A stretch of 63,907 bases of DNA, the filler included, from Diploschistes diacapsis (lineage: Eukaryota): NCBI GenBank assembly GCA_023645945.1. It is 21 parts of 21 records of this genome, joined end to end, with 100 filler letters (N's around TTAATTAATTAA, not from the genome) between each part and the next. Parts side by side here need not be neighbours in the genome. Positions count along the whole stretch, not along the records: positions 1 to 1,198 come from JALAIB010003642.1; 20 more parts are not named here. The stretch is one strand, 5' to 3'. This document shows positions 1 through 63,907 of this stretch, piece by piece. Made by a program: the position numbers and the translations under genes. How positions within the stretch are numbered: position 1 is the stretch's first letter; the number at the start of each line of letters is the position of its first letter. Under the pieces are notes generated by a model, which saw only the letters and a list, made by a program, of their open reading frames with translations, had not been told where the DNA came from and searched no databases.

Positions 1-1082
1 ATATCTCGAATTAATATATTCGGACATTCTATTATAATAGACCTTCTATTTCGAATTAAATAATACAAACGAATACGAAGTCGAAAAGATATTGGATTAT
101 GGTTTTAGAGGATTCCTCGTTAAGTGGAAAGGATACCCCTAGAACCAGAATATATGGGAATTGAGCGGGGATCTGGGAAATTATAATTAAAAGGTTAAGG
201 CTTACGAAAGATAAAAAAGGAAGTGACTTTAGTGGGGGTCAAATTTATTATTTTCGTAACGTGTTTTAGAGGTATTGGGACTAGGCTAAACGTATTTAAA
301 ATTAAAGATATACGACGTTTTAGCCGTTGAGTTATGAAATTTCTAATAAAAGAAAACACGTATAAATAAGTTTTTATATTTTAAACCGAATAACTTCCTT
401 TTGCGTCGTTGGCAGCGCATTATTCCTTAGTATCCAGTTTAGGCGAGCCGGCGATATCGCGGTTAGCTCCGATAACTCTAAATCAAATTCCGTAGGTAAC
501 TTTTTTAGGCGTTAATGTATGTTTCGGACGATTTTAGGTCCAATTTTTCGTTAAATACCGTGTTTATACGTCGGTACGATCTTCTGTTAACTTCAAAATC
601 TTTCGATTATGACGAATACGGCTACGTTAAAGACGACGATCCTTAATTTAATATAATTGTTTCTTTAATTTTTTTTCTCGCTCAGTATTCGAGTTAACGA
701 GCTTTTTATTTTTCTCGACCTCGTCTCTTTTAAAAACAATGTTTTATTTAATTATCTTTGAAATAATAGATATATAGTCTTTTTTACCCGATTTAGTATA
801 GCGAGCGTATTTAATAGAAATTAAAGGTATCTTAATATAATCGTGAGAAAATAGATAGTCAAAATAAGGTAATGTGTCCTAATATTCTTGAAGACGAATA
901 ATACAATTTAGGCGTTTCTTTTATTTAGAAGAAAAAGAAGATATCGTTATTTCACGAATTAAGATTTCTTTTTGCTTAGTATTTATATTTATTTTCCGGA
1001 ATTTATCGGGCCGATAAGGTTGAAAAAAAGGGATAGTATTACGATCTAAGTATTAGACTTAACACGTTTTAATTATTTCTTG
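1..1082 (+). mobile_element. RIP-degraded 3' end of a Ty3/Gypsy chromovirus: chromodomain, ~800-bp extra region, polypurine tract, start of 3' LTR
   Basis: About 50-210 reads NEYEVEKILDYGFRGFLVKWKGYP*NQNIWE (chromodomain). PPT-like GAAAAAAAGGGATAG at 1022-1036 is followed by TATTACGATC (RIP form of TGTTACGATC, the LTR start also seen at 3103). Confidence 0.85.
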
Positions 1083-1084
1083 TA

Positions 1085-1198
1085 ACGTGTTTCACGGGGG
1101 TTCCGGCCACCCCCAGATTCCGGCTATTTCAAATGATTATTTTCATCTTATATTCGATCTTTCTCAACAATACCTACCTTTCATGATAATAAATCGAT
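1085..1198 (+). mobile_element. pogo/Fot1-like DNA transposon left end (TIR) inserted at TA
   Basis: TA followed by ACGTGTTTCACGGGGGTTCCGGCCACCCCCAGATTCCGGC; the same terminus leads into a transposase remnant at 34605. Confidence 0.85.
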
Positions 1199-1298
1199 NN
1201 NNNNNNNNNNNNNNNNNNNNNNNNNNNNNNNNNNNNNNNNNNTTAATTAATTAANNNNNNNNNNNNNNNNNNNNNNNNNNNNNNNNNNNNNNNNNNNN
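1199..1298. other. Artificial contig spacer N44-TTAATTAATTAA-N44 (first of 20; others start at 2497, 3795, 5093, 6389, 7685, 8980, 10275, 29988, 31282, 32575, 33868, 35161, 36453, 37745, 39037, 40328, 41619, 42910, 62617)
   Basis: Identical 100-bp spacer with stop codons in all six frames. Small-contig lengths fall steadily from 1198 to 1191 bp, and exactly ten small contigs lie between the two 19.6-kb contigs, which fits name-sorted concatenation. Confidence 0.99.
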
Positions 1299-1702
1299 GT
1301 GCCATCTTCGCCGGTTTCTATAACAGCGGGGGAAGTGCCTAATAGGTAGCGCTATCCCACTGAGCCAAAAGACTAACCACAACCGCTTTCAGGAACCCCG
1401 AAGCATTGTTTCCCTATTACACTATATATAGGTGCGTGGCTGTGGCAGCCGAGGCAGATGTGTAACCTCGCAGGCCTTACAGTTTCGCCAGTTTTGCTGG
1501 TTTTGCCGATTTCGCCGTGTTTCGCCAAAAGGGTTGGCAAAACACGGCAAGTCGCTTAAACGCATTATCTATCGCCGGTTTCGCCGGTTTCGCCGGTTTC
1601 ACCAACTTCGCGGGTTTTCGCGGTGATTCGCCGCCAAAAACTTTTCGTGATGATATTATTATTTTTTAATATCGTCGGCCCGACGATTCGCCGAAGGATC
1701 TG
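1299..1702. mobile_element. End of a probable hAT-like element with many TTTCGCCGG subterminal repeats, interrupted by the solo LTR
   Basis: Repeated 9-mer (T)TTCGCCGG; ends ...TTCGCCGAAGGATCTG, which would be a CAG-starting TIR on the minus strand. The other end is not in the contig. Confidence 0.5.
1319..1481. mobile_element. Solo LTR with 5-bp TSD, related to the LTRs of the TRIM at 63038-63642
   Basis: TATAACAG...CCTTACA (TG..CA with one RIP change), flanked by GTTTC at 1314-1318 and 1482-1486. Confidence 0.85.
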
Positions 1703-2496
1703 ATATAAATATTAAATAAAAAAGAATCCTAAATCTTAAAATAACGATATTTCATTTAACTTCTCGTAACCGTTTTTTAAAACGTATTTAACTTTTTCGT
1801 TTTCTTATTCGTTATAAGATCCTAGTGGAACATCCTGAACGTTTATAGGTTCCAGAGTTGAACCCCGTAAGACGGTAAGGCTGGCACCCAAAATATTTAG
1901 TTATGTTCTGTTTTCATCTAGATAATTCCTTCTTTATTTTTTCGAATCTAAACCATTCAGCTTACAGATTGCAATTACACGTGATCCTTCCAGATCAGGC
2001 TCAGCCCCTGGTTGTGTAGTATTCCTGTAGGGGCGTTCTATATTACTAGCCGCAGCGTTTTTTAAAAAGGTATTTAAAATTGGGTATAATCTAAAGTAGT
2101 TTTCTTTTAAGTAAGAAAACCGACGCCGCGGTGTCGGGAATTTTATGTTCGTTTTTGGAGCGTTTTTAAGAATTTCGCGTTTAATACGACGTTGTTTTTA
2201 AAAATATTTAGAATATAAACGAGAAAAGGATTTAATTCGGCGCTAAAAAACGTACGAAAGTCGTCATATGTATCTCTTATCGCCAGACCGATCGTTAACG
2301 TTTAATCGCGGGTAATCGCGATTTAGCGACGATAGTCGAGACGGTTTCGATTAAAAGAAAATAGCTGTTTCCTTTAATTATTTTTAAAGATAAGGAACTA
2401 TAAATAAAATAAATAAAAAATATTATTCTTTTAAATAAATTTACGTTTTAATATTTATAGATTTATTAATAGTTTTATAAATATAAAGATATATAT
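1703..2496 (+). mobile_element. RIP-degraded pogo/Fot1 DDE transposase fragment interrupted by an LTR-like insert (~1813-2042)
   Basis: Reads YDVVFKNI*NINEKRI*FG (from NIWNMDEKG) and LIAGNRDLATIVETVSIKRK*LFPLIIFKDK, both pogo DDE motifs. Confidence 0.75.
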
Positions 2497-2596
2497 NNNN
2501 NNNNNNNNNNNNNNNNNNNNNNNNNNNNNNNNNNNNNNNNTTAATTAATTAANNNNNNNNNNNNNNNNNNNNNNNNNNNNNNNNNNNNNNNNNNNN

Positions 2597-2937
2597 ATCC
2601 ACCGAAACACTACAGTGAAATTTTTTTAAAAAAATAAAAGCGGGAGAAATAGGCGTGATAATTCCAGAATTATTAAAATTAAAAAAATAATTTAAAGTGT
2701 TTCGATAAATGAACGGACACGGACATCGTAATAAAAAAATTTTCGACACGGATACTAACACGGATATTATATTATAATAAAAGCACGGACACGGACATTG
2801 TAATTAAAAATTTTAAAATATTAATACTAACACGGACATTATATTTCCGTAAATCCACGGACACGGATACCGCAGCTAAAAAATCTAAAACACGGACATT
2901 AACACTATCAGTATCCGTGTCAGTGTCAGTAACGGCC
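2597..2937 (-). mobile_element. Partial copy of hAT-type MITE family A
   Basis: ACACGG hexamer arrays matching the reverse complement of 33042-33591; the TIR is cut at ...ACGGCC by an LTR starting at 2938. Confidence 0.85.
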
Positions 2938-3250
2938 TGTTATGATCTCTATCTATACAAGGTATACACGAGTAGGATCAAGGTGGGTTTGGTTTCTGTT
3001 AGAAGAGGAGTGTGGCAGGAGAAGAAGATAGAGCAGTCATAAGTTTTAGATTGTTTCTGATAAAAAGGCTTTAAGATAATAAAGATAACGAATATAGATT
3101 GATGTTACGATCCAAGGTACTGTTCGGCAGTACTTAACACGCAACAATTAATCGGGCACTTCCCAACCATTCCTTATATATAATCCAATCAGGGTAACAC
3201 GGGTCACGTAATAAGTAAAAGGTCTTAAAAACCATTCTACCCGGTCGTAA
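2938..3250. mobile_element. Nested LTR fragments (TGTTATG at 2938; TGTTACGATCC at 3103)
   Basis: TG-starting, less RIP-mutated segments. The 3103 copy shares GGGCACTTCCCAACCATTCCTT with the reverse complement of 4200-4275. Confidence 0.6.
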
Positions 3251-3894
3251 ATAAAAAAAAAGAACGGTAATTTTATTTATTTATTTATTTATTTTATTAA
3301 GGGAGCTGTTAATTATATAAGAACGTCGCCATGGCTTTTATGAATCTAGAACGTGTTTACTTTTATAGATATCTTAAGTTATTGTTCGGGATCAATTTAT
3401 ATTCGTTATCTTTATTATTTTAGAACCTTTTTTTTAGAAATAGTTTAAGATCTATAATTAATTTATCTTCTTTTTTTATCATATTCTTTTTTTAATAGAG
3501 ATTAAATCCATTTTAATTTTATTCGTGTATATCTTATATAGATAGAGATTATAACATTTGAATATTCTTAAGAATAAGTGTTATTGGTAATATAACCGGG
3601 CGACCGTTATCGATAATTAAATCCGTATTATTTTAAATATTTAAAACGGCGACGCCATTAAATAAAATCGATATCCCGATAACGGACATCGCGGAAACTA
3701 AAAACGACGATTTCGGAAATAACGATAAACTTAACGAAAATAAATTGTATAAAAAATCCATTATGAAAGTTATAAAACTAATAACGTTCTACGGNNNNNN
3801 NNNNNNNNNNNNNNNNNNNNNNNNNNNNNNNNNNNNNNTTAATTAATTAANNNNNNNNNNNNNNNNNNNNNNNNNNNNNNNNNNNNNNNNNNNN

Positions 3895-4198
3895 TTTTTT
3901 TATTACGGTGTTCCGGTGAATTCACTGTAGTATTAGTGTCAGTATCAGTGGATTCACGGAAATGTAGTGTCAATATTAATATCAGTGTTTTAGATTTTTT
4001 AGCTGCGATGTCCGTGTCCGTGCTTTTACTGCAGTGTCAGTGTCAGTATTAATATTTTAAATTTTTTAGTTGCAGTATCCGTGTCCGTGCTTTCACTGCA
4101 GTGCAGTGTCAGTGTCAGTGTCAGTGTCAGTGTCAGTGTCGAGAAAATTTTTGCTGCGGTGTCAGTGTTAGTGTCAGTGGCACGGAACGGCCAGTCTA
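3895..4198 (+). mobile_element. Partial MITE family A (right end), with a (CAGTGT)n run
   Basis: Ends GTGGCACGGAACGGCCAGTCTA, a variant of the family TIR. Confidence 0.85.
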
Positions 4199-4275
4199 AT
4201 ATACAAGGAATGGTTGGGAAGTGCCCGCCTAGCTATGACGTACCAAATGACTGCCTAGTACCCTAGATCGTAACA

Positions 4276-4455
4276 GTCGAAGAGATCCTCGACGCAAGAA
4301 GAAGTCCCGAAAGAAAATTAAACATCTAATATAAAGTACGTTGAATAAGATAATTATCGATAATAGTTAATATCCTGCCACGGATTTTGAAAATACCTTC
4401 GATATCCTACGAAAGTTTTATTAATTAAATCCCGAAAAGATAAGACCCGTATAAT
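4276..4455 (+). mobile_element. RIP-degraded Gypsy chromodomain remnant next to an LTR end (4200-4275)
   Basis: Reads VEEILDARRSPERKLNI*YKVR* ... YPATDFENTFDILRKFY*LNPEK. Confidence 0.7.
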
Positions 4456-4582
4456 TAACAACGCCTAGGGATAGACAGCTCACGCCAGTAAAGATTATAA
4501 ACGGGAATGAGTCTTTAAAATGAGATAATATCGATTGTTACGACGATCACGTTTTTTTATAGAATTTAAAAATATATTTAAT

Positions 4583-5092
4583 TAGGCTGGCCGTTTCGTG
4601 CCACGGTCACTGACACGGACACTGCAGCAAAAATTTTCAAAACACGGACACTGACACGGACACGACAGCTAAAATTTTAAAACACGGATACTAACACGGA
4701 CACTACACTACAATAAAAACACGGACACGGACATTATAATTAAAAATTTTTAAATATTGATACTAATACGGACATTACACTTCCGTAAATCCATCGGAAT
4801 ATTACGATAAATCTATCGAAACACCGCGATGAAATTTTTTTAAAAAAATAAAAGCGTAAGAAATAAACGTAATAATTCTAGAATTATTAAAATTAAAAAA
4901 ATATTTTAAAATGTTTCGGTGAATGCACGGACACGAATATCGTAATATAAAAATTTTCGACACGGACACTAACACGGATATTATATTATAATAAAAGCAC
5001 GGACACGGACACTGTAATTAAAAATTTTAAAACACTGATATTAATACGGACACTGCACTTTTATGAATCCACGGACACGGACACTGTAGGTA
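4583..5092 (-). mobile_element. Partial MITE family A
   Basis: Starts TAGGCTGGCCGTTTCGTGCCACGG, followed by ACACGG/ACACTG arrays. Confidence 0.9.
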
Positions 5093-5848
5093 NNNNNNNN
5101 NNNNNNNNNNNNNNNNNNNNNNNNNNNNNNNNNNNNTTAATTAATTAANNNNNNNNNNNNNNNNNNNNNNNNNNNNNNNNNNNNNNNNNNNNGGGCTGCT
5201 GCGTGAGGCAGGGAATGTAAAATTCTAGGTGAGCGCAGATAGGGAGATGGAGGGGAATGGCGCGCTTTGGGTTGAGCGCAGTGTACAATAGGGCGTACTG
5301 CAGCGTGGCGTGAGGCAATTGCTGAGATATAAGGTATCTGGACGAAAGGACGCTTCTATCCGGATCTCGAATTTGAGTCACATTTGTTCTATCCGTATGC
5401 TGTTGGGGGCGCTTTAGTCTAGTAATATTTGGACCCGGGATTGGCGCCGTATAGCCTAGCCGAGGCTATTATGAGGTTACAAAACTTCCTAAATCGGCTA
5501 ATAACTTTCCAGTAGATTTGCCGGAGCGAAACTATCCCTCCCCGCTAGTCTACTACTACGGGACCCTGCATCTTCTCCTACGAATAGGGAGTTGTTGATG
5601 AATGATGATCAACATGACGAGTTGTCTCGATAACCGTAAAAGTGTGGGGGATTCACGGTGACCGTTGCAGATCTCTACGTAGGCTTCAGAGGCAGGTACA
5701 AAGTCCCCCCTCCAAAACAAACGAGATTGCCTATGGTAAGCGCAGGTAGGTAGCAAAGACACCCTGTTGCATGGGCCCGTTGCTATCAGACAATCTTGCA
5801 TCAATCCCTTAATCGCATTTTTCTACGTACAAGCCATAATTGTTTGCT

Positions 5849-6388
5849 ATGTACTTTCCCACCCTCTTCCTCACTCTCCTCGCAGTCTCCGCGGCGGTGG
5901 TGGCAGAGAACCTGTACGCCACCGACTACAATGGCTTCGTCTACAGCGTCTCCCTCTCCACCGCCACTGGATTCAACCTCACAAAAACCCAGCGGCTCCG
6001 ATCCTGCGGTGGCATGCCCAGCTGGCTTGAATTTGATTCCCTGACACGCACCCTCTACTGCGTCGATGAGGGCTCCTCTCCCAACGGAACCCTGACAACA
6101 TATGTGGCGGCAGAGGACGGCACGTTGACACAGCTTGCTCAAATAGACACCATCGGTGGCGGCGTTAACAGCGTCATCTACGGCGGGCCGGCAGGGAATA
6201 GCTATATTGCCATAGCACATTAGTACTTCTCTCTTCCCTTTCAGTCCAGCAACCCTCCACCCTATCGTCCCTTCCCCCAAAGCTAACCCTCTTCCCTCCC
6301 CTGCAGCGAAAACTCCACCGTCTCCACCTTCCGCCTCCCTATCATCTCCTCCTCCAAAGCCCTACAAACTTTCCCCTTCACCCTCGCC
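5849..6388 (+). CDS. Secreted beta-propeller lactonase (3-carboxymuconate cyclase / 6-phosphogluconolactonase-like), 3'-truncated by the contig end
   Basis: Signal peptide MYFPTLFLTLLAVSAAVVA; motifs CGGMPSWLEFD, LYCVDEG, GGVNSVIY, AIAHY. Intron 6223-6306 (GT..CTAAC..CAG) restores the frame to ENSTVSTF...LQTFPFTL. Confidence 0.85.
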
Positions 6389-6488
6389 NNNNNNNNNNNN
6401 NNNNNNNNNNNNNNNNNNNNNNNNNNNNNNNNTTAATTAATTAANNNNNNNNNNNNNNNNNNNNNNNNNNNNNNNNNNNNNNNNNNNN

Positions 6489-6634
6489 ATAAATAATCGT
6501 TGATATTAAATTCTATTAAAATCGAATTATTATTATGCGAAGTAGTCATTATTAAGAAAGATCGAATATAAGATGAAAATAGTGATTTAAGGTGGCCGGA
6601 ATCTGGGGATGGCCGGAATCCCCGTGAAACACGT
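6489..6634 (-). mobile_element. pogo/Fot1-like terminus (TIR) followed by TA
   Basis: ...GGCCGGAATCCCCGTGAAACACGT then TA; reverse complement of the 1085 and 34605 ends. Confidence 0.85.
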
Positions 6635-7259
6635 TATAACTTCTATTTTTGAATCAGCCCATTTTAGGGTTTTATGATTCAGATTCTGGGCTTTTAGATT
6701 TCTTCGATTTAATCTACGTTAAATAACGTAATCGGTACCCGCGTTCGTAATCATAATAACTACCGAGAGACGTAGTTTTAATAAACGATAAACGTAATAA
6801 AATAAATATTAATCCGGGTTTATAACCTATTTAACAACGTAATGGATATATTTAAGTTTAGAAGTCTTATATAGAAGGTTATTCTACTTTATAGACTTTT
6901 ATTCTCGTGGGATACGCTAAGCTTTACTATTTATACTATTCCTTATTCGGTCTAGTTAGAATTCTAGAAAGTTCAGCTGAACTCCGAGGTTTAGTTCAGC
7001 TGAACTGAATCTCTTTCTGGAACTCAGTTGTACTCCCAGCCATGCCTTCTGCCTGTCTGCTCAACAGCGCGATATAATATAAGCTCGCTAAAAGAATTCA
7101 GAAAAATGATTATTACAACAAAAAACAAGAAACAAGAAAAAAAAAAGAATCCTGAGACATTCTTGACAAGAAAGACAAAAATAAGCGCGCTTATAATACA
7201 GAAAGTTCAGACGATAAAAGTTTAAAAAATTTAAAATCTAAACCTGAATCTGAACCTTA

Positions 7260-7440
7260 ATTATATCATAATAAAATTAATAATACAATTAAGAACGCTA
7301 TTATTAAAAATAAAACTATTTTTATTAAATAGATCGATAATACCGGCGCCTTATCACATATAATTAACTAACTACATCTACTTAAAAACTTAACTCCTAT
7401 TCAAAACGACGAATCAAAATCGGGAAAAGAATGCTCTATT
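7260..7440 (+). mobile_element. RIP-degraded Ty1/Copia aspartic protease remnant
   Basis: K*IDNTGALSHIIN*LHLLKNLTPIQ reverts by RIP-type transitions to WIDDTGASSHMT. Confidence 0.7.
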
Positions 7441-7684
7441 TATGAGACAGCCCAGCCCAGGGGCCTGCCAAGCCACGGCAGGGTCAGCGCCCAGGTGTTT
7501 GCCAAGACACGGCAGGGTCAATGCCCAGGTGCTTGCCAAGACACGGCAGGGTTAGGAGGTGGCTGTATAAACGAATAATCCTCGAACCCCGATAGGTTTG
7601 ATATTTATATTACTTAACGGTACTTTCTTTTTATTTAAATAGTTTTTTCTTTAGTTTTTCGAATCGAGACCTTTTATTTATAGA
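7441..7684 (+). mobile_element. LTR start containing a 34-bp tandem repeat (~2.6 copies)
   Basis: TATGAGACAG (RIP form of TGTGAGACAG); GCCAAG(C/A)CACGGCAGGGT at 7467, 7501 and 7535; TATAAA at ~7566. Confidence 0.65.
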
Positions 7685-7784
7685 NNNNNNNNNNNNNNNN
7701 NNNNNNNNNNNNNNNNNNNNNNNNNNNNTTAATTAATTAANNNNNNNNNNNNNNNNNNNNNNNNNNNNNNNNNNNNNNNNNNNN

Positions 7785-7871
7785 AAATTCAAAGAGTTAT
7801 TAAAGATTTAAAATATTTCTTGGCAAAAGTGGGCGAGCTTTGGGGGTGGCCGAGCTGACCGTTAAACACGT
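7785..7871 (-). mobile_element. Terminus of the long-TIR pogo-like family
   Basis: Near-identical to 8909-8979; ends GTTAAACACGT then TA. Confidence 0.8.
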
Positions 7872-8142
7872 TATAAGAACGGTTTTAAAAAGTTAGTTAA
7901 AGATAAATTTATATATAATTTATACCCGCGTTCCGTGTATTTAAAAACCGATATCGATCCGTATATTAATTAATCGAGATCGTGCCGGTAAATTTCCCGT
8001 TTAACGGCGAATCTATATCCGTTACGTTTTCGCGGAATTAACGAAGATATATCGGAATCTTTACGAGAATTTTTAAATAAACGTGAATAACGGTTCTGAA
8101 GATTTAGAATTAAGAAAGAAAAAAGTAATTATAATAAATACC

Positions 8143-8310
8143 TATGACAGTCTTCCGGGCGAGCGGAAGACCTCAGCCCTAACACCGCGCCAAGGCCGCG
8201 GGCATACATAAAAGGAGTTTTCAGTAGGAAGTCTCCTACTTTCTTCTCTAAAGATTAATTCATGAATACTATAACCATTACTACCACACTACTGCATTTT
8301 ATCCGTTACA
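8143..8310 (+). mobile_element. LTR (related copy at ~42316-42470)
   Basis: TATGACAG...GTTACA. Shares CCGCGCCAAGGC..ACATAA..GGAGTTTTC..CCTACTTTCTT with the copy starting TGTGACAG at 42316. Confidence 0.7.
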
Positions 8311-8979
8311 TATTATCTCAATCATCTATCATATCCAAAAAGTGCGCATTGATTATGTCAGCAGTTATTTTTTTTAAAGCGAATTGAAAATAACGACTCG
8401 AAAACAAGTATTATTTTATCTTTCAAATTCGGTCATAACGCAGCAAAAAATATGTTTTTCGAATAAATCATTATAAGCGATTTCATGCGTAGACTTCAAT
8501 AAAAATATAAAAAAACGTTTTTTCGACGTCATACAGTGGTTATATAGCGTTTTCATCATTTTTTAGTCATTTTAGACTAAACGAAAACTAGCCGTCGTTT
8601 ACCAAAATTCTTTAAATCTCCTGATTCTACAGAATAAGACCACATGACGACTGTAAAACGTCGAAAAAACATTTTTTCATATTTTTATTGAAGTCTACGC
8701 ATGTGACCGCTTATAATGATGTATTTAATAAACATATTTTTTGCTGCGTTATGGCCGAATTTGAAAGATAAAATGATACGTGTTTTCGAGTCGTTATTTT
8801 CAATTCGCTTAAAAAAAATAACTGCTGAAATAATCAATATGCACTTTTCGGGTATAATAGATGATTGAGTTAATAGTAATATTCCGAAAAAAAATCAAAA
8901 ATAACGATTAATTCAAAGATTTATTAAAGATTTAAAATATTTCTTGGCAAAAATGGCCGAGCTTTGGGGGTGGCCGAGC
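8311..8979. mobile_element. Non-autonomous foldback element with long inverted arms and pogo-type termini
   Basis: About 8311-8547 is the imperfect reverse complement of about 8641-8876, with a ~90-bp spacer. The right arm runs on into the GGCCGAGCTTTGGGGGTGGCCGAGC terminus. Confidence 0.85.
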
Positions 8980-9544
8980 NNNNNNNNNNNNNNNNNNNNN
9001 NNNNNNNNNNNNNNNNNNNNNNNTTAATTAATTAANNNNNNNNNNNNNNNNNNNNNNNNNNNNNNNNNNNNNNNNNNNNAGAGGGGAAGGGAAGATGAAG
9101 GAGGCAGGGGATGCGGCCGGAGTCCGTTTGTGAGAGTGTACTATACAATGGATGTGTCGTTACCTTTATCTAACTTATCTCGTGAAAGCGAGCTTATGGC
9201 GTTAACCTTGGTTTGTACGAGCCTCGCGTGCTTGACGTGGAGTTGTATGCAAAGATGAAGTACCGGGCGTGCCAGGATTCAGCAACTAATCAGGACCTGG
9301 CTGCAGAGGGTTACACATGCTTTCCGACGCAGGCAAAACGAGCACAGCACGCGCAGGAAAATAGCAGACACGGGCTTGCAAAGAGTAGCGATTCGTTAGC
9401 TGCAAATTACTACTGTACACAACGCCCGACCAGATTCTCCGAATCCCCTACCGCTCGAAACCAATATCCAATGGCTCCGATGAGACCCCCCCCCGGGCGC
9501 GTAGACACCGACCTCAGCGCAGCAGGCCTTGAAAACTATCGACA

Positions 9545-10201
9545 TCACAAATGCGCCTTCTCCCTCTCGCCGAACCTGTGCACACCCAGCATGATCAGTT
9601 CGCGGAAACCCTTGCAAAAAAAACGCATACGATACGAGCCCCACGCGGCCAGAGAGACAGAAAGAAGGGGGGGGGGGGGAAAGAGGAACAACTCACCCCT
9701 CCCACGCCTCGTCGAACCCGGTCGACCGCACCCACTTGGCTCCTCCCGGCGCATCGACGACGCTGTCAACCACCATGTTCCCCATCTTCAGCCAGTCCTC
9801 GCGCCTGACCCTGAACCCTTTTCCCAGTTCCCCCTTGCCTTCGAATTTCCCACAGACCGCCTCCCCATTCGCCAGCGCCCGCACAAGCTTCGGCGCGTGC
9901 CCGTCGTCCTCCAAGCCGTTGACGGTCCTGAACAGGCCGGCCCACGTCGCATCCTCGCCCTTGCGGTTTGGAGCGTAGTTCCGCACGTCCGACTCCAGGC
10001 GCAGCTCGGGGCAGCCGCGGGAGACGAAGAGGGCCAGGTCGAGGCGGGCCTTGTATTCGAGGAGCCGGCATTTTTCGGAGGCCGTGAGCCAGGAGGCGTG
10101 CAGGAGGGGGGTGAAGAAGAGGGAGCAGTTCATGGAGTGCATGAGGAAGAAGTCCATTTTTATCTGTTTGGTTGGGCGTTGGGCGGACACGGTGAAGTAT
10201 G
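9545..10201 (-). CDS. Questin oxidase / HypA (AflY)-like protein, C-terminal exons only
   Basis: YFTVSAQRPTKQIKMDFFLMHSMN, RLLEYKARLDL, EDDGHAPKLVRAL, WVRSTGFDEAW. A GTGAGT..CAG intron precedes the last exon FGEREKAHL*. Confidence 0.85.
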
Positions 10202-11542
10202 CTGTTTTGTTGCAAGGGGATTAGTGGCTGTGCTAAGGGGAAGGGCGGAATTGTGACAGGGAGGAGATTGGGAGNNNNNNNNNNNNNNNNNNNNNNNNNN
10301 NNNNNNNNNNNNNNNNNNTTAATTAATTAANNNNNNNNNNNNNNNNNNNNNNNNNNNNNNNNNNNNNNNNNNNNCCCCCTTTTTCATACAGGACATTGAA
10401 CAGCAAACAAGGTGACGGGATAACGTGATTAATGTACCCTTGAACAAAGGGCGCATGCATGCAGTGAACAAATATTCAGCATCATGTACTTTTTATTGCT
10501 GGTATCCCCATCCTGCACAACTCCCTGCGGGCCGCCGAGTTGCTTTTCGCTTCTCCCCTGTTCTTGTCTTTTGCCAAGGGAGTTTTTCCCTTTTAGTGGG
10601 GAGCACTCTGACTCGGCCTCGGTCATGGGCGATCGTATCCAAGGAAAGACTGTAAGATCGACCGTCCAGAAATATAGTTGTGGATATAGTGGCTTGTACC
10701 GCTTGGCACCCGATCATGGGAAAGGCGCTTTAACCTTCATTACCCATCATCCCCTCTCAGTAGCAGCACCACGGAATATACCGTGTATCGAATGAAGGGA
10801 ACAAAAGCCGACTCCCCGCATAACATCGAGGGCATCTTATCCTTTGCAAAAGACACGCCTAGAGATATTGGTGGCCCCACAGGTCAGGTCAGGTCAGGCC
10901 AGGCCAGCAGGAATGGTGTGGTGGCCTGGCGGTAATACCATACCACGCTCTACTACCGTGCACATACCATATGAACGATCAACGATTATATACTATCTAC
11001 ACAAAAACATGTCGTTGGACGATATCTCTTTGTTCTCTACCACCTCTTCAGCAAACCGTTTCCTTCAGAGAGCGCCTCAAATCGGCAACGACTTCTATAT
11101 TGTATAATTACTCTTTTTGTAGAATTTGGTGGAAGAGATACTGGGTGTGCATATCACTCCTAATACCGTCTGGTAGGTTGCTTTGCTTCCTTCTCTTTAT
11201 ATACGCCCTTTAGCAGTTCATAAGACCTCGCTCTGGGTTGGTTCCCTGTTGCTTTTTACCAAGGTAGGATCCTGGGTGTGCCTGAATGATATGACTGGCA
11301 GCAATGGATATGATGCCTGAAACGAGCGAAATGGAAACGAGCGACCACCTTTCAACCTCCGAAAGCCAACAGCAAAATAATAAAGTCGATGTTAGTAAAA
11401 CCTTACAAAGGATTCATATTCACCGATTTACTTATACAGAGCCCGAACGCAAAGGGTTCTTCTCGGAAGCGGCACCGGAAGCCGCTTCCTGCGAACCTAT
11501 CATAACCATAAACCAAGATAAGACACTCCAAGACACCTTTCC

Positions 11543-12906
11543 TTAGGTATCGCCCACCCAACTCCCGTCCTTCATCCTTCCCCCGCCCCTTATGGTGCCC
11601 TCCTCCCTCCACGTCTCCACAAGCCCCGCCTTCGGGTCCTCGTCCGGCAACCCCGTCTCCCTCCTCAGCCGCAGCACAGCCTTCCTGACCTCCATCGTGC
11701 ATTCCTCCCTCAGCTGTACCGCTTCCCGGCCATACATCAGTCCTTCGCTTAGCCAGCCCAGCTCCGTCCTGGCCACCGCATCTCCGCGCTTCCTCGCCTC
11801 CCGCTCGTCCCTCTCCACCAGCCCCCTCCACCGCCTCCTCAGACCCTCGAACACGTTCCCTTCCGCCTCCGTCCGTGCGCCCGCCACGTTTTCCCCGAAC
11901 CACACGCCGATATCCTTGCCTGCGCGCGGCAGCGGCCTGAGCCACGCTCGGCTCTCGGGATACACCTTCTCGTACCCTTCCAGCCACATCGGAACTATAT
12001 CCGGGCACGTGTCCGGCTCGAGGATCAGCCTCGATATGCCCCACCGGAAGTAGCGCATCGTGCGCCGTGGATGCTGGTGAATGCGGCCCTCGGGGAAGAC
12101 GTGGATCCAGGCGTATCTGTGACCGGCGTAGGCGGACGGGGAGGGGAACGTGTCGGCGCCGTTGGTGGAATACGTGAGATGCGGAGACGAGAAAGGGTCG
12201 GAGAGGGATGGGGCGGAGGGGGAGATGTCTGGGCCGTCGCTTTCGGCGGGGGTCGTGGGAGACGCGTGGGGTGAAGAGAGGGGCGCGGAAACGAGACGGA
12301 CTGCTTCCGTCATGGTGGGCTGGAAGAGGCCGCCGAGGGGCGAGTGCTTCAAGCGGTGGGTGGGGAGAACCTGGCCGGAGAAGAACCAGGCGGAGGTGAT
12401 CCTGCGCGCGTGAGTTCCGGAAAGAGGGAGAGAGGTGGATTGGGCGCGAACTTGTTTTTGAAGCAGAGATCGTAGCTGCCGAGCGACCAGCGCATGTTGT
12501 TTGGGTCGAACAGGTAGCGGAGGGGAAGTATGCCCCAGACCATGGGATCGTCCATGCTTTTTTTTTACGTATGGTCAGACTTGCCTGCACGGAAGTGCGG
12601 AAAAAGGCTGGGCAACAAGGAACAAACACACACACATGCTGATATGATTCGAAACTATGTACAGAATCAGCGTCGGGGGGGATCTACTCGGGACACCGCT
12701 TTTTCCCTCCAACCTGTAATTAACCCCCTTTCCCTCTCATCCGGGTTGGTCCTCTTTTCCAAGAGCCCCACGAATCCGTCCAGCCCGTGTATCCCGGGCG
12801 TGTTCAAGCCAAACGTAAAGGCCTTGCACAGCGCGCCAACGATGCCGATGTTCGCCGCCGACGCTAGCCGATACGGCAAGCTGTGCCGGCGCGCTTCCGA
12901 AGCCAT
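11543..12906 (-). CDS. TAZ1: Tafazzin (cardiolipin transacylase), 4 exons
   Basis: Spliced RGLITVSNHISIMDDPMVWG (HxxxxD acyltransferase motif), GQVLPTHR, WIHVFPEGRIHQ, MRYFRWGISRLILE. Confidence 0.95.
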
Positions 12907-13739
12907 TCCGGTGAAGGGGGGGAGAGAGTTCGGGGCTTAAGACTAAATCGAGAGCAGATAGACCTGATCTCCCGTTGTTGTTATCGTTGTTGTTGTTGTT
13001 GCGAAAGGCATAGTTGGCTTAGAGGTTGAGCCCTGCCACCACGAGGCCTAGTATCGCCATGGGTTTTTGTTCGGTTCGCGGAAGTAGCGCTGTCTTTGCT
13101 TTCAAGTCATGCGATATTCAATGGTTGGAGCATCTGACAAATAGAGCAAAACCGGTGGGATAAGGAACACCAACGGAAAAGAAAGTGTTTCCCCTTGTAA
13201 ACATAGATATGCCAAGAGTTCGAAGTCCAGCCGCCGTGTCAAGCTGCGATTGGTCAGGAATTCGAGATGCAAAGTCCCCTCTAAGCTTTGGCAGCGGTTT
13301 ATTGTGACCGTTAATTTCGATAGATTACAGAGGCTAAGCCCAGTTGCCTCAACAATACAGAGCTACTTAGATTTGTATGTATATCCCATAGAATTTAAAA
13401 TACCTACATACTTCCAGTCAGAGTAAAACACTATATAATCTTTCAAAATCCTTTATATTCTATATAGAGATTTCTTTCACCCATAAACCTCCCTCGAATA
13501 CTGCTCATATCACGTTGTAGAAACGCTTTAAAATTTAAATATTTGCCTTGCTTGGCTGCTTCAGATACTAAACTACGCCATTACTAATTTCCGCTACATA
13601 TTGTGTGTACACCCGATTTTGCAGAATAACCGGTACCAAGCTTTCCGAGCATCCCGAAGTTTCCTCCCATCTTGACCTCCGATCCTCATCACCTAATGAC
13701 TGCGTCTCTTCCCAACTTTTAGCTGTCATTTGGGAAGTA

Positions 13740-15000
13740 ATGTCACATAGTAGGTACTGTTTCCTCGAATTTTTGTTCATTATTCCAACTTTTATTTTTT
13801 GCCCCTTTCGAATCCGACTAACCATTCTTTTCCACAGGCAAGCGCAACACCTCGCTCGCCTTCTTCACCTCGCACGAACGCTCCCAGCTCAAGAACCAGT
13901 GGGGCTCTCAGACAGCGCGCCTGACTCGAGACTCCTTCCTTCCGCTTGGCTCGTGCCATCTCTGCCTCAACGCTGCGCGCGACCCCGTGGCCTGCCGCGA
14001 CGGCGGGCACATCTTCTGCCGCGAGTGTGCCGTGAGCAATCTGCTGGCGCAGAGGAAGGAGATCAAACGGCTGGAAAAAGAAGACGGGAGACGGAAGGCC
14101 GAGGAGGATGAAGCTGGGAGGGTGCGGGATGAGGAGGAGAGGGAAGGCGTCGTGAGGGGATTCGAGCAGGTGGCGATGGGGATGGAAGCATCGGGTCGCG
14201 AAACCGTTGCGGATAAACGAGACGGGACCCGAGCGGATGAGCCGGGTGGAAGCGTTGGAGGTGTCAAGCGGAAGTTCTCGCTGGACGAGGAAGGGATGTT
14301 GCGGAACGCCAAAGAGGATCGAGCCAAAGTCAGGAGGAAAATGGATGCGGAAAAGGTATGCGAGGTTGATGGGCAGCATCTTGTTCTTCCTAGGTTCTCT
14401 ACACAGCATGCTAATCAGGCGCAGGCCTCAAAGTCCAAAATGCCTTTTTGGATCCCTTCGCAGACACCACAAGCGTCAAACCCCGACTCCCTGAGCGCGC
14501 CGCGCAAGCTCCAGCCCGTCTGCCCTTCTTCTGGGCCAGAGCAGTCACCTCATCCACTGTCTCTAAAGTCTCTGATCCCTGTCACATTCAGCACGTCCAA
14601 GAGCTCGACAGATGCTGCCTCGGGATCCAGTGCAAGCCGGTCTTCCGAAGGGCTCATCTGTCCCTCTTGCAAGAAAGCCCTTTCAGCAAGCTCAAAGGCT
14701 ATGCTGACCGTTCCATGTGGTCATGTCATTTGCAAGTCTTGTGTTGACAAATTCATAAGGCCTGCTCCACAGCCCGACATCCGCGCCGGTCTCTCAATCG
14801 AACAAGATGAGACGTCCCTTGCTTGCTATGTATGTGAGGCAGACCTATCTGGCAAAGCCTCGCAAAGCGGGAAAAAGGTTAAGGGAAACGACAAGGACAG
14901 GCTGAAACCCGGTCTCGTCGAGCTATCAACGCAGGGTACTGGCTTTGCTGGTGGGGGCAAGAGTGTCGTTGGCAAGGAAGGCGTTGTGTTCCAGTGCTAG
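13740..15000 (+). CDS. NOSIP-like RING-finger protein (nitric oxide synthase-interacting protein homologue), 3 exons
   Basis: MSHSKRNTSLAFFTSHER...RLTRDSFLPLGSCHLCL..ARDPVAC..GHIFCREC; second RING CPSC..PCGHVICKSC..CYVC; ends GTGFAGGG...FQC. Introns 13750-13837 and 14356-14424. Confidence 0.92.
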
Positions 15001-16836
15001 CCACCTAACAGATCTGGGCTCTATCAAGCTCTCCGCTACGATTGTGCGTGGGTAATCAAATGGTGGCTATTGCGTGCCTGGGCGGCGTGGATGCAATCCA
15101 CGTGGCCCAGTTTGGGAACGTCCGGAGGGCTTCCGGGTCTGATTGTATCCAGCAATTCAAGGAGCGAACAGCATAAAAATGAACTATTGATTTGGATTCC
15201 CTCTTCTCTTCGCAGAGGCTGAACCCCCTAAGCAAGGAGACTGTCGCGAGTGCTACACGGAAACTCAAAAGTTTTGACTCGGCTGTTCTTATGAAGAGTT
15301 CCCTGAACTCCTAGCGTCCACCCACCCGGCTTCCTCGGCACGAAACGACGACAGAAAAATGCCCCGTGCTCATTCTGCGGACAGGCAAAGCTCGCCGCTC
15401 CAGCACCCGAGCTCGGGCGGCAGCAGGGGGTGTCGGAATAGCTAGGCTAGGTGATGCTGTGTTCGTTCACCCTTTCAGGTCCAATACGCGGTGACGGTTC
15501 TCAGGCGTCTCCGCGTTTAAATGGCTTGTCGACAAGATCAAGCATCTAAGCTTCGACTTGGCTGTGACCGGTAAGGGCTTTGCTGATAATATTATCTGCA
15601 GAATTTCCGTAGATATCTAGAAAAGTTGATAGAAAAGAAACAACCCCTCCTGACTTTGTCGGAAGCAACACCTGGAAGAAAGGCGTTGCGGAGAGCAGCA
15701 GCAGAAACAGGGTTAAAGAAAAAAAAAAGTGCAGCGCGATAAATATTCGGAGAGATAATCAAGGTTGGACCCAAGGGGCAGCGGAGGGTTAGGAGCGGAG
15801 GGCAGCAGGCGCTCGAACCGAAGAGATGGCCAACGGTTGGATGCAGAAGGTGGTACGCAGGCGATAGGTAGATGTGATGGGCATGGGCAATGGATGGTCA
15901 GACAAGAGTAACCCTCCGTTAGAACCTTTGAATACATATTATACTGAATGGCTGGAACCTCACAAGATAGCCATCTTAGCTTCTTCCCACCTTGACTATC
16001 TATGTCAATCACCCTCTCATTTAATGCTCATATTTTTGAGGCATGCTTGTCTCATTTTTTGTTATTACACCCTCTGCCCTCTTTACTCGGCTTCAATGAA
16101 GAGGAGCTAGCCAATCCGATTTCCTAGGGCAATCGATCTTGGTACCATCAATCCTGTAGCCGGTTCCTCTGGTCCTCGCGCCGCGGTCTCCCTCCTGCTA
16201 CAACCATCGCCATCGAGCTTAGGGCTGATCTATGTCAATGTTTATCGTCGCGTCAACAATCTGTAGGTTTGATTTGGTTACCCTTTCTACAGAGCTTCTG
16301 TGGATTTTGCCCTCAAGGTCGCCCGGATCTCCTTCTCGCTCATGTTATGCTAGCTACTCACACGCTGCACATTTCTGAACGCGATGATGGGGTTAGCAGG
16401 CCATGGATCTAGCTTACTGGACATATTCAAAGGAGTGAAGACTTTCCTCATACAATCTCTTCAAAGTTCCTCTCAGAGAGGTTTATTGAAAGGCATGATA
16501 GCGCTCATCCAAGTTCGGCTCGAATAGGCTGCTTGATCAAAGCCAGTTGTGGCAAAGTTCGTGCCTTAAACAGTCCAATTCAAGACTGCACTTATGATAG
16601 CAAGGCGCACAGTTTATTCTCTTTTTATACAAGGCTAGGCTTTTGCTGCCTACTTTCCTACGTGTTCTCGCTCGAGTGGAGCGATGCACACTGCATTAGA
16701 TGGGTGATGGTGCAGCCAAATGCCCCACTGGCCGATATATAAATTTCTGAATTCTCCCACAGGCGTTCACAGGAGAAGTCCAAATGCAAGTATATATTTA
16801 ACTGTCGTTGGTGTCTTTACAACATTTGCTGACAGC

Positions 16837-18828
16837 ATGGATGAAGCAGCCACGCAAATGATCAAGGACACCACGCATGACCTGAAGAAGATTCGGAGCC
16901 AGCTACATCAACCTATATATGCCGAGCTTCTTCGCGCACAACAGCATATCCTCTCCCAAAAACGGTCTCTCGAATATGTCAAAAGGCTAGAATGCCTCGA
17001 TGTCGGAAAGCTTATACGACCAGCCGAAGCGAGCCAAAGACAACCGGAGGCGAAGCATGTCGCAGGACCTCAGTCGGAAAAAATACCAATAAGTAAGAGA
17101 ACCCTGAACGCCATCCAGTTGTGGCAAAGAAAGTACATCGCGGTGTCTCACAGATGGCCGCCCCCTGGCAAGACAGTCGCAGATGGTAAATACCGTATAA
17201 GTGGGCAGCCGAACAAGGTGTGTAATAGTGTGCTTGAGCGGGCTATTAGCTATGCAAAATACCGCAAGTGCTCACTTCTTTGGATTGACCGAGAATGCAT
17301 CCCAGAAAACGACTCCGAGGAAAGGGATTGCGCAATACATTCTATGGACCTTGTATACAGCTTGAGCAAATATCCAATAGCGCTGCTTGTGGTCAGGATC
17401 CAATCTAATAAGGAACTGAGCCTTCTCGCGGATTTTTTGGAAGGCAAATTCGTTGATGATCATAGGAAAAGCCATCAAAATGCCATGATTAAGAGCGCTA
17501 AGGCCCGAGAAGCCTTCGAGCTCCTCGACCGCCTTACTTCTGACGAATGGTGGAGGCGGGGCTGGACTTTCCTAGAAGACTATCGTGCATCTATCAAAAT
17601 GAAAATTTTGATTCCCCATGACCATCATATCTCAGCACTTAAGAGGAGTAGTCGCATGGCATGCCTGTTCGGCAGTCTGGACGGCGAGTTGTGTGTAAAG
17701 TCGACCCGGTTTCGTCGGGAAACAAGTAGGTTTTGTCTCGCGTTCAAGGAAATATGCGATCAGCAGCAGCGACAGAAATGTGAACGAATCTTGCGACGCG
17801 CGGGAAAGTATACGGTCTTACTTCGAAATACGTGCGAAAGGTCTGGCGACTCGATCTACAGACCCATGTCTCCAACCATCTTTGAAGACATCGGGAAACG
17901 CGACATAAGCAAAATCGAGGACTGTCTCGCGATCGCCGCTAATTGTTGTTCCTATCAGGTTCGTCTCAGCACTGAATACCTGCAGAAAATCATACGTTCT
18001 TTGAGCGTCGCCCTTCTAGCACTATACCTTCTCAACGGCGAAATTTTGCTAGACGCCGATCGCAATCAAGCAGAACAGAAGGCCGCACCGTTTTCTTTCG
18101 ACGCTCCTATGATTGAGTCTCTGAAGGGTTGTTCATTGCGTCTATATGAGCCGTCAATGGATAAAGAATTGATCTTCTTGAAGAGCTGCCGCTTCCCTAG
18201 TGTCAAGCTTAGAAAAGACGGGGCTCAAACAACGGGCCATCTTTGGAAAGTGGGAAGAAGTTTCGAGCCAAATTATATGACAGGAAGTTGTCGGAAGGAT
18301 GACCGGCGTCAAGGATTGACATGGCGTGAAAGACGGTATATTCGACAGCTAGCTTCGGAATTGGGTTCGGGAAGTCATGGGCGGCAATACGTTGACCTTG
18401 CTGAGCACCTTCACGTGTATCTGGAAGAAGATGCAATACTGTCGGAAGAAGATAACCTGAGTTTAGCAAAACGTTTCAAGGACTGGATGGCCAGCAAAGT
18501 CGCCAGTGCCATTGACTCTAGCAGGAAGGTTTTATATCTTGCATGCTTGACTGACGGATCCGATCAAGCTTCGTCTTCTTACAGTGGCATCTTTGTCGGC
18601 AACGGCACTGATGTGCAGCCTCCGAGGTACATATTCACGGCCTCGAAACCGGGATGCGGCTTTGGCGACATCGGTAGACATGTCTCGCTGGAGGTGAACA
18701 TTCAAGGCCTTACAGATGAAGGTTATCCGCGGCTGTTTGCAAGAGACTGGATCTATGGTCTGTGTTTCTATACCGGCGCTAAGAAAAATCACATGGTTTT
18801 CCCCTGGCCCAAAGCTCTAACAGTCTGA
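16837..18828 (+). CDS. Heterokaryon incompatibility (HET, PF06985-type) domain protein, intronless; ORF is open from 16720
   Basis: HET blocks YIAVSHRW, LLWIDRECI, AIHSMDLVYS, WWRRGWTFLE, plus DCLAIAANCCSY in the C-terminal part. Confidence 0.88.
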   Translation: MDEAATQMIKDTTHDLKKIRSQLHQPIYAELLRAQQHILSQKRSLEYVKRLECLDVGKLIRPAEASQRQPEAKHVAGPQSEKIPISKRTLNAIQLWQRKYIAVSHRWPPPGKTVADGKYRISGQPNKVCNSVLERAISYAKYRKCSLLWIDRECIPENDSEERDCAIHSMDLVYSLSKYPIALLVVRIQSNKELSLLADFLEGKFVDDHRKSHQNAMIKSAKAREAFELLDRLTSDEWWRRGWTFLEDYRASIKMKILIPHDHHISALKRSSRMACLFGSLDGELCVKSTRFRRETSRFCLAFKEICDQQQRQKCERILRRAGKYTVLLRNTCERSGDSIYRPMSPTIFEDIGKRDISKIEDCLAIAANCCSYQVRLSTEYLQKIIRSLSVALLALYLLNGEILLDADRNQAEQKAAPFSFDAPMIESLKGCSLRLYEPSMDKELIFLKSCRFPSVKLRKDGAQTTGHLWKVGRSFEPNYMTGSCRKDDRRQGLTWRERRYIRQLASELGSGSHGRQYVDLAEHLHVYLEEDAILSEEDNLSLAKRFKDWMASKVASAIDSSRKVLYLACLTDGSDQASSSYSGIFVGNGTDVQPPRYIFTASKPGCGFGDIGRHVSLEVNIQGLTDEGYPRLFARDWIYGLCFYTGAKKNHMVFPWPKALTV

Positions 18829-18917
18829 TAGAAAAATTATTTGTTGCTATATCTATTATGAGAAGGTACAGATATTTTAAGCAGCTACTACCTGAGGAGA
18901 CTTTGACTATAGACGGA

Positions 18918-19630
18918 TGTCTCAGCACACCCATCATGATCAACGATTTCATGCTCTCTTTGACCCGTTCTGCCCGAAGCGTGAAAACATCGTAAGCATA
19001 TGACCTGGACCCCCAATGCATGGCGCAATCTGAAAGAAGATCAACTTCCAATTCTGGGAAAATTTGGACTGTCTCTTCCTGTCATCGACTGAATCGAGCG
19101 TTAGGGATAATGGAATCTCTTCATGACTTGTGCTCGACGGCGCAAGCAGGCGGATTAATTGTCAAAGAACTTGGTGTATTTCTTGACTCTTTGACCCATG
19201 CTCTCGAAGCAACGAGATTAGCCGCTAATGATTTGTTGAGCGCGGATTAGATTCCCACTCCCCAAGGCCTTTCCCCCGAACAGGAAAAAATTACAGCGAA
19301 TCCTCGATACAGGCCACAACTCTTCATTTTAATAGAAACCAAAATTCTGGACTGCGATCCCAAAATCATCCTTGGGCTGGTCATGTGGGGGTTGCCTTTA
19401 ACGACGATGACGACGACGACGATGACGGGTTTGTTTATGCGTCCGTCGACGGTGAGCGTAGCATGGATTTTACTGCTGCTTAGCGTTTTGGATAATATAA
19501 GCAAATGGTTCCTAAATGCGCTTTATCTTGTACTGCTAAGGGGGGGCTGGGCTTCTGGGATGCGAACGACGAGTGTCCTATTCCTATGAAACACAGTACG
19601 CTAAGAGAAATTTCATATGTTAGATGGCTA
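18918..19630 (+). pseudogene. Possible decayed gene of unknown family
   Basis: Coding-like stretches broken by isolated TAG/TAA: ESLHDLCSTAQAGGLIVKELGVFLDSLTHALE..D*IPTP and HPWAGHVGVAFNDDDDDDDDGFVYASVDGERSMDFTAA*RFG*YKQMVPKCALSC..WDANDECPIP. Confidence 0.35.
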
Positions 19631-20079
19631 TTTGGCTCGCTTTCGCTTTTCAGAGCTCCAAAAATAATAACTATTTTTATATTTATGTTATGATTAGCAA
19701 TGAATATGAAGGTATTTACTTACATCGTCACAGGTCTCTAGAATTAAAGGTTTTGAAACTGTTCCTACAGAGATAGTAGGATTCTTCTAAGTTTTAGAGC
19801 AAGGTTAGTTTTATATAATGTGCTGGACTCATTATCGTATGTGGCGTAATATGTGAGTAGAACATCTTCCAAGGTATGGGCATGGCAACGCTAGCGAGCA
19901 GTAGACAAGAGCAGGAAGGGAATATATAGATAAGAGTTTTCATTAAACAATACTGTATAATGCTCAGCCCAGTCCCTGCTCCCATAACATGCTGTAGCAT
20001 CTTCATCAGCGGTCATAGTCGTTCATTCGTTCCGTAAAATGCCTGTAAGCAAGCTTAAGTGATCCTCATAGATCTTTGT

Positions 20080-20620
20080 GACTTCTGCACGGAGCCCCGT
20101 ACGCCAAATGGCCAGAAAGCAAATCCTAGGCAGTTGTTTGCGGAACCTGGTTGACTGCAATAAAGGATGGGTCTTCTGGGGCAAGTCTCTCGTGCCTTTC
20201 GGCAAACTGGTAGTTTCACGAATGCCATAGCAGCTGGACGAGAGTCTGCTGCTATTGCTGCGCAATCGTCGGTGCAGGAAGCTAGAATTGAGCCGATCAG
20301 CAAGCGAGATACCGAACAAAAGAGATTCGACGGCTTACCTTTGGAGACCGCAGTAAGGTATTTGATGATAGCAGTAAAGAGCGATGACCCACGCAGCCTT
20401 ATGCTCGATATAGGAAATTGTCTCTCTCTCTTCTGAATCCTCATCGGATGGGTATTTGTAACCTTCGGGAGGCGATGGAGAAGGGGATTGAGGTGGAGAA
20501 TTGTCAGTAGGGAAAGTACTTGCTGTCTCAAAAAAAAAAAAGGGACAATTAGCAAAGGTTCACGAATGCCATGGTGCTGCTACACAATGTCAGACTTGGA
20601 CGAGATTTTTCATCTGTGAG
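20080..20620 (+). pseudogene. Possible remnant of a TPR-repeat (CHAT-associated type) gene
   Basis: RAFRQTGSFTNAIAAGRESAA and LETAVRYLMIAVKSDDPRSLMLDIGNCL, then after a frameshift in a (CT)n run MGICNLREAMEKG. Loosely resembles the LxxAI...DxPxR..L.NLG..L repeat. Confidence 0.3.
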
Positions 20621-21350
20621 TTCATGGGCCTTCTCAACGTAAATGGTGGAAAGGTCAAGTAGGAAGTAAAGCAGGCGCCAAGACCTAGTACAAGGTGTTT
20701 CACCACTAGCGCGACAGTTGACAGCTGAGTGAGACCTGATCCCATTTATTCCATTTAGTTAGTTCATGTTGCTATTATTGCCGCCGTTTTTCCCTCTGCT
20801 TTAGCTTTAATAGTCTCTCGTTTAACGATGATATAATATTCGTTAACGAATACTCAATCCTTTACGCGATCACGGGTTTTAGAAAAAGTATAAAAAGGAT
20901 ATTACAAAAGATTTAAAAAACGGAAAGGCTTATCGCGATGGCGTAAATATCTTTACAGGTGATGATGGAAATAGAATATATAAACTACCATGGGAGGTAG
21001 ATATGAGCTAGACAACTCAATAGACACATTATATATAGAGAATGGACAGAACAGGTTATGCTTTCGAGATAAAACGGTAAGGCTACGTCTGTTTCTAAAA
21101 GAATTCATTCCTTGGATGTGATGACTAAGCGCTTTTGGCTCCTCCAGGCACAAAAAGCGCCCGTCTGGTTCAGGTTTCTAAACCCCATCTGTGCATTGTG
21201 TATGTCAGTAGTGACGTTTTGAGATGGGTTTGCTGTCTAATATACAACTTGCTTCGCCTATTCTCCCTGATATCTTCTTGTACCCTGAAAGCTCTGCCCT
21301 ATTCGTTAGGAGTGAAAGAAATGTAGAGCAGACGCGTTAAGCACCTCCTC

Positions 21351-24300
21351 ATGGCTCCACGCCCGATGCAGGAACTGCAGCAATGGCAGAATTTCTTCGC
21401 CCGCTCCCTACAGCGAAACCTCGACTTGAAACCATACAACGAGGCTCTAAGAAGGCAATCCTCAAGAAGCTATCTCAAGGGGCTCAGCGTTCTCAAGGCT
21501 TGGGCCGCGATCCAAGACCGAGGTTTTGTTGTGAAGCCCAGATACATGAGGTATTTCGAGTCACTATTACATTTACATATCATTACCGATGAAGACGCCC
21601 TCTCTTTTGTTGCGATCAATTTCAAGGAGACCATTGGCACGCAGGATAAGCTTCTGATCATGTCTGGTGTTGCTAAAGGAGAATACAAGCCCACAATTGA
21701 GGCCGCGATGTTGGAGAGGCTGGCGTACCAAATGGTGAACTTTCGAGGCGCAACGGTCCCACTCGGCGACAGGATACCAAGTATCAGAATCCTCAAGCCT
21801 CTGGTCTCTCTGTTGTCCGCATTTCATCAAGCTCTAGGGGGCTCTGCTCCGTTAAATGGGCCTGCGCTCGAGATTGCTATTGAACTTGGGAAATTCGTCG
21901 CCGCATATATCAATGATTTATCTTTACTAGGCCTACTAGATTGTGAAAACGGTGGCCCTCCGCAAGGTCTGACTGGCACGGAGCTTTGCAAAGCAGAGCT
22001 TACCTGTTATAGCGTTCCGGAAGGGCTTCGGCCGTCACCTGCCTTCTTTTGCCAACCTTCTCGCCCCTACAAACTCAGAACTTTCCGAATCTCTTAGCCA
22101 ACTACAACGGGAGTCTTCTCTTTTCGAAGCCCAAATTCCGGAGCTCATCGAAGAAGGTATCGCTCACGATTTGAACGCTCTCACCTATCAAGACAGTGTC
22201 CTTGAAATTCCACTATTGACTACAAAAGCAGCGTTGTATGTGTATTTAAATGCGATGGTAAAAGAGAACCCTCGATACTCCGACCATCTCTAACGCTGCC
22301 TAGCTATGTGGAAGGCCGATCGCTGATGATGTTGCATTTTTTGCCTTCCTCCATGCTCGATATAATGTAAGCAAACACGGACGCTCGGGTGCTAGACTCA
22401 CAAATTCAGGATAACATGCCCTCTCTTGTTGCGGCGTTGTTATCCGCATCCTTCGATGTTCTTGCAAATGCGGTCAACAGAACTGAGCCACAAGGATCGA
22501 TCAACCTGTATCGCTCATTTATCACGAACAAGTTGCCGGTCTTTCTAGGGTCTTTTTCGAACCTCATATTTCCTCCGCTTACCATCGAGTCATGTCTGAC
22601 TGACGCTCTCAACCGCTTGGACCCCTCAGGCGATCCGTTCTCAACTCAAGCGTTCGATCCCTTGAGCATTACGGGCATCTTGTCAGATGCACGACAGGAA
22701 TTCCTCTTCGCATGTGCATTGCACAATCTCATTCCGGAGAGCTCGATCGAGTCGATCCTAGGAGACGTTCCGATGCAGAGTCTTCCCGAATACGGCAAAT
22801 ATTTGAAAGACGATCTGGTCAAGCAATGTACTACCAAACCGACAAGGATCAAGGAGCTAGTAGGTGAGTTAGAGAATATGGAAGGTAACTCGGCTGGAAT
22901 CGTTGCTGCCTTGGTCGAGGTACTGGAAAGCCGAAAATCCAATCATTTGTGGCTCACGTGTGCTCTCAGATAATACAAACCTTATGCGCGAATAAGGATA
23001 CCATGACCCTGAAGAATGTTTGCAATGCCTTATCCTGCAAACTATTCTCTATGGATATCATACTCCTGATCGTAGAGCCTATCATCATTTTGCAGCCTTT
23101 GTGCGCTCTGGTGGAGAATTGGCAGAACCAAGAAGACCAAAGTAAGTGCTTATGTCGATCAGATTCCTCGACGGCTTACTCACCACGTGGTAGGTGAGAG
23201 TCATCCCGTATATGAAGAGTTTGGGAGCGTTATCCTTCTTGTGCTTGCTTTTTGCCATCATTTTAACCTTCAAGAGAACGATCTGGGCATGGCTTCCCCA
23301 GAATCTTTTCTTCGCAATTATTTTCAAAACAGTCGAACTCCTCGACGCCCCAATGAAATGACAGAAGCTGAGCGCCAACGCCTGGGAGACTGGATCAAGG
23401 GACTATACGAAGTCGGTGCCATCAGCGACGAGCTTATGTCAACTTGCACTCCCAAAGACTTCTACCTCATGATCCCAACGCTATTCGATCAAAGTCTAAG
23501 AGCCTTCCAAACCGGGATAGTGGCTCTTGACACTGTCAAAAGTGGCCTACAATGTACGTTTTGATGATGCATTTCCACCGTAGACTATTGGCCAATGCTT
23601 ACCGTGCCAGTTCTTCTCGAGCCTTCCCTCTTGCCCTCTTTAGTCTCGGGTTTTGGATGGGCGGCTCGCAAGCTTTGGGAAACTAAGCCCAGCACTTCAC
23701 ATCTTGATCACCTTCTCCCATTGATCACATGCCTCATCAAGCCGACGTCATTATCTCCTGAAGCTTCGACTCTCCACGAGACTGTCTTGACCATCACAGC
23801 ATGTCCACTAGAGCGAGCTCTGGCACACGTTCAAAAGCTGCATCCTCGTCGTCGCGACATTGATCCACTTCTCAATGCACTACGGCCGCACCTGCATCAG
23901 GTTCGAAGCGGAGCCGCCAGCCATGCGGAGCTTGAAGCATGGTCTACAGCACCACATGGCGGGTTGCTTGCCTCTTTGCGCCACTCGTTTCAGGCTCTCC
24001 TCAGTTGGTCTTCAGCCTCTGTAGCCAAGCAGGAAGACTCCGGTGGCTCGACTCGACAAACGCCGTCAGGCTCAGCACCAAATTACACTCATCGGCTCGT
24101 GCTAGCCTGCGTTCGTACCTTTGGCGCATGCACAACACTTTCCGTCTTACTGAACGAGGCTACGAGGTTCATAACTATGGGGACGTACTCGGCAGAAGTG
24201 CCGTTAGATGTATTGACTGCTATTGTTTGTGCTCCATTTGCATCGTCTGCTAGGTCAACCATGTCGCTGCGACAGGCCTTGCACGTTGTGTTAGAGGACG

Positions 24301-24650
24301 CGTATGGCTATAGCACAGGCAAGAATGGTCAGGATATCAACGTTATCAAGGCTGAGCTGATTGTCCGCCTGTCACGGAGAGTGGACGCCCAGAGCCCTGC
24401 GAGACAAGACACGAAGCAAGCCGCGGAAGACATTGCTGCTCAGGTGGCCGCTGGCAATACTGCAGGCGATATTATGATGGAGCTTAACGGCGGCGCGGAG
24501 ATGGTTGACGGTACTGTCGATGGAACCATCTTAAACACCGCAGATACTGCTAACGATGTCTTAGAGGGCATGTTGAAAGGCGTTCGCAGCACCGACTTGG
24601 GCCATTATATGGACACGGACAACCCTGGAGATTTGTTCGATTTGACGTGA
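21351..24650 (+). CDS. MED5: Mediator complex subunit 5, multi-exon
   Basis: [94 protein letters not shown] introns lie between the ORF segments. Confidence 0.95.
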
Positions 24651-25544
24651 TTTTTAGGATATTTGAATAGCTGGTGTTCCGGAATATTGAAATGCTACTA
24701 TATACTGATACTGTATCAGTAAAATGTGGTTACTAAAGCTTAGCAGAAAGTCGAGGTACTCGTAGCCAAGTCCAAGATGGGGATCGGACAAGTCGCTATT
24801 GAGAAGTAAACAGCAGGGAGCCGCATGAGCGCAAAATGGATAGTTGTTGGAGATTTGAAGAGGGATATTTAGCAAGCTCTACACAGGCGAAAGCATATAT
24901 AGGCCCAGATGTATATAGGCCCAGATGTGCTAAAAGATCACATTTGATTAGCTCAGATATTCCGCTCCGTGAATGCTTAGTCATTCATCCACACGAAAAC
25001 TCGCTACAAAAAGTTTTCTGACAGCTCCCACAGCTTCTTTTTCTTCCTCAAGTTGATAACAACGTCCTCTCCAAACCCTTGAGCTAGAGACTACAAATCA
25101 ATCTCTTGTACACATTCCCGAGTGACGAAGACTTAATATCCTAGCCCTCCGCTGTTGCCTGCTTAGAAACGTTCAAAATGCTTCGCATGGGCATGGCGAG
25201 TCATATGGGGGGGCAAACATGGCTTGTTCAAGCACTTTTTCCGTTTTCGAATCTTGATGGGTCTACTATCTCTAACATATTGCATGATAGTTGATGGCAT
25301 GATATACAATACAGTATCAGAGTTTTATATATTACCTGAGTCTAGAAGAAACCCTGTGACGGGAAACTCTCTAATGTTCGTATTCTTATGGAATTCTGTT
25401 ACTACCATTGAGAATTGAAGAAAATATCCATTCGTATGAGAAACTCTTAGTTCCACATTGATGGCAACACTCAATGAGCCATCGCAGTCTGGCGCGGACC
25501 CCTGAACACATGGTTGGTAGATACCTCGAATCCTGCTTGTGGAA

Positions 25545-26908
25545 AAACTACGGGAACTTCGTCGATGCTTCTGACGTGCATCTCCTTCCTGCCGTTCATC
25601 ATCCTTCTCAACGTGGAGCTTGCAAGATAAACCATCTCCGGCCAATAGCCGCAAGGAAGTGGTGACGCCTTGACCTGCCAACACGCCTCAGTCGGTTTGG
25701 GGTGCCCAGCGGTTATAAAGAGAGGAGCCCATGCCAAGGGCCGACACGCATGTGGTCTTCCCAAAAGCTCTTGAACTTATAATTGAACAAATCTTGCTTC
25801 GGAATGAAAACTCTTGCAACCGTCTGCTATGGATACTTCTGATCGTCCCAGACCTTACCCAAGGGGACGTCAGATTTTGTCATACGTTGGCAGCTATACA
25901 CTGTTTACCTACATATTCGACTGGCTGGTTCTCGATGTTATCGAGCAGCTGGAACTGCAATAGATATCCTGCGCCGTGTTCGGCATGGAAGTTCTGCACC
26001 CACCTTTGGAGAATGTCCGAGTCATGCGTATCTGGCTTCACCGTCTCATAGAGTTTCCTTTGGGTCTCTGTGGATGTGAAAAGGCAGCACTTAGCAACAT
26101 ATCTCAAAGCGATAGACAGTCTGCGAGCACTGTCTTATAGACTCGAGATAAGTGTTGCGAACCGAATCCCGTGCTTTTTGCAGATCCGTGTCATGCCTTG
26201 CTTCCAGGTGCTTGTAAAGCTCCTTTTGGTTGCCATCATAGGTAAGTCGCAAGTCTGTTATTTTCTTTGTTGTCTTGGCATCTGCAAGATCTGGGGCAGG
26301 AGTCGAGCCAAACTCGATGTCCTGGGCAGGGCATTCTGCGCCCTCTTGGAACACTTCACCTCTCACGCGAATATCTTCATCGCGAAACCCCGCGGCCGAG
26401 GAATACGGTCCTATTGTCATGGTGAATGATGCTTCATATCACAGAAATCTCACCACACAAAATTAGTGATTTATGTCTGGACCTGGGTGCAGAGGCTTGC
26501 TGCTGTATCTGGCTATCAAGTCAAACTCTCCGCTTTCCTCGAAGAGGCTTTGTTTGAGGTACTTCGGAAGATCATCCGACACGACGAGCTTTCACTTTAC
26601 GAGCCCTTGAGTCCTCGCATGCGTTCCGGCATAGCAATGGCGAGTTTTGTTGTACATTGCTTTCTCCAGAATGTCAACCATGAGTCTGTAACCGAGTCTT
26701 GGCAAGACTAACCTGGGCCCTTTTGATTAAATCGGCAACGGCTTTGAATGTCCGTGTCCTCATTTCCAAGGACTGGTTCAATGTCCTTGCCATAAGGAAT
26801 GTACTTGCGGTTGGCAGGGTCCTGCGTGTTGGCTTCGTCGTTTGTGGTGGGCCATTCTGTCTTATTGAGAGATGATGTACAGTTGCTATGGGACCAAGTG
26901 GCTTCCAA
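25545..26908 (-). pseudogene. Pseudogene of a small catalase-like heme protein (y4iL-like / catalase-related family)
   Basis: Reconstructed RHCYAGTHARTQGLVK*KLVVSDDLPKYLKQSLF..ARYSS..DRIPRPRGFAMKIF/..QDIEF..SQTVYRF/..WDDQKYP*QTVARV..PWHGLLSL*PLGTPNRLRRVVYLASSTLRR. Has the distal His and proximal RxxxY motifs, at least three stops and several frameshifts. Confidence 0.85.
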
Positions 26909-27450
26909 TGTCTATTTTGTATCTGTTGACGAGACTTGGGCGACTACTGGAAGTGGCTGAAGCCCCCTTGAAGGGCCGGTAGCAGCCTAGAGCCAAAGGC
27001 TATATCATCTGTGACGAATGCACATCATAATGGGAACGCCATTGACAGATAACCCACAACCATTACAGGATACTAGGGGGAGGATATTCCAGCCCCTGAA
27101 GGGCCCAGACAAGATTTAATGGAGCGATATCGGTGTTACTGGGATCAATTGTGATGGGCAGATAGAAATCAGTGTGATTCAAACCGCATCTTCTCCACAT
27201 CGATGTGCTGATACGAATTGGCGTTGAGGCTGATCAAGTAACCTAGTATTATTTGGTAGATTCTTTAATTAGGTAATAAATCTTTCTCTAATGCGATGGT
27301 CTCGTATACAAGTAGTGGTGATGACTCGTCGCCTTGCATGCCGCGTGGCGTGTATGTGGTTGGCTGTTGTGGACGAATCTTTGTAGTTCGTCAAAACTTC
27401 GTAGCGTGTCAATAAAAGATTATTGGCAACTCACCTCCATTGCTCAAGAA

Positions 27451-29469
27451 ATGTCGAGCGCTGCCACTGCACAATCATTACCTCCTTCTACGTCAAGTAA
27501 GTATTAAACCTAAAGTTTAGTCCCTTCCTGCCGTATATGCCCACAGCCGCAGCTCACCCTAACGCTTCTACATAGTTGCGAAAAGCAAGAAATCCCGCAA
27601 AAAGAAGTCCGGAGTAAAGAAGGCGTCCGAGCACGATCACACCAAGGTCAATGGCTCTAAACAAGACTTAAATCATGAGGAGAAAGATGACGAAGAACAT
27701 CAGGATGAGAGCAATGTCGAAGCTGAAGGCTCGATGAATAGCATACCACAGGCGCCTCACAAGCGGAAACCTTCTAAAGCTGTCAATGGAGTCAATGCCA
27801 ATCCAGAAAATTCCACAAATCTTCGAAAATTGCCACTAGAAGACGACGAGTCGAAGCCCAACGATCTACCAACAAATGCATCCCAAGAAACCTCTCCCGC
27901 GGCAACCCATGCCACCGTGGCGCCTGAAGCCTCAAATGATGACACTGAAGCTAAGCTAGAGGCTATGGCTAGAGAAAGGTCTGCCCTCAGAGATGAGGTT
28001 GCGCAACTTCGACAGTCGTTGGAAGAGTTGCAGGGCAAGCACAACGAAGAGACTGCAAACCTGCGGCAGGAGCTTGAAGATACGCAGGGGGAGAAAGAGA
28101 ATGCGGACACTCAATATCGAAATCTGCTTGGAAGGGTCAATACAATCAAGTCTCAGCTCGGCGAGAGGCTGAAATCCGATGCTGTACGTTTACTACATGT
28201 CATGACCTTGACGGAGTACTGATAGCTCCGAATAGGAGGAGCTCGCCCAGGCTCGTAACCACATCGAAGAGCTCGAAGAAACAAACGCGGCCTTGAAGTC
28301 CGAAACTCAGGCGCGGGCGGACGAAATCAGGCAGCTAGGAGAAGAGGGAGAGGAGCGATCTAAGGAATTGTCGATCTTGCGGAATAGGCTCAATCTATCC
28401 CAGCAAAATTGGACAAAGGAGCGGGAGGACTTGATACAGCGGGAATCCTTCGCTCGGGAGGAGTTTGACTCTGCGAAACAAGCTATGCAGGACTGGGAGG
28501 TCCTTGCCATGGAAGAACGATCCATACGTGAGAGTCTTGGCGAAAAAGTAGCTGAGCTGGAAGAGCAGGTCGGCAGTCTGAGGGAAGGCAATCAGTCACT
28601 CGAGTCAGAAAGGAGTACGCAGGCAATGAACATCGATGGGCTCCGGAGGGCGCTGAAAGAGCTCCAAGAGAGTAGGCCGCCGACACCTAATAGAAGAACA
28701 ATGTTGCTTATCATGTCGCAGCGCGAAAGCAGGAGCTTCGGGAACTCGTGGAGAACTCCCAGACAATTCGTCAGGATCTCGAGAAGCAGCTGCTGGAAGC
28801 TCAACAGATGTCAGATAAAGCTACAAAGACGCTTGAGTCGACGCAGAACGAGCTTGATCGATTAAGGCCTCTAGAAGCCGAAGTGAAGGAGAAGAATCTT
28901 CTTATCGGCAAGCTACGGCACGAGGCCGTCATCCTCAATGACCATCTTACCAAGGCCTTGAAGCAGTTGAAAAAGGGAAAGCCTGAGGACACTATTGATA
29001 GGTATATTATGAAACTGCTTCTCTACCGAGACATGCCTAACGACTTCACAGAGCCCTTATGACCAATCACTTCCTTCATTTCGTCCAGCTAGACCGCTCG
29101 GATCCGAAAAAATTCCAAGTTCTTCAAATCATGGCATCTTTACTAAACTGGACAGACGGTATGCTTCCCCCAGAGATTTTCAATCGGGAACAACATGTAA
29201 CTTCCTTTCCAGAACAACGCGAACAGGCGGGCCTTGCACGCCCTGGTGCTTCAAACCCAAGCCTTCGAACGCCTATCTCGCCTTGGCACCGTACACCCAG
29301 CACACCCTCCCTATCTACCGATTTCCTCAGTCCCCAGCCAACCCCACTGACCGGTAGAGATTCGTTAGCAGGCATGTTTTCGGATTTTCTGGAGACCGAG
29401 GCAAGCAGCGGAGGCAGATCAGGAAGAGGGTCGAGGTCGACCAGCATATCGAGCACTAACAGGCGATGA
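27451..29469 (+). CDS. RUD3: Golgi matrix coiled-coil protein with GRAB domain, multi-exon
   Basis: QYRNLLGRVNTIKSQLGERLK, AKQAMQDWEVLAMEERS, EVKEKNLLIGKLRHEAVILNDHLTKAL, DPKKFQVLQIMASLLNWTD. Confidence 0.92.
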
Positions 29470-30087
29470 TTTCAATGGATGTTGCATGCGTGGACGGATT
29501 AGCGAAGCGTTCTTGAGCGATCACGGGTGTCTTAGGCACACAGTTGCATTGTAAAGATAGAGGCGCGAGGCTTTCAAAGGATGAATTCGGTCCGCAGCCT
29601 AGCTGTTGCGTAGAGCATTGGTAGTCGATAGTGACGTTGACGAAACGATATCGAGTTGGTGGTGGACTCACCTGATCTCGACCCGGTTTGTAGACTACAA
29701 GGAAACGTGTATTTATGGAGCATCCGCTCGCCTATTCAAGCAGGCCAACATGCATGAATCAGAGGTTTTCAGCTACAGCGCTCTACCCTCGACAAGCCGG
29801 AGAAAGCAAGGACATCCGGCTCGCTGCAAGGAGAGCTCAGCACTGCATCGTTATACACCAATCCGACCTACCGTTTAACTCAAGAGCACGACCACCCTCC
29901 CCATACAAACTTTATAGGGCGGGCTGGCAGTCAATTTATGTAAACGCTAAGTTTTGTATTTGCGTTTCTTCAAGTATTCCTTCCAATNNNNNNNNNNNNN
30001 NNNNNNNNNNNNNNNNNNNNNNNNNNNNNNNTTAATTAATTAANNNNNNNNNNNNNNNNNNNNNNNNNNNNNNNNNNNNNNNNNNNN

Positions 30088-30594
30088 AAATTTTTTAATT
30101 GCGGTGTCCGTGTCCGTGAATTTACGGAAATATAATGTCCGTGTTAGTATCCGTGTTTTAAATTTTTAATTATAATGTCCGTGTTAATATCCGTATCGAA
30201 AATTTTTTTATTACGGTATCCGTGTCCGTGCATTTATCGAAACATTTTTAAATATTTTTTAATTTTAATAATTCTGGAATTATCACGTTTATTCCTTACG
30301 CTTTTATTTTTTTAAAAAAATTACACCGTAATATTTCGGTAGATTCATTATAATATTTCGATAGATTCACCGTAATATTTCGGTAGATTTACTATAATGT
30401 AATATCCGTGTCAGTATTAATGTTTTAGATTTTTTAATTGCGGTATCCGTGTCCGTGAATTTACGGAAATGTAGTGTCCGTGTTAGTATCCGTGTTTTAA
30501 ATTTTTAATTGTAGTGTCCGTGTCAGTGTCCGTGTTTTGAAAATTTTTGCTGCAGTGTCCGTGTCAGTAACCGTGGCACGAAACGGCCAGCCTA
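30088..30594 (+). mobile_element. Partial MITE family A (right end)
   Basis: Ends CCGTGGCACGAAACGGCCAGCCTA. Confidence 0.9.
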
Positions 30595-31281
30595 ACTGTA
30601 ATACAATTGCTTCTAATACGTTAAATAATTTTTTTGCTCGTACGCGCGTTTTTTCCAATTTTTCTTCGTTTATTAAGTGCTTTATTCGTCGTACGAAATA
30701 TCTTGATCTTGGTTTTAAGAATTATTATTTAACGCATAATCGTCCACGTAGATAGTTTAGATAATAAAAACCTATTTTCGATTACCGGGTTACTTCGTAC
30801 GAGATTTATTTTTACGATTTAACATAATTACGATCTTTATATGACCTAATATTCCTATAAAAAAGCCGGTTTCGTCGAAATTATAAATATTCGAATCGAG
30901 AATATTATATTTATTAATCACGTTACGTATGAGGTCGAATTAATGTCGTACGATTCGTAAATCTTTAATTAATGCTTTTTGATAACGTATTTTAAATATT
31001 TTTTATTATCGTACGAAACTTTATATTTATTGTGATTCGATTAGCGGTGTATTTCGAGCTACGCGTATTAAATTGATTATATCGCGTATGTCGTTTTGTC
31101 GCAACGGAAAACTAAATTCGATTAAATTAATCGTACGTTCAAAAATCGTTCTCTTTTTTAACAAAATTAAATTTATTAAATTGATTAAGATATCGTATCT
31201 TGAAGTACGATTATCGCGTCGAGTAATAAACGTCGTATAAAGAATCTTATATATTTAAGATACGCGTTTTATATTAAGATT
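30595..31281 (-). mobile_element. RIP-degraded pogo/Fot1 transposase fragment
   Basis: Minus strand at ~30842-30900 reads LDSNIYNFDETGFFIGILG (first D of the DDE triad). Confidence 0.85.
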
Positions 31282-31877
31282 NNNNNNNNNNNNNNNNNNN
31301 NNNNNNNNNNNNNNNNNNNNNNNNNTTAATTAATTAANNNNNNNNNNNNNNNNNNNNNNNNNNNNNNNNNNNNNNNNNNNNTATATATTTTATAATTTAT
31401 ATATTCTTTACATAATTGGTACGATATCGGCATCTTAAATCTATAATATTTCTCCGTTTAAAGCGACGTTTTTAATCTCGATTAAATAATCGATCGTCTA
31501 TTACTATAACGTGTACTTATAAAGCGTTTAGATTTCTAATTTTATTTTAATTGCGTATAATTTCGTCTTTAATAAATTTCTTAAAATTTTCACGGTATAT
31601 TTCTATTAAGACGTTATTATTTTATTTAATTTTCTTAAAGTATTCCTGGAATTTCGTTATATATTTTAAAATTAATTTTTTCTAACGTACGATTTTGATA
31701 ACTCGTATAACGTATTCTTTATCGTTAAATAATATTAAAAGTCAGTCGGATTTATCTTATAAAGTTTTCGTAATTAACGAATATTCTTAAATCATTTTAT
31801 TACTTAAAAAGATACGTATATAAATACGATTCGATTTATACAAATACGCGGTCACGCATAAAACCCATAACGTAAAC

Positions 31878-32490
31878 TAGGCTGGCCATCACTGACACTG
31901 ACAGTGTTAATGTCCGTGTTTTAGATTTTTTAGCTGCGGTGTCCGTGTCCGTGGATTCACGGAAGTGCAGTATCCGTATTAATATCAATATTTAAAATTT
32001 TTTAATTATAGTGTCCGTGTCCGTGCTTTCACTATAATACAATATCCGTATCAATATTCGTACCGAAAAAATTTTTATTACGATATCCGTATCCGTGTTT
32101 TTATTATAATACAGTATCCGTATTAATATCCGTGCCGAGAAAATTTTAATTACGGTATCCGTATCCGTGTTTCTATTATAATGCAATATCCGTGTTAATG
32201 TTCGTGCCGAGAAAATTTTAATTACCGTATCCGTATCCGTGCTTTTATTATAATATAATATCCGTATTAATATCCGTGCTAAGAAAATTTTAATTATAAT
32301 ATCCGTATCCGTGCTTTTATTATAATATAATATCCGTATCAATATCCGTGCCGAGAAAATTTTAATTACGATATCCGTATTCGTAAATATATTACGATAT
32401 AATATCCGTGTCAATATCCGTACCGAAAGATATTTAACTATAATATCCTTATCCGTGAATATATTACGATAATATAGTGTCCGTGTTTAT
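31878..32490 (+). mobile_element. MITE family A variant with an expanded 69-bp internal tandem array
   Basis: Starts TAGGCTGGCCATCACTGACAC; about six consecutive 69-bp units, seen as the 23-aa period of spurious ORF 31992-32414. Confidence 0.85.
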
Positions 32491-32674
32491 AAAAAAATGG
32501 CCGAGAATATAACGATAAATATAATAAAAAGTAATATTAATATCGACATATTATAACTTATAAATATATTTAATNNNNNNNNNNNNNNNNNNNNNNNNNN
32601 NNNNNNNNNNNNNNNNNNTTAATTAATTAANNNNNNNNNNNNNNNNNNNNNNNNNNNNNNNNNNNNNNNNNNNN

Positions 32675-33867
32675 GGGTTAAAAGCGAACCTTATATCGAA
32701 ATAAAAGTTATATAAAGCAGATTTACGGGGAAGTGTTGATCAAGATAGCTTGTATTTATATAATAACGAAGGACGGATCATTCTTATATACAAGAAGAAG
32801 AATAGAAGCTATTATATAAGCAAGATTATTAAAGGAGAACATGTATATGTTGCAAAAACATACCTAATAAAAATAACTGAACCTGAATTGAACCCAAAAA
32901 TTCAGCTGAACAAAATCAATTATTAATTATAGCATGCACGTATTGCCTATATGGGACCTAAAAGGCTTTAGTATCTCCATAAAATAATAACGTTTACTAA
33001 TCCGATCCGAGTTATACCATATATCTATAAAATATACCAACTAGGCTGGCCGTCACTGACACTGACACGGCCGTGTTAGTGACACGAATACTGACAGTGT
33101 TAATGTCCGTGTTTTAGATTTTTTAGTTACGGTATCCGTGTCCGTGGATTCACGGAAATATAGTATCCGTATTAGTGTTAATATTTTAAAATTTTTAATT
33201 GCAGTGTCCGTGTCCGTGCTTTTAATATAGTGCAGTGTCCGTGTTAGTGTCCGTATCGAAAAATTTTTTATTACGGTGTCCGTGTCCGTGCATTTACCGA
33301 AACACTTTAAATTATTTTTTTAATTTTAATAATTCTGGAATTATCACGTTTATTTCTCACGCTTTTATTTTTTTAAAAAAATTTCATTACGGTGTTTCGG
33401 TGGATTCACCGCAGTGTTTCGATGGATTCACGGAAATATAGTATCCGTGTCAGTATCAATATTTTAAAATTTTTATTATAGTGTCCGTGTCCGTGCTTTT
33501 ACTGCAGTGCAGTATCCGTGTTAGTGTCCGTGTTTTAAAATTTTAGCTGTCGTGTCCGTGTCAGTGACCGTGGCACGAAACGGCCAGCCTAATACCAACT
33601 GATCAAAACCAGGTAGCAGATAAATCATATATTCGTTAAGTATAAGTATGGTTTACTAAACTTAATAAACATCGACATCTAAGGTCCATTTTTAAAGTCT
33701 ATTAAGAACAATTAATACTTTATAGAAATCGTAAATAACTACTCGCGCAAAATCTGGTCTATCCTATACAAAACCCGAAAAGAAGCCGTTCGCATTATAC
33801 AGCACTAAAAGGTGAACGTGAAGCTTTAAAATAATAAACAACTTAAAGTAATACGTCTCGACAATAC
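32675..33867 (+). mobile_element. RIP-degraded Ty1/Copia pol (pre-integrase HHCC and integrase core), interrupted by a MITE
   Basis: HARIAYMGPKRL before the insert; LLNLINIDI*GPF...YFIEIVNNYSRKIWSI after it. Confidence 0.85.
33042..33591 (+). mobile_element. Complete 550-bp non-autonomous hAT-type element (MITE family A)
   Basis: 12-bp TIRs TAGGCTGGCCGT / ACGGCCAGCCTA; perfect 8-bp TSD ATACCAAC at 33034-33041 and 33592-33599. Confidence 0.93.
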
Positions 33868-33967
33868 NNNNNNNNNNNNNNNNNNNNNNNNNNNNNNNNN
33901 NNNNNNNNNNNTTAATTAATTAANNNNNNNNNNNNNNNNNNNNNNNNNNNNNNNNNNNNNNNNNNNN

Positions 33968-34151
33968 ATACCACAAATCGGGTTACAATCCCTGCACCTT
34001 CGTATAATATAATTGAAAATAGATTTAGTTTCGTACAAATAATTTTATGTGTGGTTGCGGGGCTCAAAAGCTCGCTTAAAACTATCTAGCGCATCTACAT
34101 TATAATGAGTAACCCGCTTCGTGGTGTAACCCGTTATGTGGTGAAACACGT
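33968..34151. mobile_element. Short pogo-type MITE, left end clipped by the contig start
   Basis: ACCACAAATCGGGTTACA near the start is inversely repeated as TGTAACCCGTTATGTGGT, followed by GAAACACGT and TA. Confidence 0.65.
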
Positions 34152-34178
34152 TAATCTATTAAACTATATTATAGATTT

Positions 34179-34266
34179 GGGGGCATGGTCGAATGTTGAA
34201 GATGACTGCTGGATAATCTATTGTTATAAAGATAAAAGGTTGTGAGTTCGATTCCCATGGCTGCTA
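34179..34266 (+). other. tRNA-like relic (possible SINE head or decayed tRNA gene)
   Basis: A-box-like TGGTCGAATG and T-arm GTGAGTTCGATTCCCAT; acceptor and anticodon stems pair poorly. Confidence 0.3.
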
Positions 34267-34479
34267 CTATCCGATTACTCTTTATTCTAGACTTGGCATC
34301 GTGGACGCTATTTAGTTGTTACGATAATTGTTGAAAGTGGTGGAAGTCCTAATAGATAACTGATGACTAAGATGAATTCAGCAGCTAGTCCTAACTAAGA
34401 AATAATCCCTAGCCTGCCTAGCCTGGTAGCTGACTATTATTCAGTAATAATATATTGAAGAGGTTAAAGATTATAACTA

Positions 34480-34604
34480 ACGTGTTTGACGGGGATTCCG
34501 GCCACTTTTGCCAAGAAATAGTTTAAATCTTCAATAATTCTTCGAAATTAATCGTTATTTTATTTTTTTTCAGAATATTACTTTTTAATCACTTATCTAA
34601 CATA
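34480..34604 (+). mobile_element. Left end of the long-TIR pogo-like family, interrupted at TA by the next element
   Basis: TA then ACGTGTTTGACGGGGATTCCGGCCACTTTTGCCAAGAAATA; matches 63739-63880. Confidence 0.8.
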
Positions 34605-35160
34605 ACGTGTTTGACGGTGAGTCCGGCCACCCCCAGAATCCGGCCACCTCAAATCACTATTTTCATCTTATATTCGATTTTTCTTAACAATAACTACCTC
34701 GCATCGCAATAATTCGATTTTAATAAAATTTAATATTAACGACTGTTTATAGGTCCTAAAATTACAATAATATATCAACATTCGAGAAACTACCCGCGCA
34801 TTTAAAGTATCTCGATCGATCATTATAGATCGACTTAATGGAGCTTAATCATGCTCTAATAATTACGAAACGACTTAAATCCTTTCAAATTTAAAAGAAA
34901 AAATATTAATACGATACATTATACGTTTTATATAAATTAGCTTTTTTATATCGTCTGCGTTAATAATAGATATAATCGAAAAGATTTAACGCGAACGCAT
35001 TCGATTCGGTTCGAATTTAAAAATCATAATCGCGAATCTTTAATTTATCGATAAATATTAAATATCGCGATTTCGTAAACGATTTTTTAAAATTATTAAT
35101 ATCTAAATAAAATAAACCGAGTTTAATAAATTTAATATAATAGATTAGGAGGCTATATAA
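34605..35160 (+). mobile_element. 5' part of an autonomous-type pogo/Fot1 element (TIR plus RIP-degraded HTH-psq/CENP-B region)
   Basis: TIR ACGTGTTTGACGG, then IRETTRAFKVSRSIIIDRLNG...ILSNLKEKILIRYIIRL. A reverse copy lies at 41719-41953. Confidence 0.85.
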
Positions 35161-36552
35161 NNNNNNNNNNNNNNNNNNNNNNNNNNNNNNNNNNNNNNNN
35201 NNNNTTAATTAATTAANNNNNNNNNNNNNNNNNNNNNNNNNNNNNNNNNNNNNNNNNNNNTCCTAATATTAAATACTAAAAAACATTTTTTCGTAATATC
35301 GTTCGAAAGCAACGTCGGTAACGAGCCTCTTATATAGGATGTATGTTTTTATTTAAAGTCTTTTAAGTTCGTAACTGATATCTTTATACTCATTAAAATA
35401 ATGTCATCGGGATAATTTCAGTTGTTCAGAATAAATATTTTACGTTAAAAGTCTTCCGGTCTTGATATAACGCAATTATTAATACGAAATACGTAATACT
35501 ACATCTCTATTTAAATTTTTGTTTAAAGGTCCTCGAGTATTTGGTTTTGTTTCGGATATGAGATTATATGTTCACGTATATAAAATAATTGTTTCATGAT
35601 TTTTTCGTATTTCTATATGTTTGTATTAAAATATTTTTGTTTTTCGATATAAGTTTATTTAATATTTCAATCGATCATGCATTCAATATTTTTTATAATA
35701 TATTCGTCGGTGTCACCTTCTTAGGCTTTTGTGTCCCATTCCATAGAAACCTTTTCTTGTGTTACTTATTTCAGAATAAATTCTTTACAAAATATATGCT
35801 ACGTTGACATGTTGATCAGTCGAAGTTAAGGCGTTTTTAATAAGAATTTTAATTTCAGATCGGTAATCTCGTTCGAATTAACTTAACCGCGATTTCTAAA
35901 ATGTGTTTTCTTCTAATATGGAAGCGGTACGTCCAATCCTTATTTTCTAATTTGAAATGAACCAGAATTTCCATTTAATCGTATCGAGATTCATAAAGTC
36001 GTTATACGCTTTTTTTATAATTCATATATTTTGACCGTAATTAGTACGATTATAGGGTTTCAATTCTATAATCTTTTATCGCTCGCAGCGTTTTTTAATA
36101 GATCTGCTTCGGAACTTATCTACGTATAATTATTATAAGCTTTTAACATGGTTTTACTACCATATTAATCCGATGCTAGATATTTTTTTAACCACATTAA
36201 ATCTTAACTTAAATAACTTTTCAATATTTTTTAGTTTACCGAGTTATTTCATGTCCTGGTTGTTATGCCAATATTTAACTATAATAAACTTTATTTGAAT
36301 AGAATAAACAGGACTATATATTAGATCTTTGATTTTATCATTAAAGGAATAATAAGATCATATAATAGAATAAATTATTCAATAAATCAAGATTATCCCC
36401 GAAGGAAACACAAAAAAAGGATATTAATACTTATTAATTTATTATTAAGAGTNNNNNNNNNNNNNNNNNNNNNNNNNNNNNNNNNNNNNNNNNNNNTTAA
36501 TTAATTAANNNNNNNNNNNNNNNNNNNNNNNNNNNNNNNNNNNNNNNNNNNN

Positions 36553-37461
36553 CTCTTCCGCAGCTAAAATAATATTTTATATTTAATTTATACGATTCTG
36601 TTCTTTTTATACGATCAAAATATTTTCTTATAATATAAAAGTAACTGGATTCGATCGTTTTCGTTTTTGCTTTTAATTCACAACGCGTAAAGCGACGTTT
36701 AAGTTAATAAGAAAGAAGAATCCAGCCGTACGAGCTTATTAATTCAATCATTATAACCTATCCTCGATTATCAGATTATTTAAATTTCGGACGACCTTTT
36801 CTTTCAGCTGCTTTAATAACTTTTATCGTAATAATTATATCGATAACAAATCCCGTCCTATTGAAGTTATAGATATCTTCCTTTACGATATCTTATTTCT
36901 TAATTATTTATCGTACGAGCTCAAATTAAATCTATATAAGCTTAAAGTTTTCGCATTAAGCACGTTAATAATTGTATTTTCAAAAATAACGTGTTCTTAT
37001 TAAATTATTACGTCGTAAGAAATTAAAAATCTAATTTTTATTAACGGTAGATAAAATTAAGGACGCGTCTCGATCGATTAATATTATATTAATTATATCT
37101 TTTATTATAAAAGGACGGGGGGGTGTTTTACGTTTATTTATAGTTATAATTTATTAAAGAAGCGTATATTCTTTCGTTTTTATTAATTTGCGTTTCGTAC
37201 GATTCCATACGCGTTATTCTCGAGATCTTTAAAGTTTATCACGTAAAATAAATCGAGAAACATCGTACACCTATATAATCTTCCGTATAGAAGTAATTTG
37301 ACCAGTTTTTATTGCCTTAATAATTAATAATAGCCCTTCTTCTTATTAAGTATCAATTAGCATAATGGTGGTTAAGATATATAAAATTGTAGATTAAAAA
37401 CATGTAAAAGAGGAGGAGGTAGGCGGATGACTTGTATGGGCGGATGACTTATGAAAGACGT
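36553..37461 (-). mobile_element. 5' part of a second pogo/Fot1 family (TIR plus degraded transposase)
   Basis: Terminus GGCGGATGACTTGTATGGGCGGATGACTTATGAAAGACGT then TA; minus strand reads DIYNFNRTGFVIG at ~36840-36880. Confidence 0.85.
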
Positions 37462-37912
37462 TATATTATTGATTTATCGTTAACACGTTAGGATTGATCG
37501 AGTTATAAAAAGAATTAGCGTTGCTTAATTATTATATTATTTAGCCTGCGAGATCGCGGTAGTTTGACTTCTCTTCTTCACAGTAATTTTAGCTAATGAA
37601 GATACATTCTCACGCGGGCTTTGCTGCTTTGCATTTGTGATTATTATCGCTCGTTACATCTTGCCACAATGTCGTGATTCTATCCTTAACACCATATAAA
37701 AAGGTTAATTTATCTAAAACACGTAATTTATGGTATTGTTATATNNNNNNNNNNNNNNNNNNNNNNNNNNNNNNNNNNNNNNNNNNNNTTAATTAATTAA
37801 NNNNNNNNNNNNNNNNNNNNNNNNNNNNNNNNNNNNNNNNNNNNGGTAGTTTCATTAAATAGGTTTAATAATATTCGTAATACCTTTATATTTATATTCC
37901 GATGGATTATAA

Positions 37913-38319
37913 TAGGCTGGCCGTTCCGTGCCACTGACACTGACACTGACACCGCAGCAAAAATTCTCTCGACACTGACACTGACACTGACACTACACTA
38001 CAGTGAAAGCACGGACACGGACACTACAACTAAAAAATCTAAAATATTGACACTAATACTAACACTATATTACAGTGAAAGCACGGATACGGATATCGCA
38101 ATTAAAAAATCTATTATATTAATATTAACACTAATATTATATTTCCGTAAATCCACTAACATTAATATTAATACTATAATGAATTCACCGGAACACCGCA
38201 GTGAAATTTTTTTTTAAAAACAAAAACGTGAAAAATAGACGTGATAATTCTAGAATTATTAAAAAAAAAAGTGTTTCGATAAATGCACGGACACGGACAT
38301 TACATTTCCGTGAATCTAT
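37913..38319 (-). mobile_element. Partial MITE family A interrupted by an LTR retrotransposon
   Basis: Starts TAGGCTGGCCGTTCCGTGCCAC; (ACACTG)n run. Confidence 0.88.
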
Positions 38320-39036
38320 TGTAAACATAAAAGTAGGCGGCAGACTTGGTGGGGGTAGTCCCCACAGGGCAGCTCCATTTAAGGAGGCCTGCTAGGTAGC
38401 TCTAGACAATCAATACATCCTACATCTCACAAAAGTCCTACCTAGGTATGTTATTCCCTATCAGATCACCCTACAGCTCTCTACAATACCACCTACGATT
38501 ACCTACCTACTATAGCAAAAGAAGTCTCCCTAGACAACGCGCCTTATGTTTATAATGAAGGCCAACCTAAGGACTTGTCTAAGGACCCTTCCATATCTTA
38601 CGAAAGGTAAGGAGAAGGTTACGATCTAAAAACTCTAAATATAACAAAAAGATATTATTTACAAAAATATAGAAAGAGAAAGGAAAAGAATATTTAAATA
38701 TCCCTAAATAACCTGCCAGCATTAAAAAGATAATAAAACAAAATTTAGTTAAGATATATTTAAAAGGTTAAGCTGCGAATAAATGGAATGTTAAGAAAGA
38801 ATTGGAAATTAAAGATTATCGATATTAGAAACAATAAATATTATTAACTCGAATTACTCGGTACCGGATAGAAATTAAGTAAATTAATTAAAATTACGCG
38901 AATACGAATACGAAAAAAAAGGATCGAATAAGAATAAACAAATTAAACAGGATTATACGAATACGAACGTTAAAGAAAAAGTATCGAATACGAGATTAAA
39001 TACGAGTTTTAAAAAAAAACAACAATAAACAAATAA
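38320..39036 (+). mobile_element. LTR (38320-38554) followed by RIP-degraded internal sequence
   Basis: Inverted termini TGTAAACATAA ... TTATGTTTATA, then A-rich degenerate coding-like sequence. Confidence 0.7.
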
Positions 39037-39206
39037 NNNNNNNNNNNNNNNNNNNNNNNNNNNNNNNNNNNNNNNNNNNNTTAATTAATTAANNNNNNNN
39101 NNNNNNNNNNNNNNNNNNNNNNNNNNNNNNNNNNNNCCTCTGCCCCTGGAAGGCTGTCGAAGGCGGTGACGAGAGAAGGAAGCTGACAGGTGTGCTGCTG
39201 CGGCAG

Positions 39207-39564
39207 GAAATTCTTCCCTCCGCTCGACGAGGATCCACCGTCGTCTGCCGCCCAGAGCGAAGAGTCCAACAGGCTGGCCAAGTCCATGCCCGACGCACCG
39301 GCCACCGAGCCTGGGGCGGCGGACCAGCCAAGCTCGAAGAAACAGAAACTCGCTCCGGCGGACGACGACGACGACGGGTGGGAGGCTATCGAGAAGCCGG
39401 CAAGCTCGGCCGACGACGGAAACGAAGAAGAACTGGATGCAGAACCTGGCATCTCCGATTCGGAGATTGTTGATGGGGAAAAGAAAGAGCACATGACGGC
39501 TGCTCTCCACACGGCGGAGATGGGAGGGAATCCACCGACGAACATGCTGCAGAGGGACTGGTAG
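39207..39564 (+). CDS. Last exon of an unidentified gene with an acidic, disordered C-terminus
   Basis: Branch site GCTGAC and CAG acceptor at 39204-39206; GC3-rich frame KFFPPLDEDP...SKKQKL..DDDGWEAIEK...NMLQRDW*. Confidence 0.7.
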
Positions 39565-39894
39565 GCTCGTGCCAACGTCTCCCCCTTCCTCCGGCCTACT
39601 ACTAATACGATTTCACATCAAGGCGCGGGCGTCTGTAGGCGTTGGTAGACAGGAGGATATCCCATGTTTCACGAGTCACGGCCGACCTGGTGGGTGGGCC
39701 ATCTTTGCGAGCTTGCTCTACATGCTTGAACGCGGCTGCTAGAAGACCAGATGGGGGTTTGTGCTACTAGCAGGACGCCGATGACTTGCATGGAGAAGCA
39801 GAAAATGAGCCATTTCCTATACCACGTTCGTTCGTTCGTTCGTTCATGCGTGCAGGTTCGCTCTCGACAACAGCAATCGGACCGTGAGCACACC

Positions 39895-40327
39895 TTATGA
39901 TTCCACGTCCTTGCCGAGCTCCCTCTTCACCATCCCGCAGAAACTCTCGAACAGCACGCTGTCCATCCCCACGAGCCACCTCACCCCAACCTCCACCACC
40001 CCCTTCTCTCCCTCTGCATCGTTGACCGTGATCTTGAACCCCAGCGCCGGCTCCTTCTTCTCTCCATCCTCCTCATCATCATCGTCGTCGCCGTCGCCGT
40101 CGCCGTCGCCATTGCCGTCAACATCCATCCTCTCCCCTTTCTCCCTCCGCTCCTTCTCCCTCTTCCTCCTCGCCGCCCTACTCCACACATTCCCCGCCGC
40201 GAAACCCACCCCGATTCCAGTGTCCTTTTTCCACCGCCACCTCACATCCAACCGCCTCATCAGCGCATCCACCTTCTCCCCTACCTCCGCCTTCCCCCTT
40301 TGTTTCCTCTCTCGCTTCCGCCTCCCC
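39895..40327 (-). CDS. C-terminus of a METTL16-like RNA m6A methyltransferase (DUF890 family), 5'-truncated
   Basis: GNVWSRAARRK, ALGFKITV and VRWLVGMDSVLFESFCGMVKR are typical of fungal METTL16 C-termini. Confidence 0.85.
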
Positions 40328-40458
40328 NNNNNNNNNNNNNNNNNNNNNNNNNNNNNNNNNNNNNNNNNNNNTTAATTAATTAANNNNNNNNNNNNNNNNN
40401 NNNNNNNNNNNNNNNNNNNNNNNNNNNATTTTTAATAATTAAAACTAATCCTAAGAAG

Positions 40459-40852
40459 TAGGCTAACCGTCACGGACACTGACACGGCCGTGGCAGTATC
40501 CGTATTTTAAAATTTTTAGCCGTAATGTCCGTATTAATAGATTTACTACAGTGCAGTATCCGTGTTAATATCAATATTTTAAATTTTTTAATTATAGTGT
40601 CCGTGTCCGTGCTTTTACTATAATATAATATCCGTGTCAATGTCCGTGCCGAGAAAATTTTAATTACGATATCTATATCCGTGTTTTTATTATAATATAA
40701 TATCCGTGTTAATGTTCGTGTCGAGAAATTTTTTGCTGCAATATCTGTGTCCGTGCTTTTATTATAATATAATGTCCGTGTTAATGTCCGTGCCGAGAAA
40801 ATTTTTGCTGCGGTATCTATGTCAGTATCCGTGGCACGAAACGGCCAGCCTA
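40459..40852 (+). mobile_element. 394-bp MITE family A copy with both TIRs and no recognisable TSD
   Basis: TAGGCTAACCGT (RIP form) ... ACGGCCAGCCTA; the 8-bp flanks CTAAGAAG and ATTTTATA differ. Confidence 0.88.
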
Positions 40853-40999
40853 ATTTTATAAATGAAGATTCGAATAATCGATTAATTTTCCATTTGCGGG
40901 ATCGTTGTACGTGTTAAGATCTCTTTTTAGGTTTACATTTTGATTGCGGTAACTTCTTTTTCGTAAACGATAGGAAAGTTTTTCGAATTTTAAACGTTA

Positions 41000-41618
41000 A
41001 CGTGTTTAACGGTCAGCTCGGCCAGCCCTAAAGCTCGGCCACTTCAAATCACTACCGCCAATATTCTACGGTTTTTATATACAATCTATACGTCGTAATT
41101 AAGATCTAATCGATCTAAATCGAATCTATCTTCTTCTTCTTTATCTTTCTCGATTACTAAAAACGCGACGACGTTTTTTACGCGTTATAAATCGTTTCGA
41201 AACTGTCCGACTTAATTTAATTTAAATTATTATTTTAAGAATTTCGTTTATATTAAACATAAAACGATCTTTTAATTCGATTCGTTTACTTAATTTACGT
41301 TTTTTATTTTTAATTTTCTTTACGAAACTTTATAAGCTCAATATACGTCGAGTTAAACATACGAATTATTCGACTCGAATAACGTCGAACCGGGCTAATT
41401 AGTTTTAAAACGGCTCGTAACGTTTAATTAAACTCTTTATTAATCTTTCGTAGTTCGGTCGCATTTGGTAAAAAGCTATATAATAAGGATAAATCCAAAT
41501 CGAATTAATTCGAGGTTAAAAGAAGGCTGTAAAATGAAGATAAAAAGGTTCGATAAATCGAAATTTTTTTATTAAACACGGTTATAGGATTAATAAATTA
41601 TAATTTAATATTTATAAA
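41000..41618 (+). mobile_element. pogo-like element left end plus degraded internal sequence
   Basis: TA then ACGTGTTTAACGGTCAGCTCGGCCAGCCCTAAAGCTCGGCCAC. Confidence 0.75.
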
Positions 41619-41718
41619 NNNNNNNNNNNNNNNNNNNNNNNNNNNNNNNNNNNNNNNNNNNNTTAATTAATTAANNNNNNNNNNNNNNNNNNNNNNNNNN
41701 NNNNNNNNNNNNNNNNNN

Positions 41719-41953
41719 ATTAAATCGATCTATAATAATCGATCGAGATATTTTAAATACGCGGGTAGTTTCTCGAATATTAATATATTATTATAATTTT
41801 AAGGTCTGTAAATAGTCGTTAATATTAAATTTTATTAAAATCGAATTATTATTATGCGAGGTAGTTATTGTTGAGAAAGACCGAATGTAAGATGAAAATA
41901 ATGTTTTGAGGTGGCCGGAATCTGGCGGTGGCCGGAATCCCTGTGAAACACGT
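41719..41953 (-). mobile_element. pogo/Fot1 5' end (copy of the 34605 family)
   Basis: Reverse complement of ~34605-34840; ends GTGAAACACGT then TA. Confidence 0.88.
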
Positions 41954-43009
41954 TATAAAAAGATTTTAAACTTTATGATAAAATACTGAATAACAATTAT
42001 TAAACGCTCGAGCGTTACAAAATGTAAGGCCAAGCATGGAGGACGCCAAGGATGCCAAGAGTCGTAAAAGCGGCGCTCAGGGTCTTGGCTGGCTGGTACA
42101 TGAAGGGGGGATCTTATTTTTTTACTCTCTTTACTTCTCTAGTAGTTAGTCCTGTCAGGAGTCTATCCTGCGTATAACCATCTTGATATATTATCGTATG
42201 TTTTTTATAGTCTTAATTACCTTACTATTCTTAAAAACGATGATCCGATAAGATAACACGTTTTCGCTACGTATACGCGTAATCATATCGCAATAATCAT
42301 TTTGTAACAGATGCCTGTGACAGTCCGCAGCATAAGCGAGAGACATCCACCCTAGTGCCGCGCCAAGGCTGCAGGCCCACATAAGAGGAGTTTTCGGGAA
42401 AAGTTTCCTACTTTCTTTTTTAGAAATTAGTTTATGAATATTATGAATATTATGATTATAGTATTATATATTATTTTTTATAGTTCTAATCTCGCCTTCT
42501 TCAGTGGAGCAGTGGTTTGGTAGCATGGCGAGAAGAAAGCGAAAGGCCACGATTGTATCTCGAGATACTAAAAAACCGTGTATAAGGCGATAAATTTTAG
42601 AAAGATTAGTAATCGCAGATTTAACGGATATCGTTGTTTTATCTCGACGGGAATTATTAATATATGACGAGATATTAACGGAATCTGTACGGTCAGTAGC
42701 CATAGATGCTTCGCGAAGAAAAAAGTTGTGACGAACTGGACACGTCGTTGATGTATTATTGACACGAGATCATCAGTATATTTGAACTCGCCAATAATAT
42801 AACAGTATTAACTTATTATCAGTAAATAATTAATACGTGATTAACTCCTCGTTAACACATCGAATTAATCGAGTTAATAAAAACTATTAACGTTCTTTAA
42901 CCATTATATNNNNNNNNNNNNNNNNNNNNNNNNNNNNNNNNNNNNNNNNNNNNTTAATTAATTAANNNNNNNNNNNNNNNNNNNNNNNNNNNNNNNNNNN
43001 NNNNNNNNN

Positions 43010-45329
43010 GCCCTGAACCCCTCCACTTTCTTCCTCTTCCACCCCTCCCTGACCGCAATATTCTCCAACGCATGCTCCCCATCCAACAAGCCCAGACACG
43101 CATCCCACGCCTCCGCGCTCTCTCTCCCCTCCGCCCTCTCGATCTCATCCGCAATCATCTCCAGGTACCGCGACTCCAGCCCAGACGCCTTGTTCGGGTG
43201 CACAACCAGCTTTGGCCGGAACGCCTTGAGCGCCGCCGCGGAGCTGATCAGCGACTCGCCTGCCCCGGTGGTTCCGCCGAGACCGCCCACACCGGTTCCA
43301 CCGGCGCCCCCGAGGACTGCGGGAGGGGGATGCAGGCCGCCGCTGCCGAGCGGGATGGCGGTGCGTACGCTGGAGCGCGAGCGCGAGGACGCGGTCGAGG
43401 AGGGGGCCAGCGAGTGGATGGAGGAGTGCATGGGCGGCAGGTGGCCTAAGGAGGAGGAGGAGGAGGAGGACATGTCGTCGGGCGCGAGCTCGGGGTCGTC
43501 GGTTTCGCTGCTCACCGCAGGATTCAAATCCTTCTCTTTCTCTTTCTCATTCTCCGTTCCCTTGCCTTTGCCCCTCTCGCGCTCCTTCTTCTCTCTCTCC
43601 ACCTCCGTCGCCACAGCGGCTTGGATTCTCTCCGACACCCGCACCCACCCGAACGTGCACAACTGCGCCACCCACCCGCCGCGCATCAACCACGCGAGGA
43701 TGCCCATGTATGCCGGCTTATGGTCTTTGTTCGGGATGATGGCCCTGTATGGCCTGTTACCGCTGGCCAAGCTGCCCAGGATCTTGGGCAGGGTCGGCAG
43801 GGCGGGGAAGAGCTTGCCAAACTGGGCGGTTGCGGAGCGCAGCTTGCGCAGGTCAGCGTTGGGCGAGACGATGTAGACGTCGCGCTGGTGCAGCGGCGGG
43901 ATGGCGCGGGCGCGGCGCCAGTAGATGAGGTGCGAGGCTAAGAAGTAGATGTCCTCAAGCGGGATGCCGGAGGATTGGGAGATTTGGAGAAAGGACTTTG
44001 TGGGCGAGGTGCAGCGGAGGTAGTGTGCTAGGGGCACGGCGAGGGGGGATGCAGAGGAGAGGTCGGCGAGGATGCTGGGGAGGTCGGAAAGGAGGAGGAG
44101 GGCGAAGTGCGAGGCGAGACGGGTGCGGGTGGCGCTCAGGTCCTGGTCATCGTGGGAGAGGAGGGTGGTCGAGGTAGTGAGCCAGACGCCTGGGAGCTGT
44201 GGGGAGGTGGCGTCGGGCAGGTAGGAGATGGAGGTCGGGATAGGGATTTGGAGGGAGAAGGAGAGGGACGGGGAAAGGTCGATGTGGGCGATGCGAGAGG
44301 TAGATATGGACGTGTATAGGGTTGCGATTGCTTTAGCCAGTGGGGAAGCGGAGAGGATTTCGTGGGAGGAAGGATCTAGAGGATCAAGGTTGGTGACTAT
44401 TTCAAAGGGGGTGGTAATGACTATAACGTACCGTGTCTGGCTTTCATAGATTTGAGCTTTTCGCATTCACGGAGGACGTAGTTTGATCGGGCCTGTTCCC
44501 ATTTCAGGGCTCGAGAGAACTTCTTCACCACGTGTCTGTACATCTCATCTACTCGTAGGTGATGTTCTAATGCTGGCGGATTCATTACGAATATCACATG
44601 GAACATGCTCAGGCCGTGGCCGACCGAAGGACTCGCAGCCCCTTTTCGCTCGGCACCAGTAGCAGCCTCTAGCTTGTTGGTGTGTCCCTGCGTGACGACA
44701 TTGAGTTCGGTTTCTGAAGTATCATCAACAGTTTCATGACCGGTCGTCTCACCCAATTCCTCATCGATTTCTACGGATGTCTTCTTTCCCAGTATGTCCT
44801 TGGGCTTCTGCTCGCTGATAGTCGACATCCTTCGTCGTTGGTCCCGTATGGACTTCGATCTCCTCTTCCAGTCCCCATTTTCCCGAGCAAAGCAGGGCCA
44901 GCCTAAGAACGTAAGCTCGTCGATTGCGATTTCGAACCTCTTCTTGTGGTAGGTCACGGGAGGGCATAGGAAAGTCTCGAAGCCCAATGGAAGCCCCAGA
45001 AGTTCTTTGGGGTTTCTTTCAGCATCTTCCCAGGTATCTTTCTTGTCTGGCGATGCAGATCCAGACTCGTCGAGATTTTCATCATCTCCGTTATCTGTCG
45101 TCCGGTCATTGGCAGCTTGCCAGTTGGCATTATCCTCCACAGAACTATACGATGCTTCGCTATCAGAAGATTCTTCCTCGGACGAATGTTCGTAGTCTAG
45201 TTTCACATGAGGTTTGTCCTGGCCAGGGTTTGACGGGAAATGGTATATATGCTTGACTCCTTGCCTTGTCTTGATGATTAGAATGATGGCGACTAAGCTC
45301 GGATTTGGTGGAAGTAGCTGCGTGGGCAT
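43010..45329 (-). CDS. NPR3: Nitrogen permease regulator 3 (SEACIT/GATOR1 subunit), 3'-truncated by the contig end
   Basis: PPNPSLVAIILIIKTR, YHKKRFEIAIDELTFLGWP, MFHVIFVMNPP, KKFSRALKWEQAR, LASHLIYWRRARAIPPLHQRDVYIVSPN, ILAWLMRGGWVAQL; one GT-AG intron near 44377-44431. Confidence 0.95.
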
Positions 45330-48059
45330 ATTGGGACTATGTTCTAAATGCTTGACGGAGAGGCTTTTAGCTAATGCTCTTTCATCCTAAAACCCGGCAT
45401 CGCAATGGAACTCCTCCTTGTGAAACTTGTCCATGTTTGCACTTGAAGAGGGTTCATGATACAAGCATGTGGCTCGAGTTAAGGCGATTGACTACCCAGA
45501 TTTCACATCAAGTCCGAGTTATAAGATACTTACACAAAGTATTTCAACCTCCCTAAGCCAAGCCAAGCCATCTATGAGCGCCTCCCACTTATTCATTGCG
45601 CAAGTCATATCCAGTATATGTTCGGAACTTTCGTTATCTTATGAAAGGAGACATACTTTCAAGCATGAGGGTAATCTTGTATTTCTCATGCATGTCTATG
45701 GTATGCCAGCCATATTACGAACCATTCCTGGAGTGACTTCAAAGCTACCAGCTTACATCTGTGACCGGTTCCAATAGGCTAAACAAAAACCAGGAAGCTG
45801 GAAGTCTTCCAAGTCTTCTATTCCTTCTTATAGTCTTCAATGTAGTCTCGTTCAGCGCAAGGGCCTACCTAGGAAGAGCCATGCATCGCCCCCCCCGAAT
45901 CTCTCCCTGCGGATCTCACAGGTACCTGCTATGAAGTGACCTTATCCTTCGTGTCATCCGGCGTCTCAGCTCTGTTACTGTTGTCTTTGAAGCCTAGATT
46001 CTTCATTTCATCCGGTGCCATCAGGTTGCTGGTTACTTTGACGTTAGCAGCTCGTCTAGATTCATTTTTGCCAAAGAGAATACTGGATTACTTACTGCTC
46101 CATTCGACATTGCAGATAGCCCTTTGCAAGCATCCTACATTCCGGAGCATTGGTTCCGTGTGCACGGCGAACGCAGCGAAGATACTCTGCAACTAGAGGC
46201 TTGCACTCCCCTGGCAAACGTCAGATCAACAAGTCTATGAGAAGGAGAAACAACAAGTCATGAAGGCGGGATATGAAGGAATATTAGAGCACCATCCTAC
46301 CATCATGGTCAAGTGGAAAGGAACCCCTCTCTGGGCTTCAACATAGAATAGTCAGTTGCACATATCCTTGGACAGGAATTCCTTCAGCAGCAGTACCAAT
46401 GTGTGAAACTCACGGTTTGGGCCTTGAAGCAGGCTGCCGGAGGCCAGGGCCGCCGAAGCTCATCCCTTCAAGTTGCTGTTATTGAGAAGTTTTACGTTCA
46501 TTCACGGTATTGTATAAGGGTTGTGTGTAGCATCATTCATGTATCTAGTCGGAACAATTTCCAACCGTAAGATCAACCAGGTACAATTACGCTTTACAGC
46601 CTGTTGGCTGCACCCGATCACTAGCGTGTGAAAAGTCTTTTTCCTGGGAGCTCAGCAAAAAAGCTTTGATGCGCTAACTGTAGGGTAGAACTGAAGGTTA
46701 TAGTTTTATGTTAGAGCGGCGAATAACGCTGTAGAGTATTCTAGTAGACTGCAACCGACCTATATTTCACGATCGGTAATCGAACCGGAGCATGCGCGAC
46801 GTTGAGCACGTCAGTATGCATACGAGCATATGACAACGAGGCTGCGAGGACACTTCGACATATCCCGGCGCTTGGAAAGACTTTGACAGTAAAGCTGCTG
46901 TGGTAAGGCTATGACCACAAGGCAACATCGTCCTTGGTGAAGCAAGAAAGAAATATATGAGCTTTGGATTACACATATGGGCCAGAAAAACTATTTCCGC
47001 TCCGCCAAAGCCTCCGCCAAAGCCTCCGCCAAAGCCTCCTCCAGGTCGATTACAGAGGTCTCGTCTTCTCCCAACGTCACGTTAGCGAGCATGATATAAT
47101 CCGGGTGCTCCCGAAGGCTCATGCGAGTAGCAGTCGATCTTCCTGACATGCTGGTTCCAAAGTACATACTCTACTCTACGATGATGATGCATCGTCTATT
47201 TCTAAAACAGCTTTCATTCAATTCTCGTTTTGCAATGAGGTGTGCCGTTGTCGTTTCACAATGTATGGTATCCCGCACGGCTGCGCCTCGTAAGCTCTCA
47301 CACCTGAAAAGCCATGGATAGTGCTCCTGACATTCCATAACTGCACCGGAGATGATCGCTCTCAGCTCCTTCCATAACTTGCTTACCTGCGCTGAGAAGA
47401 GTTTTGGTTATGCAAATATACGCAGCTTGCAACATTGTGCTTACAAAGGTGTCATCAGAACTAAAAACTGCAAAGCCTTGATTGGCCTGTAGCTTCTCGA
47501 GGTTGTACAATTTTGAACGGTAATGCAGCAATGTTCATACTAGCCTTTGCCCCTTTGCCCCTTTCTCAAATCTCATATTATTATACTATGCCAGACCATG
47601 CGGTTGTTTGCGGGGGATTACTGCGCTGCGGTCGCTGTAAAAAGAAGTCTGGGACCTTTGGTCTGATTATTCTGAGGCACAATCCAGAACTCTGGGTACA
47701 TATAACCAGTCACGCCGTCGTACCTTTTTGCGCAATACCGTTCTAGGAAATCTCAAGCTTCCATTTCCGTCGGACGTCGCTGCAGCCTCCAGGTCACAGC
47801 ATAGCATCGTATCCCGCACAGTTCGAAGCCTTTCTTCTGCAACCTTGTTTTCCCCTCGAATACGGACTCAGCTTTCACATAGCGCAAGCCTCAATTCGCA
47901 TGGGATCCCTTACCTCCAGCACATCCACATACATACTACATTCCCCGCCCCCCGGGCCTTGACTTACGGATTAACTCTTCTACTCCCTACCTTTATAAGT
48001 TTTCGGATCATCGTTTGTTGCCGCGAATCACCCAGACGGATCTCGCCATCGACAACACA

Positions 48060-48564
48060 ATGCGCGCCTCATTCATAGTCTGCGCCCTCCTCTCCTCCGC
48101 CTTCACTCTCGCCCTCCCAACGCCGCCCAGCGAATCCGCCAAGCTGACTGCGATCCTCAAGCTCGTGCCGTCCGGGCACGTAGTCAGTAACGCAGCCGTC
48201 GTGTTCTCGACAGCGGAGACTGACGAGGGCTAGAAGTACGTGCTATCGGAGGACGGCCCTGGAGAGAGCGCTTCGTCAGGGTTAGCATTCCCACTTTCAC
48301 ATCCCCCTTTCCCCATGGCACCCCTCCATGGACAACTCAACCCTTGTTTTCAACGTTGGAAAACCAAGCTGACGGCCCGGGCATAGACTCGAACTGGTGT
48401 GAACAATCTCGCTGAACACCTACTACCAAAGACGCACCTGCTGACCGCCCCCCCCCCTGTAGCCCCAGCACACCCGCGATCCAATCTTCACCATGTCTGA
48501 GGTCCTGGGCCCCGACTTCTGGATACATCAGCGCGAGTGGATGATCTCGCTGTTCGCCCGATAG
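48060..48564 (+). CDS. Candidate small secreted protein with about three introns; 3' structure uncertain
   Basis: Signal peptide MRASFIVCALLSSAFTLA-LP in a good start context (ACAATG). Three spaced CTGAC branch sites are each followed by a TAG acceptor (~48233, ~48387, ~48461). Confidence 0.55.
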
Positions 48565-48941
48565 GGCAACTTCCACAGCGCTATCCGCATCCTCGACCTC
48601 ATGGCTATCCTACCGCACGTTGGGCACGCGCGCGCAAACAAGCAAGCAACCACAAGCGCAGGCACTGGCAGCAGGAGCAACAGCAGCAACAGAAATGCGT
48701 TGGATATCCCTCCTCTAAACCAACATCAGCAGCTCGAGTATCGCTCACTACCTAGCTAGCATCCAGCCCCGTGACGGCGACAGCAGCAGGCGCTCGGTCG
48801 GATGATTCAAGCTCTTGCTATCATCATCAGCAAGGATGAAAAACCAGCAAGCAAGCGTCGTGCTCCCCAGGCTGCCGCCACGGCACAGACAGACCGCTCC
48901 TTGAAAACAAGAAATGGTCTTCCCGCCCCTTTTCCTCATTT

Positions 48942-51900
48942 TCATCCCTCATTTCCATCTCCGTCTCCACCCTCATTCCCATCCCCCCCACTCTCCGACC
49001 CCGCCGGGCTCCTCGCCAACTCACCAACCTCGAACACCTCGCCGCGCGGCCGCACCCTCCTCGCCGTCAACGGCTCCTCACCCTCGGATCCATCTTCACC
49101 CTCATCAGCATCCACATCCGCATCCGGCAACTCCACCCCCAACCCCGCCATAACCCCCTTCAACACATCCCCACTCTCGTCCATCGCCCTCAGGAACCGC
49201 ACCACCTCCTCGCACAGCTCCTCCTCGCCCTCCTCCAGCGCCCTCTGCAGCAGCCTCACGCTCTGCTCCCCGTCCGGCCCACTCTGCTCCCCCTTCGACC
49301 CGCTCCTCTCGCCCTCGAAGCTGTATATCACGATAAGATACGACGCCGCGGTCTTGAGCATGCCGCGGGCCAGCGCCTCGTCGAAGAGTGCCGCGGGCGG
49401 CGGGAGGGTGCGGAAGAGGGTGGACCAGGAGGAGAGCTCGGACTTGCGGGCGCACTGGACGATGATGTCGAGGTTGTGCGCCGGGAAGGAGGAGAGGAGG
49501 GAGAGGGTCTCGGCGAGGAGGGACTCCGTGGGCGTTGGGGCTGCTTGTGACTGTGGAGGGGTGGATGGTTGTTGTTGTTGTTGTTGGCGGGACGAGGCTG
49601 AGAGGGGGGTGGGAATTGGAGATGAGGATGGGGATGGAAAGGATGTGGATGCAATGGAGTCGACGGCGTCGTCGAGGACGTTGTGCAGGAGGAGCTCGAG
49701 GGCATGCGGGAAGTAGGAGAGGTATTGGTAGGATTGAGCCAGGCGCAGGGCGGAGGCGCGGTCCGAGAGCGAGAGGTAGTGGCGCAGGAGCGGCGGGAGG
49801 AAGAGCTGGGTCTGTTGTTGTGGGAGATTAGCGTATGCCATGATCCATCCATCAATCTTTCTAAGAAATAGTGTGTGTGTGTGCGTGCGACGTACCCTTA
49901 TCCCATACCGCCACCACGCGAACCCCACGTCCCTCCTCTGCACAATCTCCGACTCCATCCCCAGAACAACCCCACTATCCATTACCACACTCGCCGGGTA
50001 GAAATCCACCGGGATGCTCACCGGCTCCGGCAACTCCCTATTCCCCTCTCCAGCCGCGGCCCTTAACACCTCCAACACGTCCGGCCAGCACCGCACCTTT
50101 TGGCCGTCGAAGTACCACAGCGAGTCCTCCAGCCCTGACGCTCTGGCGCCACCACTGCCTTGAGATGAGTGGCCATGGATGTGAGGAGGGGAAGAAGGAG
50201 GAAGAGGATGGGGCTGGTCGCGCGAAAAGCTAAAGTACTCGACGTCGTTGGCGATGATGCGCATGTCGTACTTGAGCGTGCCGTTGGCGTCGGCGGTCGG
50301 CTGCATGAGGACGAGTTTGGCGTCGACGAGGAAGATGACGGACGCGTGGGCGACGTCTTGGGAGGGGTCGCCGTCGACTGTGTTTCCCCGTTATTAGATT
50401 AGAACTTTTTCGGTCAAGAAAAGGGATAATGAAAAGGATCAGGAGAAGGAATAAACGAATGAGAATGGAATTAAGAAATAGGCGGACAAACTCAGCTGCT
50501 CGTCCGGCACCCACCATGTCACGGCTCTGACTCTGGCCGGGGCGCGGACTATACCGTGGAGCCCTATTTGGCCGACGCGGACGAGTCCGATGCTTGTGGT
50601 TGAGGACGATGAAGAGGTCATGTTGATGATGTAGTGGTACAAACTGTTCTCGTAGGTATATACTAGTAACGAATCGCCAGAGCCGCTGAGGGAGATGAAA
50701 ACTGCGGGCGAAGGAAGGGGCTCTGAGCGCAATAGGGAGGATGGAGTTAAGGGGGACTCGCGGGAGTAGAGGCGGAGCTGAAGTATATTAGTTAATTCCT
50801 TCGGCTGCAACGCGGATTTTTGCGGATGAAGGGAATGGGGGAGACAATTACTTCATCATGTTCGCCGGTATCGACGGCCGCAATGAGAATGTGTTGGTAC
50901 CAACACATGCCGCCGCGAATCATGAAGCTGCTTTCGGCCTCGAGGTCGTCAAAGGTCTTCCAGCGGCCACTTTGCACGCTATAGTGTGCTAGACCACGCC
51001 GGCCAGCGATCGCAATGTATCGACCGTCAGGGGAGATGACGGCGCATCGCAAGGGGCGCTGATTGATGAGGAAGAGCGGAGGTATCGGGACGTGTGTCCA
51101 CAGTAAATCGTCAGAGGCGACGGAGAGGATGTCGCGGACGTCATGGCCATTATAAATCATTAGCTCCGAAGAGGTGTGGAGGAGGGTGCGTGAGACGTTT
51201 GCAGGGGCGAAACAGCCAGTGACTGCGCTCTTGGCGAATTCCAGGGACCATATACTATCGTCTTTAGAGGTGATGAAGATTAGCTCGGAGCCCGCGGCAA
51301 GCCAGCTGCCGTCGTGGGTTCTTAGCAGCCACTGCTCATCATTCTCCTCAGAGATAGCCCGATCAGCGGTAAAGCTATGGCCGCCCAGCTTGCCATAAAC
51401 GCTCCACAGCACCCATCCCTTCTCATATCCCACAAACAGGCAGTAGCCATCGGGAGAATAACTCAAGAACGTAATCGAGCCTGTGGTCGAAAATGACGCT
51501 GGCGGCTGCAACTTATGCGACAACGGCAAGCTTCCCGCATAATCCCTCGCCGAGTATACCAGAATCTCCCCATTTCCACAGCCTATAGCTAGCAACGAGA
51601 ACCTCGCATTAATCGCCGCCTTGACTGCTGGGCTTCTTTTTTCGCTCGCCGCATGGAACTCATAGCCCCTGAATATTTTCCCCTGCCCCTCCACTCTCTG
51701 GCTCTCTTTCACAATCTTTTGCACCGCATACGCTCTCCCGTCTGTCGATATCCACACGAACAGGCTCATAGCTCTGTCATGCATCATGTCCAGTACGGCG
51801 CTCTTTTCGCCCATCCACGGTAACCTGTTCAACAGCTCTGTGGTGGTTTGATTGCTCGAGCTGTCGGGCGTCCAGCGTATGCATTGCACGGCGGCTGGCT

Positions 51901-52506
51901 TTTCTGTGGCGACGACAAGCTCGTCGTCCAGTGCAATGGCCGCGCTGATGCCGGCGTCCACTTTGATGACCATGCGAAAGCGTATGTGGATCTCCCGTTG
52001 GCCGTAGCGCGCCTCTTCAGCCGGTATTTGCGCTGCGGAGTTTGAGCTTTGTCTCTGGCCTTTTTCATCTTTGCGTATCAGCTGGTAGACGCGTGAGTGT
52101 TGGTCAAAAGTGATGTTGTATGTGACGAGGAAGCCCAGGGAGGTTTGTACTGCCGCGATGGAGCAGTCGGGGCGCAGGAGGACGATGACATTGTGCCCGT
52201 AGTTCTTCAGGGAAGCTCTTGAGCGTTCGGCGCTGGTAATGAGAACCACTGGCTAGTCATCAGTCAGAACCGGCGAGTATGGTAACGAACATAGCCTACG
52301 GATGTCTGCCAAATATCCAGTGTGGTGGCGGTAATAGTAGCGAAGACTTGACCATTGCGGGAGGTCCGTAAGCCTATAAGGGTTTTATCCCTAAGGGGCT
52401 CCTCATCGGCATCGTCCTGTGGCGATGCCTGGTTATCGTCATCTCTGGACCTTTTGGGTCTCGGAGGTCCTGCAAATATTCGTGGCGCGCCCAATGGCCA
52501 GTACAT
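48942..52506 (-). CDS. RIC1: RIC1 (Ric1-Rgp1 Ypt6/Rab6 GEF subunit), multi-exon
   Basis: MYWPLGAPRIF, FRMVIKVDAGI, GWVLWSVYGKLG, AIAGRRGLAHYSVQSGRWK, VDFYPASV, YFPHALELLLHNVLDD, IVQCARKSE..SW..LF, LKTAASYLIV. Confidence 0.95.
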
Positions 52507-52748
52507 GGTTTGCAGAACCAAGACCAATAGTTTCTATGATCCGGGAAAACTTAAGGTCGAAATCCGGGCTGCATTTGCTGCGGAGTCGAATCCAGATAGA
52601 TGATTTAGCATTATCATGAAGGGTAATGAAAAAGGTCGGGCGTCATTCACACAACCAGTATTGCTTTGCTCTCACAGTCCTATGGATGTTGTCTGTGAGC
52701 TTTGCATGAGCTACCTTCCGAAAAATTTAAGCTACAACTACACGGGTA

Positions 52749-53394
52749 TCATTCAACGACCAATCTCCAAAGCCCGTCCCCCAAATAATGCCCGCCATCC
52801 ATAGCCACTCCCTTCTTCTTGTCCTTGATCTCCTCCGTGCTCATCGCTAGCTGTCCTATCAAACAAATCTCCTCCTTCCCCTCCGCACGCACCGCAACCA
52901 CCTCTCCTTCTTTAATCTCCTCTTCTTTAGGCGGCAACTTACCTCCAGCAGATGTCAGCCCAGGAGCCATGAGCGTCGCGCCAGATAGAACAAAGCGGAT
53001 TGCACCTCGATCGATGCCCACGTGGGCGAAGCATTGCGGATAAGCGTGCACCAGCTTCAGATGTGGGATGATGGCGTCGTCCATGTGCTGCCAGAAAAGG
53101 GGCTTGCCATCACCAATGTAGAGTGATACCCTATCTGGACTAGCGAAAACGTCAGGCTCACGGGTTCGTCAGTAGGCAGACTCCGAACCGTACACTTTCA
53201 TCAAGTCAAGTTGAGACTTTTTTGGTATTATCTCATCGATATATGGAGCCAACAAGGGGTAGGTCTCGAGGACCTTGTTGCGGATTGTCCTTTGCACAGA
53301 CGATTTGACCTTAGATTTGGCACCCGGTGAAAGGCTATGCTATGGTCAGCCCATTTTCGGCCAAACTTCATGATGCGCACTCTTTTTTGAACAT
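52749..53394 (-). CDS. TMA20: Translation machinery-associated protein 20 (MCT-1; PUA domain), 3 exons
   Basis: MFKKD..KSKVKSSVQRTIR, IDRGAIRFVLSGATLMAPGLTSAGG, HYLGDGLW. Confidence 0.95.
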
Positions 53395-53646
53395 TTTGCT
53401 TGTTATATGAAAGCGCAAGCCAAAATACCAAAACCTCTGCGCGCGTGCTTGCTCCTTGCTGCCCCACTTGCGGATGGTGGGGTAAACGGATTGAAAGATG
53501 CTGTAAGCTGCTTAAATAATGGTTATCACTTTGGAATCAAACCACCCTCTTCTGAAAGGGAGGAAAGATTGATAAGATTGAAAGTGTATTTGCAAGCAGA
53601 AGCTACAATGGATATCATTGAGTAGACATTGCACGTGACCGAGCAC

Positions 53647-54823
53647 TTATGACCCTCCTTGACCCCTTCCACCGCCGCCCCCACCGCCCATGAAATTCTT
53701 CGCCCTTGGTAATTGTCAGATCAAGATTTCAAAGACATAGATAGAAACTTACATCTCTGAAATGCTAGGATCCTGCATCAAAGAAGAGATATCCGGCATG
53801 CTTCCTCCGCTTCCGCCTCCACCTCCACCGCCACCAAAGTTTGACGCCATTTCCCTTAGTCGCGGGTTGCTCATAAGGTTGTTCATCATGTCGGGATTGC
53901 TCATCAGTTTCTGAGCCATGCTAGCGAACATTGGGTTGTTCATTATTGAGCTCAGGTCCGGACCTCCGCCGCCTCGGCCCCCACCAAGCATACCGGCAAG
54001 CGAGGACAAGTCCGGCATGCCACCCGGTCCGCCAGCACCTTCTCTTGAGCCCTCAGGTTCTGTCTGATCGGCGCCGCTTTCTGCCTCTTCTTCGACCTTT
54101 TTCTTTGCTGTCTCGTAGCCCTTCTTCATTGCTTCGCTTCCGCCATTGCCCTCGTATTCGATGCCCTTCTCGTATGCCTCCATGCTGCCCTTTGCATCTC
54201 CCAAGGCGAAACGTGCTAAGCCCAATCTGCTCCATGCCTTAGTGTATTTCGGATCAACCGCGACGGCGAGCTCTGCGTCTGTGGAAGCTTGTACATGGTC
54301 GTGCGATGCGGAGTAGGCTGCCGCTCGATTTGACAAGTATATCGGATTGGTGGGTGAGAGGTTGATTGCTTTGCTGTAGAAATCAATGGCTGCCTTGTAG
54401 TCTTTTTGCTGCATCGCCTTGTTGCCTTGGGCTTTGAAAGCCTCCGCTTCCGCATTTGGCGCTTCTGCCTTGGGCATACTGGGTGTACTCGGTCTCCCTT
54501 CCGTAGCACTACTAGTTCCCTCCGTCGAGGCAGTGGATTTGCCCTTGAGCTTTTCGTAGACGCCGTATATACCGAGAAGAGACTGGTTGCCTATTGCATC
54601 TTGCATAGCTTTCTTGTCGGATGGATTCACATGGAAAGTATCTGCGATACATGACTGTGCCACTTCGACAGATTCTGCATCTTCGGAGCTAATGGTTCCA
54701 TCTTTAAGGGACGACGAGAGGAAGTCGATGATTGCCAAAGCCAAGCGCTTCTTGGACTCCTGCGGGGATGCCTGAATGGTTTTAGCTAGTCATAAGTCAA
54801 TACAAGAATACTTGATATACCAT
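53647..54823 (-). CDS. SGT2: Small glutamine-rich TPR co-chaperone, 3 exons (first exon is ATG only)
   Basis: KKRLALAIIDFL..DAESVEVAQSCI dimerisation domain; TPRs AEAFKAQGN..YLSNRAAAYS..KAWSRLGLA; Met/Asn/Pro-rich STI1 tail. Confidence 0.96.
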
Positions 54824-55355
54824 ATCTGTCTGGATCTCTGATCACTGTTTATATGAGTGTTTGTATCTACGCGACCGATTATTGCTATCAAAATAAAAAA
54901 TCAAAGAGATTGGTCAACATGAATATGGGGTCCTTCTGGATGGATGACGGAATCTCGAAGCTTCCAGTCCCTCAACCCCCCCTTGCAAGCCCTAAAAGTG
55001 AAGGTCTCTGATTAGTACAAAGTACTTCAGCCAATGTCATATCATTAGTGTATCATTGCTACGCTAGTACCTCGACCCTGCTGATAGCTAAGTATAATTG
55101 CGGCGCTGCCTCATGATCAGCGTTCCTGGTGCTGTGTCTACATAGGGGCTGAGAATGTAGCTTCTGGGGGAGTCCACAGATAATTCTGAGGAATGCTTCA
55201 CTGCACCTTTAGCAGCCTTCTGAAGCTAAGGTGTTGAGCCTATAATATGTAAAATAGATCTTCATCTTTCTGAGTGAGTCAAGGAGATGCTAATGGCCAA
55301 TGCAAGCTTTGAGCCCTCCCTTTACATACAGCACCTATTGGTGCGCAATCGTATA

Positions 55356-57699
55356 CTAACAGTTTCGATGCTCCGGTGGTCTATAAGGAACACCTAAATT
55401 GGAAAATATCTTCTTCTCGTCTTGCCCTTCCACCAAATTTCCCTCGGTCATTTTCTCTCCATGTCGGCCTCGGAGAACGTCCTTGAACAAACCACGCTGA
55501 TTCAGCCGCATGCCCTTCTTCCTTGCCAAAAGTCGCATGCTGCGATTGAAAATGTCATTCCCAGTCCAGTAGATCAAGGCAGCACCAAGCTCTGAGTGCG
55601 GAACGACGAGAATATCGACACGTCGCCAAGGTAGTTTTGTGCCTGGAAGACATGCAGCGCCAAGCCATCGATTCCCTGCGCCTTCTTTACTTCGAGTCAA
55701 GTGGCATTTCAGGTAGTCCCGGTTGAACAGACGAGCAATCAGTTCTTCGAAGACTAGGTTTGAGAGTGCATCTGCAGGCAGAGTGGGGGAGGTCACCAAA
55801 AAGTCAATGTCCCCAGAATCAGATGCCCCGCGCCTATATGAGCCACCAACCAAAGCTTTCAGATGAGGTGAAACTTCCGAAACCACACCGTCCATGAAGT
55901 TTCCGTGACGTTTGACTTCATCTCGAGGAATTCGCTGTACAAAGTCATCGTAGTGATCGAGTCCAATCTGTTGATTGAGGGTAAGCTTGGCATGTTGTCT
56001 TAGATCTTCAAGGCTTCGCCAGCCACTTGCTATCCACTTGCTTGCTTGCTTCAAGCCAACTCCATAAATGTCCATGAAACTTTGACGGACTGTCTCGAGT
56101 GGATCCGATGCCGTCTCGTCGAGCCGCCGAAGTCTCTTAGTCTGGACAATTTCTTCAATCTTTTCAGCTAGGCGTTCACCAATGGATGACAATGCTCGTG
56201 CTTCTTCTTTGGTAGCAATCAGCTGAGGTTGTTGACGAAGTACATTGATCGCTTTCCGATATGCATTGGTACGCCACTGATCTTGTGACCTGTCGTAGTA
56301 AGAAGCCATCTTCTGCAATATGTCGATCGTGGAAGCATTGGGATTGCCCTCGTTGCTCTTGCCGTCGCTCTTCTTCATGCAAATGAAGTTAGCCTGCCGT
56401 AGCCTCCGATCTTTGGAAGCCGTTTGCTCTTGAGGGCCATTCTCTGCCTCACTGTCACTTGATCTTTCCCCAGGAAACTTCTCTTCAGGTGATTCATCTG
56501 TTTCATCCGTCTCGCCATCGAGTGGCTTGAATCTGGTTAATGAGGGACACGTTATGGTTGCCATGGAGACTTACCAGATCAGCGACTTCTTGAACCTCCT
56601 TAAGAGCCTCGTCTAATGCGTCAGGCAAAAAGCCCCGTCGTTCCAAAGTGCGTTTAGCTGCCGAACGAACGTCGAATACCACTTTGGGTATAAGGTTGAA
56701 TTGGAACTTCGAGGCGGTTGCAGAACCTACATTGCTGGGAACAGGAGGGGAGATTTGCATGTCCCCTGTACTCCGCCTTGTCTTCAAGCGCTTCACCCCG
56801 GATGACTGGGCCGAATAGGCTGCATTTGGACTCATAGATGGCTGCTCTGATGCCGTTGGGAGCTTTGCTGATACCATGTGCTCATGGCATGGGGGATCGT
56901 AGTTGAAGCCGTCAACGCGATGACGCGTCCGTACCGGCTCGACCCATCCATCTCGGATGCAGTCCGCCGGATACAAATCAGTTGCTAAGATAATTCCATC
57001 CTATACTATTCAGTCTGCGTAACAGTCTTAAGCTCCAGATAGTGAACCAACCGGTAAGGCTTCGATCTGAAGGCCCTTGAGCACATGTTGGTATGTTATA
57101 CCCTCGTCAGCAATGATATGAGTAATATCGGAACCTTCTCCCCATTCCTTTACTTGCACAGCGCCACGTTCAATGGCTAATCGCACCCGAATATTCCGCG
57201 GATTTCTTGGATCCTTCACTTCATTCTTAGGGAAGTAAACTAAAAAAAGTCAGCTAAGAGTTCTGCGGAATGATCAAAGAGATATCCTACAGAATCTAAG
57301 ACCTTGGAAGATTCTTTGGCTTTCTGGAAGGACACGGGGTTCTTTCGCTGCTTTCCCTCCTTTCCGTTTACTAGAGAACGAAGCACTTTTTGATTCTGGT
57401 GCTTTGGGCGTCTGTTTGCGATCCTGAAGCAACGCGCTGTCTGAAATGTTATGGCGTTGTAATGCAGGTATTCTCACTGTAGTACCGTCCGGCTTCTTCG
57501 TTCTCTTCCGGAACGCCGTGGGTTCCTCTTGGCTGGCTTTGTTCTTCAAGTCGAGGTTGGGTTGACGAGAGAGTGAGGGTTTGACAGATTCACCAGGTCT
57601 GACCTTGTCTATTGGACTACGGCCTTCGTCGATTTCGGTTTCACCGCCGCTGGTATCGTATAGCCTCTCGAAGAAGTCTCTCTTGCTTTTTGAAGCCAT
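55356..57699 (-). CDS. POL4: Family X DNA polymerase (Pol4 / pol lambda) with N-terminal BRCT, multi-exon
   Basis: WRTNAYRKAI, IYGVGLKQA, RIPRDEV, GGSYRRGASDSGDIDFLVT, RRVDILVVP, YWTGNDIFNRSMR, PPEHRNC; BRCT-like ITHIIAD upstream. Confidence 0.95.
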
Positions 57700-58159
57700 G
57701 ACACTTGCTCAAAGTAAAGTGCTTTATAGCGCCTCATTGTAAGCTAGAGACTGATGCTAATGTATATAAATATATATAAACGGCTTGTACGATGAAAGAA
57801 TGTTCAGTGGTCTGGCTGAAGCACAAGTCGTTCAAGAAATGTACTAATTCGTCGACTCTCATCTACACGTGTACGATAGTGCTTCTTTACACGTAAACGC
57901 TCCGCAACGCCAAATCACGTTGCATGCATGCGGCAAGCTATTTCCGCTTTGTGTCCCCGGGCCGGCTCCCTCCGAATCAGTATCCCAACTCACCATCAAT
58001 CATTCCCAGATCTTTTTACCTCGTTTAATGGCATGATCGGTTCGGTAAGGGGGAGATTTTAACAGAGTTAAGGAAAACTGCTCGATGTATGCAAACTCAC
58101 CGCCGATTACAAGCTTTGCCTAAAACTTTCTACACTATTTAAATTATGATACAGCTACC

Positions 58160-59227
58160 ATGATCTTTCAAATACGTCCTGCCTCGCGCTTTCGAGCGAT
58201 CTTCTATAGCATACAATGTGAGAACATTGTCACAGGTCGTACCTTCCCGCAGAGGCGCTTGGCTTCTTCCGCACCCTCCAAGAGCGTTTCATCCACCGCT
58301 ACCACGAATGCCTTTTCTAGCGCCCAGAAACCCACCCTGACCACAACCGCTCAATCACCTACCCCGAGAGCCTCAGACGACGAGCCAATTATTCAGCCTC
58401 TTGACCGCCCCCTCGGTGTCCCTTCCCCTCCGCGACCCGGTCAGAACAGCGGCATTGACCCTCGCACCTGGCAGGAGCGCCGGGACGACTTCTTGGACTA
58501 CGACAAACATCTCGAACGCCGCCGTGAGCTAACACGCAAGGTGTCGAAACCATATTTCCGAGACTGGAGTAATCTTCGGCACCACAAAGGGAAACTATTC
58601 CTCGCTCCGCAACGCCTGTTGAAGGCGGACAAAGCATTATACTTTCCCAATCTTCGCGGCATTACCTTGGCAGATCTCAAGGACGAGCAGGACACGACCG
58701 AAGTATTGAGGGGGAGGATTAATATCATAAGGGTTTTCACGGGCACATGGGCGGAGAGGCAGGCGGATACGTGGACGGAGCATGGGGACGAGAGGGTAGC
58801 TTTGGGAAACATCCTCGATGCAGGTGAAGGCATAGTACAGGGTGTCAACATCAACATAGAAGAGAACAACTTAAGGGCGAGGCTGGTGCGGTTCTTCATG
58901 AGGTGGCAGCGACGGCTGGCGCCCCAAAAGGTGCACGGAAGGTATTTCCTCGTGACGAGGGGAGTTACAGATGAGATTCGGCATGCGCTGGGCATGTTTA
59001 ATACCCAGGTGGGATACATGTTTCTGGTGGATGGGAACTGTAGGGTGAGGTGGGCGGGAAATGCGGTTGCGGGCGATGAAGAGAGAGCAAGCTTTTTGAG
59101 GGGGTTGGTGAAGTTGATTCAGGAAATGAAAAAGTTGCAAGATCTCGGCGAAGGATCGAAAGATTCTGCAGCGCGCCAGCGGCTGAGTTTCTTGGCATCG
59201 CGGCTGCCGGTTATTCTGAATGCTTGA
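58160..59227 (+). CDS. ATP10: Mitochondrial ATPase complex assembly factor
   Basis: Presequence-like N-terminus; PLDRPLG..PPRPGQNSGID, KPYFRDWSNLRHHKGK, ALYFPNLRG, VGYMFLVDGNCRVRWAGNA. Confidence 0.95.
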   Translation: MIFQIRPASRFRAIFYSIQCENIVTGRTFPQRRLASSAPSKSVSSTATTNAFSSAQKPTLTTTAQSPTPRASDDEPIIQPLDRPLGVPSPPRPGQNSGIDPRTWQERRDDFLDYDKHLERRRELTRKVSKPYFRDWSNLRHHKGKLFLAPQRLLKADKALYFPNLRGITLADLKDEQDTTEVLRGRINIIRVFTGTWAERQADTWTEHGDERVALGNILDAGEGIVQGVNINIEENNLRARLVRFFMRWQRRLAPQKVHGRYFLVTRGVTDEIRHALGMFNTQVGYMFLVDGNCRVRWAGNAVAGDEERASFLRGLVKLIQEMKKLQDLGEGSKDSAARQRLSFLASRLPVILNA

Positions 59228-59355
59228 ACAGAATGTACAACAGAGACATAACATGATACCCCATCCCCTTTCAAACCCTTTGCCTTTCAAATCCGTGCCA
59301 TGAACGCCATGCACGCAAGCATTCCCAAAGTAAAGCTGGATTCAGCGGTCCAAAA

Positions 59356-60134
59356 TCATGAAAATAAAAACACAACTAGGAAGCAGAAAGCTACAAAGCT
59401 CCCCAGGATTATACCGTCCCGCTGTTTCTTTGCACCTATTCTCGTCATCAGACTGTTAATGCCCGGCATTGTGCTTGCAGCGCCAACGATTCGTCTGTTT
59501 ATACTCGTAAGCGTCTCTCTCTGCAGATGGAAGTTCTCATTGATCGCATATGCCTGGCTAAGAACGCTGTCCGTTACGTTGTGGCTGTTCTCAATGCGCT
59601 GCCGCTCATCGAGCATGTAATCGGCCTCGGCTGCTTCGGGGTTTGAAGCGCGGTAGGCATTGATGTCTGAGCGTACATTCGACAAGAGATTGGCTCTGTT
59701 TCGAGCATCGGTGATGCTGTTCCGTATCCGGGATAGTTCCCTCTTATGGTCAGCGAGGATCTCGCGGTGGCGCGACAGGTTATTTTGCTTGAGGGCGGAG
59801 GAAGTGAGGGTGGCTTCGGAGTCAAGAAGACGAGAGAGCTGTCCTATAAGGGTTTCGCGCTGCGTAATCAGCTCGCTGCTGTGCATGGATGGTTGTAGCC
59901 AGACCGTACTCACTCTCTCGAGGAGGTCCTGGATCTGAATTTCTGTTTTCCTCTCCTCTTCAGTTGGCTTTGGAGACACTCTGGAAGACACGGAGTACTG
60001 GGAATATGTGTGGAATAGTGATTCGGTCTATATAAATTAATCATTCCGTCATTCGTAGCACATGCGCTATGAGGTACCTGGGATTCCAAAGACCGTGCCT
60101 GCTGGCGGAGTTGCGCCCAGCCAGTACCGGACAT
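59356..60134 (-). CDS. GOS1: Golgi SNARE, 3 exons
   Basis: GWAQLRQQARSLE, LSRHREIL, RANLLSNVRSDI, YMLDERQRIENSH, PGINSLMTRI, C-terminal transmembrane helix. Confidence 0.96.
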
Positions 60135-60460
60135 CACTTAGGGCCTAGTAGAGAGGAGCAAGGAGCGGCTGTGTTGTCATGGACCGCAAACTCAGTGGAT
60201 ATCATTATTTAGATACGATGTGAAGTTCTGAGTTGGATTCTGAGAAGGGGTCGTTCCTTGCGCACATGGATCGGACAGCATACTTGTTATCGCGGCGAAG
60301 TTGCCCGCCAAGACATGAAAGTTGTAAGGCTCCGAAATGAACTTAGTGCGGCTCAAAATAACCGCACAAAGCCCTAGCGGCACAACCTTAGAAGTCGAAT
60401 TATCTTACTTGCGACAACGACATTGTCGACTCTTGCATTTTACACAGAAGAACCGTCACA

Positions 60461-61208
60461 ATGGTATGTTAAGCACAGGCTGCATTGAATCTAAGTCACT
60501 GACGCATGCAGTCGTCGGCAAAGGTCAAGGCTGGCCAACTGTAGGAAAACCCCAAAAACGAAGCCCGCGATCGAGACGCAAGTTGGGTAACGGATTATAG
60601 GTGGGGAAAGTCCAAGGAGGACCTCAGAAAGCAACTCGAGGAGCTCAAATCAGAACTTGGTATTTCATTAACTGAATGCAATGATCGCCATGCTACGGAC
60701 TCCTAACGATCACAGGGACGCTCAGGACACAGAAGGTTTCCGGGGGTATGCTTTATATCATAATAAAGATTAACCAAAGACTACTAAAAACCGAATAGGC
60801 GCCTCGTCGAAATTGACAAGAATGTGAGCCCTGATGTCGCTGAAGCTATGCTGTCATTCGCATAACGGAAGTTGCTTCGGAATACAAGATTGACGCTCTG
60901 CATTCAACAGTCACGATGTCCGCAAGTCGATTGCGCGCGTACTCACAGTCATCAACGCCAACCAGCGTCACCAACTCCGCCTCTACTACAAGAAGAAGAA
61001 ATATCTCCCGCTCGATCTCCGCGTCAAGGCTACCCGTGCTATTAGAAGACGATTGACAAAGGCGGAGGCAAGCAGAATAACGGAGAAGCAGAAGAAGAAG
61101 CAGATGCACTTCCCCCAAAGGAAATTTGCGGTCAAGGTATGATGGATAATGCCAGATTGATTTGATTTGGTTCGGCGGAAAGTTCCATACTAATAGTGCT
61201 AGGCGTGA
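60461..61208 (+). CDS. RPL35: 60S ribosomal protein L35 (uL29), 7 exons; absent from the ORF track
   Basis: Spliced [100 protein letters not shown]; six GT-AG introns. Confidence 0.96.
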
Positions 61209-63037
61209 GCATCTTGGGTCGATATTAAGTTTGGCCGTTCATTGGGGACTTGTTATTGCTAGAATCGAAGGTCGCGCAAGGAAGTTTGAATCCTACAGTT
61301 CAATTTGCGAAACGAGACTTGGGTGCGTTAGCTGGACTACAAAGCGGCGGTTCATTATGCATCCACGATATGCTCGTTCCAACCATTGACTTCTCTGGGC
61401 AAACCTCTTCCATCAAGATTCCATTCCTTGTCACGGCGAAGCCAAACATGAGATATGTATCGATAGCCGTTCAATCCTACTTCCTTGAAAGACTGAAGTA
61501 ACGTGGAAGAGAGATCAAGTCTACCGAGCGACCACGTGACCACTTCCGACCACTTTTCGCGAGATTTCTGCAAGCTATTCACAATTTCTTCAATTCTAGG
61601 AGCTTTGGGTTACCTTCAACGACGTCGCTAGCTACCCAATTCCCTTTCGAATTTTCTCCATTCGTCAGTTCCTTGGAGACCTCTTTCCCTATCCCAAAGC
61701 TCCTCAGCCACAGCCCGTTCCTGCCTCAGGCCATAACAACGCACATGATCCCTCACCTCCTAACAAAATTCTCTCGTCCCACACACACACATGCCAGGAC
61801 CACGCTGACACTCCCGAGCAAACTATAAGGGTGACTCAACTCCTCCCACACCATCTTCCAGTTCCCAAGACTTTCGCCATTTCCTTCCCTCTGCCTCTTC
61901 CCGATCCGGAAGCTCCATCGCATCCATCAAAAGGCTCACAAAATTCCCGCAAATCGGCAAGATGATCAATCGATCCCCGCCTTTCTCTTTCCTTGCCATT
62001 CCTGCCTCCCTTTCGCCCTTCCCCCCTTCCCGCGCTTCCCTCCAATGTAACATGTTGGGTACAAAGAACAGCGTGACCATGACTTTGACTCACAGCCCAG
62101 CCTCGCCTCACTCCAGCACTAGGCTGCTAACACAGTGTGCCTTTTCAGCCCTGCCGCCTAATCTGCTCCAAGACACCAGGGCATCCACGTCACGCACAGC
62201 ACACCAATCCGCAACGTTGCGCACGTACTCACGTACCCTAGCGCCCCCCCCCCCCTTTGCGGAGCCGTTCCGGTTCTGTTCCGCACAAAATTGCACATAC
62301 CCCCACGAGGCGGAACAAGGGCCGGGGGGGGGGCGCTGGCTCCGGTTTGGCGCGCGTCCGGGGATATGCTCTTTTCTTTTCTCTTCTCTCTCTCTCTCTT
62401 TTTTACTTTATTTTTATCATCGAGTCGGCCTTTCTCTCTCTACGGTAACTGGGCGGCCCAGCCTAATTCCCCGCCCCGCCCCACATCCGTTTGTCGGTAT
62501 GTCGCTATCGCTATCTCAGGTAGTGTGGTCGCGGATGCGCCCCGGACTCCATTGCACGCGCGTTCTGCCGGTTAACAAAAGAGTTGTAGGGGGGGAGGTT
62601 GTAGTAGGATCCGAGANNNNNNNNNNNNNNNNNNNNNNNNNNNNNNNNNNNNNNNNNNNNTTAATTAATTAANNNNNNNNNNNNNNNNNNNNNNNNNNNN
62701 NNNNNNNNNNNNNNNNTTTATTTATGCATATTTTAGAATAATAAACCCCCTAACTGACCTATTATAGAATAATAAGGACGGGAAGAAATCCGAATTCCTA
62801 TCGTGAGGCGACCGGTAGTAGACCGCGTTTAAAAAATTGAAGGTTAATTTTACTCGAGTATTTATACTTATGTATTATAATCCAAAAATTTATATCCGGG
62901 TAAAGACCGATGCGATTAACTTTATTATAATAGCGATTATATCCCAATTAATAATTATGGACGGAATGTAACATCCCGTAGTTTTTTAATTGAGAAAAAT
63001 GATTCCCGCCGAAAGAAATTATGAAACCTACGACCAA

Positions 63038-63642
63038 TGTAACAGCCGGGGTAGTGCCTAATAGATAGTAACTATCCCACTGAGCCCAAAGACTGAACAC
63101 AATGCTTTCAGGAACCCCGAAGCACTGTTTCCCTATTACATTATATGTAGGTGCGTGGTTGTGGCAGCAGGAGGATCTGAACCCCAGTGCGCACACTGCG
63201 GGCGTTATAATTATCTTTTTTTTATAGTGCTGGTCCCTAGTATTTGCCACGTCTTATATAACGTTTCGAGTATATTGGATATTTTATATCGTTTTTAATA
63301 TCTACGTTATGGATTTAGAGGCGAGGTTATTTAACCGTACTTAAAGTTAATAGTATGTTTTCATATGTCGTCGATCCCGTAGGGTAGCATGCTTAATCGT
63401 AGTGTAACAAATTCGACGTACTGCTTACGCTCGTGTTTGAATTAACGATTTAAGGAATGAAAGCATAACTGTAACAGCGGGGGTAGTGTTTAATAGGTAG
63501 TAATTATCCTACTGAGCTAAAAGATTGAATATAATGTTTTTAGGAATCCCGAAGCACTGTTTCCCTATTACACTATATATAGGTGCGTGGCTGTGGCAGC
63601 AGGGGGGACCTGAACCCCGGTGCGCACACTGCGGGCGTTACA
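63038..63642 (-). mobile_element. Complete miniature LTR element (TRIM-like): LTR 63038-63209, 260-bp internal region, LTR 63470-63642
   Basis: Two ~172-bp direct repeats TGTAACAG...GGGCGTTA(C/T)A; 5-bp TSD ACCAA at 63033-63037 and 63643-63647. A minus-strand purine tract AAAAAAAAGATAAT abuts the left LTR. Confidence 0.92.
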
Positions 63643-63738
63643 ACCAAGAATTATTGGTTATTATAGAAACTTTTAAATATTAAAGATATTATTTAGAAAA
63701 CGTCCTATATATTATCGAAATTTTTACGAACCATAATA

Positions 63739-63907
63739 ACGTGTTTCACGGGGATTCCGGCCACCCCCAGATTCCGGCCACTTTTGTTAAGAAATAGTTA
63801 AATCTTCAATAATTCTTCGAAATTAATCGTTATTTTTATTTTTTTTTTCAAAATATTACTTTTCAATCAATTATCTATCATATGTAAAAGGTGCACATTG
63901 ATTGCGT
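63739..63907 (+). mobile_element. Left end of the long-TIR pogo-like foldback family
   Basis: TA then ACGTGTTTCACGGGGATTCCGGCCACCCCCAGATTCCGGCCACTTTTG; the distal part matches the arm starting at 8311. Confidence 0.85.

Follow-up and report, generated by a model that had tools for sequence, protein, structure and literature searches.

The window analyzed here, a stretch of 63,907 nucleotides from the genome of Diploschistes diacapsis, is assembled from short contigs, with N spacers and a TTAATTAATTAA linker between them, and neighboring pieces need not adjoin in the genome. The remnant of an antisense gene was found on a 1,198-bp contig (G000:C2938) at the beginning of the window. This stretch is almost certainly what RIP has left of a genuine third gene, dead in this copy, of a chromodomain Gypsy family; the gene lies antisense between pol and the polypurine tract (PPT) and 3' LTR and encodes about 183 amino acids: a basic N-terminal helix, a six-cysteine cluster, a helix of about 85 residues, and an acidic tail. 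The features of the window copy are as follows.

1..214, plus strand: 3' end of Gypsy pol (integrase C terminus and chromodomain, PF00385; stop codon at 212-214), RIP mutated
215..390, no strand: spacer from the pol stop to the antisense-gene tail, longer than its counterpart in most copies and mostly not common to them
374..944, minus strand: remnant of the antisense accessory gene, type A; family length 183 codons, 3' end uncertain (about 374-400)
867..944, minus strand: predicted basic N-terminal helix, codons 1-26 (helix 4-19 in the P0001 model)
774..866, minus strand: putative six-cysteine cluster, C-x2-C-x5-C-x9-C-x2-C-x7-C, with all six positions Tyr here and Cys in copies and intact homologues
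546..773, minus strand: predicted long coiled-coil helix (helix 62-148 in the P0001 model), with a conserved motif at about 575-615
945..1002, minus strand: 5' leader of the antisense gene, common to most gene types (43 of 46 leaders form one cluster)
1003..1017, no strand: conserved palindrome, core TCGG-G-CCGA, just before the PPT (46 loci)
~1022..1036, plus strand: PPT, a purine run adjoining the LTR start in copies
1037..1080, plus strand: first 44 bp of the 3' LTR, interrupted by another repeat
1081..1198, plus strand: a different repeat, beginning with TGTAAC, which replaces the remaining LTR up to the contig end (four more copies in the window)

The host element is a chromodomain Ty3/Gypsy retrotransposon, known here from loci of 1 to 3 kb that comprise an integrase-chromodomain pol end, a PPT, and a TG...CA LTR. 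Pfam matched Chromo (PF00385) at 74-211 of the window copy (E = 9.5e-9), and at a sister locus, L007, Integrase_H2C2 lies upstream of Chromo in one frame. The full LTR in sister copies is about 455 bp long (TGTTA...TAACA), with differing flanks. Copies from the genome match window positions 1-161 and 420-1060 with the gap between unaligned, and the spacer at 215..390 has only short pieces in common with four loci.

The repeat that begins with TGTAAC is probably an LTR nested in the Gypsy LTR; its further copies lie at 6521-6636, 34603-34718, 41840-41955, and 63737-63778. On the next contig, positions 1645-1823 hold a second, shortened copy of the same element end in the opposite orientation, comprising the PPT, the palindrome, the leader, and about 26 initial codons of a type C gene. 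This copy shows 79 to 81% DNA identity to loci L054 and L058 and is broken at about 1823 by other sequence. AT-rich parts of the window also contain a dispersed family of 72-bp tandem repeats (2705-2905, 4602-5088, 30396-30575, 32000-32457, 33112-33302, 37978-38143, and 40604-40823); at 31992-32486, the repeat has one open frame, corresponding to a 24-residue repeat.

As the initial annotation had claimed, the minus strand of the window copy reads in one frame through six tyrosine codons (864-866, 855-857, 837-839, 807-809, 798-800, and 774-776), and the spacing on rereading was again 2-5-9-2-7. The region is RIP-like in composition, with a TpA/ApT ratio of 1.12 and a (CpA+TpG)/(ApC+GpT) ratio of 0.48. 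The accessible part of PMC3017866 confirms the rule that RIP changes CpA/TpG to TpA. By chance, a zinc-cluster-like spacing of Tyr or Cys codons arose in 7 of 2,000 dinucleotide shuffles of 420-945, and three further stretches of the window, together about 18 kb and mostly AT rich, had no such pattern.

The proposal that these tyrosines are cysteines changed by RIP is borne out by other copies in the genome. A DNA search in which 40 of 168 candidates were scored gave at least 52 matches, while a protein search gave 79, of which 78 contained stops and the remaining one was a 36-residue piece. Six duplicates were removed from 45 sequences, leaving an alignment of 39 distinct loci that includes the window copy. 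Cysteine codons were present at every site, in 3/38, 7/39, 14/39, 10/39, 10/39, and 24/39 of the aligned loci, respectively, with a maximum of four Cys sites in any single copy. Two control tyrosine codons in the same frame, at 884 and 653, had no cysteine counterpart in 29 other copies. A tyrosine codon at 557 is Cys in 7 of 29 copies and corresponds to a seventh cysteine in the helix of intact homologues.

The start ATG at 944 was present in 10 of 36 copies and the stop at codon 184 in all 23 of 23. Stops made up at least 25% of 10 alignment columns; in 9 of these, at least one copy has a sense codon from which the stop differs by C>T or G>A, and the tenth is codon 184. This stop-codon test is weak alone, because one plus-strand frame also shows a single unexplained column. 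Three deletions set the window copy apart from all 29 others: 3 nt after 622, 1 nt after 545, and 1 nt after 498. The window copy is therefore dead, carrying RIP stops as well as one 3-nt and two 1-nt deletions. The frame first drawn at 420-945 is a real antisense frame with its start at 944, but because of these deletions the single reading frame departs from the family frame below about 546.

Selection on the antisense frame was measured by counting transversions, because RIP makes only transitions. Across codons 1-135 of type A, 24 of 91 distinct transversions were synonymous versus 11.6% expected (p = 8e-5; omega, ~0.37) in this test, which is approximate and ignores the tree; the other five frames gave p values of at least 0.12. 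For type B, omega was 0.30, and one opposite-strand frame sharing third positions scored alike. The pol end, used as a control, gave an omega of 0.34, and no frame of the LTR control fell below a p value of 0.034. These data show that the antisense frame is under purifying selection as strong as that on pol; within types, selection was purifying and not positive. The gene is found in many copies with constraint like that of pol, there being 39 type A loci among copies that were collected by matching the antisense region itself. Codons 1-135 contain 14 indels, mostly of 1 to 2 nt and each private to one copy. Among the nine type B copies, the six sites are Cys in 7, 8, 6, 3, 5, and 7 of 9.

A HMMER scan with 17 Cys-rich copies as the query against 1.84 billion proteins found intact relatives. 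There were 17 hits at E ≤ 0.001, and the best (E = 5e-40) was P0001, an intact protein of 183 residues whose cysteine spacing is identical to that of the window family. P0018 is closer still, with 40 to 58% identity to the mutated copies. Further searches brought the total to 40 proteins, 19 of them with all six cysteines. The 2-5-9-2-7 spacing occurs in the intact proteins P0001, P0002, P0005, P0012, P0016, and P0018; among the 19, spacings of 2-6-10-2-6 (11/19) and 2-6-11-2-6 (1/19) conform to the Zn2Cys6 consensus. None of the 40 proteins carries an accession or an informative name. Their ESM Atlas neighbors are ascomycete clusters, one of which is automatically named "Zn(2)-C6 fungal-type domain-containing protein" at 0.91. 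A word-indexed homologue search with the RIP-mutated alignment returned no homologue, whereas the full HMMER scan did find them, and a Pfam scan of the mutated copies gave nothing meaningful. Seven of 20 hits lie on contigs of 6.1 to 7.6 kb, about the size of an element, which is only a hint at an element context for the intact homologues. Viral contigs gave no pattern match, and none of 82 pattern matches in metagenome contigs was confirmed. A single locus from a second metagenome scan, L099, was discarded: the match falls by chance on the reverse strand of a bacterial-type gene, and no pol lies near it. The central proposal of the initial annotation, an antisense gene with six cysteines and a long helix placed between the chromodomain and the 3' LTR and masked by RIP, is thus supported by genomic copies, selection, and intact homologues.

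The homologues share further characteristics. The N-terminal helix has a net charge of +2 to +6 in 14 of 14 six-Cys homologues, and most full-length members have acidic tails. The most conserved motif of the family, R-x-R-K-V-L-K-x-A-x-x-R, lies in the long helix (window ~575-615) and forms invariant alignment columns. One clade (P0015, P0019, P0020, P0022, and P0031-P0040) has KRKR-type basic patches at the N terminus and/or after the helix, which we take to resemble nuclear localization signals.

The fungal Zn2Cys6 consensus is C-x2-C-x6-C-x5-12-C-x2-C-x6-8-C. The zinc-cluster spacing originally proposed is near this consensus but does not conform to it, since the Cys2-Cys3 spacer of the window subfamily (2-5-9-2-7) is 5 residues, one below. 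A profile-profile comparison with Zn2Cys6 gave a probability of 71.7%. The best score against Pfam Zn_clus was 12.2 bits (P0027) compared with a gathering cutoff of 21 bits, P0001 and P0018 gave no row, and most members did not outscore Cys-preserving shuffles when compared with a host Zn2Cys6 profile. In structure searches with a model of the short homologue P0024 (pLDDT, 85.5), 22 of 25 Foldseek rows were Zn2Cys6 proteins, none significant singly (best E, 0.16; rmsd, 2.9 over 42 columns); 1cld and 6gys_B are among the Zn2Cys6 proteins. With the same model, VIA placed Leu3 first (Z, 3.7; rmsd, 7.4 over 66 residues). Long helices dominated the fold search with the full-length model, in which the best Foldseek row was again Leu3 (E = 7.8), and a sequence search of the PDB found only coiled coils, at E values of at least 0.37. 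The fold ranking suggests that the six cysteines probably form a Zn2Cys6-like binuclear cluster. The protein resembles the Zn2Cys6 family (PF00172; Gal4, Leu3, Hap1, Put3, Ppr1, and Pho7) in its six near-canonical cysteines, in the top fold ranks, and in having a cluster followed by a predicted dimerizing helix. Another fungal six-Cys domain, DUF3716 (PF12511), weakly matched one homologue, P0027 (E = 0.024; 15 bits versus a cutoff of 22), and had no match at E ≤ 0.1 for 18 of the 19 members.

The family was also compared with 29 Zn2Cys6 domains extracted from 30 host loci. Between Cys2 and Cys3, Lys or Arg occurs 116 times in the 29 host domains versus 5 times in the 19 homologues. A proline precedes Cys4 in 29/29 host domains and 0/19 homologues, and in 19/19 homologues this position is Lys or Arg. 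In host Zn2Cys6 domains, the basic Cys2-Cys3 residues and the proline serve CGG reading. Judged by sequence, the DNA-reading residues of Gal4-type regulators are absent from the antisense protein family.

The P0001 model contains one helix spanning residues 62-148 (pLDDT, 93 to 98). Homodimer prediction gave a score of 0.47 (best of three controls, 0.00), with runs agreeing in at least 95% of contacts and pLDDT of at least 82; in the calibration, 17 of 29 eukaryotic homodimers attained the mark for a dimer and 0 of 30 single chains did, but of the eukaryotic dimers that had no older solved relative, just 1 of 7 did so, and runs that include zinc are not covered. The pass may also stem from likeness to solved coiled coils. 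In the predicted dimer, the helices are antiparallel, with residue 76 facing 111 and 93 facing 93, the clusters lie at opposite ends, and the interface brings residues 24-33 together with 113-128. We read these contacts as each cluster meeting the conserved basic motif of its partner in the model, which would explain why R-x-R-K-V-L-K-x-A-x-x-R is the most conserved motif. On balance, the models favor an antiparallel homodimer, rod-shaped and about 10 nm long, in which both ends carry a cluster set against the conserved basic motif of the partner. The coiled coil of Gal4 is short and parallel, and the ~85-residue helix of the antisense protein differs from it in being predicted antiparallel.

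A distant homologue used as the query gave 26 matches in the genome, and the best 15 loci, together with two from the protein search, represent 16 contigs. The gene lies antisense downstream of Gypsy pol, which the initial annotation had proposed to check in hits: the pol end was found tail to tail on the other strand in 12 of these 16 further contigs, and the other 4 have just 53 to 261 nt of flank. Six types can be told apart among the 54 loci with sufficient sequence (38, 9, 3, 2, 1, and 1 loci); they differ by at least 0.246 transversions per site in DNA and encode proteins that are 26 to 33% identical. For 16 of 18 copies tested, an intact protein of a different sample gave a higher score than did any of the other types in this genome; for the two type D copies, type B outscored an intact protein.

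The pol ends are far less divergent. Across 17 loci of types A to D (types E and F, like several other loci, lacked sufficient pol sequence for inclusion), the transversion distance was 0.029 between types and 0.022 within types, a slight excess between types (permutation p = 0.009). L007 (type A) and L054 (type C) differ by 0.007 over 576 nt. The window copy has a slightly distant pol variant (0.035 to 0.058), and L052 is more distant, with 43.5% amino acid identity. In AU tests, one clade per type was not rejected for type A (0.127) or type B (0.205) carriers. Pairwise alignments between types end near the pol end and restart around the start codon. LTR variants are likewise common across types, with L016 (type A) and L057 (type B) at a transversion distance of 0.018 over 551 nt of leader and LTR. 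Since types with about 26 to 33% identity sit on near-identical pol ends in the four testable types, the gene is very probably a swappable cassette in this genome, with six divergent types, a largely shared leader, and one pol backbone where this could be tested. Homogenization of pol could give the same pattern as gene swapping. On the contig that carries one type B copy, L047, positions 11-190 hold a second antisense-gene fragment of a D-like type.

The palindrome, which contains an inverted CGG repeat, lies about 60 nt upstream of the start codon, between it and the PPT, in 46 loci (L015 and L062 plus 44 others). In its arms, positions 4 and 7 are T-A in 46/46 loci, and position 8 is of C-G type in 35 and A-T in 10. 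The outer arms thus come in two variants that differ by compensating changes, including a transversion pair from C-G to A-T, so that the symmetry is kept. The palindrome could be a protein site or an RNA hairpin. A type-specific binding site within it was ruled out, because arm type does not follow gene type. About 90 to 130 nt into the LTRs (L011, L008, and others), a self-complementary TATATATA box is followed by a GTCACGTGAC-like palindrome; together they are a candidate for a bidirectional promoter that would serve the antisense gene. The possibility that the antisense leader contains an intron was dropped, as no copy has a donor site.

Our best guess for the function, which we hold tentatively and which is the weakest step of the account, is that the protein acts in the nucleus as an adaptor with two ends, on the side of the element against host silencing. 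It would be made from an antisense transcript that starts in or near the 3' LTR. By attaching to a silencing or chromatin factor of the host, to nucleic acid of the element, or to both, it would help the element withstand host control. Such binding would use the composite basic surface and not a Gal4-style readout of CGG, and conflict of this kind would have left its trace in the deep allelic diversity and the swapping. The "anti-silencing factor" of the initial annotation may apply and would fit the cassette polymorphism. A fuller history is possible but doubtful. In it, an ascomycete Gypsy lineage would have taken a Zn2Cys6 scaffold, lost the recognition helix, and built from the scaffold an antiparallel adaptor with two ends, directed against host silencing or against rival elements. 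Ancient interchangeable alleles would be kept on one gag-pol backbone, as in an arms race of retroviral accessory genes, and RIP would hide the gene in most genomes.

The initial annotation had also suggested a regulator. A self-encoded, sequence-specific transcription factor that works in the Gal4 manner, binding its own LTR or the CGG-N-CCG palindrome to activate or repress, is an unlikely alternative even though the Zn2Cys6-like fold ranking, the canonical 2-6-10-2-6 spacing of 11/19 six-Cys homologues, the acidic tails of most full-length members, the Atlas cluster named Zn(2)-C6 at 0.91, and the conserved inverted CGG repeat ~60 nt upstream of the start codon all speak for it. A plain Gal4-type DNA-binding regulator is disfavored by the absence of a Pfam Zn_clus match at the cutoff, of the basic recognition helix between Cys2 and Cys3, and of the proline before Cys4. 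The predicted dimer, antiparallel with its clusters at opposite ends, argues in the same direction, as does the independence of LTR type and palindrome arm type from gene type (L016 versus L057).

Rather unlikely, too, is an accessory role in replication, in which the rod would bridge or escort element nucleic acid (in export or packaging of genomic RNA, or at cDNA ends) in a role like that of retroviral Rev or Cer1 CERV. The basic surfaces at both ends of the predicted rod, the constraint equal to that on pol, and the fixed position in the family would suit such a role. A core partner should coevolve with pol, however, yet types of ~30% identity sit on near-identical pol ends, and to our knowledge many fungal chromoviruses are without such an antisense gene. 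An element-versus-element or selfish system, with the types as specificity groups for copy number control or exclusion or with the protein as a toxin/antidote-like addiction factor, is more improbable still. It would accord with several old allelic lineages being kept on one backbone and exchanged as a module, but no second gene or type-specific cis site was found, and the leader and the palindrome core are common across types. Finally, the reading that there is no functional gene, only a chance frame or a passively carried fragment of a captured host gene, might appeal to the stops in 78 of 79 matches, the small indels, and a stop-codon test that alone does not single out the antisense frame, but it is largely refuted by purifying selection in two types, by intact homologues of matching length and spacing, and by protein-level searches of the genome that returned no stop-free full-length host copy, and is very improbable.

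For the antisense gene, whichever of these functions it serves, a defined family with intact members, a predicted fold, and a predicted dimer brings the role of antisense ORFs (aORFs) within reach of laboratory tests. Conflict, either with the host or among elements, is what the cassette polymorphism points to, and each type would be expected to have partners of its own. In ascomycete annotations, some of the small hypothetical proteins labeled "Zn(2)-C6" may then belong to transposons and not be transcription factors of the host.

Fungal LTR retrotransposons are usually described as gag-pol only. An exception is brtn, which was reportedly described by Zhao et al. in 2011. In the accessible parts of the papers that cite it, brtn is the antisense gene of Boty-like (BcGypsy1) elements of Botrytis cinerea and Sclerotinia (PMC8365987, PMC7264820, and PMC4227169), and the length of BcGypsy1 is given as 6,428 bp (PMC8365987). 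According to those parts, it too belongs to a fungal chromodomain Gypsy element, where it is the single additional gene, antisense and placed between pol and the 3' LTR. Compared by description and not by sequence, it differs in that the same parts mention no cysteine cluster, coiled coil, or allelic types. It is the sole fungal antisense gene that we found cited, and no function is stated in those parts. BRTN may be a member of the same family, perhaps one already described as cysteine rich. The words "antisense" and "zinc" are absent from the accessible part of PMC3248453. A literature search by title or abstract start, which left most subscription papers outside its reach, found no zinc-cluster aORF gene in fungal Gypsy elements. 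The class of gene is already known by position; what appears new, within the searchable literature, is the domain makeup, the lost recognition helix, and the cassette polymorphism.

That class has been reviewed as antisense ORFs between pol and the 3' LTR, with the Boty elements of Botrytis and Sclerotinia included and the function given as unknown (PMC7264820). Its plant members, termed aORF-3R, are gene23 of maize Grande and the genes of rice RIRE2, Silene Retand, and PvRetro13; the domains named for aORFs are SMC-like and transposase-28 (PMC7264820). Plant aORFs occur in most copies and are conserved like pol, and a nuclear location is reported for GENE23 (PMC7264820). The plant genes belong to other hosts and element lineages, and the review names no six-Cys cluster among them. 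By description rather than by sequence, the fungal gene shares with aORF-3R its position and orientation, its presence in many copies, and its pol-like conservation.

What the first reader, a model, noticed from the sequence alone, without database searches (positions are those of the whole stretch)
63033..63647. 605-bp non-coding LTR element (TRIM) with a Tf1-type self-priming signature
Seen: two ~172-bp LTRs, a 260-bp internal region with no ORF, and a perfect ACCAA TSD around the whole unit. Read on the minus strand, 3 nt inside the 5' LTR lies ATGCTTTCA (plus-strand TGAAAGCAT, 63458-63466), with no tRNA-type TGG PBS. Its exact complement sits inside the LTR (63102-63110; RIP-mutated to ATGTTTTTA at 63534-63542), 31 nt downstream of TATATATA (63574-63581), near where transcription should start. 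Established: S. pombe Tf1 and related fungal chromoviruses prime reverse transcription by pairing the transcript 5' end with a short PBS instead of using tRNA. Inference: a minimal self-priming parasite mobilised in trans by a chromovirus. I do not know of a described self-priming TRIM but cannot confirm novelty.
Basis: partly seen in the sequence, partly recalled or inferred. Interest (0 to 1): 0.8.

Follow-up and report, generated by a model that had tools for sequence, protein, structure and literature searches.

The report
Self-priming miniature fungal LTR retrotransposon
This is one copy of a small, gene-less, multi-copy jumping element of a fungus that probably starts copying itself with the first letters of its own RNA instead of a borrowed tRNA, and may be transcribed from a tRNA-type promoter; each trick is known, the combination in so small an element is an unusual variant.

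Summary
Confirmed: a 605-bp non-coding LTR element with a perfect TSD, inserted in a decayed Gypsy RNase H gene. It is a family: 65 interior sites; 24 of 34 two-LTR units with both ends have perfect, all different 5-bp TSDs. The 9-nt PBS/LTR complement beats chance (30 of 20000 shuffles); no tRNA 3' end in a partial set pairs over 2 nt. Two rearranged copies break exactly at the PBS/9-mer pair, as mis-annealed self-priming cDNA would. Corrections: the 1319 variant is a one-off, so covariation is not shown; TATATATA is a RIP product; no helper shares LTR or PBS, though a self-priming-type chromovirus is in the genome. Added: tRNA-type box A (in U5) and box B (in the interior) flank the PBS (0-1 of 1000 shuffles), suggesting Pol III transcription. 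The start site is unmapped. The scan noted similar self-priming TRIMs in other genomes (unchecked); I found none in the paper library.

The parts
63033..63037 (.). Target site duplication ACCAA (left)
63643..63647 (.). Target site duplication ACCAA (right)
   Evidence: removing the element and one TSD leaves one frame reading ...NYETYDQ / ELLVIIETF
63470..63642 (-). 5' LTR, 173 bp, TG...CA, R-U5 half heavily RIP-mutated
63574..63581 (-). AT-rich TATA-like element; perfect TATATATA only through RIP (family mostly ACATATA)
   Evidence: 77 of 104 ACATATA
63534..63542 (-). Predicted self-primer site in the 5' LTR (mutated in this copy)
   Evidence: 77 of 116 LTR rows read TGAAAGCAT
63509..63519 (-). 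tRNA box-A-like motif in U5 of the 5' LTR (TGGCTCAGTGG in 58 of 123 LTR rows; mutated here)
63467..63469 (-). 3-nt spacer GTT between LTR and PBS
63458..63466 (-). Primer-binding site ATGCTTTCA, complementary to the LTR 9-mer
63433..63443 (-). tRNA box-B-like motif in the interior (GGTTCGAGCAC in little-mutated copies; mutated here), 75-76 nt behind box A
63210..63469 (-). Non-coding interior, 260 bp; hairpin-rich in a little-mutated copy; ends conserved and middle variable between subfamilies
   Evidence: z -2.75 for L008; z 0.19 for L100
63210..63226 (-). Polypurine tract (G-rich in little-mutated copies, A-rich here)
63038..63209 (-). 3' LTR, 172 bp
63102..63110 (-). Intact LTR 9-mer TGAAAGCAT in the 3' LTR
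62888..63037 (+). Decayed Gypsy RNase H sequence into which the element inserted (continues after 63647)
   Evidence: (PF17917 match at C2958:172-321)
1319..1481 (-). Solo LTR of subfamily B with TSD GTTTC; private variant at the 9-mer

Best explanation
A non-autonomous LTR retrotransposon (TRIM) family of a RIP-competent ascomycete. Shown: it moved as a unit with 5-bp TSDs and left solo LTRs, tandem arrays and subfamily chimeras. Inferred mechanism: the RNA starts at or next to the LTR 9-mer; its 5' end pairs with the PBS 3 nt behind the 5' LTR, closing a long U5 hairpin; a helper RT/RNase H cuts the primer free as in Tf1 and copies GTT-U5-R; strand transfer, PPT priming and integration follow the normal LTR route with enzymes borrowed from a Tf1/sushi-type Gypsy chromovirus. 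Because primer and PBS lie on one molecule, the 9-mer occurs four times in the cDNA intermediates, and mis-annealing there explains the snap-back copy (L096) and the loop-inverted copy (L143). The promoter is more likely than not a tRNA-type Pol III promoter with box A in U5 and box B in the interior (about 0.55), so that only the 5' LTR joined to the interior would be active. The copy in the window is RIP-damaged at primer, box A and box B and is presumably dead. My odds: TRIM 0.99; self-priming 0.8; chromovirus helper if self-priming 0.8.
For: 65 interior sites, control pattern 0. 24 of 34 two-LTR units with both ends have perfect TSDs, all 24 different; 16 of 23 solo LTRs too (five rearranged loci left out). 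Complement 30 of 20000 shuffles. Of 45 true PBS rows, 43 are ATGCTTTCA or differ only by C>T or G>A (8 pattern mis-hits dropped). The 9-mer:PBS helix has probability 0.5 or more in 31 of 39 natural 5' segments. No tRNA 3' end pairs over 2 nt among 53 predictions, while the same set holds the initiator tRNA whose 3' end matches the PBS of another family in this genome (by eye). L096: whole LTR + GTT + PBS joined to inverted U3, 5-bp direct repeat outside; the arms share a variant found in 3 of 82 U3 copies and differ at 8 of 107 sites, so not a read artefact. L143: unit positions 99-180, i.e. 9-mer to PBS, inverted. A chromodomain Gypsy with an 11-nt PBS/LTR complement and a similar TATA-like distance (34 vs 31 nt) is in the genome. 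Box A + box B score within the host tRNA range, 0 and 1 of 1000 shuffles reach it; the autonomous element has neither motif. Tf1 cDNA carries single-stranded PBS at its 3' end (PMC11042837, passages); the right flank of TSD-less copies starts with GT in 8 of 16 vs 3 of 44 (hand tally, p 0.0005).
Against: No start site was mapped. No compensatory change: subfamilies A, B and C keep the same 9-mer. No coding element shares LTR, PBS or interior, so the helper is unidentified; the genome also has a chromodomain Gypsy family with a tRNA-type PBS. In whole-transcript folds the PBS goes to the 5' 9-mer in only 4 of 10 copies, to the PPT in 2 and to the 3' LTR 9-mer in 1, and the PBS-PPT duplex is stronger (-12 to -18 kcal/mol in little-mutated copies) than the primer duplex (-10.7). 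The leader duplex of the Tf1 'pretzel' does not appear when the PBS is blocked. The 9-mer starts 22-23 nt before box A, beyond the 12-20 nt quoted for yeast Pol III genes (10.1101/2020.04.17.046805, passage); a start nearer box A would shorten or remove the primer. Box B lacks the C61-equivalent base, and a T4 run precedes box A. Only two rearranged copies exist, and a 9-bp inverted repeat could also rearrange in genomic DNA. The tRNA set is partial (63 of 1216 candidates scored).
Confidence: 0.68

Rival explanations
1. Self-priming TRIM with an ordinary Pol II LTR promoter; the box A and box B likenesses are chance or relics.
For: AT-rich element 31 nt before the 9-mer, like the 34 nt in the autonomous element. 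Box A lies 22-23 nt from the 9-mer start, a little far for Pol III. No tRNA gene or Rfam match in 11 and 6 little-mutated loci. Box B lacks one consensus base.
Against: The A+B pair is reached by 0-1 of 1000 shuffles, sense strand only, spacing 75-76 in 47 of 47 copies scored. The TATA box is imperfect in the family state.
Confidence: 0.35
2. Priming by the 5' half of initiator tRNA-Met, as in Copia/Ty5 and most fungal Helenus; the helper is a Copia element and the LTR complement is incidental.
For: The first six interior bases GTTATG pair with the anticodon loop of the host initiator tRNA in the register of half-tRNA priming. Most fungal Helenus use this primer (PMC10886601).
Against: Only 6 contiguous pairs; duplex -5.7 to -6.5 vs -10.7 kcal/mol for the self-primer. 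It explains neither the LTR complement nor L096 and L143.
Confidence: 0.07
3. The 5' interior is shaped mainly to pair with the PPT end (closing the RNA into a loop) and the primer is some other RNA not in my tRNA set; the 9-mer match and the two rearranged copies reflect a short inverted repeat only.
For: PBS-leader:PPT duplex up to -18.5 kcal/mol, dominant in 2 of 10 folds. tRNA set incomplete.
Against: Against shuffled leaders the duplex is exceptional in only 2 of 5 copies (69 and 10 of 5000; others 291, 398, 1056): purine and pyrimidine tracts pair by composition. L096 has a TSD-like repeat around the whole inverted structure, which points to formation before integration.
Confidence: 0.08
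4. Self-priming, but mobilised by a non-chromovirus helper (for example a self-priming Copia lineage) or by several helpers.
For: No LTR or interior similarity to the chromodomain Gypsy loci held (best 19-20 nt, E 0.06 and 0.21). Self-priming is predicted for plant TAR Copia (PMC6317226). 5-bp TSD and TG...CA do not separate the superfamilies.
Against: In fungi self-priming is described for the Tf1/sushi group, and such an element is present. I did not search the genome for Copia elements.
Confidence: 0.12
5. Derivative of a fungal GalEa Copia element, whose PBS is replaced by a conserved hairpin site.
For: No tRNA PBS; the interior is hairpin-rich.
Against: The CTGATCAGT/CTAATTAGT motif is absent behind the LTR in all copies read, and GalEa hairpins have no complement in the LTR.
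Confidence: 0.02

Closest known systems
TRIMs (terminal-repeat retrotransposons in miniature); definitions from PMC6934838 (passages) and PMC10886601 (parts 1-4 of 6)
   Same: Under 1 kb, two LTRs of 100-250 bp, non-coding interior with PBS position and PPT, 5-bp TSD, solo LTRs, tandem arrays.
   Different: The PBS is complementary to the element's own LTR, not to a tRNA.
[quoted passage not shown]
   Same: Short PBS right behind the 5' LTR, complementary to an LTR stretch about 30 nt behind an AT-rich element; U5 hairpin next to the PBS; tandem copies sharing an LTR.
   Different: No gag, pol or chromodomain; 9-10 nt match with a 3-nt spacer; third pretzel duplex not found; probable Pol III promoter motifs.
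Helenus / TRIMp3 (Kojima 2024, PMC10886601) and Cassandra
   Same: TRIM with tRNA-type box A (TRGCY...YGG) and box B (GGTTC), 5-bp TSD, no LTR homology to a helper, length within the Pol III range.
   Different: Helenus has both boxes inside the LTR, uses tRNA primers (the paper looked for LTR-PBS complementarity and found none), and in fungi is reported from basidiomycetes. Here box B lies in the interior, the PBS sits between the boxes and matches the LTR, and the host shows RIP.
Fungal GalEa Copia with Conserved Hairpin Site (PMC5445492, passages)
   Same: Pezizomycotina-type element without a tRNA PBS.
   Different: No CHS motif; a perfect LTR complement is present.

Membership tests
TRIM | Shorter than 1 kb, two LTRs with TG...CA | tested here: met
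   605 bp, LTRs 172-173 bp
TRIM | Non-coding interior | tested here: met
   longest stop-free stretch 77 codons (85 in a little-mutated copy)
TRIM | Multi-copy, moved as a unit, TSDs | tested here: met
   65 interior sites; 24 of 34 units with distinct perfect 5-bp TSDs
TRIM | PPT before the 3' LTR | tested here: met
TRIM | PBS complementary to a tRNA (classical definition) | tested here: not met
   at most 2 nt to any 3' end and 7 nt internally among 53 predictions; set incomplete
Tf1/sushi self-priming group | PBS complementary to an LTR stretch | tested here: met
   9 nt, 30 of 20000 shuffles; 10 nt in subfamily B
Tf1/sushi self-priming group | Transcript 5' end coincides with the primer | not testable with these tools
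   no RNA run listed; contigs cannot show starts
Tf1/sushi self-priming group | Three-duplex pretzel structure | tested here: inconclusive
   primer duplex and U5 stem present, leader duplex not seen; copies are RIP-mutated
Tf1/sushi self-priming group | PBS and primer co-vary | tested here: inconclusive
   invariant apart from RIP; no relatives in other collections
Tf1/sushi self-priming group | Gypsy RT-RH-IN with chromodomain | tested here: not met
   element is non-coding; no coding partner shares its sequence. It works like the group but cannot be filed in it by phylogeny
Tf1/sushi self-priming group | RNase H cleavage releases the primer | not testable with these tools
   needs biochemistry
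Helenus (TRIMp3) | Box A and box B motifs | tested here: met
   scores 9.4-10.5 and 11.2 bits in little-mutated copies, within host tRNA range; 0-1 of 1000 shuffles
Helenus (TRIMp3) | tRNA-derived sequence with both boxes inside the LTR | tested here: not met
   box B is in the interior; no tRNA call by Rfam or ARAGORN
Helenus (TRIMp3) | tRNA or half-tRNA primer | tested here: not met
   best is 6 nt to the initiator tRNA anticodon loop
Helenus (TRIMp3) | Transcription by Pol III | not testable with these tools
   needs 5' end chemistry, inhibitors or ChIP
GalEa Copia (fungal) | CHSeq1/CHSeq2 hairpin right behind the 5' LTR | tested here: not met

The most novel reading that the evidence does not exclude
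A self-primed TRIMp3: a 600-bp parasite transcribed by Pol III from a promoter that exists only where the 5' LTR (box A) meets the interior (box B), whose uncapped RNA primes its own reverse transcription, and which needs neither a host tRNA nor any sequence shared with its helper, so that it could ride any self-priming chromovirus. A competing PBS-PPT pairing may switch priming on and off.
Probability: 0.35. Interest if true: 0.7.

Novelty: new variant of a known kind. Interest (0 to 1): 0.48.

Why it matters
It would extend Tf1-type self-priming to non-coding parasites and give a minimal natural substrate for asking what the helper RT/RNase H recognises: structure or sequence. If the split box A/box B promoter is real, it explains how hundreds of solo LTRs can stay silent and adds an ascomycete, self-primed form to the Pol III TRIMs. 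The two rearranged copies show that genomes can keep fossils of self-priming intermediates, a test usable on other families without RNA data. Practically, TE pipelines that demand a tRNA PBS will miss such elements. The components are all known biology, so the advance is modest.

Tried and rejected
Covariation through the 1319 copy: no PBS with CCGCTTTCA in the genome (0 matches); its subfamily keeps the common 9-mer. Helper sharing the PBS: all 27 matches of LTR-end + PBS pattern were family copies or unrelated chance hits. Helper sharing the interior 3' end: all 65 motif sites are in loci held; six copies that lost their 5' half (L054, L219, L226, L227, L231, L237) show no Gypsy protein match upstream. 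The chromodomain family with a similar LTR end (C738) has a tRNA-type PBS and was rejected as a self-priming helper. A generic scan of 0.79 Mb held for PBS/upstream complements returned the C466 family, subfamily B, one heavily mutated candidate (L124) and inverted-repeat noise. Metagenome collection: two patterns, 0 hits. Sequencing runs: no RNA holder listed; two DNA runs hold the family as contigs (X1 share 0.30, X2 0.12), which says nothing on starts. Rfam and ARAGORN found no tRNA or 5S sequence. Interior fold was significant in one copy (z -2.75) and not in another (z 0.19). A homolog search with the C466 RT gave unnamed Gypsy RTs and did not place it in a named clade. Paper searches for a self-priming TRIM or a Pol III TRIM in ascomycetes listed none; the library lacks most subscription papers and Repbase, and two key papers were not held. 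I did not search for Copia helpers.

Full report
Observation. The element is as described: 63038-63642, LTRs of 173 and 172 bp, a 260-bp interior and ACCAA on both sides. It sits in a decayed Gypsy RNase H gene; the left flank reads ...NYETYDQ and the right flank continues ELLVIIETF in the same frame, so the TSD marks a true insertion. The window is a chain of contigs joined by N spacers; the element lies inside one 1191-bp contig. A run labelled lichen metagenome holds the family; with the RIP-type mutation pattern this points to a lichen-associated ascomycete (inference).

Family. A genome search with the unit gave 49 matches from 40 of 207 candidates scored. A degenerate motif from the interior's 3' part occurs 65 times, its reversed control never. 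Among loci held, leaving out five rearranged loci, there are 44 two-LTR units, 38 single LTRs and 4 tandem arrays; 24 of 34 units with both ends have perfect TSDs, all different, and 16 of 23 solo LTRs have perfect TSDs. Subfamilies A, B and C differ in the first 35-40 nt of the LTR and in the middle of the interior, and share R-U5, the PBS end and the PPT end. A/B chimeras exist (L057, L088).

Orientation and PBS. Little-mutated copies have GGGGAGGGGAGATAGC directly before the LTR on the minus strand, fixing the orientation. The 9-nt complement is reached by 30 of 20000 LTR shuffles and by no other interior position. In subfamily B the match is 10 nt. Of 53 rows from the PBS tally, 8 were pattern mis-hits; 43 of the other 45 are ATGCTTTCA or its C>T/G>A variants; 77 of 116 LTR rows read TGAAAGCAT. 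There is no compensatory change. The 1319 variant is private, and no matching PBS exists. The family state of the upstream box is ACATATA in 77 of 104 LTRs, so TATATATA is RIP-made.

tRNA rival. From 44 Rfam tRNA loci (63 of 1216 candidates scored) ARAGORN gave 53 predictions, mitochondrial and some doubtful ones included. None pairs more than 2 nt at its 3' end or 7 nt internally. The first six interior bases do match the initiator tRNA anticodon loop in half-tRNA register, but the duplex is -5.7 to -6.5 against -10.7 kcal/mol for the self-primer. As a control, that tRNA's 3' end matches the TGG-type PBS of another Gypsy family here (by eye).

Folding. In 31 of 39 natural 5' segments the 9-mer:PBS helix has probability 0.5 or more and closes a long U5 hairpin; the window's own copy does not form it. 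The leader duplex of the Tf1 pretzel (10.1101/2022.12.06.519325, passages) did not appear. In whole predicted transcripts (10 of 12 copies folded) the PBS pairs with the 5' 9-mer in 4, with the PPT in 2, with the 3' 9-mer in 1, and with none clearly in 3. The PBS-PPT duplex beats shuffled leaders clearly in 2 of 5 copies: a possible alternative structure, not an established switch.

Rearranged copies. L096 is a whole LTR, GTT and the PBS, then an inverted copy of U3, with TGTAA on both outer sides. Its arms share a variant seen in 3 of 82 A-type U3s and differ at 8 of 107 sites: one template, then ageing. This is what a plus-strand strong-stop DNA would give if its PBS end folded back on its own 9-mer. 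Tf1 cDNA does carry single-stranded PBS at that end (PMC11042837, passages). L143 has exactly the stretch from 9-mer to PBS inverted; two mis-annealings at the 9-mer give this. Junction searches found only these two. The repeat outside L096 equals the first five LTR bases, and short inverted repeats can also rearrange in chromosomal DNA, so this is strong but not conclusive support. Copies without a TSD begin their right flank with GT in 8 of 16 cases against 3 of 44 (hand tally; p 0.0005). That fits retained spacer/PBS overhangs or broken tandem arrays, and is not specific to self-priming.

Helper. The genome has 73 Gypsy RNase H matches, nearly all with stops. Contig C466 holds a decayed Gypsy with RT, RNase H, integrase, SH3 and chromodomain matches and an 11-nt PBS complementary to its LTR, 34 nt behind an AT-rich box. 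So a self-priming-type chromovirus was present. It shares no LTR, PBS or interior sequence with the TRIM, nor do the other chromodomain loci held. Kojima notes that LTR homology is not needed for trans-mobilisation. The helper stays unidentified; Copia was not searched.

Promoter motifs. An earlier scan note on a basidiomycete TRIM (e1-7574941, unchecked) led me to look for tRNA boxes. U5 holds TGGCTCAGTGG (58 of 123 LTR rows, the rest being C>T/G>A variants by construction of the pattern) and the interior GGTTCGAGCAC 75-76 nt further (47 of 47 copies scored). With rough matrices from 31 host tRNA predictions both score within the host range, on the sense strand, and 0 and 1 of 1000 shuffles of two copies reach the joint score. 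The test was made after seeing the motifs. The autonomous element has neither. The spacing fits the 30-90 bp of tRNA genes (PMC5855946, section 6). Against: box B lacks one consensus base (consensus recalled), a T4 run precedes box A, no tRNA fold is called, and the 9-mer starts 22-23 nt before box A while 12-20 nt is quoted for yeast, with TBP able to shift the start within a window (another paper marks a start only 7 nt before box A). Pol III transcription and self-priming are therefore nearly, not cleanly, compatible; one 5' end experiment tests both.

Comparison. It is a TRIM by structure, without the classical tRNA PBS. It works like Tf1/sushi elements but has no coding sequence to place it among them. 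It resembles Helenus/TRIMp3 in its boxes but fails two defining features: both boxes inside the LTR, and a tRNA primer (PMC10886601, parts 1-4 of 6 read; supplements not read, and they or Repbase may hold similar families). Bivalve TRIMs lack a PBS and self-priming is only mentioned there (PMC6934838, passages). Other papers seen as passages: PMC5445492, PMC2864245, PMC6317226, PMC4717578, PMC13570524, PMC12542154, PMC5341516, PMC11724288. Lin and Levin 1997 and Atwood-Moore 2006 were not held and are known only through citing papers. Eight searches listed no self-priming TRIM. The scan's own notes list eight similar elements in other genomes, unchecked and not independent evidence.

Verdict. 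A real, well-supported TRIM family, probably self-priming, possibly Pol III-transcribed from a junction-built promoter. New variant of a known kind; interest 0.48.

Noticed in passing
window 1083, 6620 (minus), 63737: Terminal-inverted-repeat motif beginning TA-ACGTGTTTCACGGGG, recalled as resembling fungal pogo/Fot1-type DNA transposon ends; multi-copy, also inserted into TRIM copies (L054, L219).
   Followed up: no
L107, L108, L110, L114, L116, L117, L120, L121, L125 and others; window near 600-1080: The commonest chromodomain family in the genome is followed by no PPT or LTR; L125 continues into sequence that matches the window just inside the DNA-transposon end at 1083, suggesting a DNA transposon that carries a chromodomain.
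   Followed up: partly
L138 (G000:C466): Near-complete decayed chromodomain Gypsy element with an 11-nt self-priming signature; related LTRs in L131-L133 carry variants of the same LTR motif, their PBS not seen.
   Followed up: partly
L139, L145, L149-L151 (C738 family): Chromodomain Gypsy family with very short 136-bp LTRs and a PBS matching the 3' end of initiator tRNA-Met.
   Followed up: partly
L097 415-466 and 901-915; L229 1233-1245: Copies with short fold-back ends: L097 begins with inverted U5, and both end in GTTA followed by a few bases inverted from the LTR end.
   Followed up: partly
L013, L014, L028 interior: Paired deletions on both sides of a small interior hairpin (7+6 and 3+3 nt) that keep the hairpin, hinting at selection on RNA structure.
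   Followed up: no
alignment: RIP damage is strongest in the middle of each unit; the outer 100 nt or so of both LTRs are spared, so 5' LTRs lose R-U5 and 3' LTRs lose U3.
   Followed up: no
L124 minus strand near 1660-1765: Heavily mutated LTR end followed by a 10-mer with a complement 92 nt upstream: possibly another self-priming family.
   Followed up: no
window, 20 N spacers such as 1199-1298 and 62617-62716: The window is a concatenation of contigs joined by artificial N/TTAATTAATTAA spacers, so neighbours across spacers are not biological.
   Followed up: yes
window 16720-18828 (+): 702-aa ORF that by eye resembles a HET-domain protein; 55356-56564 (-) resembles a Pol X family DNA polymerase. 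Not searched.
   Followed up: no
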